Positions 1 to 48,239 of a stretch of 48,239 bases of DNA are shown in pieces. Source of the stretch: an uncultured Eudoraea sp. (lineage in GTDB: Bacteria; Bacteroidota; Bacteroidia; Flavobacteriales; Flavobacteriaceae); the NCBI GenBank assembly GCA_965368835.1, contig CBDUON010000001.1, positions 1 to 48,239 of the forward strand. The letters are read 5' to 3'. How positions within the stretch are numbered: the first letter of the stretch is position 1; each line of letters starts with the position of its first letter. The translations under genes and the position numbers were made by a program. The notes under the pieces are model-generated. The model was not told the origin of the DNA, searched no databases, and saw only the letters and a program-made list of their open reading frames with translations.

Positions 1-167
1 TCGATGTTTTTGATATCTATGGGGTTTTATACCTTACCCAAACATTAGACGGACGTAATGGGCCTACTACACACGAAATAAACATGAGTGCGTGTTTAAA
101 TGGCATATATTTTATCCGTTGTACTTCAGGTGATGATGTTCAGGTATATAGTGTGGTAAAAGAGTAA
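1..167 (+). CDS. 3' end of a protein with a T9SS type A C-terminal sorting domain (partial, begins before the window)
   Basis: Frame from nt 3 reads DVFDIYGVLYLTQTLDGRNGPTTHEINMSACLNGIYFIRCTSGDDVQVYSVVKE* (TAA 165-167). This matches the T9SS CTD pattern (xxDIxG...INxSxLxxGIYFIR...VVKE). Not in the ORF track. Confidence 0.75.
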   Translation, partial: DVFDIYGVLYLTQTLDGRNGPTTHEINMSACLNGIYFIRCTSGDDVQVYSVVKE

Positions 168-183
168 ATAAATTAGAAGGCCT

Positions 184-2175
184 ATGATCTTACTAAAAAA
201 GAACACCTACCTGGTGGGGGTATTTCTGGCGCTATTGGGGCTGGCTTCCTCCTCCTTATACGGACAGACTACTGAGATAGACAGTCTTAAAAAGGTGGTT
301 CAAACTGGTAAGCGAGACACGGCGATGGTTAATACATTGATTAACTTGAGTCTTGTAGTGTTAGGCAATGAGGATATAGAAAATTCTCTGGCTTATGCTG
401 AAAAGGCGAATGAACTTGCCAAAGAAATCAACTTTCGTAAGGGTCAGGCGTATGCGCAAAAATATATAGGCTTGGCTCAATATTATCAGGGGAATTACCT
501 TGCTGTAATGGACTATTGGACCAAATCTCTCGAGAGTTTTGAAGCAGTAAAGGATACCACCGGAATGGCCAATATCCTTAATAATTTGGGAGGGGTTTAT
601 TTGAGCCAAGGGGGTAATGATAAGGCACTAGACTATTATTTAAAGTCGCTCTACTATGCGGAAAAAATCAAGGATACTTTAAGGATCACCTCAGTATTAC
701 CTAACATTGGTGCTGTATATGGCGACATGAAGGATTACGAGAAAGCCCTTGCCTATTTTAAGCAGTTAGAGGCATATTTGCCCAGCATAGCGGATCCACA
801 GATCACCACGTATTATTTAATGGGAATTGGGGAAATCTATAATAAAATGGAGGATTATGAAAGTGCGTTAGACTCTTATCATAAAGCATTGCCTCTTAGT
901 GAGAATACGGGAGATTATTCCCACGTTCTAAAAGAACTAGGTACCATAGAGTTTAAAATTGGGAATGTAGAAAAGGCTATTGAGCATTTAAACCTGTCAT
1001 ATGAAACTGCCAAAGAGAAAAATCAGCAATTGGAGACACTAAATGCCCTAATTGGTCTTGGAAACATTTATCAGGAAACGAATTACCAGAAAGCAGTAGC
1101 TTATTACAATGAAGCAGAGACTTTGGCCCTGGAATTGGAAACGAATAAAGGGTTAAGAGATATTTATGAAGGTTTGTCCAAAACAAATGCCTCAGTTGGG
1201 AATTATGACAAGGCATATACCTACCAGACCTTATATCTGGCCAGAAAAGATTCTATCTATAATCTTGAGACTGATGACACCATCCGAGGCTTGCAATTCG
1301 ATTTTGAAAATCAAAAGAAAGAGGATGAAATAGGATTGTTAGAGCAGCAAGCTCAAATATCTGAACTAACTGAAAAAAGACAGAAGTATGCACTATACGC
1401 TACCATATCGTTTCTTGTTTTGGTTTTTGTACTCGCTGTAGGTTCCTATAAACGGTATAGGTATGTGAAGAAAACCAACAAGATCATAGAAGTAGAGAAG
1501 GAAAGGTCCGAAAAATTACTGTTAAACATTCTCCCGGAGGAAACGGCCCTCGAATTAAAAGAACACGGTAAGGTTGCCGCGAAGAAGTTTGAATCGGCTA
1601 CCATTCTGTTCTCAGATTTTAAAGGTTTTACCAGCTATGCCCAAAACCTGTCTCCGGAAGACCTGGTTAGAAGTGTGGATTACTACTTCTCCAAATTCGA
1701 CCAGATCATGGATAAATACGATCTGGAAAAAATAAAGACTGTTGGGGATGCCTATATGTGTGCCGGGGGCTTACCGTTCCCAACCACAGACCATCCATTA
1801 AAAATGGTGGAGGCTGCTTTTGAAATAGCCCAGGTGATGGAAGATATGAAGACCAACCCTGAACCGGGTATTGTTTCCTTCGATGTGCGGATAGGGATCA
1901 ATACAGGGCCTGTAGTGGCCGGTGTAGTGGGCCTAAATAAGTTTGCCTACGATATCTGGGGAGATACTGTAAATGTTGCTTCCCGTATGGAAACCATGTC
2001 CGAACCGGGCCGTATCAATATCTCCGAGAATACCTATCAGCTCATTAAGGATGTATATGAATGTGAATTCAGAGGGAAGGTGGATGTGAAAAATAAGGGC
2101 AAGATGGAGATGTATTTTGTGAATGCAAGAAAAATTATTAGACACACCAAATCGAAGGAAGAAGTAAATGTGTAA
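184..2175 (+). CDS. Membrane-anchored class III adenylate/guanylate cyclase with N-terminal periplasmic TPR array
   Basis: Signal peptide, TPR repeats (LNNLGGVY...ALDYY), TM helix YALYATISFLVLVFVLAVGSY, S-helix ERSEKLLLNILP. Catalytic motifs FSDFKGFT, KIKTVGDAYM, RIGINTG, YDIWGDTVNVASRME. Confidence 0.93.
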   Translation: MILLKKNTYLVGVFLALLGLASSSLYGQTTEIDSLKKVVQTGKRDTAMVNTLINLSLVVLGNEDIENSLAYAEKANELAKEINFRKGQAYAQKYIGLAQYYQGNYLAVMDYWTKSLESFEAVKDTTGMANILNNLGGVYLSQGGNDKALDYYLKSLYYAEKIKDTLRITSVLPNIGAVYGDMKDYEKALAYFKQLEAYLPSIADPQITTYYLMGIGEIYNKMEDYESALDSYHKALPLSENTGDYSHVLKELGTIEFKIGNVEKAIEHLNLSYETAKEKNQQLETLNALIGLGNIYQETNYQKAVAYYNEAETLALELETNKGLRDIYEGLSKTNASVGNYDKAYTYQTLYLARKDSIYNLETDDTIRGLQFDFENQKKEDEIGLLEQQAQISELTEKRQKYALYATISFLVLVFVLAVGSYKRYRYVKKTNKIIEVEKERSEKLLLNILPEETALELKEHGKVAAKKFESATILFSDFKGFTSYAQNLSPEDLVRSVDYYFSKFDQIMDKYDLEKIKTVGDAYMCAGGLPFPTTDHPLKMVEAAFEIAQVMEDMKTNPEPGIVSFDVRIGINTGPVVAGVVGLNKFAYDIWGDTVNVASRMETMSEPGRINISENTYQLIKDVYECEFRGKVDVKNKGKMEMYFVNARKIIRHTKSKEEVNV

Positions 2176-2194
2176 CTTAGAGCTATCTAAGTAG

Positions 2195-2719
2195 ATGAAA
2201 TTAATGAAGCATCAGGATCCAAATAATTATTGGGAACAGCTAGAACGCCTCGAAAAATTAATACGGGCCTCTGAATTAAAGGCTGGGGTACTATTCTCTT
2301 TTCACAGTCTTATTTTAGGATTGTTTGCGGAGCGGCTCGACTTTTTTGAGCCTATGTTCCGGGGCAATATATGGTTTACCATTTTTTTTATTCTTTGGTT
2401 ACTATGTGTGTTGGTCTCTGTTTATTATTGTTTTAAATGCTTTATGCCACGTATGGAAATGAAGTACCAAGCCAATGTATTCTTTTTTAGAGATGCTGTA
2501 AAAGCATTTGGCAACACTGAAGAATTTACCAAAAGGATCATTGAAATATGTAATAGCGAGGAAGAATTATACATCCAGTTAGCTGAACAGATTCACGCAG
2601 AGAGTAAGATCATTGAAGAAAAATTTGGCAGTGTACAAAAGTCACTCCGATTTTTTGCCCTGAGCTTTGTCTTTGCCATTGTAAGCCTTGTCATAGGCAT
2701 AATCCAAATTGCTACCTAA
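2195..2719 (+). CDS. Pycsar-type transmembrane effector (PycTM/DUF5706-like)
   Basis: 174 aa with about 3 hydrophobic segments. Motifs ASELKAGVLF (ADxKA-like), NVFFFRD and LAEQIHAESKIIEEKF followed by a C-terminal TM, as in DUF5706/PycTM. Confidence 0.75.
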   Translation: MKLMKHQDPNNYWEQLERLEKLIRASELKAGVLFSFHSLILGLFAERLDFFEPMFRGNIWFTIFFILWLLCVLVSVYYCFKCFMPRMEMKYQANVFFFRDAVKAFGNTEEFTKRIIEICNSEEELYIQLAEQIHAESKIIEEKFGSVQKSLRFFALSFVFAIVSLVIGIIQIAT

Positions 2720-2733
2720 AAATCGTCACATCA

Positions 2734-3315
2734 ATGACGGGATATTTTAAATTAAGGCGAAGGGCCCTAAACCTGCTTCGCACAGAACTAACGGATGAGC
2801 TCCGTTATCATGGTATTGATCATACTCTGGAGGTTCTTAAGGTATGCAATGAGTATATCCGTCGCGAAAAAATAAGTAGTGATGAAGCCCAGCTACTTAG
2901 GACAGGAGCTATTTGCCACGATCTTGGCTTTACGGTCTCATATTATGACCATGAAGAACACTCTGTTGTCATTGCCATAGATCTGATGAGGAAATACAAT
3001 TATTCTGAGAAAAATATAAAAGCTGTCATAGGGCTTATCAATGCAACCAAAGTACCTCAATCACCCAAAAATCATTTGGAAAAGATCCTTTGCGATGCCG
3101 ACCTCGATTATCTGGGCAGAAAGGATTACAAAAAGATAAGCGACCTGTTATTTCAGGAATTAAATGCTTTTGGGCAGATATCTTCCAAAAAAGCGTGGAG
3201 AGAAATGCAAATCAACTTTCTTGAGAATCACGAATACCATACCCCATTTGCCAGGAAGAACAGGCAACCAGGCAAAGAAAGACGACTGCGCGAGTTAAAG
3301 GAGCAAAAAAATTGA
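2734..3315 (+). CDS. HD-domain metal-dependent phosphohydrolase
   Basis: YHGIDHTLEV, AICHDLGF, HEEHS, LCDADLDYLG motifs (H...HD...D). Confidence 0.88.
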   Translation: MTGYFKLRRRALNLLRTELTDELRYHGIDHTLEVLKVCNEYIRREKISSDEAQLLRTGAICHDLGFTVSYYDHEEHSVVIAIDLMRKYNYSEKNIKAVIGLINATKVPQSPKNHLEKILCDADLDYLGRKDYKKISDLLFQELNAFGQISSKKAWREMQINFLENHEYHTPFARKNRQPGKERRLRELKEQKN

Positions 3316-3340
3316 CTGCTAAACCAAATAAATTGGGAGC

Positions 3341-3622
3341 TTATTTAATATCTCTCAGATATTTCTTCTCTATATAGAAAGTACCATAGGGTAGGAGTGA
3401 TGCGAGGAAAAATTTTAAATAGGTCTTTAAACTCCATTGTTGTTGCCGGCAAAATGCATAGGCCACTATGATAAAGGCAATAAATAAAAAGCCATGTACA
3501 TAGCCAATATAGATATTGGGTTCCCTGATTTTTGCCCAATATTTTAAGGGCATACTAAAACCAAATAATAGTAAATAGGAGATTCCTTCCAGAATGGCCA
3601 AAAGACGTAAGGTCTGCAACAT
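3341..3622 (-). CDS. DUF3817-family small membrane protein
   Basis: LAILEGISYLLL, GYVHGFLF, ASLLPYGTF motifs; 93 aa, hydrophobic. Confidence 0.8.
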   Translation of the reverse strand: MLQTLRLLAILEGISYLLLFGFSMPLKYWAKIREPNIYIGYVHGFLFIAFIIVAYAFCRQQQWSLKTYLKFFLASLLPYGTFYIEKKYLRDIK

Positions 3623-3634
3623 TCTCTATGCTAA

Positions 3635-5026
3635 TTATAAATGAATGACTTCCCCATAAGCATCAGCTACCGCTTCCATAACGGCCTCACTCATGGTAGG
3701 GTGGGGGTGTACTGTTTTTAAGACCTCATGACCTGTTGTTTCCAGTTTACGTCCAAGAACAGCTTCTGCTATCATATCTGTAACTCCGGCACCAATCATA
3801 TGGCAACCAAGCCATTCTCCGTATTTGGCATCGAAAATGACCTTTACGAATCCTTCTGAGTTTCCTGAAGCCTGTGCTTTCCCACTTGCCGAAAAAGGAA
3901 ATTTTCCAACTTTAATATCGAGTCCTTTTTCAATAGCCTGTTTTTCTGTAAGTCCAACAGAAGCAATTTCCGGCAGACAATAAGTACATCCGGGAATATT
4001 GCCGTAGTCCAAAGGTTCTACATGCATTCCTGCGATCTTTTCCACACAAAGGATCCCTTCTGCAGATGCCACATGGGCAAGAGCAGGTCCTGCGGTTACA
4101 TCACCAATGGCATAGTAGCCGGGAATGTTGGTTTGATAAAAGTCGTTCACAAGGATCTTGTCCCTGTCAATGGCGATCCCAACCTCTTCCAGTCCTATAT
4201 TTTCTATGTTTGTTTTGATGCCAACAGCCGAGAGAACAACATCTGCTTCAATGATCTCTTCCCCCTTAGGCGTCTTTACAGTTACCTTAACCCCATCACC
4301 AGAGGTATCTGCCTTTGTAACCTCAGATGAGGTCATTATTTTAACACCAGCTTTCTTAAAGCTACGCTCCAGTTGTTTGGAGATCTCTTCATCTTCTACA
4401 GGAACAACATTTGGTAAAAATTCTACTACAGTTACCTCAGTTCCCATAGCGTTGTAGAAATAGGCAAATTCAATTCCTATGGCCCCACTCCCTACAACTA
4501 CCAATTTTTTTGGTTGTTTTTCGAGCGTCATTGCCTCTCTGTAGCCTATGATCTTTTTTCCATCCTGAGGTAAGCTGGGTAATTCCCTGCTGCGAGCTCC
4601 GGTGGCAATAATGATATGGGAAGCACTGTATTCGGTCTCTTTCCCGTCTTCGCCGGTAACTTTTACTTTTTTCCCGGCTATAACTTTACCGAAGCCATTG
4701 ATGACTTCTATCTTGTTTTTCTTCATAAGGAACTGCACTCCTTTGCTCATTCCCTGCGCCACATTTCTGCTGCGCTTCACTACTGCATCAAAATCTTTGT
4801 CTGCACCTTCTACTTTTAATCCGTAATCACTGGCATGATTCAGGTATTCAAATACCTGAGCCGATTTTAAAAGGGCTTTGGTAGGAATACAACCCCAATT
4901 AAGGCATACGCCCCCAAGGCTTTCTTTTTCAATAATTGCGGTTTTGAGTCCCAGTTGGGAAGCTCTGATTGCGGTTACATATCCTCCGGGACCGCTCCCT
5001 AAAACTATAACATCGAAAGTGCTCAT
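3635..5026 (-). CDS. lpdA: Dihydrolipoyl dehydrogenase
   Basis: GSGPGG FAD motif, redox disulfide GGVCLNWGCIP, C-terminal HPHPTMSE. Confidence 0.97.
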   Translation of the reverse strand: MSTFDVIVLGSGPGGYVTAIRASQLGLKTAIIEKESLGGVCLNWGCIPTKALLKSAQVFEYLNHASDYGLKVEGADKDFDAVVKRSRNVAQGMSKGVQFLMKKNKIEVINGFGKVIAGKKVKVTGEDGKETEYSASHIIIATGARSRELPSLPQDGKKIIGYREAMTLEKQPKKLVVVGSGAIGIEFAYFYNAMGTEVTVVEFLPNVVPVEDEEISKQLERSFKKAGVKIMTSSEVTKADTSGDGVKVTVKTPKGEEIIEADVVLSAVGIKTNIENIGLEEVGIAIDRDKILVNDFYQTNIPGYYAIGDVTAGPALAHVASAEGILCVEKIAGMHVEPLDYGNIPGCTYCLPEIASVGLTEKQAIEKGLDIKVGKFPFSASGKAQASGNSEGFVKVIFDAKYGEWLGCHMIGAGVTDMIAEAVLGRKLETTGHEVLKTVHPHPTMSEAVMEAVADAYGEVIHL

Positions 5027-5063
5027 CTGAATTTATTTTAGTAGATCTGTAGAACTAAGATGG

Positions 5064-5071
5064 CAAAGTTA
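5064..5071 (-). promoter_or_regulatory. Bacteroidota housekeeping -7 promoter element for lpdA
   Basis: Minus strand TAACTTTG matches TAnnTTTG, about 40 nt upstream of the ATG. Confidence 0.6.
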
Positions 5072-5188
5072 CAAAACCAAAATGAAACGTTTTTTATTTA
5101 TATGGTTCGTTTATAACAAAGAAATTCCTCACAAGAACTACAGCATAGCCTTGTAATAAATCAAATAGATAAGGAAAGGGGAACTGAC

Positions 5189-5698
5189 TTACTCTACAGG
5201 AACAAACTCCAGGGCAGCTCCGTTTACACAATGGCGTTTTCCGGTAGTTTCTCTTGGGCCGTCATTGAAGACATGGCCAAGGTGACCGCCACAAACAGCA
5301 CAGTGCTCTTCGGTTCGTTCATAGCCAATTTTATAGTCAACATCATAGGCCACATTGCCTTCAATTGCCCTGTCAAAACTTGGCCAGCCGGTTCCGGAGT
5401 CAAATTTATCCTCACTGCTAAAAAGAGGTGTTTTACAAGCAGCACAGACGTAAGTACCCGGCTTCTTTATGTTGAGTAACTCACTAGAGCCCGCATTCTC
5501 TGTCCCGGCCTTTCTAAGTACATAAAATTGCAAATCAGTGAGTTCTGCACGCCACTCTGCTTCTGTTTTTGTAATTGGATACAGATTTTCCGCCGTTTCA
5601 GTACCAGATTCGGAGGTATCCTTCATTTCCTTTTCCTGGGAAACTCCCTTGCAATTAATAGCTAAAAGACAGATCCCGATAAGCATAATTTTTTTCAT
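5189..5698 (-). CDS. msrB: Peptide-methionine (R)-S-oxide reductase with lipoprotein-type signal
   Basis: KFDSGTGWPSF, CAAC/CAVC Zn motifs, GHLGHVFNDGP, RHCVNG; N-terminal MKKIMLIGICLLAINC. Confidence 0.95.
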   Translation of the reverse strand: MKKIMLIGICLLAINCKGVSQEKEMKDTSESGTETAENLYPITKTEAEWRAELTDLQFYVLRKAGTENAGSSELLNIKKPGTYVCAACKTPLFSSEDKFDSGTGWPSFDRAIEGNVAYDVDYKIGYERTEEHCAVCGGHLGHVFNDGPRETTGKRHCVNGAALEFVPVE

Positions 5699-5739
5699 AG
5701 CAATTTTTTCTACTTGTCGTTATTTTTTCGCGTTCCTTT

Positions 5740-5747
5740 CAAAAATA
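5740..5747 (-). promoter_or_regulatory. -7 promoter element for msrB
   Basis: Minus strand TATTTTTG. Confidence 0.5.
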
Positions 5748-5753
5748 AGCAAT

Positions 5754-5785
5754 AAAAAATCCCCTGTAAATAGCTACAGGGGATT
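5754..5785 (-). terminator. Intrinsic terminator downstream of the collagen-like lipoprotein gene
   Basis: Perfect 11-bp stem AATCCCCTGTA/TACAGGGGATT, 6-nt loop, U-tract on the minus strand. Confidence 0.8.
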
Positions 5786-5801
5786 AATAAGGTGTTGTCT
5801 G

Positions 5802-6377
5802 TTAATTTAATATGATTCGTTGTATCTCATTTTCTGATACATTGAGCGCGCGCATCACGGCGTCTATGTTGGAGGTGTCTAACTTCCCTGTAGTGCCATA
5901 TTCTGCAGGTACGATGGCGATCCTGAATACCTGATCATCTGTATCGCCAGACATCAGCGTAGCCAGATCGAAATCCGATTCAAGAAAAACACTTACATCA
6001 AAAAATGTGTGATCAAAATTATATTGTAGTATCCCCTGATCTAGTAATCTTGTCTGAGGAAGTAGTCGCCAGATATCCACAAGTTCTCCATTTCCATCTT
6101 CTGTCTGATCCCATAGGATATAGACAAAAACCAGATCGGATTCAAAAACCTCTGTGGTGTTAGGGAATTCGTAGAATAGGGTATACTCATTTGCAGGAGT
6201 AAAACTTCCTTCAATTTCAAAGACCGTACCCAGGATGTTAATTCCGTCCTGCCCGTCTAAACCATCCAGTCCATCAAATCCGTCATATCCGGGAGGGCCG
6301 GGAGGGCCTGCTGGGCCTTCACAAGAGATCATAAACAGTACGGCGATTGCGCTAAAAAAGAGTGACATTTTTTTCAT
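5802..6377 (-). CDS. Collagen-like (Gly-X-Y) lipoprotein
   Basis: Likely start MKKMSLFF at 6377; lipobox MISC followed by GPAGPPGPPGYDGFDGLDGLDGQDG. Confidence 0.8.
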   Translation of the reverse strand: MKKMSLFFSAIAVLFMISCEGPAGPPGPPGYDGFDGLDGLDGQDGINILGTVFEIEGSFTPANEYTLFYEFPNTTEVFESDLVFVYILWDQTEDGNGELVDIWRLLPQTRLLDQGILQYNFDHTFFDVSVFLESDFDLATLMSGDTDDQVFRIAIVPAEYGTTGKLDTSNIDAVMRALNVSENEIQRIILN

Positions 6378-6457
6378 AATTGATACCTTTTTATAGTTTC
6401 TGAACAAGAATATTCAGATGGGGGTTTGTTTTGATTATTAATATGTTTTCTATAGTT

Positions 6458-6473
6458 ACAAAAAGCGTTCCAA
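6458..6473 (-). promoter_or_regulatory. Putative sigma54 (-24/-12) promoter of the collagen-like lipoprotein gene
   Basis: Minus strand TTGGAAC-GCTTT-TTGT, with the spacing of TGGCAC-N5-TTGC. Confidence 0.5.
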
Positions 6474-6590
6474 AATTTTCCATTATCTTAAATCCCCGCT
6501 AAATGAACCTAGTAAATTTATGGGATTAAGAAGATTCTTTTGACTAATATTTTCTATTTTTAACCAAAACCAAATGAGCCAACTATGCCA

Positions 6591-8525
6591 ATGAAACAAG
6601 AGAGGGTTATAATTGAAAATATGAGTCCACAACTTGAGTGTGGCACGTATTTTATAAAGCGTATTGTAGGCGAAATAATTACCGTATATGCTGATGTGAT
6701 AGGTGATGGACATGATGTGGTACAGGCAGATGTCGCATTTAAACACGAAAGTGAAAAGTCTTTTTCCACTGTACGAATGGATCATATTGGTAATGACGTA
6801 CACGGTGCAAGCTTTAGGGTCCTAAAACAGGGATTTTATGAATATAAGGTAGAAGCCTGGGTAGATAACCCGCTAAACTGGCAACATGGGATTGAAGCCA
6901 AGTTAAGGGATCATCAGACCGTTACCAGCGAATTACTCGATGGGATTCAATACCTAAAACCCCTTTTAAAAAGCGTTTCATCAAAAGATAAGGCATATAT
7001 AGAACAGCTTATTCAGGCCTTTCAGGATGGAGGAAGTTATAATATGGCCATAAAAGAGGCCGTATCTAAAAAGCTCCATGTTCTATTTGTAAAACATCCG
7101 CTAAGGACTTTGGTGAATTCCAGTAGGGTCTTAAAAGTCTATGTGGATAGGGAAAAGGCAAGGTTTAGTACCTGGTATGAGTTTTTTCCTCGATCAACAG
7201 CAAGTGTAGAAGGTGCACACGGCACTTTTAAAGATTCGGAGCGACTATTGCCAAAAATTGCGGCTATGGGCTTTGACACCGTTTATTTGCCGCCTATACA
7301 TCCTATTGGAGAAGTAAACAGGAAAGGAAAAAATAATGCGACAGCCGCCCAGGAAGGCGATAGTGGAGTGCCATGGGGCATTGGGTCCCGACTTGGAGGA
7401 CATAAGTCCATCCATCCGGAATTGGGGACAGAAGCAGATTTTAAAAACTTTATTAAAAAAGCAGGAGAATTTCAGTTAGAAGTGGCGATGGACCTGGCTT
7501 TTCAGGCTGCTCCAGATCACCCGTATATAACCACCAATCCGGAATGGTTTCGAAAAAGACCGGATGGAACCATGCAATACGCAGAAAATCCACCAAAAAA
7601 GTATCAGGATATTGTAAACTTCTATTTTGAATCTAAGGCATACAAAGCATTATGGCAGGAGTTACTAGATGTTACCTTACATTGGATAGGCTTTGGTATC
7701 AATATTTTCAGAGTAGATAATCCGCATACCAAGCCCTACTATTTTTGGAATTGGCTGATCTCTGAGGTTAAGAAAAAACATCCGGACGTTTTATTTTTAG
7801 CAGAGGCCTTTTCGAGACCAAAAGTAATGCAGGAATTGGGCAAACAGGGCTTTTCACAGTCGTATACCTATTTTACCTGGAGGGTACACAAACACGAGCT
7901 CATGGAATATATGACCGAGCTTACTCAATCTGAGATGAAAGAGTATTACCGTCCTAATTTTTGGCCCAATACCCCGGACATTAACCCGTATCATCTCCAG
8001 GGAGCTAATGAAAGTATGCATATTATCCGCTACGCTCTTGCAGCCACTCTATGTGGTAATTTGGGTATCTATGGTCCTGTTTTTGAGTATATGGTTACAG
8101 ATGCCATGCCCGGCAAAGAAGAGTATTTGCATTCAGAGAAATATGAAGTGCGATTTTGGGATTGGTCAATAGAGAACAAGATCACATATTTAATAACAAA
8201 ACTGAATCATGCCCGCAGGAGCCATCCTTCCCTGCAGCAAACTAATAATATTAAGTTTTGCCCAATTGAGAACGATAAGTTGATGGCGTTTTATAAATGG
8301 GATGATGACAGAACAGATGAAACCCTGATCATTATTAACCTCGATCCTTACTATTCCCAGCAAGGCATGGTGCAATTACCCCTCAAAGCTTTGGGGATAG
8401 AAGAGGGAAGACCTGTACGGATGCACGATATCATCACGGACAATAGTTACATTTGGTACAGTGAATGGAATTTTGTGGAACTACCGGCAAGTCTCCCTTT
8501 CCATGTCTTTCAAATTAAAAAATAA
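6591..8525 (+). CDS. glgE: Alpha-1,4-glucan:maltose-1-phosphate maltosyltransferase (GH13)
   Basis: WYEFFPRS, YLPPIHPIG, YAENPPKKYQDI, FRVDNPHTKP, FLAEAF, NTPDI motifs. Start may be 6585 or 6591. Confidence 0.95.
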   Translation: MKQERVIIENMSPQLECGTYFIKRIVGEIITVYADVIGDGHDVVQADVAFKHESEKSFSTVRMDHIGNDVHGASFRVLKQGFYEYKVEAWVDNPLNWQHGIEAKLRDHQTVTSELLDGIQYLKPLLKSVSSKDKAYIEQLIQAFQDGGSYNMAIKEAVSKKLHVLFVKHPLRTLVNSSRVLKVYVDREKARFSTWYEFFPRSTASVEGAHGTFKDSERLLPKIAAMGFDTVYLPPIHPIGEVNRKGKNNATAAQEGDSGVPWGIGSRLGGHKSIHPELGTEADFKNFIKKAGEFQLEVAMDLAFQAAPDHPYITTNPEWFRKRPDGTMQYAENPPKKYQDIVNFYFESKAYKALWQELLDVTLHWIGFGINIFRVDNPHTKPYYFWNWLISEVKKKHPDVLFLAEAFSRPKVMQELGKQGFSQSYTYFTWRVHKHELMEYMTELTQSEMKEYYRPNFWPNTPDINPYHLQGANESMHIIRYALAATLCGNLGIYGPVFEYMVTDAMPGKEEYLHSEKYEVRFWDWSIENKITYLITKLNHARRSHPSLQQTNNIKFCPIENDKLMAFYKWDDDRTDETLIIINLDPYYSQQGMVQLPLKALGIEEGRPVRMHDIITDNSYIWYSEWNFVELPASLPFHVFQIKK

Positions 8526-8527
8526 CA

Positions 8528-10162
8528 ATGGCCAATAAAAAGCAGGAGTCATCTCTGGAACCCCCTTATGTCTTTGACGTAGCCTGGGAAAATCTTATGG
8601 ATGATAAAAAGTTTATTGATGCTTTTCTTTCCGAGATCCTGGAAGATTATGTGGTGAAACAACGTTGGTATGGAGGAAAGAGCAGCAAGCTAAAATATAT
8701 TGAATTACAGGAGTACTTTCGGATACAGCAAAAAGGAGAAGTATACTACGGACTATTGCTTGAAGTAAACTTTAAGGAGGCCTTTTATCAGCATTATTTT
8801 TTACCCATTGCCTTTGTTTCTGATGAATCCTTCGCAAAAGAAGATAGGATTCTTCCCTTGAGTATAAAGGGGCAGGAAGGCTATATTATTGATGCGCTTA
8901 ATCTGGAGGCATTCCGGAAACTGGTCTACGAACGTATCATTACCGCTGAGCCTAACGATACTACCAGGGTGCAATACCACCACAGTGTTAATTTTCATGG
9001 TACACCCTATGAGTCCTCAAAATTTATGGGCTTGGAACAAAGCAATACCTCCATTATCATAAACGGAAAATCTGTGATCAAATTTTTCCGAAGGATTTAT
9101 GCAGATAAGAACCCGGATTATGAAATGAGCAGGTTTCTCTCAGAACGAAAAGGGTATAAGAATACGCCTCCCTATGAGGGTAGTTTAAGTATTATTGATG
9201 CCGATAATGTGAGCATTACCATAGCCTTAATGCAGGAGTTGGTTCCTAACCAGGGCGATGCATGGGATTTTACCTTGAAAGAACTTCACAAGGTGTTTAA
9301 TAATCTGGATAATAAGCACATCAACATAGATCATCTGCCTGCCATACCTTTGTTCACCCGATTAAAGATAAGTGACGTACCGCCTCAGATCATTGACTGG
9401 GCCGGACTCAACATCTTTTTAAAGTTACAGGTATTGGCAAAAAGAACAGCAGAAATGCATATTGCCCTGGGATCAGAATTTGAAGATACCGCCTTTACCC
9501 CCACCCAATTTACAGGCGATTATGAGGTGTGGTTAAAAAACAGATTGCTGTATCAATTTCAAAATAGATTAAATACAGTAGAGAATAATTTACACCGTTT
9601 AAAGGACCTTTCATTTGAATTGGCTACAGAATTTCTGGAACGGAAAAATGAGATCCGAAAGCGTTTTGTAGATTTCGACTGGACGAAATTAAAAGGAGAA
9701 CGCCTTAGGGTTCATGGAGATTATCACCTTGGACAGGTATTGGTAAAGGACGATGATTTTTATTTACTAGATTTTGAGGGTGAGCCAGAGAGCACCATCA
9801 GGGACCGTAAGGTGAAGCAACCGCCACTCAAAGATATTGCTGGTATTTTTAGGTCGTTTCACTATGCCATTTATGCCACTATCTTTAACAATGAGAAGAG
9901 CTATCCTTTTTCTAGGGAAGAATTATTTAAAGCAGGTGAGATCCTTTATAATTATTTTGTGGGTGTCTTCTTTGAAACGTATGTAGACTTAATTCAACAG
10001 AATAACATCAATATAGGGTATAATCAGGAACGAATCTTTATCTTGAAGTACTGTATGTTGGAAAAAGCAGTATATGAATTGGGGTATGAAATGAACTCAA
10101 GACCTTTATGGGCGGTAATTCCCCTTCAAGGTATCATGAGTATTATTAACGAATCTAACTAA
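8528..10162 (+). CDS. Maltokinase (Mak/Pep2, TreS C-terminal type)
   Basis: QRWYGGK, EQSNTS, RVHGDYHLGQVL, DFEGEP motifs; lies between glgE and glgB. Confidence 0.88.
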   Translation: MANKKQESSLEPPYVFDVAWENLMDDKKFIDAFLSEILEDYVVKQRWYGGKSSKLKYIELQEYFRIQQKGEVYYGLLLEVNFKEAFYQHYFLPIAFVSDESFAKEDRILPLSIKGQEGYIIDALNLEAFRKLVYERIITAEPNDTTRVQYHHSVNFHGTPYESSKFMGLEQSNTSIIINGKSVIKFFRRIYADKNPDYEMSRFLSERKGYKNTPPYEGSLSIIDADNVSITIALMQELVPNQGDAWDFTLKELHKVFNNLDNKHINIDHLPAIPLFTRLKISDVPPQIIDWAGLNIFLKLQVLAKRTAEMHIALGSEFEDTAFTPTQFTGDYEVWLKNRLLYQFQNRLNTVENNLHRLKDLSFELATEFLERKNEIRKRFVDFDWTKLKGERLRVHGDYHLGQVLVKDDDFYLLDFEGEPESTIRDRKVKQPPLKDIAGIFRSFHYAIYATIFNNEKSYPFSREELFKAGEILYNYFVGVFFETYVDLIQQNNINIGYNQERIFILKYCMLEKAVYELGYEMNSRPLWAVIPLQGIMSIINESN

Positions 10163-10172
10163 CTAAAACAAT

Positions 10173-12068
10173 ATGGGAAACGTTGTAGCCCACAGTTTAT
10201 TTACAGAATTTGACATCAATTTGTTTAAGGCCGGGAAGCATTTTAAACTCTATGAGAAATTGGGATCGCATCCCATGGTTGTAGACGGTGTAAAAGGAAC
10301 CTATTTTGCCGTTTGGGCTCCTACAGCCAAGGCCGTATCTGTAGTTGGTGATTTTAATTACTGGCTGGAAGGGGATCACAAGCTTTTTGTGCGATGGGAT
10401 GCCAGTGGAATTTGGGAAGGTTTTATCCCGGGAGTGATGCCGGGCACCAAATACAAATACAAGATCCATTCTAACAATCAGGATATTAAGACCGAAAAGG
10501 CAGATCCTTATGCACGCTATTGCGAACATCCGCCAAATACGGCCTCCATTGTTTGGGACAAGTCATATAAATGGAAGGATAAAAAATGGATGACCTCCAG
10601 GAAGTCACATAATAGTTTAGATAGCCCATACTCCGTTTATGAGGTTCATCTTGGATCCTGGAAAAAGAATGAAAAGAATGAGTTCCTCACCTATGAGGAA
10701 CTTGCCAAAGATTTGGTGGCCTATGTAAAGGAAATGAATTTCACACATGTGGAATTGATGCCGGTCATGGAGTATCCATATGATCCTTCCTGGGGGTATC
10801 AACTCACAGGATATTTTGCGCCAACTTCCCGATTTGGGGAACCCGAAGGACTCAAATTATTGATAGATGCTATGCATCAAAATGGGATTGGAGTGATCCT
10901 GGATTGGGTACCTTCACATTTCCCGGAAGATGCTCACGGCCTTGGATTTTTTGACGGATCTGCTCTTTATGAACACCCGGACAAAAGACGGGGTTATCAC
11001 CCCGATTGGAAATCCTTGATATTTAACTATGGCCGTAATGAAGTACGGGCATTTCTAATAAGTAATGCCATGTTCTGGTTAGAACAGTACCACGTAGACG
11101 CACTGCGGGTAGATGCCGTGGCCTCTATGCTATATCTGGATTATTCCAGAGATGAAGGAGAATGGGAACCCAATATGTACGGTAATAATGAAAATTTAGA
11201 GGCCATCTCCCTCATCAGGGAGCTCAATGAGGAGGTCTACAAAAATTTTGACGGAGTGCAGACTATCGCTGAAGAATCTACTTCTTTTTCCATGGTTTCC
11301 AGGCCGGTTAGCCTGGGGGGGCTAGGGTTTGGCATGAAATGGATGATGGGATGGATGCATGATACGCTCGAATATTTTCAAAAAGAACCCATCTATAGAA
11401 GGCATCATCAAAACGATCTTACCTTTAGTATGACCTATGCCTTTACCGAGAATTTTATGTTGCCTTTTTCTCATGATGAAGTGGTCTATGGCAAACAATC
11501 CCTACTGTACAAAATGCCCGGGGATGAATGGCAGCGTTTTGCCAACTTAAGACTCCTCTATGGCTATATGTTTGCCCATCCCGGAACCAACTTATTGTTT
11601 ATGGGAGCGGAATTTGGACAGTCGTCCGAATGGAATTTTGAACAGAGCCTGGACTGGCATCTGCTGCAATTCGACTTCCATTTTGGGATTCAATCCCTGG
11701 TGAAAGACCTAAATTTATTTTACAAAAATCAACCGGCACTTTTTGAAAAACAATTTAGTGGCGAAGGCTTCCAATGGATAGATTACGGCGACTTTGAAAA
11801 TTCGGTACTAACCTTTATGCGCAAAGGGAATAATAAAGAGAACGATTTGGTGATAGCGTGTAATTTTACACCAATACCCAGGGAAAAGTATCGGATGGGG
11901 GTACCTAAATCCGGGCAGTACAAGGAGATCTTTAATACAGATGCCAAAAAGTACGGAGGAAGTGGTTCTAAGAACACCATACGAAAAACTGCCAAAAAAC
12001 CATGGCATGGACAAAAACAGTCAATTGAAATTACGATCCCACCGCTAGGAATGGTCATTTTTCAATGA
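10173..12068 (+). CDS. glgB: 1,4-alpha-glucan branching enzyme
   Basis: FAVWAP, YEVHLGSW, SWGYQ, DWVPSHFP, LRVDAVASM, AEEST, SHDEVV. Confidence 0.97.
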   Translation: MGNVVAHSLFTEFDINLFKAGKHFKLYEKLGSHPMVVDGVKGTYFAVWAPTAKAVSVVGDFNYWLEGDHKLFVRWDASGIWEGFIPGVMPGTKYKYKIHSNNQDIKTEKADPYARYCEHPPNTASIVWDKSYKWKDKKWMTSRKSHNSLDSPYSVYEVHLGSWKKNEKNEFLTYEELAKDLVAYVKEMNFTHVELMPVMEYPYDPSWGYQLTGYFAPTSRFGEPEGLKLLIDAMHQNGIGVILDWVPSHFPEDAHGLGFFDGSALYEHPDKRRGYHPDWKSLIFNYGRNEVRAFLISNAMFWLEQYHVDALRVDAVASMLYLDYSRDEGEWEPNMYGNNENLEAISLIRELNEEVYKNFDGVQTIAEESTSFSMVSRPVSLGGLGFGMKWMMGWMHDTLEYFQKEPIYRRHHQNDLTFSMTYAFTENFMLPFSHDEVVYGKQSLLYKMPGDEWQRFANLRLLYGYMFAHPGTNLLFMGAEFGQSSEWNFEQSLDWHLLQFDFHFGIQSLVKDLNLFYKNQPALFEKQFSGEGFQWIDYGDFENSVLTFMRKGNNKENDLVIACNFTPIPREKYRMGVPKSGQYKEIFNTDAKKYGGSGSKNTIRKTAKKPWHGQKQSIEITIPPLGMVIFQ

Positions 12069-12168
12069 ATAAGGACTACTATATCGATTTAGTTTATAAA
12101 TGATAACAAATTCGTTTCAATCTTAACGTCTAAAGTCTTTCTTTTGTGCTTTTGCAAAAAAAACCACT

Positions 12169-14568
12169 ATGATTACCAATACGGAATTAGAATATAAAGG
12201 GAATCTGTACCCAGACCATATAGTAGAATTCAAGCAAGATTCGGATAAGTTTTATTTCACCACCAATAACGGGGTTGTTTTAGAAATTACTGTGATTCGC
12301 AACAGTACCATCCGATTTCGCTACGCGACAGACTATGTGTTTCAACCCGATTTTTCATATGCCATAAGTCCCACCGCACCTAGGGGATATAGTCATTTGG
12401 AAGTCAAGGAAACCAAAACGGAGTATCTCATCTTTACTTCCAAGCTAAAGATCCTGGTGGATAAGAAATCGCTTCGCATCCAAATTTCTGATCTAGAAGG
12501 AAATATCATTAATGAAGACGAATTAGGATTTCATTACGAAGAAAATTACACTTTTGGCGGTAACTCCGTGAAAATGAGTAAAATAACCCAGGCCGGTGAG
12601 AGTTTTTACGGCATGGGTGACAAGGCCACTCACTCCAATTTAAAAGGGAAACGAGTTGAAAATTGGGTAACGGACCAATACGCCTATGGAAAGGATCAGG
12701 ATCCTTTGTATAAAGCAGTGCCTTATTATATTGGGCTGCATAAAGACAAAGCCTATGGGCTGTTTTTCGATAATACCTTTAAAACACATTTCGATTTTGC
12801 TCACGAGAGACGCAATGTGACAAGTTTTTGGGCCGAAGGTGGAGAAATGAACTATTACTTTTTCTACGGACCGGATATGTCCAGGGTAGTTAGATCCTAT
12901 ACGGACCTAACAGGAACTCCAGAACTTCCACCATTGTGGGCCCTGGGATACCACCAATCTAAATGGAGCTATTTTCCGGAAAGTAGAGTAAAGGAGATCG
13001 CTAAAAAATTCAGAAAATTAAAAATTCCATGTGATGCCATCTATCTCGACATAGATTATATGGACGGATTTCGTTGTTTTACCTGGGACAAGACCAAATT
13101 TCCCGATCCAAAAAAAATGATCAGTGATCTGAATAAGGATGGCTTTAAGACCGTGGTAATGATAGATCCGGGTATTAAAATAGACCGCGACTATTGGGTA
13201 TATCAGGAGGCAATTAAGAACGATTACTTTTGCAAAAGAGCCGATGGCCCTTTGATGACCGGAAAAGTGTGGCCAGGTCAATGTAATTTCCCGGATTTCA
13301 CCAATCCTAAGGTAAGAGAGTGGTGGGCCGGACTTTATAAAGAATTAATGTCTGAAACCGGAGCACATGCCGTGTGGAATGACATGAATGAACCTGCCAT
13401 GATGGAAGTGCCAACAAAAACGGCACCGTTGGATACTCGTCATGATTACGATGGTCATCCTTGCAGTCACAGAAAGGCACATAATATATATGGGATGCAA
13501 ATGGTACGGGCTACCTATGAGGGAGTGAAGAAATATGTGTATCCCAAAAGGCCTTTTGTAATTACACGGGCTTCCTATTCTGGTGCGCAACGATTTTCAT
13601 CTACCTGGACCGGTGATAATATAGCCACCTGGGAACACCTGTGGATCGCCAATGTGCAGGTACAACGTATGTGCTTAAGCGGAATGTCTTTTGTAGGTAC
13701 AGATATTGGTGGTTTCGCGGAACAACCCAATGGAGAGTTATTTGCCAGATGGATACAGTTAGGTATTTTCCACCCTTTTTGCAGGGTACACAGTAGTGGC
13801 GATCACGGAGATCAGGAACCCTGGTCCTTTGACGCTGAGGTCACCAAGATTGTGCGAAAGTTTATAGAGCTGAGATATCAGTTGTTACCTTACCTATATA
13901 CGGCTTTTTACAAGTATTATAAGGAGAGCGTTCCTATGATTCAACCTCTGGTCTACTTTGACCAGGAGGATCATCAGACCCATTTCAGAACGGATGAGTT
14001 TATATTTGGCGAACAGATCCTTGTATGTCCAATCCAGGAGCCTAATGCCAAAGGAAGAAGAATGTATGTTCCAAGAGGAATTTGGTATGACTATTGGACA
14101 AATGAAACCATTGAAGGGGGTAGTGAAAAATGGGTGGATGCTGATATTGATAAGATCCCGATCTTTATCAAAGAAGGAGCCATTATTCCTAAATATCCGG
14201 TACAGCAATATGTGGGAGAATTGACGATAGAAGAACTACAACTCGATGTGTATTTCAAGGTGGGTACTGAGAATTCTAATGTTTATGAAGATGCGCAGGA
14301 TGGGTATGATTACACAAAAGGGGAATACAGTCTTCGGAATTTTAAAATGACAGGTAAGGAGAATGAGCTAATTATTCAGCAATTTAAAGACGGTAATTTT
14401 ATCACCACCTATGAGACCTTTAAATTGAACCTTATGGGACTACCTTTTAAAATAAAATCGATCCAATTAGACAATGAGACCATTGCCTTAAAGGATGTTA
14501 AGATGAATGGCAATAACACCATACATGTCACCAAAAACTTTACCACCCTTCATATTTTAGGGAAGTAA
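12169..14568 (+). CDS. Glycoside hydrolase family 31 alpha-glucosidase
   Basis: YLDIDYM, WNDMNEP nucleophile motif, WTGDN, DIGGF. Confidence 0.93.
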   Translation: MITNTELEYKGNLYPDHIVEFKQDSDKFYFTTNNGVVLEITVIRNSTIRFRYATDYVFQPDFSYAISPTAPRGYSHLEVKETKTEYLIFTSKLKILVDKKSLRIQISDLEGNIINEDELGFHYEENYTFGGNSVKMSKITQAGESFYGMGDKATHSNLKGKRVENWVTDQYAYGKDQDPLYKAVPYYIGLHKDKAYGLFFDNTFKTHFDFAHERRNVTSFWAEGGEMNYYFFYGPDMSRVVRSYTDLTGTPELPPLWALGYHQSKWSYFPESRVKEIAKKFRKLKIPCDAIYLDIDYMDGFRCFTWDKTKFPDPKKMISDLNKDGFKTVVMIDPGIKIDRDYWVYQEAIKNDYFCKRADGPLMTGKVWPGQCNFPDFTNPKVREWWAGLYKELMSETGAHAVWNDMNEPAMMEVPTKTAPLDTRHDYDGHPCSHRKAHNIYGMQMVRATYEGVKKYVYPKRPFVITRASYSGAQRFSSTWTGDNIATWEHLWIANVQVQRMCLSGMSFVGTDIGGFAEQPNGELFARWIQLGIFHPFCRVHSSGDHGDQEPWSFDAEVTKIVRKFIELRYQLLPYLYTAFYKYYKESVPMIQPLVYFDQEDHQTHFRTDEFIFGEQILVCPIQEPNAKGRRMYVPRGIWYDYWTNETIEGGSEKWVDADIDKIPIFIKEGAIIPKYPVQQYVGELTIEELQLDVYFKVGTENSNVYEDAQDGYDYTKGEYSLRNFKMTGKENELIIQQFKDGNFITTYETFKLNLMGLPFKIKSIQLDNETIALKDVKMNGNNTIHVTKNFTTLHILGK

Positions 14569-14601
14569 TTTTTTTGTAATTTAAACTAAAAGTATACAGC
14601 T

Positions 14602-15414
14602 ATGAACAAGAACATATTTTTAACCCTCGTATTATTACTGGGCCTTATGGGGTGCAAAACAAACCCGTTTACAGGGAAAAGCACCCTTAATTTTTACCCA
14701 AATACTTCTATTTTTCCAACTGCTTTTGCGCAGTATGATGAATTTTTGAAGGAAAATAAAGTTGTGGAAGGTTCCAGTGAAGCAAAAATGATCACCTCAG
14801 TTGGGCAGCGTATTGCTACCGCAGCAGAACGATGGCTCACAGCAAACGGATATCCGGGCTATCTGAAAGACTATCAATGGGAATACAATTTGGTACAAAA
14901 CGAATTGGTTAATGCCTGGTGTATGCCAGGAGGAAAAATTGTGTTTTATACCGGGATTCTTCCTATTTGCCAGGATGAGACAGGGATCGCAGTAGTGATG
15001 GGTCATGAAGTAGCCCATGCCCTTGCAGATCACGGAGCGCAAAGAATGAGCGCGGGAATGGCTCAGCAATTGGGAGCTGTTGTAGGGAATGTTGCGATCA
15101 ACGACCCTGAAAAAAGAAATATTTTTAATCAGGCTTATGGTATTGGATCTACCATAGGAGTTATGCTTCCTTTTAGTAGGAGTCATGAAACTGAGGCAGA
15201 TAGAATAGGATTGCAGATCATGGCCATTGCTGGTTATAATCCGGATGAAGCCGCCGAATTATGGAAGCGTATGAAGGCCAATTCTGATAGACAGGCACCA
15301 CCGGAATTTTTGAGCACTCACCCGTCTAATGATACGCGTATTGCTAACCTTAGCAGTTGGGCTCCCCTGGCTAAGGAAGAGGCAAGAAAATATGGGGTAA
15401 CCTCTTTCCAATAA
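14602..15414 (+). CDS. M48-family zinc metallopeptidase lipoprotein
   Basis: Lipobox LMGC; NAWCMPGG, HEVAH, ETEAD, STHP. Confidence 0.92.
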   Translation: MNKNIFLTLVLLLGLMGCKTNPFTGKSTLNFYPNTSIFPTAFAQYDEFLKENKVVEGSSEAKMITSVGQRIATAAERWLTANGYPGYLKDYQWEYNLVQNELVNAWCMPGGKIVFYTGILPICQDETGIAVVMGHEVAHALADHGAQRMSAGMAQQLGAVVGNVAINDPEKRNIFNQAYGIGSTIGVMLPFSRSHETEADRIGLQIMAIAGYNPDEAAELWKRMKANSDRQAPPEFLSTHPSNDTRIANLSSWAPLAKEEARKYGVTSFQ

Positions 15415-15493
15415 GACACAGGCAGATTGCAGATGATGTTTTATTAATTGTATCTTGGGAGTAGTTCCTATGGGACCCTTCTAAACAAAATTT

Positions 15494-16813
15494 ATGGCCG
15501 GGACCATCCTTTTAAAAGGAAGTAAAAAACTACTGAATGCCTGGGCCTTCTATGATTGGGCCAATTCTGTATACAGTCTGGTTATAGCCTCCGCTATTTT
15601 CCCCATTTATTACGGCGCTTTATTCCGAATAGCTGATATTGAAAAGATATCCATTTTTGGGGGTGAGATCGCAAGAGCTCCTTTAATTAGCTATACAACT
15701 TCCATAGCCTTTGTTTTTATTGCCCTTATTACGCCCTTGATTTCAGGGATTGCAGATTATATGGGAAACAAGAAGATGTTTATGCAATTCTTCTGTTATC
15801 TCGGGGGTGTTTCTTGTATTGGCCTGTACTGGTTTTCATTGGAAAATATTGAGCTGGGATTACTCTGTTATTTCTTTGGTTTGGTAGGCTTTTGGGTAAG
15901 CTTTGCTATCAATAATTCCTACTTACCAGATATTGCCTTTCCGGAGCAACAAGACCGTATTAGTGCTAAAGGATTTTCAATGGGGTATATTGGGAGCGTA
16001 ATTCTGTTGTTGATCAACCTGGCAATGGTCATGAAGCCCACTTTGTTTGGAATTAGCGGGGCAGGAGCGGAGCTTATCGCCATGCGATATTCCTTTGCCT
16101 CAGTTGGTATCTGGTGGATCTTGTTTAGTCAATATACTTTTTACCACCTTCCCACAGGTAACAAGCGAGAAGGAGAGCGGCACCGTGTGGTACTGAATGG
16201 GTTTAGAGAGTTAAAAGCGGTATGGCGCCAGCTTGGTGATGAAGTGCGTTTAAAAAGATACCTGGGAGCCTTTTTTGTTTATAGTATGGCCGTACAAACT
16301 ATAATGCTTATTGCTGCCTATTTTGGAGAGGAAGAAATTAACTGGGGTTCGGACAGTGAGCGAACTATGGGTCTTATTGTTAGCATACTGGTCATTCAAT
16401 TGGTTGCCATTCTAGGTGCTACACTTACAGCCAGAGCCTCCGGTGCTTTTGGTAATATAAAAACGCTGGTAGTGGTCAATATGCTATGGGTGATCATCTG
16501 TGTGTATGCCTATTTTGTGACAACTCCAACCGAATTCTATATAGCTGCAGGTTCTGTGGGCGTCGTTATGGGAGGCATACAGGCCTTGTCTCGTTCTACC
16601 TATTCAAAATTTTTACCGGAGACCAAGGATACTGCTTCGTTCTTTAGTTTTTATGACGTAGCTGAGAAGATAGGAATAGTAATAGGTACTTTTTTATACG
16701 GCATGGTAGCCCAATTTACCGGGAGTATGCGTAATGCCACTATATTCCTGGGATTGTTCTTTATCCTTGGCGCCATTCTCTTACTTAGGGTAAACAAAAA
16801 GACCCCGGTATAG
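15494..16813 (+). CDS. MFS transporter (UMF1/Atg22-like)
   Basis: WAFYDWANS, about 12 TM segments, QALSRS motif. Confidence 0.88.
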   Translation: MAGTILLKGSKKLLNAWAFYDWANSVYSLVIASAIFPIYYGALFRIADIEKISIFGGEIARAPLISYTTSIAFVFIALITPLISGIADYMGNKKMFMQFFCYLGGVSCIGLYWFSLENIELGLLCYFFGLVGFWVSFAINNSYLPDIAFPEQQDRISAKGFSMGYIGSVILLLINLAMVMKPTLFGISGAGAELIAMRYSFASVGIWWILFSQYTFYHLPTGNKREGERHRVVLNGFRELKAVWRQLGDEVRLKRYLGAFFVYSMAVQTIMLIAAYFGEEEINWGSDSERTMGLIVSILVIQLVAILGATLTARASGAFGNIKTLVVVNMLWVIICVYAYFVTTPTEFYIAAGSVGVVMGGIQALSRSTYSKFLPETKDTASFFSFYDVAEKIGIVIGTFLYGMVAQFTGSMRNATIFLGLFFILGAILLLRVNKKTPV

Positions 16814-16826
16814 GGGCCTTTATTTT
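16796..16826. terminator. Probable bidirectional terminator between the convergent MFS and GIN-domain genes
   Basis: AAAAAGACCCC-GGTATA-GGGGCCTTTATTTT: imperfect stem flanked by A and T tracts. Confidence 0.55.
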
Positions 16827-16846
16827 TAGATGAGTTTTAAACTTCA

Positions 16847-17575
16847 TTAGCCCTTGGAAATATCGCCAGATCCTGAAGTTTTACTGTCTATTTTAGCTGG
16901 ATTTCCTCTATAAGAAATATCACCAGATCCTGAGACCCGTGCTTTTAAAGATGAATTAGCAGTAACTTCTATATTGGCAGAGCCAGATACAGTGGCACTT
17001 ACATTATTCGCGTTAAGCCCATAAGCATTTACATCTCCAGAGCCGGATATTTGTACCTCAAGATTGTTTGTGCTCCCTTTCAGGTCCATATCTCCAGATC
17101 CCGATACATTTACTTCAAGGTCCTGCACTTCCAGTTCCAGACTAAGATCTCCAGATCCCGACATCCTGGTCTTAAATGCCGATCCCTTTAATACCGTCCT
17201 TCCTAACAGATCTCCAGATCCGGACATGGATACCGCGTTTATTTCTTCTACCGGAATAGTGATAGATATTGTCCCTGATTTCCATGAAGAGGGTTGTAGG
17301 TTTACTCCCTTTTCCGGTTTTACTACCAGTTTTCCGTCTTTTACCTCTGTAATTATATACTCCAACAAGTTTTCTTCCCCTTTCATTGAAATTGTCCCTT
17401 CTGCACCTTTGACAAGTTCAACATCGAACCAGCCCGAAACGGCTATAGATTCGTAGTCGCTTGTTGTTCTTTCAATAGTGACTATTTTCCCGTTGCCTTT
17501 GATCTTTTTGCCCCATTGTGCATAGCTCATTGAAGCTATACATAAGACAAATGTAAGTGTGAATAATTTTTTCAT
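16847..17575 (-). CDS. Head GIN domain (DUF2807) secreted beta-helical protein
   Basis: Signal peptide, IKGNG, GEENLL, repeated SGSGD units, YRGNP. Confidence 0.88.
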   Translation of the reverse strand: MKKLFTLTFVLCIASMSYAQWGKKIKGNGKIVTIERTTSDYESIAVSGWFDVELVKGAEGTISMKGEENLLEYIITEVKDGKLVVKPEKGVNLQPSSWKSGTISITIPVEEINAVSMSGSGDLLGRTVLKGSAFKTRMSGSGDLSLELEVQDLEVNVSGSGDMDLKGSTNNLEVQISGSGDVNAYGLNANNVSATVSGSANIEVTANSSLKARVSGSGDISYRGNPAKIDSKTSGSGDISKG

Positions 17576-17592
17576 TGGATTGTGTTTAATGG

Positions 17593-18678
17593 TTATTTTT
17601 TAGTGAATGATATACTTCCGTAATCACTGGAGATAGAAATCTGGTTTCCGCTATTTTGTTTCCCGTAATATCCTTTGTAATAACGATCGCTAGATTTCTC
17701 CTTACTGATGGCAATTTCAAAGTCATCTTTACCACTAACTCCGGCATATTCTGTAGTGATCTCAAAATCAAAATAATAATTGGCGCTATAGCCTATCTTA
17801 ATACCTGTGTAATCTGTACGCAAGTTAATATTTCCGGCATCCTCGGCCATCTTATTGATCTTGATCCCTCCATAATCTGCACTGATGTCCACATTGCCGT
17901 GTACGGTACCTAGGGCAACATTGATATAGTCCCCGTTTCCATCAACATTGCCTACTTCACCTACTTCCAGATTTCCATAGTCACAGCTGTATTGAAGATT
18001 TTTCATTGATTCAATCGTCGCATTTGTATAGTCGGCATTTATGACAAGATCCCCCGCCTTTTCAATAGTAAATCCGGAATAATCTGCCTTAATATTACCA
18101 CTATTTATATAGCCGATGTAAGATTTAGAAGTGTAATCAAAGCTCAGATCATTATTCCGTCCATGTAATTCTCCAATCTCAAGTCGGCCATAATCACAGC
18201 TTATTTTGGCGTACCCATCTATCCTGTCGAGGGTAATGTTCCCATAGTCATTACTGAGGTGAACACTGTTCTTTACAGGGAGTTTAATGGTGTAGTCTAT
18301 TTGCATATTAACGTTGTTATTACCCCAGTTCCAGCCCCAGCCTTTGTCTTTATTGAATTGAGTTTTGGCCGAAACCATAGAACTACTGGCATCAAATAAA
18401 ACGGTTATTTCATCTAATTTTTTCTGTACTTTCTCTTCATTATTTCCATTGGTCTTAATGACAACCTCAATAACCACCCTGTTCTCATTCCAGGAAGTGA
18501 GATTTACATTTCCGTAACTGTTGGAAACTTTCAATAAAGCATCAGCATTTACATTGTACTCCTTTTTAATTGTTTTTTCCTTAGTGTATTTACCCTTTTG
18601 TGGGTCCACATTGGCGCTGAGTACCAGGGGTACTGCGCATAACAATAAGACCGTGTATTTAAGTAATGTTGTTCTCAT
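17593..18678 (-). CDS. Secreted beta-repeat protein (DUF4097/adhesin-like)
   Basis: Signal peptide, NSYGNV, repeated xDYG/xDYT units; in the ECF operon. Confidence 0.7.
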   Translation of the reverse strand: MRTTLLKYTVLLLCAVPLVLSANVDPQKGKYTKEKTIKKEYNVNADALLKVSNSYGNVNLTSWNENRVVIEVVIKTNGNNEEKVQKKLDEITVLFDASSSMVSAKTQFNKDKGWGWNWGNNNVNMQIDYTIKLPVKNSVHLSNDYGNITLDRIDGYAKISCDYGRLEIGELHGRNNDLSFDYTSKSYIGYINSGNIKADYSGFTIEKAGDLVINADYTNATIESMKNLQYSCDYGNLEVGEVGNVDGNGDYINVALGTVHGNVDISADYGGIKINKMAEDAGNINLRTDYTGIKIGYSANYYFDFEITTEYAGVSGKDDFEIAISKEKSSDRYYKGYYGKQNSGNQISISSDYGSISFTKK

Positions 18679-19210
18679 TTTGTTGATTTTTAAGGTTTTT
18701 TATAATTTCTATCTGGGCTAATACATCTTGCATTAGATCTATACGTGTTTGAAAATTTTGGATCATTGAACGTAAAATGATGTTGTTGTTTCCGCCCTTA
18801 AGCAGGTCTTGTTCTAATTTCTTATAATCTGATTCCAGGAGGGCTAACCGGCCTAAGGCATCCTCAATTATTTTATTGGTCTCAGGGGATTTTTCCCGTT
18901 CCAGCTCTTTTACCTGCTGTTCTATAATATTGGCAAAATAGAATTCTGAATTTGAGATCTCGGGTGAAATTTCAGCGATACGATCTTTTTCGTCTTCATT
19001 CCATAAGCTTTGCCCTAGAAAAAGTCCTGCCACAAGCAGAATTGAAGCAGCAATTGAAAGGGGTTTCCACCAGGAGACGCCTCTCTTAGGTTCTTCATTG
19101 GCAGCATTCAATTTTGTAAGAAAACGGGCTTTATGATCTGCCCGGGGTTCTTCCAGGTCAAAATAAGGTCTGGCCTTATTAAATAATTCGTCTATGTTAT
19201 CCTCTTTCAT
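18659..19210 (-). CDS. Putative anti-sigma factor, single TM
   Basis: Start MKEDNID overlaps the sigma stop (ATGA 19210-19207); EPRADHKARF, WWKPLSIAASILL TM. Confidence 0.7.
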   Translation of the reverse strand: MKEDNIDELFNKARPYFDLEEPRADHKARFLTKLNAANEEPKRGVSWWKPLSIAASILLVAGLFLGQSLWNEDEKDRIAEISPEISNSEFYFANIIEQQVKELEREKSPETNKIIEDALGRLALLESDYKKLEQDLLKGGNNNIILRSMIQNFQTRIDLMQDVLAQIEIIKNLKNQQNENNIT

Positions 19211-19764
19211 AATTTCGCAGGCATTAATTTTTTTCGTAAACTTTCTTTTGCTCTTGATATGGTAGTTCTGCAATTCGCATAACTGATGTCCATTACACTA
19301 CATATTTCCTCATAATCATACCCCTCTATTAAATGTAAGGTCAGAGAAATTCTGTAGTTATCCTTGAGCGTTTTCATGGTCTCCAAAACTCTTTGAGCCA
19401 ATCGTTCTGTTTCATCATGAGCAGCTTCGGGTACATCATTATCTCTGACCTTGTAAAGCGTATCATTAAGTGTAACCTCATTCTTCTTTTGTTGCTTTCT
19501 GTAATGAAACAGGCTTTTATTGATCACAATTCTTTTTAACCAGGCTCCAAATGCTACTTCTCCTTTAAACGTGTGCAATTTGGTAAAGGCATTTAAAAAA
19601 GCTTCTTGCATTACATCTTCCGCTTCGGCACTGTTCTTTACGATCCTTAATGCAGTATTGTACATAGCTTTATAGTATCTATTATAGATCTCCAATTGTG
19701 CTTTTTGGTTCCCCTCTAAGCATAATTGCAATAAGGTCTCTGTATGTTCTCCTACCTGGCTCAA
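19207..19764 (-). CDS. ECF RNA polymerase sigma-70 factor
   Basis: AEDVMQEAF, FGAWLKRIVIN, EGYDYEEI, SRAK. Likely TTG start at 19764 (ORF track starts at 19797). Confidence 0.92.
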   Translation of the reverse strand: MSQVGEHTETLLQLCLEGNQKAQLEIYNRYYKAMYNTALRIVKNSAEAEDVMQEAFLNAFTKLHTFKGEVAFGAWLKRIVINKSLFHYRKQQKKNEVTLNDTLYKVRDNDVPEAAHDETERLAQRVLETMKTLKDNYRISLTLHLIEGYDYEEICSVMDISYANCRTTISRAKESLRKKLMPAKL

Positions 19765-19785
19765 AAAAGTATTCGATTTGTTATA

Positions 19786-19813
19786 TAGATAGCTCAATTT
19801 AGTGATTGTTACA
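19786..19813 (-). promoter_or_regulatory. Putative ECF autoregulatory promoter
   Basis: Minus strand TGTAAC-N16-TATCTA directly upstream of the ECF gene. Confidence 0.45.
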
Positions 19814-19836
19814 GTTTATGTTCAAAAATTATGGGC

Positions 19837-19852
19837 TTGGCACAAGAATTGT
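19837..19852 (+). promoter_or_regulatory. Putative sigma54 promoter of lon
   Basis: TTGGCAC-AAGAA-TTGT, exact -24/-12 spacing. Confidence 0.6.
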
Positions 19853-19981
19853 TTTTTAAGGACGCATAAAACCTTTAAAAACCCATAGAAAAGGGTGCTA
19901 AAAGGTGTTAATGTTTAAAAATTTGATTACAATTAAAAATTACTACTGTCTTTAAATGACAGAATGACGGATAAACGATCT

Positions 19982-22432
19982 ATGGGAGACGCAAAAATTA
20001 TACGATTTGACAATATGTCGTTACAAGATATTAACGACGAATCTGAACTTATACCTTTATTAACACCAGAGGATGAGGAAGAAATGAATAATGAGGTTTT
20101 ACCGGAGACCCTTCCAATATTACCCTTGCGAAATACAGTACTATTTCCCGGAGTTGTGATTCCCATCACTGCCGGAAGAGATAAATCGATCAATTTGATC
20201 AAATACGCGAATAAAGGGGGCAAAACTATGGGTGTTGTTGCCCAGAAGGATGAGGATACGGAAGATCCCGGAGTAAAAGACATAAATACCATGGGAACCG
20301 TTGCCAGGATCCTACGGGTATTACAGATGCCAGATGGTAATACAACAGTTATTATTCAGGGGAAAAAACGTTTTGAAATTGCTGAGGTGCTAACGGAAGA
20401 TCCCTATATGACAGCTACCATCAGGGAAGTGAAGGAAGAAGAGATAGATCAAAAGGGAGAGGAATTCCTGGTTATTATAGATTCTATTAAAGAGATAGCA
20501 CTTCAGATAATTCGCGATAATCCTAATATTCCAAGTGAAGCTTCTTTTGCCATCAAGAATATACAGAGTAATTCCTTCCTTATCAATTTTGTATCCTCTA
20601 ACCTCAATTTGAGTGTAAAGGAGAAACAAACCTTGCTCGAAATAAGTAACCTTAAAGATCGTGCACTTGCTACTTTGAAGCACATGAATGTGGAACTTCA
20701 GAAACTGGCCCTTCAAAAAGACATACAGTCTAAGGTAAGATCGGATCTGGATCAACAGCAACGGGAATATTTCTTGCATCAGCAAATGAAGACCATTCAG
20801 GAAGAACTCGGAGGAGTATCCTATGATGAGGAAATAGAGGAAATGCAGGTTCTGGCGAAGAAGAAAAAGTGGAACGATAAGGTTAAGGAACATTTCGAAA
20901 AAGAATTGGCCAAAATGAAACGGATGAATCCGCAAGTAGCGGAGTACAGCATTCAACGAAACTATCTGGATCTTTACCTGGAGTTGCCATGGGGAGAGTT
21001 CTCTAAGGATAAATTTGATCTGAAAAGAGCTCAGAAAATTCTGGATAGGGATCATTATGGCCTGGAAGACGTAAAACGCCGTATTATAGAATACCTGGCC
21101 GTTTTAAAACTGAGGAACGATATGAAATCGCCTATCTTATGTCTGTACGGGCCTCCAGGAGTTGGTAAGACATCTTTAGGAAAATCGGTTGCAGAGGCAT
21201 TAGGCAGGCAATATGTAAGGATATCCCTGGGTGGACTTCGGGATGAAGCCGAGATCCGCGGACACAGGAAAACGTATATAGGGGCAATGCCCGGAAGGAT
21301 CATTCAAAGCGTAAAAAAAGCAGGTACATCTAATCCGGTATTTATCCTGGATGAGATAGACAAGCTTTCCAGTAGTTATCAGGGGGACCCTTCCTCTGCT
21401 ATGTTAGAGGTACTAGATCCCGAACAGAACAATGAATTTCATGATAATTTTCTTGAAATGGGATATGATCTGTCTAAAGTGATGTTCATTGCTACCGCTA
21501 ATAATCTTTCCTCTATACAACCTGCCCTTCGCGATAGAATGGAGATCATTAATGTAACGGGATATACCATAGAGGAAAAGGTGGAAATTGCCAAAAGGCA
21601 TCTGCTGCCTAAACAATTAAAAGAACATGGATTAACCCCAAAAGACCTGAAAGTTGGGAAAAGGCAGTTGGAAAAGATCGTTGAAGGATATACCAGAGAA
21701 TCAGGAGTGCGGGGTCTTGAGAAGCAAATAGCCAAAATGGTAAGGTATGCGGCTAAATCTATTGCCTTTGAAGAAGAGTATGAGATAAAGGTGAGCAATG
21801 AGATCATTGAAAAAGTGCTTGGCCCACCACGCCTGGAAAGAGATAAATATGAGAATAATGATACAGCAGGTGTAGTGACCGGACTGGCCTGGACAAGTGT
21901 AGGAGGTGATATTTTGTTTATTGAATCTATCTTATCTAAGGGAAAAGGTCAGCTCAATATTACAGGTAACCTGGGCAAGGTGATGAAAGAATCGGCTACC
22001 ATTGCCATGGAGTATATTAAGTCGAACGCAGACACTTTTGATATTGACCCCACGGTATTTAACCGATACAATGTTCATATTCACGTCCCGGAAGGGGCAA
22101 CACCAAAAGATGGACCCAGTGCAGGGATCACTATGCTAACCTCCCTGGTTTCTCTGTTTACACAGAAGAAGGTTAGGAAAAGTACGGCCATGACAGGGGA
22201 GATAACCTTACGAGGAAAAGTATTGCCGGTTGGTGGAATTAAAGAGAAGATACTGGCTGCCAAACGAGCCCGCATTAAGGATATTATTCTATGTGAAGAC
22301 AATAGGAAGGACATCCTTGAGATCAAAGAAGAGTATTTAAAAGGCCTTACATTTCATTATGTAACAGATATGAGTGAGGTAATTGCTCTGGCAGTTACTG
22401 ATCAAAAGGTAAAAAATGCTAAAAAGCTTTAA
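19982..22432 (+). CDS. lon: ATP-dependent protease La
   Basis: Walker [22 protein letters not shown] catalytic Ser, KEK Lys. Start 19982 or 19964. Confidence 0.97.
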
Positions 22433-22514
22433 ATAAGTCTTTAGATTCTTTGCTTATAGAGAAAAAGTGCAGGGAAAGAAAAACCAATCCCGCGATTCTC
22501 CGTAATTTTAAGTC

Positions 22515-23207
22515 ATGAAAAAAATAACCATCGCTATTGACGGCCACTCATCTACGGGCAAGAGTACTATGGCGAAGCAATTGGCGAAGGCCCTTGGTTA
22601 TATTTATGTGGATACAGGTGCCATGTATAGGGCTGTAACTCTTTTTGCCCTGCAAAAAGGATATATTGGGCCTGGTGTTGATAAACTGGATCTGCTGATC
22701 CCCGATCTGCCAAAGATCCATCTGGAGTTTAGACAGAATGATACGCTTGGATATTCTGAAATGTTCCTCAATGATGTAAATGTAGAAAATAAGATACGCA
22801 CCCTTGAGGTCTCTCGTTATGTGAGCCAGGTTTCTGTGATTAAAGAAGTACGCCACAAATTGGTTATGCTGCAGCAAGAAATGGGTGTAAAAAAAGGCTT
22901 GGTAATGGATGGCCGCGATATAGGTACCGTGGTTTTTCCCAATGCCGAACTAAAAATATTCATGACAGCATCTTCCGAAATCAGAGCCACCAGGCGCTAT
23001 AAAGAATTACTAAACAGAGGTGCAGATATAAGTTTTGAAGAAGTGCTGGAAAATGTTCAGCACAGAGATTTTCTGGATTCTAACAGGGAGTTTTCTCCCT
23101 TGAGAAAAGCGGAGGATGCGGTAGTAATTGACAATAGTTCCATGAGTCCTGAGCAGCAGTTTCAAAAAGCTATGTCATTAGCTCAGGATCGTATTAATAC
23201 TCCATAA
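22515..23207 (+). CDS. cmk: Cytidylate kinase
   Basis: IAIDGHSSTGKST, DTGAMYR, DGRDIGTVVFP. Confidence 0.96.
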   Translation: MKKITIAIDGHSSTGKSTMAKQLAKALGYIYVDTGAMYRAVTLFALQKGYIGPGVDKLDLLIPDLPKIHLEFRQNDTLGYSEMFLNDVNVENKIRTLEVSRYVSQVSVIKEVRHKLVMLQQEMGVKKGLVMDGRDIGTVVFPNAELKIFMTASSEIRATRRYKELLNRGADISFEEVLENVQHRDFLDSNREFSPLRKAEDAVVIDNSSMSPEQQFQKAMSLAQDRINTP

Positions 23208-23233
23208 AAAAAGGCGCTGTTGCAGCGCCTTTC
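23206..23233. terminator. Intrinsic terminator between the convergent cmk and LysM genes
   Basis: 10-bp stem AAAGGCGCTG/CAGCGCCTTT with an A-tract on the left. Confidence 0.8.
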
Positions 23234-23246
23234 AGTTTGAATCTTT

Positions 23247-23627
23247 TTATAATTTAGGTATCACCAAAACCTGATCCGGATGAATCATATCTGGATTCTT
23301 GAGAATATTAGTGTTGGCAGAAAAAATTTGCTTGTATTTCATGGGATCTCCATAATAATGCTTTGCAATTTTACTAAGCGATTCTCCACTTTGCACAACA
23401 TGCCTGTGATAAACACTGTCATCTGCTACGGTGATATTTGCTTTTATATCTGAAGGATGCTCCCCTCCAACTGCTTTTATTTTATCCCATAAAAGGTCTT
23501 TTTCATAAGCAGTTTTGGCTTCTCCTTTAATTTTTAAAATGCCATTTTCTTCAGTTACCTTACCATCTTTGATACCTAATTTTTCTCCCAGGGTTAATAC
23601 GCCCTCGTATTTAGCTTTAACACTCAT
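23247..23627 (-). CDS. LysM peptidoglycan-binding protein (BON/Kbp-like N-terminus)
   Basis: HVVQSGESLSKIAKHYYG...IHPDQVLVIP LysM domain. Confidence 0.9.
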   Translation of the reverse strand: MSVKAKYEGVLTLGEKLGIKDGKVTEENGILKIKGEAKTAYEKDLLWDKIKAVGGEHPSDIKANITVADDSVYHRHVVQSGESLSKIAKHYYGDPMKYKQIFSANTNILKNPDMIHPDQVLVIPKL

Positions 23628-23738
23628 TTATTCTAATTTAAAAGGTTTATAATTTGACTTTAAAGATACAAAATCTGGAAAGATTTTAGTGGCATGCCGA
23701 TAATTTGTTGTGATTTTCTTTGCCGCTTGGTTTTTAGG

Positions 23739-23769
23739 TTGTAAAAATTAGAATTTAATTGTACTTTTG
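23739..23769 (+). promoter_or_regulatory. Housekeeping promoter of rpsA
   Basis: TTG (-33 region), 20-nt spacer, TACTTTTG (-7). Confidence 0.65.
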
Positions 23770-23885
23770 CACACCTTTTTAGCAAGTATTTAAGAGAAAA
23801 AAGGGAATCAAAATAAATAAAAACAACTTCCATAGATGTTGCTTTACTCTTAAAGATTTATGGAATACAAAATAATATCAGCAAA

Positions 23886-25739
23886 ATGGCTGAAAAGAAA
23901 AAAACAACAGAAGAGACTCAAGTAACTGAAGAGACTCAGGTAACTGAAGTAGCTCAGGAACAAAAAGTAGAGACTCCAAAACAAGATCCGAAAGAATTCC
24001 TGAAGAATTTTGATTGGGACAAGTATGAAGAGGGAATTGAGCGTGTAGACGAATCCAAATTAGAAGAATTCGAAAAATTAGTTGCTGCAAACTTTGTAGA
24101 TACGGCAGATGAGGAAGTGGTTCAGGGAACCGTAACTTATATCACCGATCGCGAGGCAATCATTGACATCAATGCAAAATCTGAAGGGGTTATTTCTCTG
24201 AATGAATTTCGCTACAATCCCGGACTAAAAGTTGGGGACAAAGTAGAGGTATTGATTGATATCCGCGAGGATAAGAGCGGACAATTAGTTCTTTCCCACA
24301 GAAAAGCCCGTACTATACAGGCATGGGAAAGAGTAAATGCTGCCCATGACAATGAGGAAGTAGTTACTGGTTTTGTAAAATGCAGAACCAAAGGAGGTAT
24401 GATCGTTGACGTATTTGGTATTGAAGCCTTCCTTCCGGGATCGCAGATAGATGTTAAACCAATTCGCGATTACGACCAATATGTTGGTAAGACCATGGAG
24501 TTCAAGGTGGTGAAGATCAACCACGAATTTAAGAACGTGGTAGTTTCTCATAAAGCTCTTATTGAGGCAGATATTGAAGAACAGAAAAAAGAGATCATCA
24601 GCCAGTTAGAAAAAGGACAGGTATTAGAAGGTGTTGTGAAAAACATCACTTCTTATGGTGTCTTTATTGATCTTGGTGGAGTAGATGGACTAATCCATAT
24701 CACTGATCTTTCCTGGAGTAGAATCAACCATCCAAATGAGGTGGTAGAGCTAGACCAAAAACTCAATGTGGTAATCCTTGATTTCGATGATAATAAATCC
24801 AGAATTCAGTTAGGACTTAAGCAATTAGAGAAACACCCATGGGAAGCCTTAGGTGATGAGTTTAAAATTGGAGATAAAGTTAAAGGAAAGGTTGTAGTCA
24901 TTGCTGATTACGGCGCATTCTTAGAAGTAGCAGAAGGAGTTGAAGGACTGATACACGTTTCAGAGATGTCCTGGTCTACTCATTTAAGATCGGCACAAGA
25001 TTTCGTGAAGGTAGGAGATGAATTAGAAGCTGTTGTGCTTACTCTTGATCGCGAGGACAGAAAAATGTCCTTAGGGATCAAACAACTTACACCAGATCCA
25101 TGGACAGACATTACGTCTAAATATCCTGTTGGCTCTAAGCACAAAGGAATTGTAAGGAACTTTACCAACTTTGGAGTTTTTGTGGAACTGGAAGAAGGGA
25201 TCGATGGATTGATCTATATTTCAGATCTGTCATGGACCAAGAAGATCAAGCATCCATCTGAGTTTGTTGCTGTTGGCGACACCCTCGAAGTAGAAGTGCT
25301 GGAATTGGATGTGGAAGGTCGTAAACTGAGTTTAGGTCATAAGCAAACAACAGATAATCCTTGGGATAAGTACGAAAAGGAATTTGCCCTGGGTACTGAG
25401 CACACATCGGCTATTTCCGAGATCGTTGATAAAGGAGCGGTGATAGAGTTCAACAAGGACATCACAGCATTTGTTCCTCAACGACACATGGAGAAAGAAG
25501 ATGGCAAGAAGCTGGCTAAGGGAGAAGAAGCCCTTTTCAAGATCATTGAATTTAATAAAGAATTCAAAAGAGTAGTAGCCAGCCATACGGCGATTTTCAG
25601 AGAAGAAGAACAACGCAACGTAAAAGCAGCCAAGAAAAAAGCTGCTACCTCAGCTGAGGAGTCTAAACCAACACTGGGAGACGCCAATGAGCAACTACAA
25701 GCGTTAAAAGACAAAATGGAAGCAGGCAAAAAGAAGTAA
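23886..25739 (+). CDS. rpsA: 30S ribosomal protein S1
   Basis: Six S1 repeats (FLPGSQID, GVFIDLGGVDGLIHITDLSW, etc.). Confidence 0.98.
   Translation: MAEKKKTTEETQVTEETQVTEVAQEQKVETPKQDPKEFLKNFDWDKYEEGIERVDESKLEEFEKLVAANFVDTADEEVVQGTVTYITDREAIIDINAKSEGVISLNEFRYNPGLKVGDKVEVLIDIREDKSGQLVLSHRKARTIQAWERVNAAHDNEEVVTGFVKCRTKGGMIVDVFGIEAFLPGSQIDVKPIRDYDQYVGKTMEFKVVKINHEFKNVVVSHKALIEADIEEQKKEIISQLEKGQVLEGVVKNITSYGVFIDLGGVDGLIHITDLSWSRINHPNEVVELDQKLNVVILDFDDNKSRIQLGLKQLEKHPWEALGDEFKIGDKVKGKVVVIADYGAFLEVAEGVEGLIHVSEMSWSTHLRSAQDFVKVGDELEAVVLTLDREDRKMSLGIKQLTPDPWTDITSKYPVGSKHKGIVRNFTNFGVFVELEEGIDGLIYISDLSWTKKIKHPSEFVAVGDTLEVEVLELDVEGRKLSLGHKQTTDNPWDKYEKEFALGTEHTSAISEIVDKGAVIEFNKDITAFVPQRHMEKEDGKKLAKGEEALFKIIEFNKEFKRVVASHTAIFREEEQRNVKAAKKKAATSAEESKPTLGDANEQLQALKDKMEAGKKK
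23907..23960 (+). repeat. Three imperfect 18-bp tandem repeats in the rpsA 5' end (TEETQV TEETQV TEVAQE)
   Basis: ACAGAAGAGACTCAAGTA / ACTGAAGAGACTCAGGTA / ACTGAAGTAGCTCAGGAA. Confidence 0.8.
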
Positions 25740-25770
25740 GCTTTCGTAATGTTTTTCAATAAATAATGTG

Positions 25771-25801
25771 AAGCCCTGACCATTTGGTCGGGGCTTTTTT
25801 T
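25771..25801 (+). terminator. Intrinsic terminator after rpsA
   Basis: AAGCCCTGACCA-TT-TGGTCGGGGCTT hairpin ending in a T7 run. Confidence 0.88.
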
Positions 25802-25876
25802 ATGATCCTAAATGACATAAATATTTGTAGAATGGATGATATTTATCACGGTTCCATTTTATTGAATAGAAATCCC

Positions 25877-25884
25877 TATTTTTG
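25877..25884 (+). promoter_or_regulatory. -7 promoter element of the pyrR-pyrB operon
   Basis: TATTTTTG about 27 nt before ATG 25912. Confidence 0.55.
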
Positions 25885-25911
25885 CTATCCAATATGTTGG
25901 TAGCGAAAACC

Positions 25912-26451
25912 ATGAGTCAAAAAGTACTTCTTTCCTCAAAAGAAATCCACATTATTTTACATCGCCTTGCTTGCCAACTTTTAGAAAATCACCTCGACTT
26001 TACCAATACCGTTTTAATAGGAATTCAACCCAGGGGTAGCTTTCTGGCGAACCGTTTGGCGAAAATCCTCAAAGAAGAGTACAAGGTGAAGGAAATTAAA
26101 CTTGGGTTGCTAGACATCACTTTTTTTCGCGATGATTTTAGAAGGAGCGATAAACCCCTTGAAGCGAGTACCACCAACATAGATTTTCTGATTGAAGGAA
26201 AAAATGTGGTATTAATAGATGATGTATTGTATACAGGGCGTAGCATTCGTGCTGCTTTAACAGCCATCCAATCATTTGGAAGACCGCAAGAAATAGAATT
26301 GCTAACCCTTATTGACAGAAGATTTAGCAGACATTTACCCATACAGCCAAATTATAGGGGGAGACAAGTAGATGCCATCAATAATGAAAAGGTAAAAGTT
26401 ATGTGGAAAGAAAATGATGGAAAGGATGTGGTTTATTTAGTAAACAAATAA
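25912..26451 (+). CDS. pyrR: Bifunctional pyrimidine regulator / uracil phosphoribosyltransferase
   Basis: LDITFFRDD, LIDDVLYTGRSIRAA, RHLPIQP. Likely start MSQK. Confidence 0.93.
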   Translation: MSQKVLLSSKEIHIILHRLACQLLENHLDFTNTVLIGIQPRGSFLANRLAKILKEEYKVKEIKLGLLDITFFRDDFRRSDKPLEASTTNIDFLIEGKNVVLIDDVLYTGRSIRAALTAIQSFGRPQEIELLTLIDRRFSRHLPIQPNYRGRQVDAINNEKVKVMWKENDGKDVVYLVNK

Positions 26452-26455
26452 AAGT

Positions 26456-27382
26456 ATGTCGGTACTTAGTGTAAAACACCTTTTGGGAATTAAATATCTG
26501 AATGAAAAGGATATTCAACTTATTTTCGAAACTGCCGATCAGTTTAAAGAAGTTATCAATAGGTCCATTAAAAAAGTTCCTTCCCTCCGGGATATTACCA
26601 TTGCCAATATATTTTTTGAGAATAGTACCCGTACCAAGCTAAGTTTTGAGCTGGCTGAAAAAAGATTATCTGCAGACGTCATCAATTTCTCAGCATCCCA
26701 GTCATCCGTAAAAAAGGGAGAAACGCTGATAGACACTGTTAGTAATATTCTCTCTATGAAAGTAGATATGGTGGTGATGCGGCACCCAAATCCAGGTGCA
26801 GGTATCTTTCTGGCAAAACATGTAAATGCAGCTATTATTAATGCGGGAGATGGGGCTCACGAGCATCCAACACAAGCATTATTAGATTCGTATTCCATCC
26901 GGGAGAAGTTGGGCGATGTGGCCGGAAAAAAAGTAGTGATCGTGGGTGATATTTTGCATTCCAGGGTAGCGTTGTCTAATATATTTGCCTTAAAACTTCA
27001 GGGAGCAGAGGTAAAAGTTTGTGGACCTAAGACATTGATCCCTAAGTATATTGAGACTCTTGGAGTGGGGGTGGAGCCAAATCTTAAAAAGGCCCTTGAA
27101 TGGTGTGATGTGGCCAACATGCTTCGTGTTCAGAATGAACGTATGGAGATGAGTTACTTTCCCTCCACAAGGGAATACACACAGCAATATGGTATTAACA
27201 GACATATTCTGGATAGCCTGAAAAAAGAGATAGTCATCATGCACCCGGGTCCTATCAACAGAGGAGTGGAGATAACCAGTGATGTAGCCGATTCCTCGCA
27301 ATCTATAATACTTCATCAGGTAGAAAACGGTGTGGCCATACGTATGGCTGTTATTTATTTATTAGCATCACAAATAAAATAG
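26456..27382 (+). CDS. pyrB: Aspartate carbamoyltransferase catalytic subunit
   Basis: FFENSTRT, NAGDGAHEHPTQ, HPGP. Confidence 0.97.
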   Translation: MSVLSVKHLLGIKYLNEKDIQLIFETADQFKEVINRSIKKVPSLRDITIANIFFENSTRTKLSFELAEKRLSADVINFSASQSSVKKGETLIDTVSNILSMKVDMVVMRHPNPGAGIFLAKHVNAAIINAGDGAHEHPTQALLDSYSIREKLGDVAGKKVVIVGDILHSRVALSNIFALKLQGAEVKVCGPKTLIPKYIETLGVGVEPNLKKALEWCDVANMLRVQNERMEMSYFPSTREYTQQYGINRHILDSLKKEIVIMHPGPINRGVEITSDVADSSQSIILHQVENGVAIRMAVIYLLASQIK

Positions 27383-27388
27383 GAACCT

Positions 27389-27721
27389 ATGATTTTTGAA
27401 AGAGAAGGCAATAGCACCATTGTTTATCAGGAAAACATCCCACTTTTAAAATTTGTCGAAAATCTGAAGTCGGCCTACGAAAAGCTCAAGAACGACCATA
27501 TTATTGTGAACTTATTTTCATTCTCCAGGCTTAGTGCTGATGAGATCCTGGAATTTCTGGAGCTATCTAATACGCACAGGAAGGCCAAGAAATCTTTTGT
27601 TTTGGTAACCGATAAGGTATCTTATGATGAGGTGCCGGATGAGATTAGCCTGGTCCCCACCATACAGGAGGCAATGGACCTTATTGAGATGGAAGATATA
27701 GAAAGAGATCTGGAATTATAA
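27389..27721 (+). CDS. Conserved hypothetical protein (110 aa, acidic)
   Basis: Packed in the pyrB operon; KKSFVLV...VPTIQEAMDLIEMEDIERDL. Confidence 0.75.
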   Translation: MIFEREGNSTIVYQENIPLLKFVENLKSAYEKLKNDHIIVNLFSFSRLSADEILEFLELSNTHRKAKKSFVLVTDKVSYDEVPDEISLVPTIQEAMDLIEMEDIERDLEL

Positions 27722-27723
27722 GT

Positions 27724-28179
27724 ATGCCATATCATTTTGCTCAAGTTAATATCGCCAGGGCACAATACAAATTGGATGATCCTCGGATGGCCGATTTTGT
27801 GAATAATACGGCAAGGATCAATGCCTTGGCCGAAGAAAGTCCCGGTTTTATATGGCGATGGATAGAGGAGCCATCCAATGATATTTATGAGGTTTTTGGT
27901 GATCCTGCCTTAATAGTCAATATGTCATTGTGGGAATCCAGAGAAACCTTAATGGAATTTACATATCAAACGGCACATGTTGATATCTATAAAAGGCGAA
28001 AAGAATGGTTTTCCAAAATAAAAGATAGTCATATGGTATGTTGGTATACCAAAGAGACTGTTATCTCACTTAAGGAAGCCAAAAAGAGACTAGATCATCT
28101 GAATACCAAAGGAGAGTCGGCTTATGCGTTTAGTTTTCGATCTAATTTTACGATTGAAGAAGCCAAACAGTACTTGTAA
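27724..28179 (+). CDS. DUF3291-family protein
   Basis: HFAQVNIA, INALAEESPGFIWR, VNMSLWES, RRKEWF. Confidence 0.85.
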   Translation: MPYHFAQVNIARAQYKLDDPRMADFVNNTARINALAEESPGFIWRWIEEPSNDIYEVFGDPALIVNMSLWESRETLMEFTYQTAHVDIYKRRKEWFSKIKDSHMVCWYTKETVISLKEAKKRLDHLNTKGESAYAFSFRSNFTIEEAKQYL

Positions 28180-28196
28180 GAATTGATCACACCGCT

Positions 28197-29102
28197 ATGA
28201 AACTTCATATTTTGGGATGTCATGCAGCAACCCCTTCCCTTATGGGCAATCCATCCGCTCAGATCCTGGAAGTAAGAGATCATCTGTTCCTAATAGATTG
28301 TGGAGAGGGTACTCAAGTGCAGTTGAGGAAGCATAAGATAAAATTTTCAAGGATCAACCATATTTTTATCTCGCATCTTCACGGCGACCATTTTTTTGGT
28401 TTGCCCGGTCTTATTGCCACTTTTCAATTACTTGGACGAGAGAAGGAGCTGCACATTTACGGACCTTCCGGAATAAAAGAAGTTGTGTTAATGCTGTTAA
28501 AAGTGGGGAATTCCTGGACCAGTTTCTCCATTATCTTTCATGAGTTGTCTGCCAAAGAGCCCATAGAGATCTTTGCGGATAACAAAGTAGTAGTTACAAC
28601 CATCCCTTTATCGCATCGTATCTATACCAACGGATTTTTATTTCGGGAGAAATCAAAAGAACGGATCCTAAATATTGAGGCAGTAGCAGCCTACAAAATA
28701 GACAAGGCCTATTTTAAGAATATTAAAAAAGGAAAAGATATACTTCTTGAGAATGGTGAAGAGATCTCAAATAAATTATTAACCTTGGACCCACCCAAAC
28801 CCAAGAGCTATGCCTATTGCAGCGATACTGCATATGACACGGGTATTATTGAATGGATAAGAGGAGTAGATGCCTTGTATCATGAAGCAACTTTCCTTAC
28901 TTCAGAAGCTCATTTGGCTGCTAAAACCAAGCATTCTACAGCAGAAGAGGCCGCAAAGATCGCAAAAGCGGCCCATGTAGAACTCCTTATTTTAGGTCAT
29001 TTTTCTATCCGCTACAAGAAGAAAGAAGTATTCATGGCGGAAGCAGTTCCTCATTTTGCTAATGTACAACTGGCTGAAGATGGTAAATTGGTGATTTTCT
29101 AA
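28197..29102 (+). CDS. rnz: Ribonuclease Z
   Basis: DCGEGTQ, SHLHGDH, HEATF, HST, GHFS motifs. Confidence 0.95.
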   Translation: MKLHILGCHAATPSLMGNPSAQILEVRDHLFLIDCGEGTQVQLRKHKIKFSRINHIFISHLHGDHFFGLPGLIATFQLLGREKELHIYGPSGIKEVVLMLLKVGNSWTSFSIIFHELSAKEPIEIFADNKVVVTTIPLSHRIYTNGFLFREKSKERILNIEAVAAYKIDKAYFKNIKKGKDILLENGEEISNKLLTLDPPKPKSYAYCSDTAYDTGIIEWIRGVDALYHEATFLTSEAHLAAKTKHSTAEEAAKIAKAAHVELLILGHFSIRYKKKEVFMAEAVPHFANVQLAEDGKLVIF

Positions 29103-29106
29103 GAAT

Positions 29107-29133
29107 AAAAAGGAGACTGCTGTTTCCCTTTTT
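29107..29133 (+). terminator. Probable terminator after rnz
   Basis: AAAAAGGAGAC-TGCT-GTTTCCCTTTTT. Confidence 0.55.
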
Positions 29134-29181
29134 GTTAAGTTTTCACCAACTTTGTTTTACTTTGGATCAGTTTAAAAACTC

Positions 29182-29829
29182 ATGAAAAAAAACCTGGAGA
29201 ATCAACGGAAATCATATGAGAAAAGTGCCCTGATGGAGGACGCTATTTCGGATAACCCTATGGAACTTTTTCAAAAATGGTTTTATGAGTTGGAAAAATC
29301 TGAGTCCGTAGAAGAACTTAATACGATGACCATTTCCACCTTGGGATTGGATGGATATCCAAAAGGCAGGATAGTGTTATTAAAGCGTTTTACCTATGAG
29401 GGTTTTATTTTTTACTCTAACTATGACAGTGAGAAGGGAAAGGCCATAGAAAACAACCCTAAGGTGTGCCTTTCATTCTTTTGGCCGGCCATGGAACGGC
29501 AGGTTATTATAAAAGGAACGGTATCAAAAATAGCCGAGAATATGTCCGACGGATATTTTGAATCGAGGCCTACAGGTAGTAAATTAGGTGCAATAGTATC
29601 TAATCAGAGTGAGGTAATCCCCTCAAGAGAAGTTTTGGAAAGCAAGTGGAAGGAATTGGAGAAGCAATATGAAAATAAGGAAATACCCAGACCCTCTAAT
29701 TGGGGAGGGTATTTAGTATCTCCGGTATCACTTGAATTTTGGCAGGGCAGACCCAATAGATTGCACGATAGGATACGATATACTTTGGAAGAGGATTATA
29801 ACTGGAAGATAGAAAGGCTTGCTCCCTAG
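29182..29829 (+). CDS. pdxH: Pyridoxamine 5'-phosphate oxidase
   Basis: RIVLLK, YFESRP, EFWQGRPNRLHDR, RLAP. Confidence 0.96.
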   Translation: MKKNLENQRKSYEKSALMEDAISDNPMELFQKWFYELEKSESVEELNTMTISTLGLDGYPKGRIVLLKRFTYEGFIFYSNYDSEKGKAIENNPKVCLSFFWPAMERQVIIKGTVSKIAENMSDGYFESRPTGSKLGAIVSNQSEVIPSREVLESKWKELEKQYENKEIPRPSNWGGYLVSPVSLEFWQGRPNRLHDRIRYTLEEDYNWKIERLAP

Positions 29830-29900
29830 TGTAGGTTAACTGATACAAATAATTTACATTTAATACTGTAATTTTTCATTCATTTTAAAAGTAGGAAAGC

Positions 29901-30389
29901 ATGAAACAGCTGATATTGGTACGGCATGGTAAGTCTTCCTGGGAGTATGGGGTTGAGGACAGGGATCGTCCTTTAAAGGAGATAGGGATACAAGACGCCC
30001 ATAGAGTATCTCATCATTTTGGCACAGCCAAGGTTAAGATCAATGCGGTTTATTCTAGTCCGGCCATTAGAGCACTGCATACCTGTGTTGTATTTTTAAG
30101 GAATCTTAAGATATCATATTCAGATTTTACTCTTACCAATGACCTGTATGATTTTTCCGGGGAAGATGTTATGGATTTTGTAAGAAATCTATCAGATTCA
30201 CAACAAATAGTGATGATATTTGGGCATAATCATGCCTTCACAGAAGTAGCAAATATGTGGGGTGATGTTTATATAGATAATGTACCCACAACAGGATTGG
30301 TTCATCTCTCGTTCAACGTCTCGAGTTGGAAGGATGTGAAAAAAGGAAAAACCGAAAAGGTGATTATTCCCAAAGAATTACGGATATGA
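29901..30389 (+). CDS. SixA-type histidine phosphatase
   Basis: LVRHGKS, SSPAIRA, FGHN motifs. Confidence 0.88.
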   Translation: MKQLILVRHGKSSWEYGVEDRDRPLKEIGIQDAHRVSHHFGTAKVKINAVYSSPAIRALHTCVVFLRNLKISYSDFTLTNDLYDFSGEDVMDFVRNLSDSQQIVMIFGHNHAFTEVANMWGDVYIDNVPTTGLVHLSFNVSSWKDVKKGKTEKVIIPKELRI

Positions 30390-32509
30390 TCAAAACAAAG
30401 AATCAGTATATCAATAGAGAAATCAGCTGGTTAAAATTTAATGACCGGGTGTTACAGGAAAGTGCTGATCAACGTGTTCCCCTGATTGAGCGACTTAGAT
30501 TTCTTGGGATATTCTCTAATAACCTGGATGAATTCTTTAAGGTTCGGTACGCAACCGTGAAACGGATAGTGGAGGCAGGTAAATCTGGCAAAAGTGTTTT
30601 GGGAGGTGAAATTGCTAAAGACTTATTGGAGGAGATCACAAAAATAGTAATAGAGCAACAAACCCGCAGTTTAGAGATACATAAGGATATAGAAAAAGAG
30701 TTGGAGGCTGAAAATATCTTCCTTATAAATGAAGAAGAGGTTACTGAAGAACAGTCTAAATTCTTAAAAAATTATTTTTTAGAAAAGGTGAGTCCGCAGT
30801 TAATGACCATCATTCTAAATGATCTCACGGAGTTTCCGATGCTTAAGGACTCTGCCGCTTATTTGGCCATAAAAATGGTCCTGAAAAGCGAAGATGCCAA
30901 AAAGCCTGCAGATCATAACAAAGAAAAGAGTTATGCCCTTATAGAAATCCCCAAAGGTATTGACAGATTTGTAGTACTTCCCAGGGAAGGAGAAAGGTAC
31001 TATATCATTATTCTGGATGATCTGATCCGATATTGTCTCGACAGTATTTTTTCCATGTTCGATTATACTTCTATTTCGGCACATATGATAAAAATTACCC
31101 GAGATGCCGAATTAGATATTGACAATGATCTTAGTAAGAGCTTTATAGAAAAGATTTCCTCTAGTGTAGATAATAGAAAGATTAGTGATCCGGTTCGTTT
31201 TGTATATGACAAGAGTATTGAGGAAGATACGCTAGCGTTTCTAACTGAAAAAATGGGAATCACTGATACAGATAGTGTTATTCCTGGTGGGCGTTACCAC
31301 AATAGAAGAGATTATATGAGTTTTCCGAGCTTAGGCAAGGAGGAGCTGATGTATCAAAAAATAAATCCCTTGCCCATCAAAGGTGTTGAACCAGAAGGTA
31401 GTTTTTTGGGTCAAATAGCAGAGAAGGATTTTTTACAGTATACACCCTACCATAAATTTTCATACATCATTCGGTTTCTGCGCGAGGCTGCCTTAGATCC
31501 TAAGGTAAAGACCATCAAGATCACAGTGTACCGCCTTGCAGATAATTCACAGGTAATTGCTTCTTTGATCAATGCTGCCAAGAATGGAAAGCAGGTAACC
31601 GTGCAGATTGAATTACGTGCCCGTTTCGATGAAACCGCAAATATTGGGTATGCAGAACAATTACAGGAAGAAGGGGTTAAATTGATTTTTGGTGTCCCGG
31701 GTTTAAAGGTGCACAGCAAGATCTGTCTTATAGAAAGGGAAGAAAATGAAAGGACCAACCGCTATGGATTTATAAGCACAGGGAATTTTAATGAATCCAC
31801 AGGCAGGATCTATACGGATTATACACTATTTACAGCTAATGAAAAGATCCTGAAGGAATTGAACATGGTTTTCGATTTCTTTGAAACTACCTATAAGATC
31901 AACAAATACAAACACCTTATTGTCTCACCACATTATACCAAAAGTGCTTTTAAAAAGCTTATAGATCAGGAGATCGAGAATGTAAAACTGGGGAAAGAGG
32001 CGTATATCAAGATCAAAATGAATAGCCTAACCTCTTATAAAATGGTAGACAAGCTATATGAGGCAAGCAGGGCAGGTGTAAAAATAAAGATGATCGTTAG
32101 GGGTATCTGCTGTCTGATCCCTGGGGTAAAAGGGATGAGCGAAAATATTGAGGCAATCAGTATAGTTGATAAGTTCCTGGAGCATCCTCGTTTATTCATC
32201 TTTGCTAATGCAGGAAACCCCAAGATGTATATTTCTTCTGCAGACTGGATGACCAGGAATATTGAAAATAGGGTAGAAGTAGGATGCCCAATTTACGATG
32301 AGGATATAAAAAATGAACTCATCGACACTTTTGAAATCTCCTGGCGCGATAATGTTAAGGCAAGAAGGTTCAATCAACTTCAGGATAACAGCTACGTAAG
32401 GAATAAAAAGCCGAAGGTGCGCTCACAATTTGCCGTATATGATTACTATCTGGATAAATTAAGAGTTACGAGCAAACCTCCCCATTCTGAAGCCCTTAAA
32501 TATGATTAA
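30386..32509 (+). CDS. ppk1: Polyphosphate kinase 1
   Basis: NREISWLKFN, NLDEFF, ELRARFDE, KVHSK, STGNFN, FLEHPR, SSADWM. Start MIKTK overlaps the sixA stop (ATGA). Confidence 0.96.
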   Translation: MIKTKNQYINREISWLKFNDRVLQESADQRVPLIERLRFLGIFSNNLDEFFKVRYATVKRIVEAGKSGKSVLGGEIAKDLLEEITKIVIEQQTRSLEIHKDIEKELEAENIFLINEEEVTEEQSKFLKNYFLEKVSPQLMTIILNDLTEFPMLKDSAAYLAIKMVLKSEDAKKPADHNKEKSYALIEIPKGIDRFVVLPREGERYYIIILDDLIRYCLDSIFSMFDYTSISAHMIKITRDAELDIDNDLSKSFIEKISSSVDNRKISDPVRFVYDKSIEEDTLAFLTEKMGITDTDSVIPGGRYHNRRDYMSFPSLGKEELMYQKINPLPIKGVEPEGSFLGQIAEKDFLQYTPYHKFSYIIRFLREAALDPKVKTIKITVYRLADNSQVIASLINAAKNGKQVTVQIELRARFDETANIGYAEQLQEEGVKLIFGVPGLKVHSKICLIEREENERTNRYGFISTGNFNESTGRIYTDYTLFTANEKILKELNMVFDFFETTYKINKYKHLIVSPHYTKSAFKKLIDQEIENVKLGKEAYIKIKMNSLTSYKMVDKLYEASRAGVKIKMIVRGICCLIPGVKGMSENIEAISIVDKFLEHPRLFIFANAGNPKMYISSADWMTRNIENRVEVGCPIYDEDIKNELIDTFEISWRDNVKARRFNQLQDNSYVRNKKPKVRSQFAVYDYYLDKLRVTSKPPHSEALKYD

Positions 32510-32523
32510 AAGATTATTATGAA

Positions 32524-33105
32524 TTACCCATGAATATGCTCCTTATTTCCTAATTCTTTCATGATAGAGGCTTCATATTCCAGAAGGGCAGCCCATTTGG
32601 CATCTACCTCCTTACGGTCCCCATATTTCCTTGCAAAATTTAAGAACATAGTGTAATGCCCCGCTTCACTGACCATAAGTGAATGATAGAAGGCTGCCAG
32701 CTCCTTGTCTTTTAAATCTTCTGATAATAACCGAAAACGTTCACAGCTTCTGGCTTCAATGAGGGCAGCATATAAAAGTCGGTGGATCAATTGTGTGGTC
32801 CTGGAACCTCCCTTTGGAAAGAATTTATGCAGGGCAATGGCATATTCATCTTTGCGGTGCCTGCCCAGTGTTTTGCCCCTGTCTAATATCCTGTCATGAA
32901 CCATTTTAAAATGCCCCATTTCTTCCCGGGATAAGGAGATCATTTCCTTGATAAGGTCCGGATATTCGGGAAAGCTTACTATCAATGAGATGGCTGTGCT
33001 GGCTGCCTTTTGCTCGCAATAGGCATGATCTGTCAAAATTTCATCGATGTTCATCTCAACGATATTTACCCATCTGGGATCAGTAGGTAGTTTTAGTCCG
33101 AGCAT
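32524..33105 (-). CDS. miaE: tRNA-(ms2io6A) hydroxylase
   Basis: DHAYCEQKAA, EEMGHF, IEARSCERF, SEAGH diiron motifs. Confidence 0.92.
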   Translation of the reverse strand: MLGLKLPTDPRWVNIVEMNIDEILTDHAYCEQKAASTAISLIVSFPEYPDLIKEMISLSREEMGHFKMVHDRILDRGKTLGRHRKDEYAIALHKFFPKGGSRTTQLIHRLLYAALIEARSCERFRLLSEDLKDKELAAFYHSLMVSEAGHYTMFLNFARKYGDRKEVDAKWAALLEYEASIMKELGNKEHIHG

Positions 33106-33194
33106 ATTATGTAATTAAAAAATTAAAGAGACTAGTTCAAATGTACCAAAAATATACCGCTACAAAAGCATGAGAGACATGCTTGTAAAAAAGA

Positions 33195-35015
33195 TCAAAG
33201 ATCCAGATCAAAGGTTTTTCGCAATAGATCTATGGCCGGATTTTTCTCCCGAAGTTTATCGTATTTCTCTTGAGGTGTAAAGGCGAACTTCTTTATGGTC
33301 TCTTCATTGACAGATATAGAAAGGTTAAGGTGATAATTATTTAAAGCCTTCTTTAAATAGGTCATCAGGCCTAGCTGTTCCCGTTCCACTTCTTTTTTCA
33401 TAGTGTCATTGGGTAATTCAATGACGATAGTAGAGCCGTCTACTATTTTTGGAATGTCGGAATTTAAATTGCTGGCAAGTATTTTCTTTCCTTCTTCATC
33501 TACCTTGTTGATATAGGCGTGCCAATGCTTGTGTAACTCCTCTTCTGAAACCAGATCATCGGGAAGAGAATCTTCATCATAGGTTACTTCTATCTTATTG
33601 AGTTCGTGTTTTTTCTTGGCTTTGATACTGGATATGGATAAGCCTGATACTCTTTTTGAGTGATCTTTTATATGGATTTTCCTGGCTGGTTCGGTTATTA
33701 AAGTTGAGGTTTCTGCTAATGTAACATCTTCATTGTCAGTGTTTAAAACAGGTTCTGCTTCCTCTGAAATGATCTCTTTTTGTTGGGGGTGACCCGTAGT
33801 TTTATCTTTATTTTCGATTGTGGGAAGTGCATCGCTGATGCCCGGTGCTATGGTCTTTTTAATGGATGTTGTGATAGAACGATGAAAAAAGGAGGCAGGG
33901 ATCAACTGCCCTAATGGGATGAGACTCGCGTTGCTGTGGTCAGGATTTTTTTTTTCACCTTGAAATGAAAGTGAAGCCAACTTCATAAGTGCAAGTTCTA
34001 TTAATAAACGTGCATTTTTACTGCCTTTGTATTGCAGGTCTGCCTGATTAGCAATCTCAAGGGCATTCAAAAGAAATTCCTGACTGGTCTTTTTGGCCTG
34101 TTCCAGATATAATTTCTTGGCGTTATCTCCTACTTCTAACAGCGCAATGGTATCGTGGTGTTGACAAACCATCAGATCTCTAAAATGTGAGGCTAACCCA
34201 ATGATAAAATGATGCCCTTCAAAACCAAGTGCCAGGGTCTTATTGAATAATAAGAGAATATTTGGAATATCGTTCTTTAGGATAAGATCTGTAACCGTAA
34301 AATAAGTGTCGTAGTCTAATACGTTCAGGTTTTCCGTTACCGCCTTACGTGTCAGTTCTTTTCCAGAAAAGCTCACCACCCTGTCAAAAATAGAAAGTGC
34401 ATCGCGCAGCGCACCATCTGCTTTTTGAGCAATAATATGTAGTGCATCTTCCTCTGCATTTATACCTTGCTGTTCTGCGATATACTTGAGGTAATTAGCT
34501 GCATCGGCAACAGTAATACGTTTAAAATCAAATATTTGGCACCTCGAAAGTATTGTAGGTATAATTTTGTGCTTTTCAGTAGTGGCCAGAATAAAAATGG
34601 CGTGACTTGGAGGTTCTTCAAGCGTTTTAAGAAAAGCGTTAAATGCAGATTGAGAAAGCATATGTACCTCATCAATAATATACACTTTATACTTCCCTAC
34701 CTGAGGGGGGATACGAACCTGATCTATAAGATTTCGGATATCGTCTACGGAATTGTTAGAGGCAGCATCGAGCTCAAAGATATTGAATGCGAAATCCTCA
34801 TCTTCTTTTTCAGTGCCATCCCTGTTGATCTGTTTCGCCAGGATCCGTGCACAGGTAGTCTTTCCTACGCCTCTTGGACCACAAAATAACAAGGCCTGTG
34901 CCAGGTGATTATTATCAATGGCGTTGACGAGAGTATTGGTAATGGCCTCCTGCCCAACAACGTCCTTAAACGTTTGGGGTCTGTACTTACGGGCTGAGAC
35001 TATAAAAGGTTCCAC
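33195..35015 (-). CDS. dnaX: DNA polymerase III subunit gamma/tau
   Basis: ARKYRP, GPRGVGKTT, DEVHML, SRC; GTG start. Confidence 0.96.
   Translation of the reverse strand: MEPFIVSARKYRPQTFKDVVGQEAITNTLVNAIDNNHLAQALLFCGPRGVGKTTCARILAKQINRDGTEKEDEDFAFNIFELDAASNNSVDDIRNLIDQVRIPPQVGKYKVYIIDEVHMLSQSAFNAFLKTLEEPPSHAIFILATTEKHKIIPTILSRCQIFDFKRITVADAANYLKYIAEQQGINAEEDALHIIAQKADGALRDALSIFDRVVSFSGKELTRKAVTENLNVLDYDTYFTVTDLILKNDIPNILLLFNKTLALGFEGHHFIIGLASHFRDLMVCQHHDTIALLEVGDNAKKLYLEQAKKTSQEFLLNALEIANQADLQYKGSKNARLLIELALMKLASLSFQGEKKNPDHSNASLIPLGQLIPASFFHRSITTSIKKTIAPGISDALPTIENKDKTTGHPQQKEIISEEAEPVLNTDNEDVTLAETSTLITEPARKIHIKDHSKRVSGLSISSIKAKKKHELNKIEVTYDEDSLPDDLVSEEELHKHWHAYINKVDEEGKKILASNLNSDIPKIVDGSTIVIELPNDTMKKEVEREQLGLMTYLKKALNNYHLNLSISVNEETIKKFAFTPQEKYDKLREKNPAIDLLRKTFDLDL
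33936..33959 (-). other. A10 slippery site in dnaX (tau/gamma recoding)
   Basis: Minus strand GGT GAA AAA AAA AAT CCT GAC; adding one A gives AAA TCC TGA stop. Confidence 0.7.
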
Positions 35016-35060
35016 AAATACGTTTTTAAGGAATTAAAGCTGAACTATGCGCCATTCTTA

Positions 35061-35068
35061 CAAATATA
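35061..35068 (-). promoter_or_regulatory. -7 promoter element of dnaX
   Basis: Minus strand TATATTTG. Confidence 0.6.
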
Positions 35069-35132
35069 AAAATAGCGTTTGTTTATGGACTTTCTTTTAA
35101 GGCCTATTCCCCAATTTTTATCAACAATTGGC

Positions 35133-35140
35133 TACCTTTG
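35133..35140 (+). promoter_or_regulatory. -7 promoter element of rnpB
   Basis: TACCTTTG 4 nt before the P1 5' strand. Confidence 0.7.
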
Positions 35141-35144
35141 TGCC

Positions 35145-35462
35145 AAGCAGGTCACCTTATCGCTCTCTGCATTACGCGGGGGGAGGAAAGTCCGGACACC
35201 ATAGTGCAGCATAGCGGGTAACACCCGTCACCCGTTCCGGTGTTAATCGGGATGGGGCGGACTAGTGCAACAGAAAGAATGTACAGGTTAAGCTGTAGTG
35301 AAATCATGTAAACTCTATGCGGTGAAACGCCATGTATATCAGCGTTTGAGGGCGGCACGTCCAAGCTGAAGGGTAGGCGGTACGAGTCTTTGGGTAACTA
35401 AAGATCGAGATAAATGATAAGGATCCTTTTTAAGGCTACAGAATCCGGCTTATGATCTGCTT
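35145..35462 (+). ncRNA. rnpB: RNase P RNA (type A)
   Basis: GAGGAAAGTCCG, AGTGCAACAGAA, AGATAAATGAT and ACAGAATCCGGCTTA conserved regions; P1 pairing AAGCAGGTCA/TGATCTGCTT. Confidence 0.97.
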
Positions 35463-35465
35463 TTT

Positions 35466-36008
35466 TTATTCCTCACTTTTATAAAAACTGAACAAGCTAC
35501 CGCCGTACTTCCGTGTTGAGGTATGATGACTTAGGTGCGAAAGATCCATCTTTTTTGAGTGTTCAATGATCAGTGTTCCGGCGGTTACAAGGATATTTCG
35601 GTCATAAACAAGCTTGTGGATATCACAGAATTGTTCAAGTGAAAGATCGTATGGCGGATCCACAAAAATAAGGTCGTATGTATCTCGAGCAGATTCCAAA
35701 AATTTAAAGACATCCATTTTCACCGCTTTTATCTTAAAATCCCATTCTGCGGCCTTTGCTCCTATGAATTTTATACATCCGGAATGACTGTCTACACTGG
35801 TAATGTCATTGCAACCTCTTGAAGCAAATTCGAAACTCATATTGCCAGTGCCGGCGAAGAGATCGAGTACTCGAATCTCATCAAAATAAAACTGATTATT
35901 AAGAATATTGAATAAGGCTTCTTTGGCCATGTCTTTGGTTGGCCTTACCGGTAGATTTTTTGGGACAATGATTCGTCTTCCCTTATGAGTACCCGAAATA
36001 ATTCTCAT
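35466..36008 (-). CDS. rsmD: 16S rRNA m2G966 methyltransferase
   Basis: MRIISG, RPT, LDLFAGTG, DPPY, IEH. Confidence 0.92.
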   Translation of the reverse strand: MRIISGTHKGRRIIVPKNLPVRPTKDMAKEALFNILNNQFYFDEIRVLDLFAGTGNMSFEFASRGCNDITSVDSHSGCIKFIGAKAAEWDFKIKAVKMDVFKFLESARDTYDLIFVDPPYDLSLEQFCDIHKLVYDRNILVTAGTLIIEHSKKMDLSHLSHHTSTRKYGGSLFSFYKSEE

Positions 36009-36848
36009 TTAAAGAGCGTTTATGGCCAGATAATTGGCGTTAAGAGCCGTTTCATCAGACAGGATATCATCTGGTAAGCCTGGTAGATATATGGAGAGAT
36101 GCTGTATATACTCCTGACAAATAGTGAAAATAGAATCGCCTTCTTCGATAGCTCCGAAGAGTCTTAATTTAATCTCATTTGGATCTAGGTGTAATTGCTC
36201 CAGGGTAAAAAGCAGGTAGTATAGAAAATCCTCTGGTGTTTTATAAGAAAAATTATTAAAAAATAACAGCTTCTTATTCTGAAGAATGATAAGATCTAAT
36301 TCATCTGCTGTCACATAGGCGAAGCATACTCCTTCTGAACTGGAGGCGTTACTGCCGAGAAGTGACTCCACTAAAACAGTACTGTGATGTTTAAAATCAA
36401 AGTCTCCAAACTGATCATATATAAAATTATTGATGTTCACAAAAGGAACATATACATTGACCATTTCATACGCCGTGATCTCATCGTATTCCAGAAGATC
36501 ATTGGCCAGGATCTTCGTATTAAACTTAAGGTAATTCGCCAATTCATTAGGATCGAACAACACTTTGGGTACCAGGCTAAATAGGTCATTTCTATGAACA
36601 ACTACGACCTCAGAAAACACAAAGTCTTTAATTTGCTGTTTTTTAATAAACCGCTTTAATTCTTTTTGTGCTTCATATGGAGTAAGCCTGTTGTCAAAGC
36701 TGTGCTTTTCTGCCTTTACAATCTTTTTACCGATTGTATCCAGAATGCAAAAAGAAAGTCCATTCAGGCTAACCTGAATGGACAATTTATGATAATCTTC
36801 CAGAATTAGATCGTTGTGATGATCTTTATTGGTCTCCTTTTTTGTCAT
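36009..36848 (-). CDS. DUF3822-family protein
   Basis: KLSIQVSLNGLSFC, SLVP, DFLYYLLF; position upstream of rsmD. Confidence 0.8.
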   Translation of the reverse strand: MTKKETNKDHHNDLILEDYHKLSIQVSLNGLSFCILDTIGKKIVKAEKHSFDNRLTPYEAQKELKRFIKKQQIKDFVFSEVVVVHRNDLFSLVPKVLFDPNELANYLKFNTKILANDLLEYDEITAYEMVNVYVPFVNINNFIYDQFGDFDFKHHSTVLVESLLGSNASSSEGVCFAYVTADELDLIILQNKKLLFFNNFSYKTPEDFLYYLLFTLEQLHLDPNEIKLRLFGAIEEGDSIFTICQEYIQHLSIYLPGLPDDILSDETALNANYLAINAL

Positions 36849-37476
36849 AAACAGGGGGCCAGTTTCCGTTGGTGCTCACTTCTGTGAGAGATCCAACCTT
36901 GATCTCAGAACCATTTACTTCTTCTACACTTATCTGTACATTTTCTCTTGCCAATAGATCTTTTGGCTGATCATACAAGATGATGTCTTTTTTAACCTTG
37001 GCTTCAAAAACAGGAGCTTTATAGCCACTTTTTTCGATGATAGCCGCTTTCATTTCAAATGTTTGATTATTCTGTGCATACGGTACATTCATCATTGTTT
37101 TATACCGTGTATCGCCTTTGAAGAGCGAATCTTTTATGGCTATAAAACCTAAGGTGTCTATAATGGTAACTTCTCGTAAAAGATCGATACCATACGTCTT
37201 GTCAAATTCCATATAGGAAGAATCTCTTTGCTGAGTGATGGTGTATTTCCCGGTATCAACAAAAGCGATCAGACTATTAAAGTCGTTTGCAAACTTTCCA
37301 TTTACAGTTTTATACGCTTCCTGAGAGTTTCGAATATCCTTAAGGACAGAAATTACCTTGTTAAAGCGTTCTTGCTTTATTTTTTTGAATTCTATCGGAC
37401 CAGTTACGGAGCGATAGATCAGGTAACCCAAAACAATACAGACGATCCAAAGTATTATTTGAAAGATGGTTTTCAT
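36826..37476 (-). CDS. Conserved hypothetical protein with N-terminal TM
   Basis: 216 aa ORF; LKDIR...QEAYK, KVGSL...GNW. Confidence 0.8.
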   Translation of the reverse strand: MKTIFQIILWIVCIVLGYLIYRSVTGPIEFKKIKQERFNKVISVLKDIRNSQEAYKTVNGKFANDFNSLIAFVDTGKYTITQQRDSSYMEFDKTYGIDLLREVTIIDTLGFIAIKDSLFKGDTRYKTMMNVPYAQNNQTFEMKAAIIEKSGYKAPVFEAKVKKDIILYDQPKDLLARENVQISVEEVNGSEIKVGSLTEVSTNGNWPPVYDKKGDQ

Positions 37477-37510
37477 TTGAACAAGTATTAATTAAATTTA
37501 GCGGTTCCAA

Positions 37511-37571
37511 CAAATCTACAATTTTTTTTCAATCGTAAAAGTTTTTGGCCCAAAAATCCTGTTTATCTTTG
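37511..37571. promoter_or_regulatory. Divergent -7 promoter elements
   Basis: Minus strand TAGATTTG (37511-37518) and plus strand TATCTTTG (37564-37571). Confidence 0.55.
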
Positions 37572-37578
37572 AACACCT

Positions 37579-39012
37579 ATGGATACTCCCACCGCTGCCA
37601 CATTTTACGGCCTTTTAAAAGATAAATTTCCTCATATCCCTACTGCCAAACAGGATATTACCTTACAATTACTGGCTGAATTTTTACTTTCAGGGAATAA
37701 TGATGAGCTTTTCTTACTGAAGGGATTTGCCGGAACAGGTAAAACAACCATTGTAGGTGATCTGGTTACAAATCTTTGGAAAACATCCCTGAAATCTGTA
37801 TTGATGGCACCTACGGGAAGAGCGGCAAAAGTAATGTCTAGTTATTCCAAGACCCAGGCTTTTACTATCCATCGAAAGATCTATTTTCCTAAAAAAGAAA
37901 GGGGAGGGGGAATTCGATTTGTTATGGCCCCCAATAAACACAGAAATACGGTCTTTATTGTAGATGAGGCTTCTATGATCCCCGATGCACCCTCAGATTC
38001 CAAGCTCTTCGAAAACGGATCACTTTTAGACGATCTTATTCAGTTTGTCTATTCTGGGCATCAATGTAAACTTATTCTTATTGGAGACACCGCACAATTA
38101 CCTCCTGTGCATCTTTCGTTAAGTCCGGCTTTGGATGAACATCAGCTACAAACCAAGTTCGGAAAGGAAGTAACCCTGATTGAACTAGATGAAGTAGTGA
38201 GACAGGCCCAGGATTCTGGCATACTGGTGAACGCAACCCAGTTAAGAGACCAGCTCCAAAGAGACGTCTTTGATAGTTTCCAATTCCAGCTCGATACTTT
38301 TGCGGACATCGTTCGTTTAACAGATGGCTATGACATTCAGGAAGCCATAGAAGAGGCCTATTCTGTTCAGGGCAAAGAAGAAACCACTTTGATAGTGCGG
38401 TCAAATAAAAGGGCAAATTTGTACAATGAAAACATACGGAAACGCATTCTTTTTCTTGAAAATGAGCTGTCTGTAGGGGATTTCTTGATGGTAGTTAAGA
38501 ATAATTACTTCTGGCTAAAACCCCAATCGGAGGCGGGCTTTATTGCAAATGGCGATATTGTGGAGGTATTGGAGATTTTCTCATTCAAAGAACTCTACGG
38601 ATTTAAATTCGCCGAAGTAAAGGTCAGAATGACAGACTACCCAAATCAAAAACCTTTTGAAACTGTTTTATTGCTAAATACCCTTGCAGCAGAAACGCCT
38701 TCACTTTCCTATGAAGATGGTAATAAACTATATCAGGAAGTCATGAAAGACTACGCCAAGGAAACTTCTAAATACAAAAAATTTCTGGCTGTAAAGAACA
38801 ATACATTCTTTAATGCATTGCAGGTAAAATTTTCATACGCCATAACCTGTCATAAATCTCAGGGAGGACAGTGGCATACGGTTTTTGTAGAGCAGCCATA
38901 TTTGCCTTCCGGACCAGACAAGGAATATTTTAGGTGGTTGTATACGGCCATCACCAGGGCCAGGGAAAAATTGTATTTAATCGGATTTAAGGACAATTTT
39001 TTTCTTGATTGA
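37579..39012 (+). CDS. RecD-like SF1 ATP-dependent DNA helicase
   Basis: GFAGTGKT, APTGRAA, DEASM, GDTAQLPPV, HKSQG, YTAITRA. Confidence 0.92.
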   Translation: MDTPTAATFYGLLKDKFPHIPTAKQDITLQLLAEFLLSGNNDELFLLKGFAGTGKTTIVGDLVTNLWKTSLKSVLMAPTGRAAKVMSSYSKTQAFTIHRKIYFPKKERGGGIRFVMAPNKHRNTVFIVDEASMIPDAPSDSKLFENGSLLDDLIQFVYSGHQCKLILIGDTAQLPPVHLSLSPALDEHQLQTKFGKEVTLIELDEVVRQAQDSGILVNATQLRDQLQRDVFDSFQFQLDTFADIVRLTDGYDIQEAIEEAYSVQGKEETTLIVRSNKRANLYNENIRKRILFLENELSVGDFLMVVKNNYFWLKPQSEAGFIANGDIVEVLEIFSFKELYGFKFAEVKVRMTDYPNQKPFETVLLLNTLAAETPSLSYEDGNKLYQEVMKDYAKETSKYKKFLAVKNNTFFNALQVKFSYAITCHKSQGGQWHTVFVEQPYLPSGPDKEYFRWLYTAITRAREKLYLIGFKDNFFLD

Positions 39013-39046
39013 GAATACGTTACTTTAGTATTTAGATTGTTTTAGC

Positions 39047-39616
39047 ATGACTTCAGAAACCATCATCAGCATTTTTTTAGGTATTGGATTGGCTGCTTCC
39101 GTTGGGTTTCGGGTGTTCTTGCCCCTGTTTGTATTAAGCGCTGCATCCTATTTTGGAATGTGGGATCTCAATGAAAATTGGGAATGGATCGGTAGCTTAT
39201 TTGCTCTCATTACTTTAGGTGTAGCTACATTATTAGAGGTCTTTGCATATTTTATCCCATATGTAGATAATTTACTGGATAGCATTGCCTTGCCTCTTGC
39301 GGCATTGGCAGGTACGGCAGTTATGGTGGCTACCATTTCGGATATGGATCCGGTCATTACATGGTCGTTAGCTATCATTGCCGGAGGAGGAACAGCCACG
39401 GCCATAAAGGGAGCATCGGCTACAGGACGTATAGCTTCTACTGCCACAACTGCCGGCATTGGAAATCCGATCATCTCCTTTTTTGAAACATTAACTGCCC
39501 TGGTGGTGGCAGTAGTTTCAATAATTGCACCGGTAATTGCCATAATTCTTGTAATCTTGCTTTTGATCCTTATATTTTCTATATATAGAAAGTTACGACC
39601 AAAGCTCAAAAACTAA
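39047..39616 (+). CDS. DUF4126 membrane protein
   Basis: [29 protein letters not shown]. Confidence 0.85.
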
Positions 39617-39638
39617 TCTCAACACCGGAATTACCAAT

Positions 39639-40367
39639 ATGAATATAATAGCCATGATCCCCGCCAGATATGCTGCTTCCCGATTCCCGGGTAAATTGAT
39701 GCAGGACCTGGCAGGAAAACCGGTCATTCTAAGAACATATGAAGCGGCAATGGCCACCAAACTTTTTGATGCGGTATATGTGGTTACAGACAGCGCCCTA
39801 ATTTATGATACTATTGTTGCAAATGGTGGAAAGGCCATAATGAGTCTGGAGGAACATGAGTGTGGTAGTGATAGGATTGCCGAAGCAGTGGCCAATATGG
39901 ATATAGATATTGTGGTCAATGTTCAGGGGGACGAACCCTTTACAGATAAAGAAAGTTTGGCCAGCCTTATTCAGGTATTTAAAAAGGATAGCTCAAAGGA
40001 AATAGATCTGGCTTCCCTGATGACCAAAATAACTGAAACAGAGGACATTCAGAGTCCCAATACGGTAAAAGTGATCGTAGATCAACAGAATTTTGCACTT
40101 TACTTTTCAAGATCTGTGATCCCGTTTCAAAGGGCAACTGAAATAACGCCTACCTATTATAAACACAAAGGAGTATATGCATTTAGGAAGCAAGCGGTAT
40201 TAGATTTCAAACGTCTGCCAATGCTCCCATTAGAGGCCACGGAGAAAATTGAAGCCATAAGATATCTGGAATACGGCAAGAAAATTAAAATGGTAGAGAC
40301 AACGGTTACCGGTATTGAGATAGATACCCCGGAAGACCTTGAAAAAGCGAAGGCAGCATGGAAGTAG
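39639..40367 (+). CDS. kdsB: CMP-Kdo synthetase
   Basis: [32 protein letters not shown]. Confidence 0.95.
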
Positions 40368-41056
40368 ATTTCAGCAACATAAAGGTCATTGGTTTTGATG
40401 CGGATGATACCTTATGGGTAAATGAAACCTATTTTAGGGAAGCAGAAGAACAATTTGCTTCACTACTGGAGAAGTATGAGACCAAAAATAAGATCGATCA
40501 GGAGTTGTTTAAGACAGAAATTGAGAATCTGGATCTATATGGGTATGGGATCAAAAGTTTTACCTTATCAATGATAGAATCTGCTATGGATATTTCAAAT
40601 AATCAGGTTTCGCAAACAACCTTACTGAAGATTCTGAATCTTGGTAAAAAGATGATAGCTCATCCTGTGGAGTTATTGGACAATGTAGAAGAAGTATTGA
40701 AGAGTTTATCGGATAAATATCGATTAATTGTACTAACAAAAGGTGATCTGCTGGACCAGGAAAGGAAATTAGATCGCTCCGGCTTGTCCACGTATTTTCA
40801 TCATGTGGAAGTGCTTAGTGATAAAAAGGAATTGAATTATGCTAATTTGCTGGAACATTTGGAAATTGATGTTTCAGAATTTCTTATGGTTGGAAATTCT
40901 TTAAAATCGGACGTGTTACCCATCCTATCCATTGGTGCACAAGCAGTGCACATACCTTTTCATACCACCTGGGCACATGAAGAAGTGTCGGTAGATGAAC
41001 ATATGAATAATCACCTAACCTTGTCTGGGATCAAGGAACTTTTAAAATATCTGTAA
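40358..41056 (+). CDS. HAD-superfamily hydrolase
   Basis: [20 protein letters not shown]. Confidence 0.9.
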
Positions 41057-41063
41057 GACCTTT

Positions 41064-42191
41064 ATGGAAGAGAATAAAGATTTGATTTTGAAAAAACCGA
41101 AGGAAAAAGCCAAAACCTCCTTTAAGAACTTTCCTATGGTACCAAGGGTAGTTTTTGGAAATGGTTGTTTTGATCAATTGGGTGATATTTTATTGACAAA
41201 ACGAAAGAACTCCGAAGCTCCAATAATTTATTTGGTAGATGATGTCTTTGAAAATACTGCTTTGGTTTCCAGAATTCCATTGCTTTTTAATGATAAGATT
41301 GTTTTTATATCTGCAGATGAAGAACCTAAGACGCAGCAAGTAGATTCATTGGTGTCTATGATTAAAGCTGAATACCGCGAATTACCTTCGGGCATTGTTG
41401 GGATAGGAGGGGGCACCCTTCTGGATCTTTCAAAGGCAGTGGCAATCATGCTCAATAATGTTGGTTCTGCCTGCAAATATCAAGGTTGGGACCTGGTGTC
41501 TAAACCTGCCATTTATCACGTAGGTATTCCCACTATCAGCGGGACAGGGGCAGAGGTTTCCAGAACTACAGTATTATTAGGACCAAATCGAAAATTGGGA
41601 ATTAATTCGGATTACACCACCTTTGATCAGGTATTGTTAGATCCCGATCTTACTATTGGGGTAGACAAACAGCAATGGTTCTATACAGGAATGGACTGCT
41701 ATATACATTGTATAGAGTCATTAAATGGAACCTATTTAAACGCTTTTAGCCAAAGTTACGGTGAGAAAGCATTAGAATTATGCAAAGAGGTTTTTCTGGA
41801 TTCACTTTCCCCCTCGGAGTCACGAGATAAACTTATGATGGCCTCATGGCACGGTGGTATGAGTATAGCTTATTCACAGGTAGGGGTGGCACATGCATTA
41901 AGTTATGGCTTGTCTTATGTATTAGGCACAAAACACGGAATAGGAAATTGTCTTGTTTTTCAGCATCTTGAAGAGTATTATCCGGAAGGAGTAGCTCTAT
42001 TCCACAAAATGATGAACCATCACCAAATTACTTTGCCTACAGGTATTTGCAGTGATCTTTCAGAAGAAGAAATGAATACGATGATCTCAGTTTCCATGAG
42101 TATGGAACCCCTATGGGAAAATGCGCTGGGACCAGCTTGGAAAACAATAATAAGCTGCGATAAATTAAGAGAGATATATCGTAAAATTTAA
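41064..42191 (+). CDS. kdnB: Kdo 8-oxidase (KdnB-like, iron-containing alcohol dehydrogenase family)
   Basis: YQGWDL, PTISGTGAEVSRT, KLGINSDYT, WFYTGMDCYIHC, GGMSIAYSQVG, HGIGNC closely follow my recollection of Shewanella KdnB; adjacent to kdsB. Confidence 0.8.
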   Translation: MEENKDLILKKPKEKAKTSFKNFPMVPRVVFGNGCFDQLGDILLTKRKNSEAPIIYLVDDVFENTALVSRIPLLFNDKIVFISADEEPKTQQVDSLVSMIKAEYRELPSGIVGIGGGTLLDLSKAVAIMLNNVGSACKYQGWDLVSKPAIYHVGIPTISGTGAEVSRTTVLLGPNRKLGINSDYTTFDQVLLDPDLTIGVDKQQWFYTGMDCYIHCIESLNGTYLNAFSQSYGEKALELCKEVFLDSLSPSESRDKLMMASWHGGMSIAYSQVGVAHALSYGLSYVLGTKHGIGNCLVFQHLEEYYPEGVALFHKMMNHHQITLPTGICSDLSEEEMNTMISVSMSMEPLWENALGPAWKTIISCDKLREIYRKI

Positions 42192-42292
42192 TTTTTTTAG
42201 TAGGGACGCATTGTTTTTTTATACGTACTTGCAGCACCCCTTATATCTTATCTACACCTCATGTCAATTAATACGTAGAATAAAAAGCTTGT

Positions 42293-42829
42293 ATGCGTGT
42301 ACTAAGTAAATTCATTTTTTTTAAGCTAATGGGATGGGAGCTCATGGGGCCGTTTCCGGATGTAAAAAAGTGTGTAGTCATCGTTGCACCTCATACCAGT
42401 TGGGTAGATTTTTTCTTAGGTCTACTAGTACGAAGCATCCTAAAGGAAGAAATTAATTTTATTGGCAAAAAGAGCTTGTTTAATCCACCTTTTGGTTGGT
42501 ACTTCCGTTGGATGGGAGGTACACCCATAGACCGCAGTAAAAATAGTGACACAGTTGTAAGCACTGCCAAGATCTTTACACAGCGACAGGTTTTCAGGTT
42601 GGCCCTTTCCCCTGAAGGAACCAGAAAAAAAGTGACTGCATGGAAAACAGGGTTTTACTATATTGCCAAAGAGGCCAAGGTGCCAATTGTTATGGTGGCC
42701 TTCGACTATGGGAAAAAACAGGTAAAAATATCCGACCCTGTTGTTACTACTGATAATAAGGAATCAGATTTTAAGCGGTATAAAGAATTCTTTAGTGGAG
42801 TAGTAGGGAAGATCCCTGAATATACCTAG
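42293..42829 (+). CDS. PlsC-family acyltransferase
   Basis: PHTSWVD (HX4D), PEGTR motifs. Confidence 0.9.
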   Translation: MRVLSKFIFFKLMGWELMGPFPDVKKCVVIVAPHTSWVDFFLGLLVRSILKEEINFIGKKSLFNPPFGWYFRWMGGTPIDRSKNSDTVVSTAKIFTQRQVFRLALSPEGTRKKVTAWKTGFYYIAKEAKVPIVMVAFDYGKKQVKISDPVVTTDNKESDFKRYKEFFSGVVGKIPEYT

Positions 42830-42993
42830 ATCCTTACAAAATCAAAACTTACCCCTGCAGAATCTGTGGAGCCGTCATTGTCAAAATCATATTCTCCTGT
42901 TTCTTGACCTCCAAAAATTTCTAAAGTGTTACCTGTAAGAGTAGCTCCGTAAGAATCCCAATCGCCCGGATAATTTGCCTATTCAATGGAGAA
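42826..42993 (-). pseudogene. Degenerate duplicate of the C-terminus of the adjacent lipoprotein
   Basis: Reads FSIE*ANYPGDWDSYGATLTGNTLEIFGGQETGEYDFDNDGSTDSAGVSFDFVRI*, collinear with FAIVWDDEPGDWDTYG...GEYDFNNDGDAEPCTVHFDFVRI* of 43022-43507. Confidence 0.8.
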
Positions 42994-43021
42994 GTCTGAT
43001 AAATCCGGTAATCCACCTACT

Positions 43022-43507
43022 TTATATTCTGACAAAGTCAAAATGAACTGTACACGGTTCGGCATCTCCATCGTTATTAAAATCGTATTCACCAGAATCC
43101 GTACCTCCGTTAATGGTAAAATTGGTGCCGTCCCAGGTATGACCATATGTGTCCCAGTCTCCGGGTTCATCGTCCCAAACAATGGCAAAGAAGTAACTTC
43201 CCTCCCATTTTTCCCAAAACATTTCTCCACTTATCGTATAAGCTGCCCGGTCTACTGGATCAAGGGTTAAGGTAAAACGGCCATTAGATTGTACGCTCAT
43301 ACCAGCCGTGCCACCGTCTTCAACAATGTCTACCGATGTGGCATTCACACTAAATTGTGCTTGAGTTGCTTCCCAGGTTCCAGCTAATTCACTGATGTTA
43401 AAATCGCCATCCTTGGTAAGTTCACTTGCCGGATCTTTGCTGCAAGACAATGCAACAGCCAAAACCAGCATAATGTTAAATAGTAATGCTTTTATTGAAG
43501 TTCTCAT
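43022..43507 (-). CDS. Lipocalin-like lipoprotein
   Basis: Lipobox ALSC-SKD, LAGTW motif, beta-rich, ends FDFVRI. Confidence 0.78.
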   Translation of the reverse strand: MRTSIKALLFNIMLVLAVALSCSKDPASELTKDGDFNISELAGTWEATQAQFSVNATSVDIVEDGGTAGMSVQSNGRFTLTLDPVDRAAYTISGEMFWEKWEGSYFFAIVWDDEPGDWDTYGHTWDGTNFTINGGTDSGEYDFNNDGDAEPCTVHFDFVRI

Positions 43508-43707
43508 GATTTCTAAGACTTAGAAGTTCACGTATGAACTGATTAAAAATTTCCGTTAATTAAAGGTAGTGCCGCACCAAAGTTTGTGCAATGATATTAG
43601 TCATGAAAGGGAAGAAAAATCTGAAAAAGTATAAGAAATCAACTGGTTTGCACGCTTATGGAGTTTTTATAAGCTAGCTACTACCAGATAAACTAAGGCG
43701 TAAGAGT

Positions 43708-44418
43708 TTATTCCTTCATGGTATGATATACGTTTTGTACATCATCATCCTCTTCGATCTTTTCGAGCAATTTTTCTACATCTTCGGCTTCTTCTGCACT
43801 TAACTCCTTAGTGACCTGCGGAATGCGCTCAAACCCGGATGATAAGATCTCAATTTCTCTTGCTTCCAATTCTTTTTGAATGGCCCCAAAACTTTCAAAA
43901 GGCGCATAGATCATGATTCCATCCTCGTCCTCGAAGACCTCTTCAGCACCAAAATCAATAAAGTCTAATTCTAATTCTTCGGGATCTATGCCTTCGTTCG
44001 GAATTCGAAAATTACACGTATGATCGAACATAAATTCTACGGAGCCGGAAGTGCCCAGGCTCCCATTGCACTTATTAAAGTAACTCCTAATGTTCGCTAC
44101 GGTACGTGTATTGTTGTCAGTAGCTGTTTCTATAAGGATGGCAATTCCATGAGGTGCATATCCTTCAAACAACACTTCTTTATAATCACCCAGGGATTTG
44201 TCTGAAGCTCTTTTAATGGCCCGCTCAACATTGTCCTTGGGCATATTCACAGATTTGGCATTCTGTATGACTGCTCGTAGACGAGAATTAGCATCAGGAT
44301 CGGGGCCTCCTTCCTTAACTGCCATTACAATATCCTTACCGATTCTTGTAAAGGCCTTGGACATGGCAGACCAACGCTTCATTTTTCGCGCTTTCCGAAA
44401 TTCAAATGCTCTTCCCAT
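43708..44418 (-). CDS. YebC/PmpR-family protein
   Basis: MGRAFEFRK, NMPKDNVERAI, EGYAPHG, TDNNTRT, DDDVQNVYH. Confidence 0.95.
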   Translation of the reverse strand: MGRAFEFRKARKMKRWSAMSKAFTRIGKDIVMAVKEGGPDPDANSRLRAVIQNAKSVNMPKDNVERAIKRASDKSLGDYKEVLFEGYAPHGIAILIETATDNNTRTVANIRSYFNKCNGSLGTSGSVEFMFDHTCNFRIPNEGIDPEELELDFIDFGAEEVFEDEDGIMIYAPFESFGAIQKELEAREIEILSSGFERIPQVTKELSAEEAEDVEKLLEKIEEDDDVQNVYHTMKE

Positions 44419-44444
44419 ATGCTATCTTAGGTAGTAAATTCAGG

Positions 44445-44452
44445 CAAATTTA
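44445..44452 (-). promoter_or_regulatory. -7 promoter element of the yebC gene
   Basis: Minus strand TAAATTTG. Confidence 0.55.
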
Positions 44453-44497
44453 GCAAATTTTGAAAGCCGCACAAGGCGGTATAAATCAAATCTGCTG

Positions 44498-44785
44498 TTA
44501 CTCACTTTCAATGATCTTTTCTATGCTGTTGGCCAGAGTAAAGTCTTTCTCAGTTACTCCATTGGCATCATGGGTGCTTAAGCGGATATGCAGGGAATTA
44601 TAAACATTACTCCATTCCGGATGATGGTTTTGAGCTTCACATTCAAAGGCAATGCGGGTCATTACCGTGAAAGCCTCCTTGAAATTTTTAAACTCAAATG
44701 AGGTTTCTATTCCGTCATTAACGAATTCCCATCCTTCGAGGGATGACATTTTATCCTCGATCTGTTTATCTGTGAGCTTTTCCAT
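44498..44785 (-). CDS. phhB: Pterin-4a-carbinolamine dehydratase
   Basis: FKNF, HHPEWSNVYN, LSTHD, TEKD. Confidence 0.92.
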   Translation of the reverse strand: MEKLTDKQIEDKMSSLEGWEFVNDGIETSFEFKNFKEAFTVMTRIAFECEAQNHHPEWSNVYNSLHIRLSTHDANGVTEKDFTLANSIEKIIESE

Positions 44786-44917
44786 GGCGATTATGTTTTT
44801 ATAATAGGTTTCTAATTGAGTTGATTGTGTGTTCTCCCAAGTATTTGGGACACTAATTTCATTAGAGATAAAGATACAATGAAAAATGGTGATGGTGGTA
44901 GCCCGAAATAAGAGGAA

Positions 44918-45745
44918 CTATCCCATGACATGATGATCAATTACATCCTGATAACTCAATTGTAAATTCTTGGGAAGGAGATGATCTTTTGGTAAAACTG
45001 CTAAAAATCGTTCTTCATTGGTGGTAAATACCCTTTTATAAATAGGATTAAAACTCCCAACTCTATCTACAACCTCTCTAATAAAGTCTTCGTGATGTAC
45101 CAGGTCAGTGCTCCCCAGATGATAAATGCCAAATTTGTTTCTGTTGATAAGGTAATGTACCTGCTGAGTTAGTTTATCATCATTGGTAACATTGATAATA
45201 AGATTTGGAAAGACCTCAATGGCCTCATTATTCCAAATTGCCTGTTTCATTTCTTTGATCCGTGGGGAAGTATTCCCAAAGACCATGGGGACCCTTAAAA
45301 TCGCCGCTTTCTTTTTTGGTAAGCGAAGCAGCATATTCTCAATTTTGATTTTTAATCGGCCATATATACTCTCTGAAAGAGTTTTTTCGTATTCGTAGGA
45401 TGGATACTTACTATACGCATCAAAAACATTGGCAGAGGAAAAGAAGAAGATCTTACAATTGTGTTTGGCTACGTATTCGGTTATGTGTTGATGCGCCTGA
45501 ATTTGCGCTCCAAAATCGCCTCGTAAGGCCGATATGATGATGTTGGGACGAATGTCTTCCAGCAGCTGGAAAATATCATCCTCCTGCATATCGTATTGAA
45601 AAAATTGCTGATTGGAAGTATACCCGTTTCTGGACGAAAAATATGTGCCATAGGTGTCGTAATAGTTACACAATTCTTTGTAAAGCGCGTTCCCAATGAA
45701 TCCACTGGCTCCTAAAATGAGTATTTTTTTTCCTTCTTCTTGCAC
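44918..45745 (-). CDS. RmlD-like NAD(P)-dependent sugar-nucleotide reductase family protein
   Basis: GASGFIG, SSANVFD, YGRLK (YxxxK). Confidence 0.8.
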   Translation of the reverse strand: MQEEGKKILILGASGFIGNALYKELCNYYDTYGTYFSSRNGYTSNQQFFQYDMQEDDIFQLLEDIRPNIIISALRGDFGAQIQAHQHITEYVAKHNCKIFFFSSANVFDAYSKYPSYEYEKTLSESIYGRLKIKIENMLLRLPKKKAAILRVPMVFGNTSPRIKEMKQAIWNNEAIEVFPNLIINVTNDDKLTQQVHYLINRNKFGIYHLGSTDLVHHEDFIREVVDRVGSFNPIYKRVFTTNEERFLAVLPKDHLLPKNLQLSYQDVIDHHVMG

Positions 45746-45771
45746 CGTTCCTCCAGTATTCTATGACATTC

Positions 45772-46857
45772 TTAACCTTTATAAAAAGGTAGTTTTACCA
45801 CAGTGGCAGGAATGGCATTTTTTCTTATTTGAATATTGATCTTACTGCCAATTTCAGTAAATATATTGGGTACATACCCTAAACCAATACCCTTACCCAA
45901 GGAAGGTGACATAGTTCCCGAAGTAACTTTTCCAATCGTTTTGCCTTGCCCGTCAACAATATCGTACCCTTGCCGAGGAATACCGCGGTCATCCAATTCA
46001 AAAGCCACGAGTTTTTGTTTTGGTCCGTGTTCTTTTTCCTTGGCCAGGGCTTCACTATTCACAAAATCCTTCGTGAATTTAGTAATCCATCCCAGACCCG
46101 CTTCAAATGGCGAGGTTTCATCGGTAATATCATTGCCATATAAACAATATCCCATTTCTAATCTTAATGTATCTCTTGCTGCTAAGCCTATAGGTTTTAT
46201 CCCATACTTGGCACCAGCCTCAAAAACCTTGTCCCAAACTTGTTTTACCTCAGTGTTCTTGCAATAAATTTCAAAGCCACCAGATCCTGTATAGCCTGTG
46301 GCAGATATGATTACATGATCAATACCGGCAAAATCTGCTACTACAAAATTGTAGAATTTGATTTGTTCCAGATCTACGGAAGTGATACTCTGCATTGCCT
46401 CAACCGCTTTTGGTCCTTGTATGGCCAGAAGGGAGTACTTTTCTGAGAGATCTTTCATTTCGGCATTATACTCCTTATTGTACTTTGAGATATGATTCCA
46501 ATCTTTTTCAATATTGGAGGCGTTTACAACCAAAAGGTAAGTTTCCTCCTTAACCCTATACACAATTAAATCATCTACAATACCACCAGTCTCATTAGGT
46601 AAACAACTGTATTGCGCTTTACCAACTGTTAATTTTGAAGCATCATTAGAGCTAACTTTCTGTATCAGATCCAGAGCATTAGGTCCTTCGATCAGAAATT
46701 CCCCCATATGGGAAACATCAAAAACACCCACTCCTTTGCGTACTGTTTCGTGCTCTGCATTTACACCTTCGTAGGAAACAGGCATATTGTATCCTGCAAA
46801 GGGTACCATTTTTGCACCTAATTTTTCATGGGTCTGGGATAGCGCTGTATTTTTCAT
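45772..46857 (-). CDS. gcvT: Glycine cleavage system aminomethyltransferase T
   Basis: FAGYNMPV, FDVSHMG, TGYTG, ARDTLRLE. Confidence 0.97.
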   Translation of the reverse strand: MKNTALSQTHEKLGAKMVPFAGYNMPVSYEGVNAEHETVRKGVGVFDVSHMGEFLIEGPNALDLIQKVSSNDASKLTVGKAQYSCLPNETGGIVDDLIVYRVKEETYLLVVNASNIEKDWNHISKYNKEYNAEMKDLSEKYSLLAIQGPKAVEAMQSITSVDLEQIKFYNFVVADFAGIDHVIISATGYTGSGGFEIYCKNTEVKQVWDKVFEAGAKYGIKPIGLAARDTLRLEMGYCLYGNDITDETSPFEAGLGWITKFTKDFVNSEALAKEKEHGPKQKLVAFELDDRGIPRQGYDIVDGQGKTIGKVTSGTMSPSLGKGIGLGYVPNIFTEIGSKINIQIRKNAIPATVVKLPFYKG

Positions 46858-46956
46858 TTATTAGTAACTTTTTGCAGCGTAAAGATATTGAAAATAGTTG
46901 GTAGACCTCCTAGGAAGTGGGTGTTTTGGTTTCTCAGAAGAAAACTATTATTACCA

Positions 46957-48239
46957 CTACTTGCAAAGAAAAGCAGTGAGCTCTTCGTACTTAGAAATGG
47001 TTATTGAGACCTTCTTTCTATGCATGATCTTTTCTATCTGAGGAGGTAGTGAAAGGGAAGTGTTTAATGCAGACGATACGACGTCCATAAATTTAACGGG
47101 ATGTGCAGTTTCCAGGAATATACCATAGGTTTCAGGATGATTCTCCTGATATTTTCGGAGTCCTAAATAGCCAACTGCACCATGGGGATCCGCAATATAA
47201 CCAGCCTTGGCATATAAGGTCTTTATAGCTTCTTTTGTTTCTTTATCCGTGAAAGAGTAAGAGCTAAGATGCTCTTTTAATTGTGAAAAATTGTCATTGT
47301 AAAGGTGTTGAATTCTTATAAAGTTGCTAGGGTCGCCAACATCCATGGCATTCGAAATTGTAGCGGTAGATGGTTTTGGATCATACATGGCAGTTTGCAT
47401 AAACTTTGGAACAGTATCATTTACATTGGTAGCAGCAATAAAATGCTTAACCGGCATGCCCATTCGTTGTGCCATCATACCGGCACAAATGTTACCAAAA
47501 TTTCCACTAGGTACTGAAAACACAAGTTCTTTTCCCTTTACTTTAAGTTGTTTGTAGGCAAAAAGAAAGTACAGCATCTGCGGCAACCAACGCGCTACGT
47601 TTATTGAGTTGGCCGAGGTAAGTTGCACTTTTCCTTGAAGGCTGAGATCTACAAAAGCTCTTTTCACCATTCGTTGGCAATCATCGAAGGTGCCATTTAC
47701 CTTCAGTGCCGTAATATTCTGTCCTAATGTGGTTAATTGGCGTTCCTGTATATCACTCACTTTGCCGCTGGGATACAGAATGACCACTTCCACACCCGCA
47801 ACGCCCAGAAATCCATTTGCAACTGCACCTCCGGTGTCCCCGGATGTGGCTACCAGAACGGTAACTTTCTCCTCAGAATCCTTAAAGAAGTATCCCAGAC
47901 TTCTGGCCATAAATCTGGCGCCCACATCTTTAAAGGCCATAGTGGGCCCATGAAAAAGTTCCAGAGTTGAAACGTTTTCATTGATGGGTACAAGAGGAAA
48001 ATCAAAATCGAGTACTTCCTCAAGTATTTCTCTAAGTATTGCCTCAGGAATATCTTCCTTAACAAATGGCATTAAGGCCCTGCATGCGATCTCAAGATTG
48101 GAAAAATTCTGTATGTCATCGAAAAATGAGGCAGGTAGTTGTGGTATTTCCTCAGGGAAATACAAGCCGCCATCTGGCGCTATACCTTTTATTACAGCCT
48201 CTTTAAAAGAAACTTTCGGCGCATTTTTATGAAGGCTGT
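46957..48239 (-). CDS. thrC: Threonine synthase (5' end truncated by the window edge)
   Basis: LELFHGPTMAFKDVG PLP-Lys, ATSGDTG, SANSIN, PSGNFGN, TAHP. The frame stays open to the window end (SLHKNAPKVSFKEAVIKGIAPDGGLYFP). Confidence 0.96.
   Translation of the reverse strand, partial: SLHKNAPKVSFKEAVIKGIAPDGGLYFPEEIPQLPASFFDDIQNFSNLEIACRALMPFVKEDIPEAILREILEEVLDFDFPLVPINENVSTLELFHGPTMAFKDVGARFMARSLGYFFKDSEEKVTVLVATSGDTGGAVANGFLGVAGVEVVILYPSGKVSDIQERQLTTLGQNITALKVNGTFDDCQRMVKRAFVDLSLQGKVQLTSANSINVARWLPQMLYFLFAYKQLKVKGKELVFSVPSGNFGNICAGMMAQRMGMPVKHFIAATNVNDTVPKFMQTAMYDPKPSTATISNAMDVGDPSNFIRIQHLYNDNFSQLKEHLSSYSFTDKETKEAIKTLYAKAGYIADPHGAVGYLGLRKYQENHPETYGIFLETAHPVKFMDVVSSALNTSLSLPPQIEKIMHRKKVSITISKYEELTAFLCK

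What the first reader, a model, noticed from the sequence alone, without database searches (positions are those of the whole stretch)
184..3315. Candidate new cyclic-nucleotide system: receptor-type TPR cyclase + Pycsar-type TM effector + HD eraser
Seen: three co-oriented genes with 19- and 14-bp gaps encode a signal peptide/TPR/TM/class III cyclase, a 174-aa membrane protein with DUF5706/PycTM-like motifs, and an HD phosphohydrolase. Established: canonical Pycsar antiphage systems pair a cytoplasmic class III pyrimidine cyclase (PycC; cCMP/cUMP) with PycTM or PycTIR effectors. They do not use a periplasmic sensor or a dedicated phosphodiesterase. Inference: here an envelope or periplasmic signal sensed by the TPRs could trigger cNMP synthesis, activate the membrane effector and be reset by the HD enzyme. 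That would be a writer/effector/eraser module for defence or envelope signalling.
Basis: partly seen in the sequence, partly recalled or inferred. Interest (0 to 1): 0.88.

Follow-up and report, generated by a model that had tools for sequence, protein, structure and literature searches.

The report
Receptor cyclase, PycTM protein, PDE-like HD
Three adjacent genes of a marine flavobacterium encode a membrane receptor-type cyclase with adenylate-cyclase residues, a small membrane protein of the family used by Pycsar phage-defence systems, and an HD enzyme predicted to fold like a cyclic-nucleotide phosphodiesterase; gene fusions link these parts across Bacteroidota, and they likely form an inherited cyclic-nucleotide signalling circuit of the cell envelope rather than a phage-defence system.

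Summary
ORFs 184-2175, 2195-2719 and 2734-3315 are co-oriented, with 19- and 14-bp gaps. They encode a signal-peptide/TPR/TM/class III cyclase, a PycTM-family (PF18967) 3-TM protein and an HD protein.

The module reading holds. The same HD subfamily is fused to sensor-cyclases and to PycTM and YitT membrane modules elsewhere in Bacteroidota. A cyclase directly precedes window-type PycTM genes in 12 of 17 other genera.

The Pycsar or defence colouring is not supported:
- The cyclase carries the full adenylate-type hexad (D-K-D-D-N-R), and its nearest solved relatives are mammalian and mycobacterial adenylate cyclases.
- The locus lies among housekeeping genes and is syntenic across relatives.
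- All three genes are under purifying selection.
- A fused HD-PycTM protein is near-universal in Flavobacteriaceae.

New here:
- A fourth conserved gene, a giant T9SS-secreted subtilase, sits directly upstream; its tail is window 3-167.
- The subtilase and TPR-sensor alleles are swapped as one block among close relatives.

Earlier notes of this scan had seen HD-PycTM fusions on other DNA and also read them as housekeeping. I call this a new variant of a known kind, with no biochemistry yet.

The parts
3..167 (+). C-terminal tail (T9SS sorting domain) of a giant secreted subtilase-like gene. The gene is cut by the contig end and stops 16 bp before the cyclase start.
   Evidence: The open-ended ORF is listed. 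Por_Secre_tail E 1.4e-4 (22.5 bits, below the cut-off of 27 because the domain is truncated). tblastn finds the tail in 7 of 13 related loci. Full-length counterparts of 1,302-1,910 aa carry Peptidase_S8 + TIG + Por_Secre_tail directly upstream of the cyclase.
184..2175 (+). Receptor-type class III nucleotide cyclase, 663 aa.
184..264 (+). Signal-peptide-like N-terminus of the cyclase (residues 1-27).
   Evidence: Hydrophobic segment at residues 9-27, preceded by KK. Cleavage was not tested.
265..1389 (+). TPR sensor region (residues 28-402), predicted to be extracytoplasmic. It is hypervariable among close relatives.
   Evidence: TPR Pfam hits. Topology. Only 45-66% nucleotide identity to L005 and L002 while the rest of the locus is about 80-98%. 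47-80% amino-acid identity among six relatives.
1390..1446 (+). Single transmembrane helix (residues 403-421).
   Evidence: Kyte-Doolittle peak of 2.29, with 6 K/R in the 15 residues that follow.
1576..2124 (+). Class III cyclase catalytic domain (residues 465-647) with the adenylate-type hexad D-K-D-D-N-R.
   Evidence: Guanylate_cyc E 2.7e-56. The best solved relatives are AC9/AC5 (E about 1e-65) and mycobacterial adenylate cyclases (about 1e-50), with Lys and Asp aligned to the C2-domain specificity residues. The hexad is conserved in all full-length cyclases next to window-type PycTM genes.
2195..2719 (+). PycTM-family (PF18967, 'pJV1-SpdB3 3TM') membrane protein, 174 aa.
   Evidence: Pfam and PADLOC. 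554 relatives found, some named 'Pycsar system effector family protein' by NCBI. All-helical AF2 model, pLDDT 89.4. Hydrophobic segments at 59-77 and 154-172, plus a weaker one that I read by eye at about 30-47; one search does not list it.
2734..3315 (+). Soluble HD-superfamily phosphohydrolase, 193 aa, of a cyclase-associated subfamily with a phosphodiesterase-like fold.

Best explanation
The three genes, together with a secreted-subtilase gene just upstream, form one conserved chromosomal module: a receptor cyclase with a predicted periplasm-facing TPR sensor is predicted to make cAMP, the PycTM-family three-helix membrane protein is the likely cAMP-responsive membrane output, and the phosphodiesterase-like HD protein likely hydrolyses the signal, probably while docked at that membrane protein.

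Shown directly:
- the gene order and the domains;
- the adenylate-type catalytic residues;
- conservation of the module and its movement as a unit;
- fusions linking HD to cyclases and to PycTM or YitT membrane modules;
- purifying selection;
- the housekeeping context.

Predicted only: the phosphodiesterase-like fold of the HD protein (AF2 model).

Inferred:
- the product (cAMP);
- that the PycTM-like protein binds it;
- that the HD protein is a cNMP phosphodiesterase;
- that the output is a regulated, non-suicidal change in the membrane (channel or pore gating) serving envelope physiology rather than abortive infection;
- that the TPR sensor reads a periplasmic cue connected with the co-inherited T9SS subtilase.
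For: (1) Anatomy..

(2) Cyclase type.
- The best solved relatives are mammalian AC9/AC5 and mycobacterial adenylate cyclases. Lys (in EKIKTVGDAYM) and Asp (in YDIWGDTVNVASRM) align to the C2 specificity residues, and both metal Asp residues are present.
- The hexad D-K-D-D-N-R is present in every full-length cyclase next to a window-type PycTM gene in my loci.
- That Lys/Asp specifies adenine is established knowledge of class III cyclases, recalled and not tested here.
- Passages of PMC11224242 give other base-selecting residue sets for Pycsar cyclases.

(3) Linkage.
- Cyclase-PycTM-HD is present in 11 of 11 close relatives.
- Among 17 other genera with a window-type PycTM, a cyclase lies directly upstream in 12 and an HD directly downstream in 7.
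- Flanking genes differ between genera while the module stays together.

(4) Fusions.
- The window HD is 37% identical (E 2e-27, residues 11-181) to the HD half of HD-PycTM fusion proteins.
- It is 37-46% identical over about 97% of its length to the C-terminal HD of TPR-cyclase-HD, beta-propeller-sensor-cyclase-HD and short cyclase-HD proteins (50 hits).
- REC-cyclase-HD, kinase-GAF-cyclase-HD and HD-YitT/DUF2179 also exist; HD-YitT lies beside REC-cyclase genes, with a TPR histidine kinase upstream in one of these loci (L084).
- Of 40 HD loci that I picked by score and ORF-length class from the phylum search, 20 have a cyclase fused or within 5 kb. The window's own genome has only 5 cyclase-domain hits in 2.6 Mb.
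- The HD tree places the PycTM-adjacent HDs and the PycTM-fused HDs in two separate clades, so the association occurs in two lineages (quick tree).

(5) HD enzyme.
- The H...HD...D motif is invariant.
- The model has pLDDT 97.9.

(6) Physiology rather than defence.
- The rest of the window is housekeeping.
- Ten close relatives share the same Lpd/MsrB/GH13 flanks.
- dN/dS is 0.06-0.14 for the three genes, where dS is not saturated.
- No match on 72,556 plasmid or 50,697 phage records.
- PF18967 scores over its cut-off in 234 of 301 Flavobacteriaceae genomes. About 147 of the 150 listed rows lie in ORFs of 395-455 aa. I verified 8 such ORFs elsewhere as HD-PycTM fusions, including one on contig C39 of this genome.
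- The other PycTM-linked cyclases that I checked in the family carry REC, GAF or TPR input domains typical of signal transduction.
Against: - No biochemistry: the product, the receptor and the hydrolysis are all inferred.
- The window's PycTM-like protein scores higher on PADLOC's PycTM model than the housekeeping fusion does (92.8 against 67.2 bits). NCBI names relatives 'Pycsar system effector family protein'. In Pycsar and Pucsar this family is an abortive-infection pore (passages of PMC11224242; preprint 10.64898/2026.08.12.744502).
- The window-type gene is patchy: 18 of 301 family genomes have a match of 46% identity or more. The module also sits at different chromosomal places in different genera, with a XerC-like integrase gene about 250 bp from it in one (L050).
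- The sensor half is hypervariable. That would also suit a phage sensor.
- HD is missing from the two-gene subtype in 6 genera, so it is not obligatory.
- At sequence level the HD family touches PDEase_I only below threshold (24 of 61 members, best E 1.3e-5). It touches HD-CE (41 of 61) and Ppx-GppA_III (29 of 61) as often or more.
- A terminator-like hairpin lies at 2723-2740, across the PycTM stop and the HD start.
- The subtilase link could be mere conserved gene order.
Confidence: 0.5

Rival explanations
1. It is an anti-phage system of the Pycsar/Pucsar kind with a purine messenger. The extracytoplasmic TPR sensor would detect phage attack at the envelope. The cyclase would make cAMP. The PycTM-like protein would form a lethal pore (abortive infection). 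The HD enzyme would keep basal signal low to prevent self-killing.
For: - PADLOC PycTM E 6.9e-27, nearly full length.
- PycC models are hit at E 1.3e-14.
- Purine-based Pucsar systems with PucTM effectors are now described, and one Pycsar-like subclade is predicted to prefer ATP (preprint 10.64898/2026.08.12.744502, section 5).
- The window-type gene has a patchy distribution (18 of 301 genomes).
- The module relocates between genera, and an integrase lies nearby in L050.
- The sensor and subtilase alleles are hypervariable.
Against: - No defence or mobile genes in the 48-kb window or in the flanks of five other genera, apart from one integrase.
- Synteny with housekeeping flanks is stable across ten relatives.
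- dN/dS is 0.06-0.14.
- No plasmid or phage copies.
- The cyclase is of the canonical 'physiological' class III type with sensor input domains.
- The preprint reports that immune cyclases form separate, fast-evolving clades. I did not place this cyclase on that tree.
- A T9SS-secreted subtilase as co-inherited partner has no place in a Pycsar scheme, and PADLOC has no model that matches it.
- A cell with other cyclase genes (4 further, weaker cyclase-domain hits) could not tolerate a cAMP-triggered suicide pore without strict insulation.
Confidence: 0.17
2. The PycTM-like protein is not a signal receptor. It would be a membrane anchor or oligomeric scaffold that holds the HD phosphodiesterase next to the membrane cyclase, forming a writer-eraser signalosome. 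The cAMP made there would be read elsewhere, for example by Crp-type regulators.
For: - HD is fused N-terminally to two unrelated membrane modules, PycTM and YitT/DUF2179. That is what one expects if the membrane part mainly localises the enzyme.
- HD is also fused directly to membrane cyclases.
- The genome encodes 2 cNMP_binding-domain proteins that could be the true receptors.
Against: - In Pycsar and Pucsar the same 3TM family is the only effector and responds to the cyclase product.
- Cyclase + PycTM pairs without any HD are common: 6 genera of the two-gene subtype, and 10 of 12 loci with more distant PycTM-like genes have a cyclase directly upstream (four confirmed as REC- or GAF-cyclases). 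An anchor for HD would have no role there.
- The cytosolic N-terminal helix and the loop of the PycTM-like protein are highly conserved, with 25 invariant columns in 34 sequences.
Confidence: 0.15
3. The HD protein is not a cNMP phosphodiesterase. It would be the enzymatic output of the pathway, acting on another phosphoester such as NTPs/dNTPs, (p)ppGpp, polyphosphate or 2',3'-cyclic nucleotides. Alternatively it is a non-hydrolysing nucleotide sensor, controlled by the cyclase product.
For: - Sub-threshold Pfam similarity to Ppx-GppA domain III (29 of 61 members) and HD-CE (41 of 61) is as frequent as that to PDEase_I, or more so.
- Foldseek also lists YpgQ-type NTP pyrophosphohydrolases and uncharacterised HD hydrolases.
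- Earlier scan notes (e1-2264404, e1-2571337, unchecked leads) link PycTM-family proteins with polyphosphate genes in other lineages.
Against: - Direct C-terminal fusion to many kinds of cyclase is the classic writer-eraser layout.
- The ppk gene of this window lies 27 kb away (30326-32506) and is not linked to the module.
Confidence: 0.1

Closest known systems
Pycsar (PycC cyclase + PycTM effector) and its cGMP offshoot Pucsar (PucC + PucTM)
   Same: A class III-fold cyclase gene lies directly beside a gene of the PF18967 / 'pJV1-SpdB3 3TM' family. The likely logic is that the cyclase product acts on the membrane protein.
   Different: - The cyclase here is a 663-aa receptor with a signal peptide, an extracytoplasmic TPR sensor and a TM helix. 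It carries the adenylate-type hexad.
- There is a dedicated HD gene and a co-inherited T9SS subtilase gene.
- The context is core chromosomal, syntenic and under purifying selection.
- No phage phenotype is known.
Class IIIa membrane adenylate cyclases (mammalian AC C1/C2 domains; mycobacterial Cya/Rv1625c-type)
   Same: These are the best sequence matches among solved structures (E 1e-65 to 1e-50), and all six catalytic or specificity residues are present. A homodimeric active site is expected (inference).
   Different: The membrane and sensor part is one TM helix plus a TPR array facing the periplasm, not a 6-TM bundle. The TPR + TM layout resembles the Porphyromonas FimS-type sensor kinase (NCBIfam NF053520, E 3e-23, far below its cut-off).
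Class I 3',5'-cyclic-nucleotide phosphodiesterases (PDE10A, PDE7A, PDE2, PDE9)
   Different: - Only 13-18% identity.
- Pfam PDEase_I stays below its cut-off (E 0.059 for the window protein).
- About 190 aa against about 330 aa for the PDE catalytic domain.
- Activity is untested.
HD-PycTM fusion proteins of Bacteroidota
   Same: The same two domain families. The window encodes them as neighbouring genes in the order PycTM then HD.
   Different: - The fused HDs form a separate clade from the PycTM-adjacent HDs.
- The fused PycTM domain is only 20% identical to the window protein.
- The fusion is near-universal in the family and usually has no adjacent cyclase; a cyclase lay within 2 kb in 2 of the 5 fusion loci where at least 5 kb on each side was examined.
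GGDEF-EAL/HD-GYP writer-eraser logic of c-di-GMP signalling
   Same: Synthesis and (predicted) hydrolysis domains for one messenger are found fused in one protein or encoded side by side, behind varied sensor domains.
   Different: A different messenger class (mononucleotide) and unrelated catalytic domains. This is an analogy only.

Membership tests
Class III nucleotide cyclase (adenylate-type) | Guanylate_cyc catalytic domain scoring above the Pfam gathering score | tested here: met
   190.5 bits against a cut-off of 21.9.
Class III nucleotide cyclase (adenylate-type) | Two metal-binding Asp, the substrate-specifying Lys and Asp, and the transition-state Asn and Arg | tested here: met
   D-K-D-D-N-R, read from the alignment to AC9 C1/C2 and from my alignment of 66 cyclase domains. 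The meaning of the positions is recalled knowledge.
Class III nucleotide cyclase (adenylate-type) | Makes 3',5'-cAMP from ATP | not testable with these tools
   Needs an enzyme assay.
Pycsar | An effector gene of the PycTM (PF18967) or PycTIR type next to the cyclase | tested here: met
   PF18967 scores 47.2 bits against a cut-off of 27.2. PADLOC PycTM E 6.9e-27. The gap to the cyclase is 19 bp.
Pycsar | The cyclase belongs to the PycC lineages and makes cCMP or cUMP | tested here: inconclusive
   The PADLOC PycC models hit weakly (best 52.1 bits, covering about half of the model), while the generic model scores 190.5 bits. The nearest solved relatives are adenylate cyclases, and the Lys/Asp pair is present. 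Published PycC base-selecting residues differ (passages of PMC11224242). No phylogeny with bona fide PycC sequences was made and no product assay was possible.
Pycsar | Protects against phage (abortive infection) | not testable with these tools
   Context argues against it, but there is no experiment.
PycTM / pJV1-SpdB3 3TM family (PF18967) | Profile match above the cut-off and a three-helix membrane topology | tested here: met
   The AF2 model has long helices at 9-46, 59-83 and 122-173. Hydrophobic peaks at 59-77 and 154-172. The first TM segment is weaker.
HD superfamily phosphohydrolase | The H...HD...D metal-binding motif | tested here: met
   H30, H62-D63 and D121 are invariant in 61 sequences. 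PF01966 scores 31.4 bits against a cut-off of 22.
Class I cyclic-nucleotide phosphodiesterase (PF00233) | Profile match above the gathering score | tested here: not met
   E 0.059, 13.5 bits against a cut-off of 24.8 for the window protein. 24 of 61 family members hit at E up to 0.1 (best E 1.3e-5); the summary table gives no bit scores, so whether any of them reaches the cut-off is not known.
Class I cyclic-nucleotide phosphodiesterase (PF00233) | The fold of the catalytic domain | tested here: met
Class I cyclic-nucleotide phosphodiesterase (PF00233) | Hydrolyses 3',5'-cAMP or cGMP | not testable with these tools
   Needs an enzyme assay.

The most novel reading that the evidence does not exclude
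PycTM-family membrane proteins are, in Bacteroidota, physiological cAMP-operated membrane outputs. Each is paired or fused with its own miniature class-I-like phosphodiesterase. In this window the circuit is driven by a periplasmic TPR receptor cyclase that monitors its co-inherited T9SS subtilase or the peptides that enzyme releases. That would be a secretion- or proteolysis-coupled cAMP circuit, and the stock from which phage-defence Pycsar/Pucsar effectors were later recruited.
Probability: 0.2. Interest if true: 0.8.

Novelty: new variant of a known kind. Interest (0 to 1): 0.62.

Why it matters
- PF18967 proteins are now annotated automatically as 'Pycsar system effector'. This locus and its relatives show that in Flavobacteriaceae the family is mostly wired to signal-transduction cyclases (TPR-, REC- and GAF-type), and a near-universal form of it is fused to a dedicated HD enzyme, in core, vertically kept loci. 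Defence-finder calls there are likely to mislead.
- If the HD subfamily is a cAMP phosphodiesterase, it would be a widespread family of compact class-I-like bacterial PDEs (3,346 representatives at E up to 0.001). I found no description of it in the papers searched.
- If the PycTM-like protein answers to cAMP, it would give a physiological function, and a possible origin, for an immune pore family.
- The link with a T9SS-secreted subtilase and the block-wise exchange of subtilase and sensor alleles suggest a testable sensor-cargo relationship at the Bacteroidota cell surface.

Tried and rejected
- Co-transcription: the look-up of sequencing runs listed no RNA holder, so nothing could be laid.
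- Physical binding of HD to the PycTM-like protein: complex prediction was never accepted, so no result exists.
- PycTM model against the PDB by Foldseek: nothing (best E 0.58).
- Sequence search of solved structures: no meaningful hit for HD (best relevant 2pq7, E 0.44) or for PycTM.
- Longer or fused forms of the window-type PycTM: none among 1,196 candidates, which is weak evidence.
- Plasmids and phages: no match.
- Literature:
  - 'DUF5706 / spdB3 / PF18967' gave 3 papers, only the Pucsar preprint being relevant.
  - 'adenylate cyclase + HD domain + Bacteroidetes + TPR + cAMP phosphodiesterase' gave 0 papers.
  - 'Pycsar + PycTM + HD domain', the Pycsar/adenylate-cyclase/cAMP search, the YitT/DUF2179 search and the HD/cAMP-phosphodiesterase search gave nothing that describes this module.
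  - PMC13069673 mentions PycTM only in a canonical Pycsar.
  - Supplements of the bioRxiv preprint (its Table S1 of cyclases) are closed and may list relatives of this cyclase.
- ESM Atlas: only 'HD domain-containing protein' clusters.
- Scan notes by place and by sequence: nothing.
- The careful maximum-likelihood search for the HD tree did not finish, so the quick tree is reported.
- The idea that subtilase and TPR alleles co-vary beyond physical linkage: Spearman is only 0.30 over 15 pairs, although the four most similar pairs coincide. This is left as an observation.

Full report
OBSERVATION. The window holds three co-oriented ORFs on the + strand: 184-2175 (663 aa), 2195-2719 (174 aa) and 2734-3315 (193 aa). 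The gaps are 19 and 14 bp.
- Pfam gives Guanylate_cyc (E 2.7e-56) plus many TPR families for the first ORF, PycTM/PF18967 (47.2 bits, cut-off 27.2) for the second, and HD (31.4 bits, cut-off 22) for the third.
- PADLOC's PycTM model PDLC02364 matches the second ORF nearly end to end (E 6.9e-27).
- Hydropathy shows a signal-like N-terminus in the cyclase. It also shows one TM helix (residues 403-421) followed by a K/R-rich stretch. The TPR array is therefore predicted to face the periplasm and the cyclase domain the cytoplasm. The HD protein is soluble.

THE CYCLASE IS ADENYLATE-TYPE.
- Its catalytic domain is closest, among solved structures, to mammalian AC9/AC5 (E about 1e-65) and to mycobacterial adenylate cyclases (about 1e-50).
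- In those alignments it carries the Lys and Asp that occupy the substrate-specifying positions of the C2 domain, as well as both metal-binding Asp residues.
- I aligned 66 cyclase domains from the loci fetched here. Every full-length cyclase next to a window-type PycTM gene has D-K-D-D-N-R.
- That Lys/Asp selects adenine is textbook knowledge of class III cyclases, recalled and not tested here.
- Pycsar cyclases use other base-selecting residue sets according to passages of PMC11224242.
- PADLOC's PycC models are hit only weakly (best 52 bits).
- The predicted product is therefore cAMP, not cCMP or cUMP. This is an inference.

THE ORGANISM AND THE LOCUS.
- Relatives of the small protein carry names such as Muriicola, Eudoraea and Winogradskyella, so the source is a marine Flavobacteriaceae.
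- In 11 of 11 close relatives the order cyclase-PycTM-HD is kept. In the 10 whose contig continues, it is followed by the same DUF3817, lipoamide dehydrogenase, MsrB and GH13 genes.
- The remaining 40 kb of the window is housekeeping: glycan enzymes, Lon, ribosomal protein S1, PyrB, Ppk, DnaX, the glycine-cleavage T protein.
- The PycTM-like protein has no match on plasmid or phage records.
- dN/dS against three relatives with unsaturated dS is 0.06-0.07 (cyclase), 0.13-0.14 (PycTM-like) and 0.09-0.11 (HD). The neighbours range from 0.003 to 0.15.

WIDER CENSUS. With the single protein as query, 82 of 301 Flavobacteriaceae genomes (one per genus) have a match, in three tiers.
- Tier 1, window-type, 46% identity or more: 18 genomes including this one. 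Among the 17 others, a TPR-cyclase lies directly upstream in 12 and an HD gene directly downstream in 7.
  - Two subtypes emerge. One is a four-gene form. The other is a two-gene form (TPR-cyclase of 606-622 aa plus PycTM) in 6 genera.
  - Two genomes show the PycTM-like gene alone, one shows PycTM-HD only, and two are fragmentary.
- Tier 2, 33-41% identity: 10 of the 12 loci I held have a cyclase directly upstream. Four were checked by Pfam: three are REC-cyclases with a Lys/Thr or Lys/Asp pair, and one is a GAF-cyclase with a Gln/Ala pair.
- Tier 3, the weakest hits: these lie in ORFs of 400-446 aa that turned out to be fusion proteins, with an N-terminal HD, a Lys-rich linker and a C-terminal PycTM domain.

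FUSIONS TIE THE THREE PARTS TOGETHER.
- The window HD is 37% identical (E 2e-27, residues 11-181) to the HD half of such a fusion.
- The Pfam PycTM model scores over its cut-off in 234 of 301 family genomes. About 147 of the 150 rows listed lie in ORFs of 395-455 aa. I verified 8 such ORFs as HD-PycTM by profile searches, including one on contig C39 of this genome.
- A search for longer relatives of the window HD found 50 proteins, 37-46% identical over about 97% of its length. In these the HD is the C-terminal domain of TPR-cyclase-HD (for example P0121, whose layout otherwise mirrors the window cyclase), of beta-propeller-sensor-cyclase-HD of about 1,300 aa, and of short cyclase-HD proteins.
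- In a phylum sample, 144 of 401 genomes carry the HD subfamily. I fetched 40 of those loci, chosen by score and by ORF-length class and not at random. Twenty have a cyclase fused or within 5 kb. This genome has only 5 cyclase-domain hits in 2.6 Mb.
- Further architectures:
  - REC-cyclase-HD and kinase-AAA-GAF-cyclase-HD;
  - TPR-HD beside a 343-aa cyclase of the REC-cyclase type (REC domain confirmed by Pfam only for L083);
  - HD-YitT_membrane-DUF2179 beside a REC-cyclase, with a TPR histidine kinase upstream.
- A quick tree of 61 HD domains separates the PycTM-fused HDs (support 99) from all others. It puts the 18 PycTM-adjacent standalone HDs in one clade (92), sister to the TPR-HD fusions. 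The HD-PycTM partnership therefore exists in two HD lineages (the careful search did not finish).

WHAT THE HD PROTEIN LOOKS LIKE.
- Sixty-one standalone members keep H26, H30, H62, D63, E74, D121, D123 and H166 invariant.
- The AF2 model is very confident (pLDDT 97.9).
- Foldseek gave only marginal E-values. The list was headed by an uncharacterised HD hydrolase, then many class I PDEs and YpgQ-type enzymes.
- Caveats:
  - PDE entries are very numerous in the PDB.
  - At sequence level PDEase_I is touched only below threshold (24 of 61 members), no more often than Ppx-GppA_III (29) or HD-CE (41).
- I therefore read the HD as a likely cNMP phosphodiesterase. This rests mainly on its fusion to cyclases and on its fold, and it is not shown.

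A FOURTH GENE.
- Directly upstream of the cyclase, co-oriented with gaps of 3-16 bp, lies a gene of 1,456-1,744 aa with Peptidase_S8, TIG and a T9SS C-terminal sorting domain. It is there in four of the five other genera examined with long flanks, while all other flanking genes differ.
- A relative of it (1,910 aa; only the sorting domain confirmed) lies 370 bp upstream of the cyclase in the same-genus genome, and one is present in 10 of 11 close relatives (the eleventh is cut by its contig end).
- Window bases 3-167 are its tail. The window starts at base 1 of its contig, so the gene is truncated by assembly.
- One further genome (G205) has all four parts in rearranged order.
- PADLOC has no model that matches this protein.

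ALLELE MOSAIC.
- Against the window, L005 and L002 drop to 45-66% nucleotide identity over bases 1-1400 (subtilase tail plus TPR sensor). They return to about 80-98% from the TM helix onward.
- L003 and L004 drop to 60-63% only within the HD gene.
- Among six relatives, the subtilase and the TPR region share one allele grouping ({L003, L007, L008}). This conflicts with the grouping of the TM-catalytic half, PycTM and HD ({L006, L007, L008}).
- The extracytoplasmic half is thus exchanged as a block. This may reflect a matched sensor-cargo pair or simply physical linkage.

MECHANISM PROPOSED.
- A periplasmic cue, possibly tied to the secreted subtilase, is sensed by the TPR array (inferred).
- The dimeric cyclase makes cAMP (predicted from residues).
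- cAMP acts on the PycTM-family protein. In Pucsar this family forms a hexameric cylinder with a central channel (preprint 10.64898/2026.08.12.744502, section 14 read). In Pycsar it is described as a membrane-disrupting pore (passages of PMC11224242). Here the response would be a regulated change of membrane permeability (inferred).
- The HD enzyme hydrolyses the signal, probably at the membrane protein itself, as the fusions suggest (inferred).

RIVALS. They are scored in their own section:
- a purine-based anti-phage variant;
- a writer-eraser signalosome in which the 3TM protein is only an anchor;
- an HD enzyme with another substrate.

KNOWN OR NEW.
- The pair 'cyclase + PycTM' is known as Pycsar, and since August 2026 as Pucsar for cGMP (abstract; sections read).
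- The preprint's text does not mention phosphodiesterases or Bacteroidota.
- My searches found no paper on DUF5706/PF18967 outside that preprint, and none on HD-cyclase-TPR systems of Bacteroidetes.
- Earlier notes of this scan on other genomes (e1-4807505, e1-5248697, e1-2264404, e1-2571337) had already seen HD-PycTM fusions and read them as housekeeping. I reached the same reading independently, before I looked them up.
- Not in those notes, as shown to me:
  - the split PycTM + HD arrangement behind a TPR receptor adenylate-type cyclase;
  - the PDE-like fold;
  - the breadth of cyclase-HD and HD-YitT architectures;
  - the subtilase partner;
  - the allele mosaic.

VERDICT. It is a real, conserved and uncharacterised cyclic-nucleotide module, most likely physiological. 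I class it as a new variant of a known kind, with interest 0.62.

Noticed in passing
G000 contig C39 (L093:6411-7634, + strand): The window's own genome also encodes a 407-aa HD-PycTM fusion protein (Pfam PycTM 1.4e-37, HD 1.5e-8). It lies between a 1,239-aa Metallophos protein and a 791-aa protein with no Pfam family.
   Followed up: partly
L044:2679-4403 (-), L045:14-1648 (+), L046:2341-4347 (-): In three genera the HD-PycTM fusion gene has the same large neighbour: a 545-669-aa protein with at most a weak GAF match. This looks like a conserved partner of unknown function.
   Followed up: partly
L084:732-5593; also L083, L078, L085, L058: A complete-looking pathway in other Bacteroidota: a TPR histidine kinase, then a REC-cyclase (343-346 aa, Lys/Thr pair), then an HD fused to a YitT_membrane-DUF2179 protein (486 aa). 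It parallels the window module but uses a different membrane output.
   Followed up: partly
window 1-1400 and 2800-3200, compared with L002-L005: Allele replacement inside the module among near-identical genomes. The subtilase tail plus TPR sensor drop to 45-66% nucleotide identity in two relatives. The HD gene drops to 60-63% in two others. The flanks stay at about 85-98%.
   Followed up: partly
L048:2918-7821 (G035): One genus has two tandem TPR-cyclase genes (628 and 625 aa) ahead of PycTM-HD and has no subtilase gene.
   Followed up: no
L004:106-5981: In one metagenome-assembled relative the subtilase gene is split into three ORFs and the cyclase into two. These may be frameshifts, assembly errors or decay.
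   Followed up: no
P0125 (893 aa), P0158 (890 aa); L076, L077, L081: TPR-HD proteins without a cyclase domain exist. Two of the three loci examined have a 343-aa cyclase of the REC-cyclase type (D-K-D-T-N-R hexad; REC domain not checked by Pfam in these loci) as direct neighbour.
   Followed up: no
window 2723-2740: An inverted repeat with terminator-like matches on both strands spans the PycTM stop and the HD start. It is a consensus match only.
   Followed up: no
window 5802-6407 (- strand): A 201-aa protein with a short collagen-like Gly-X-Y run (GPAGPPGPPGYDGFDGLDGLDGQDG). It is conserved in all ten syntenic relatives.
   Followed up: no
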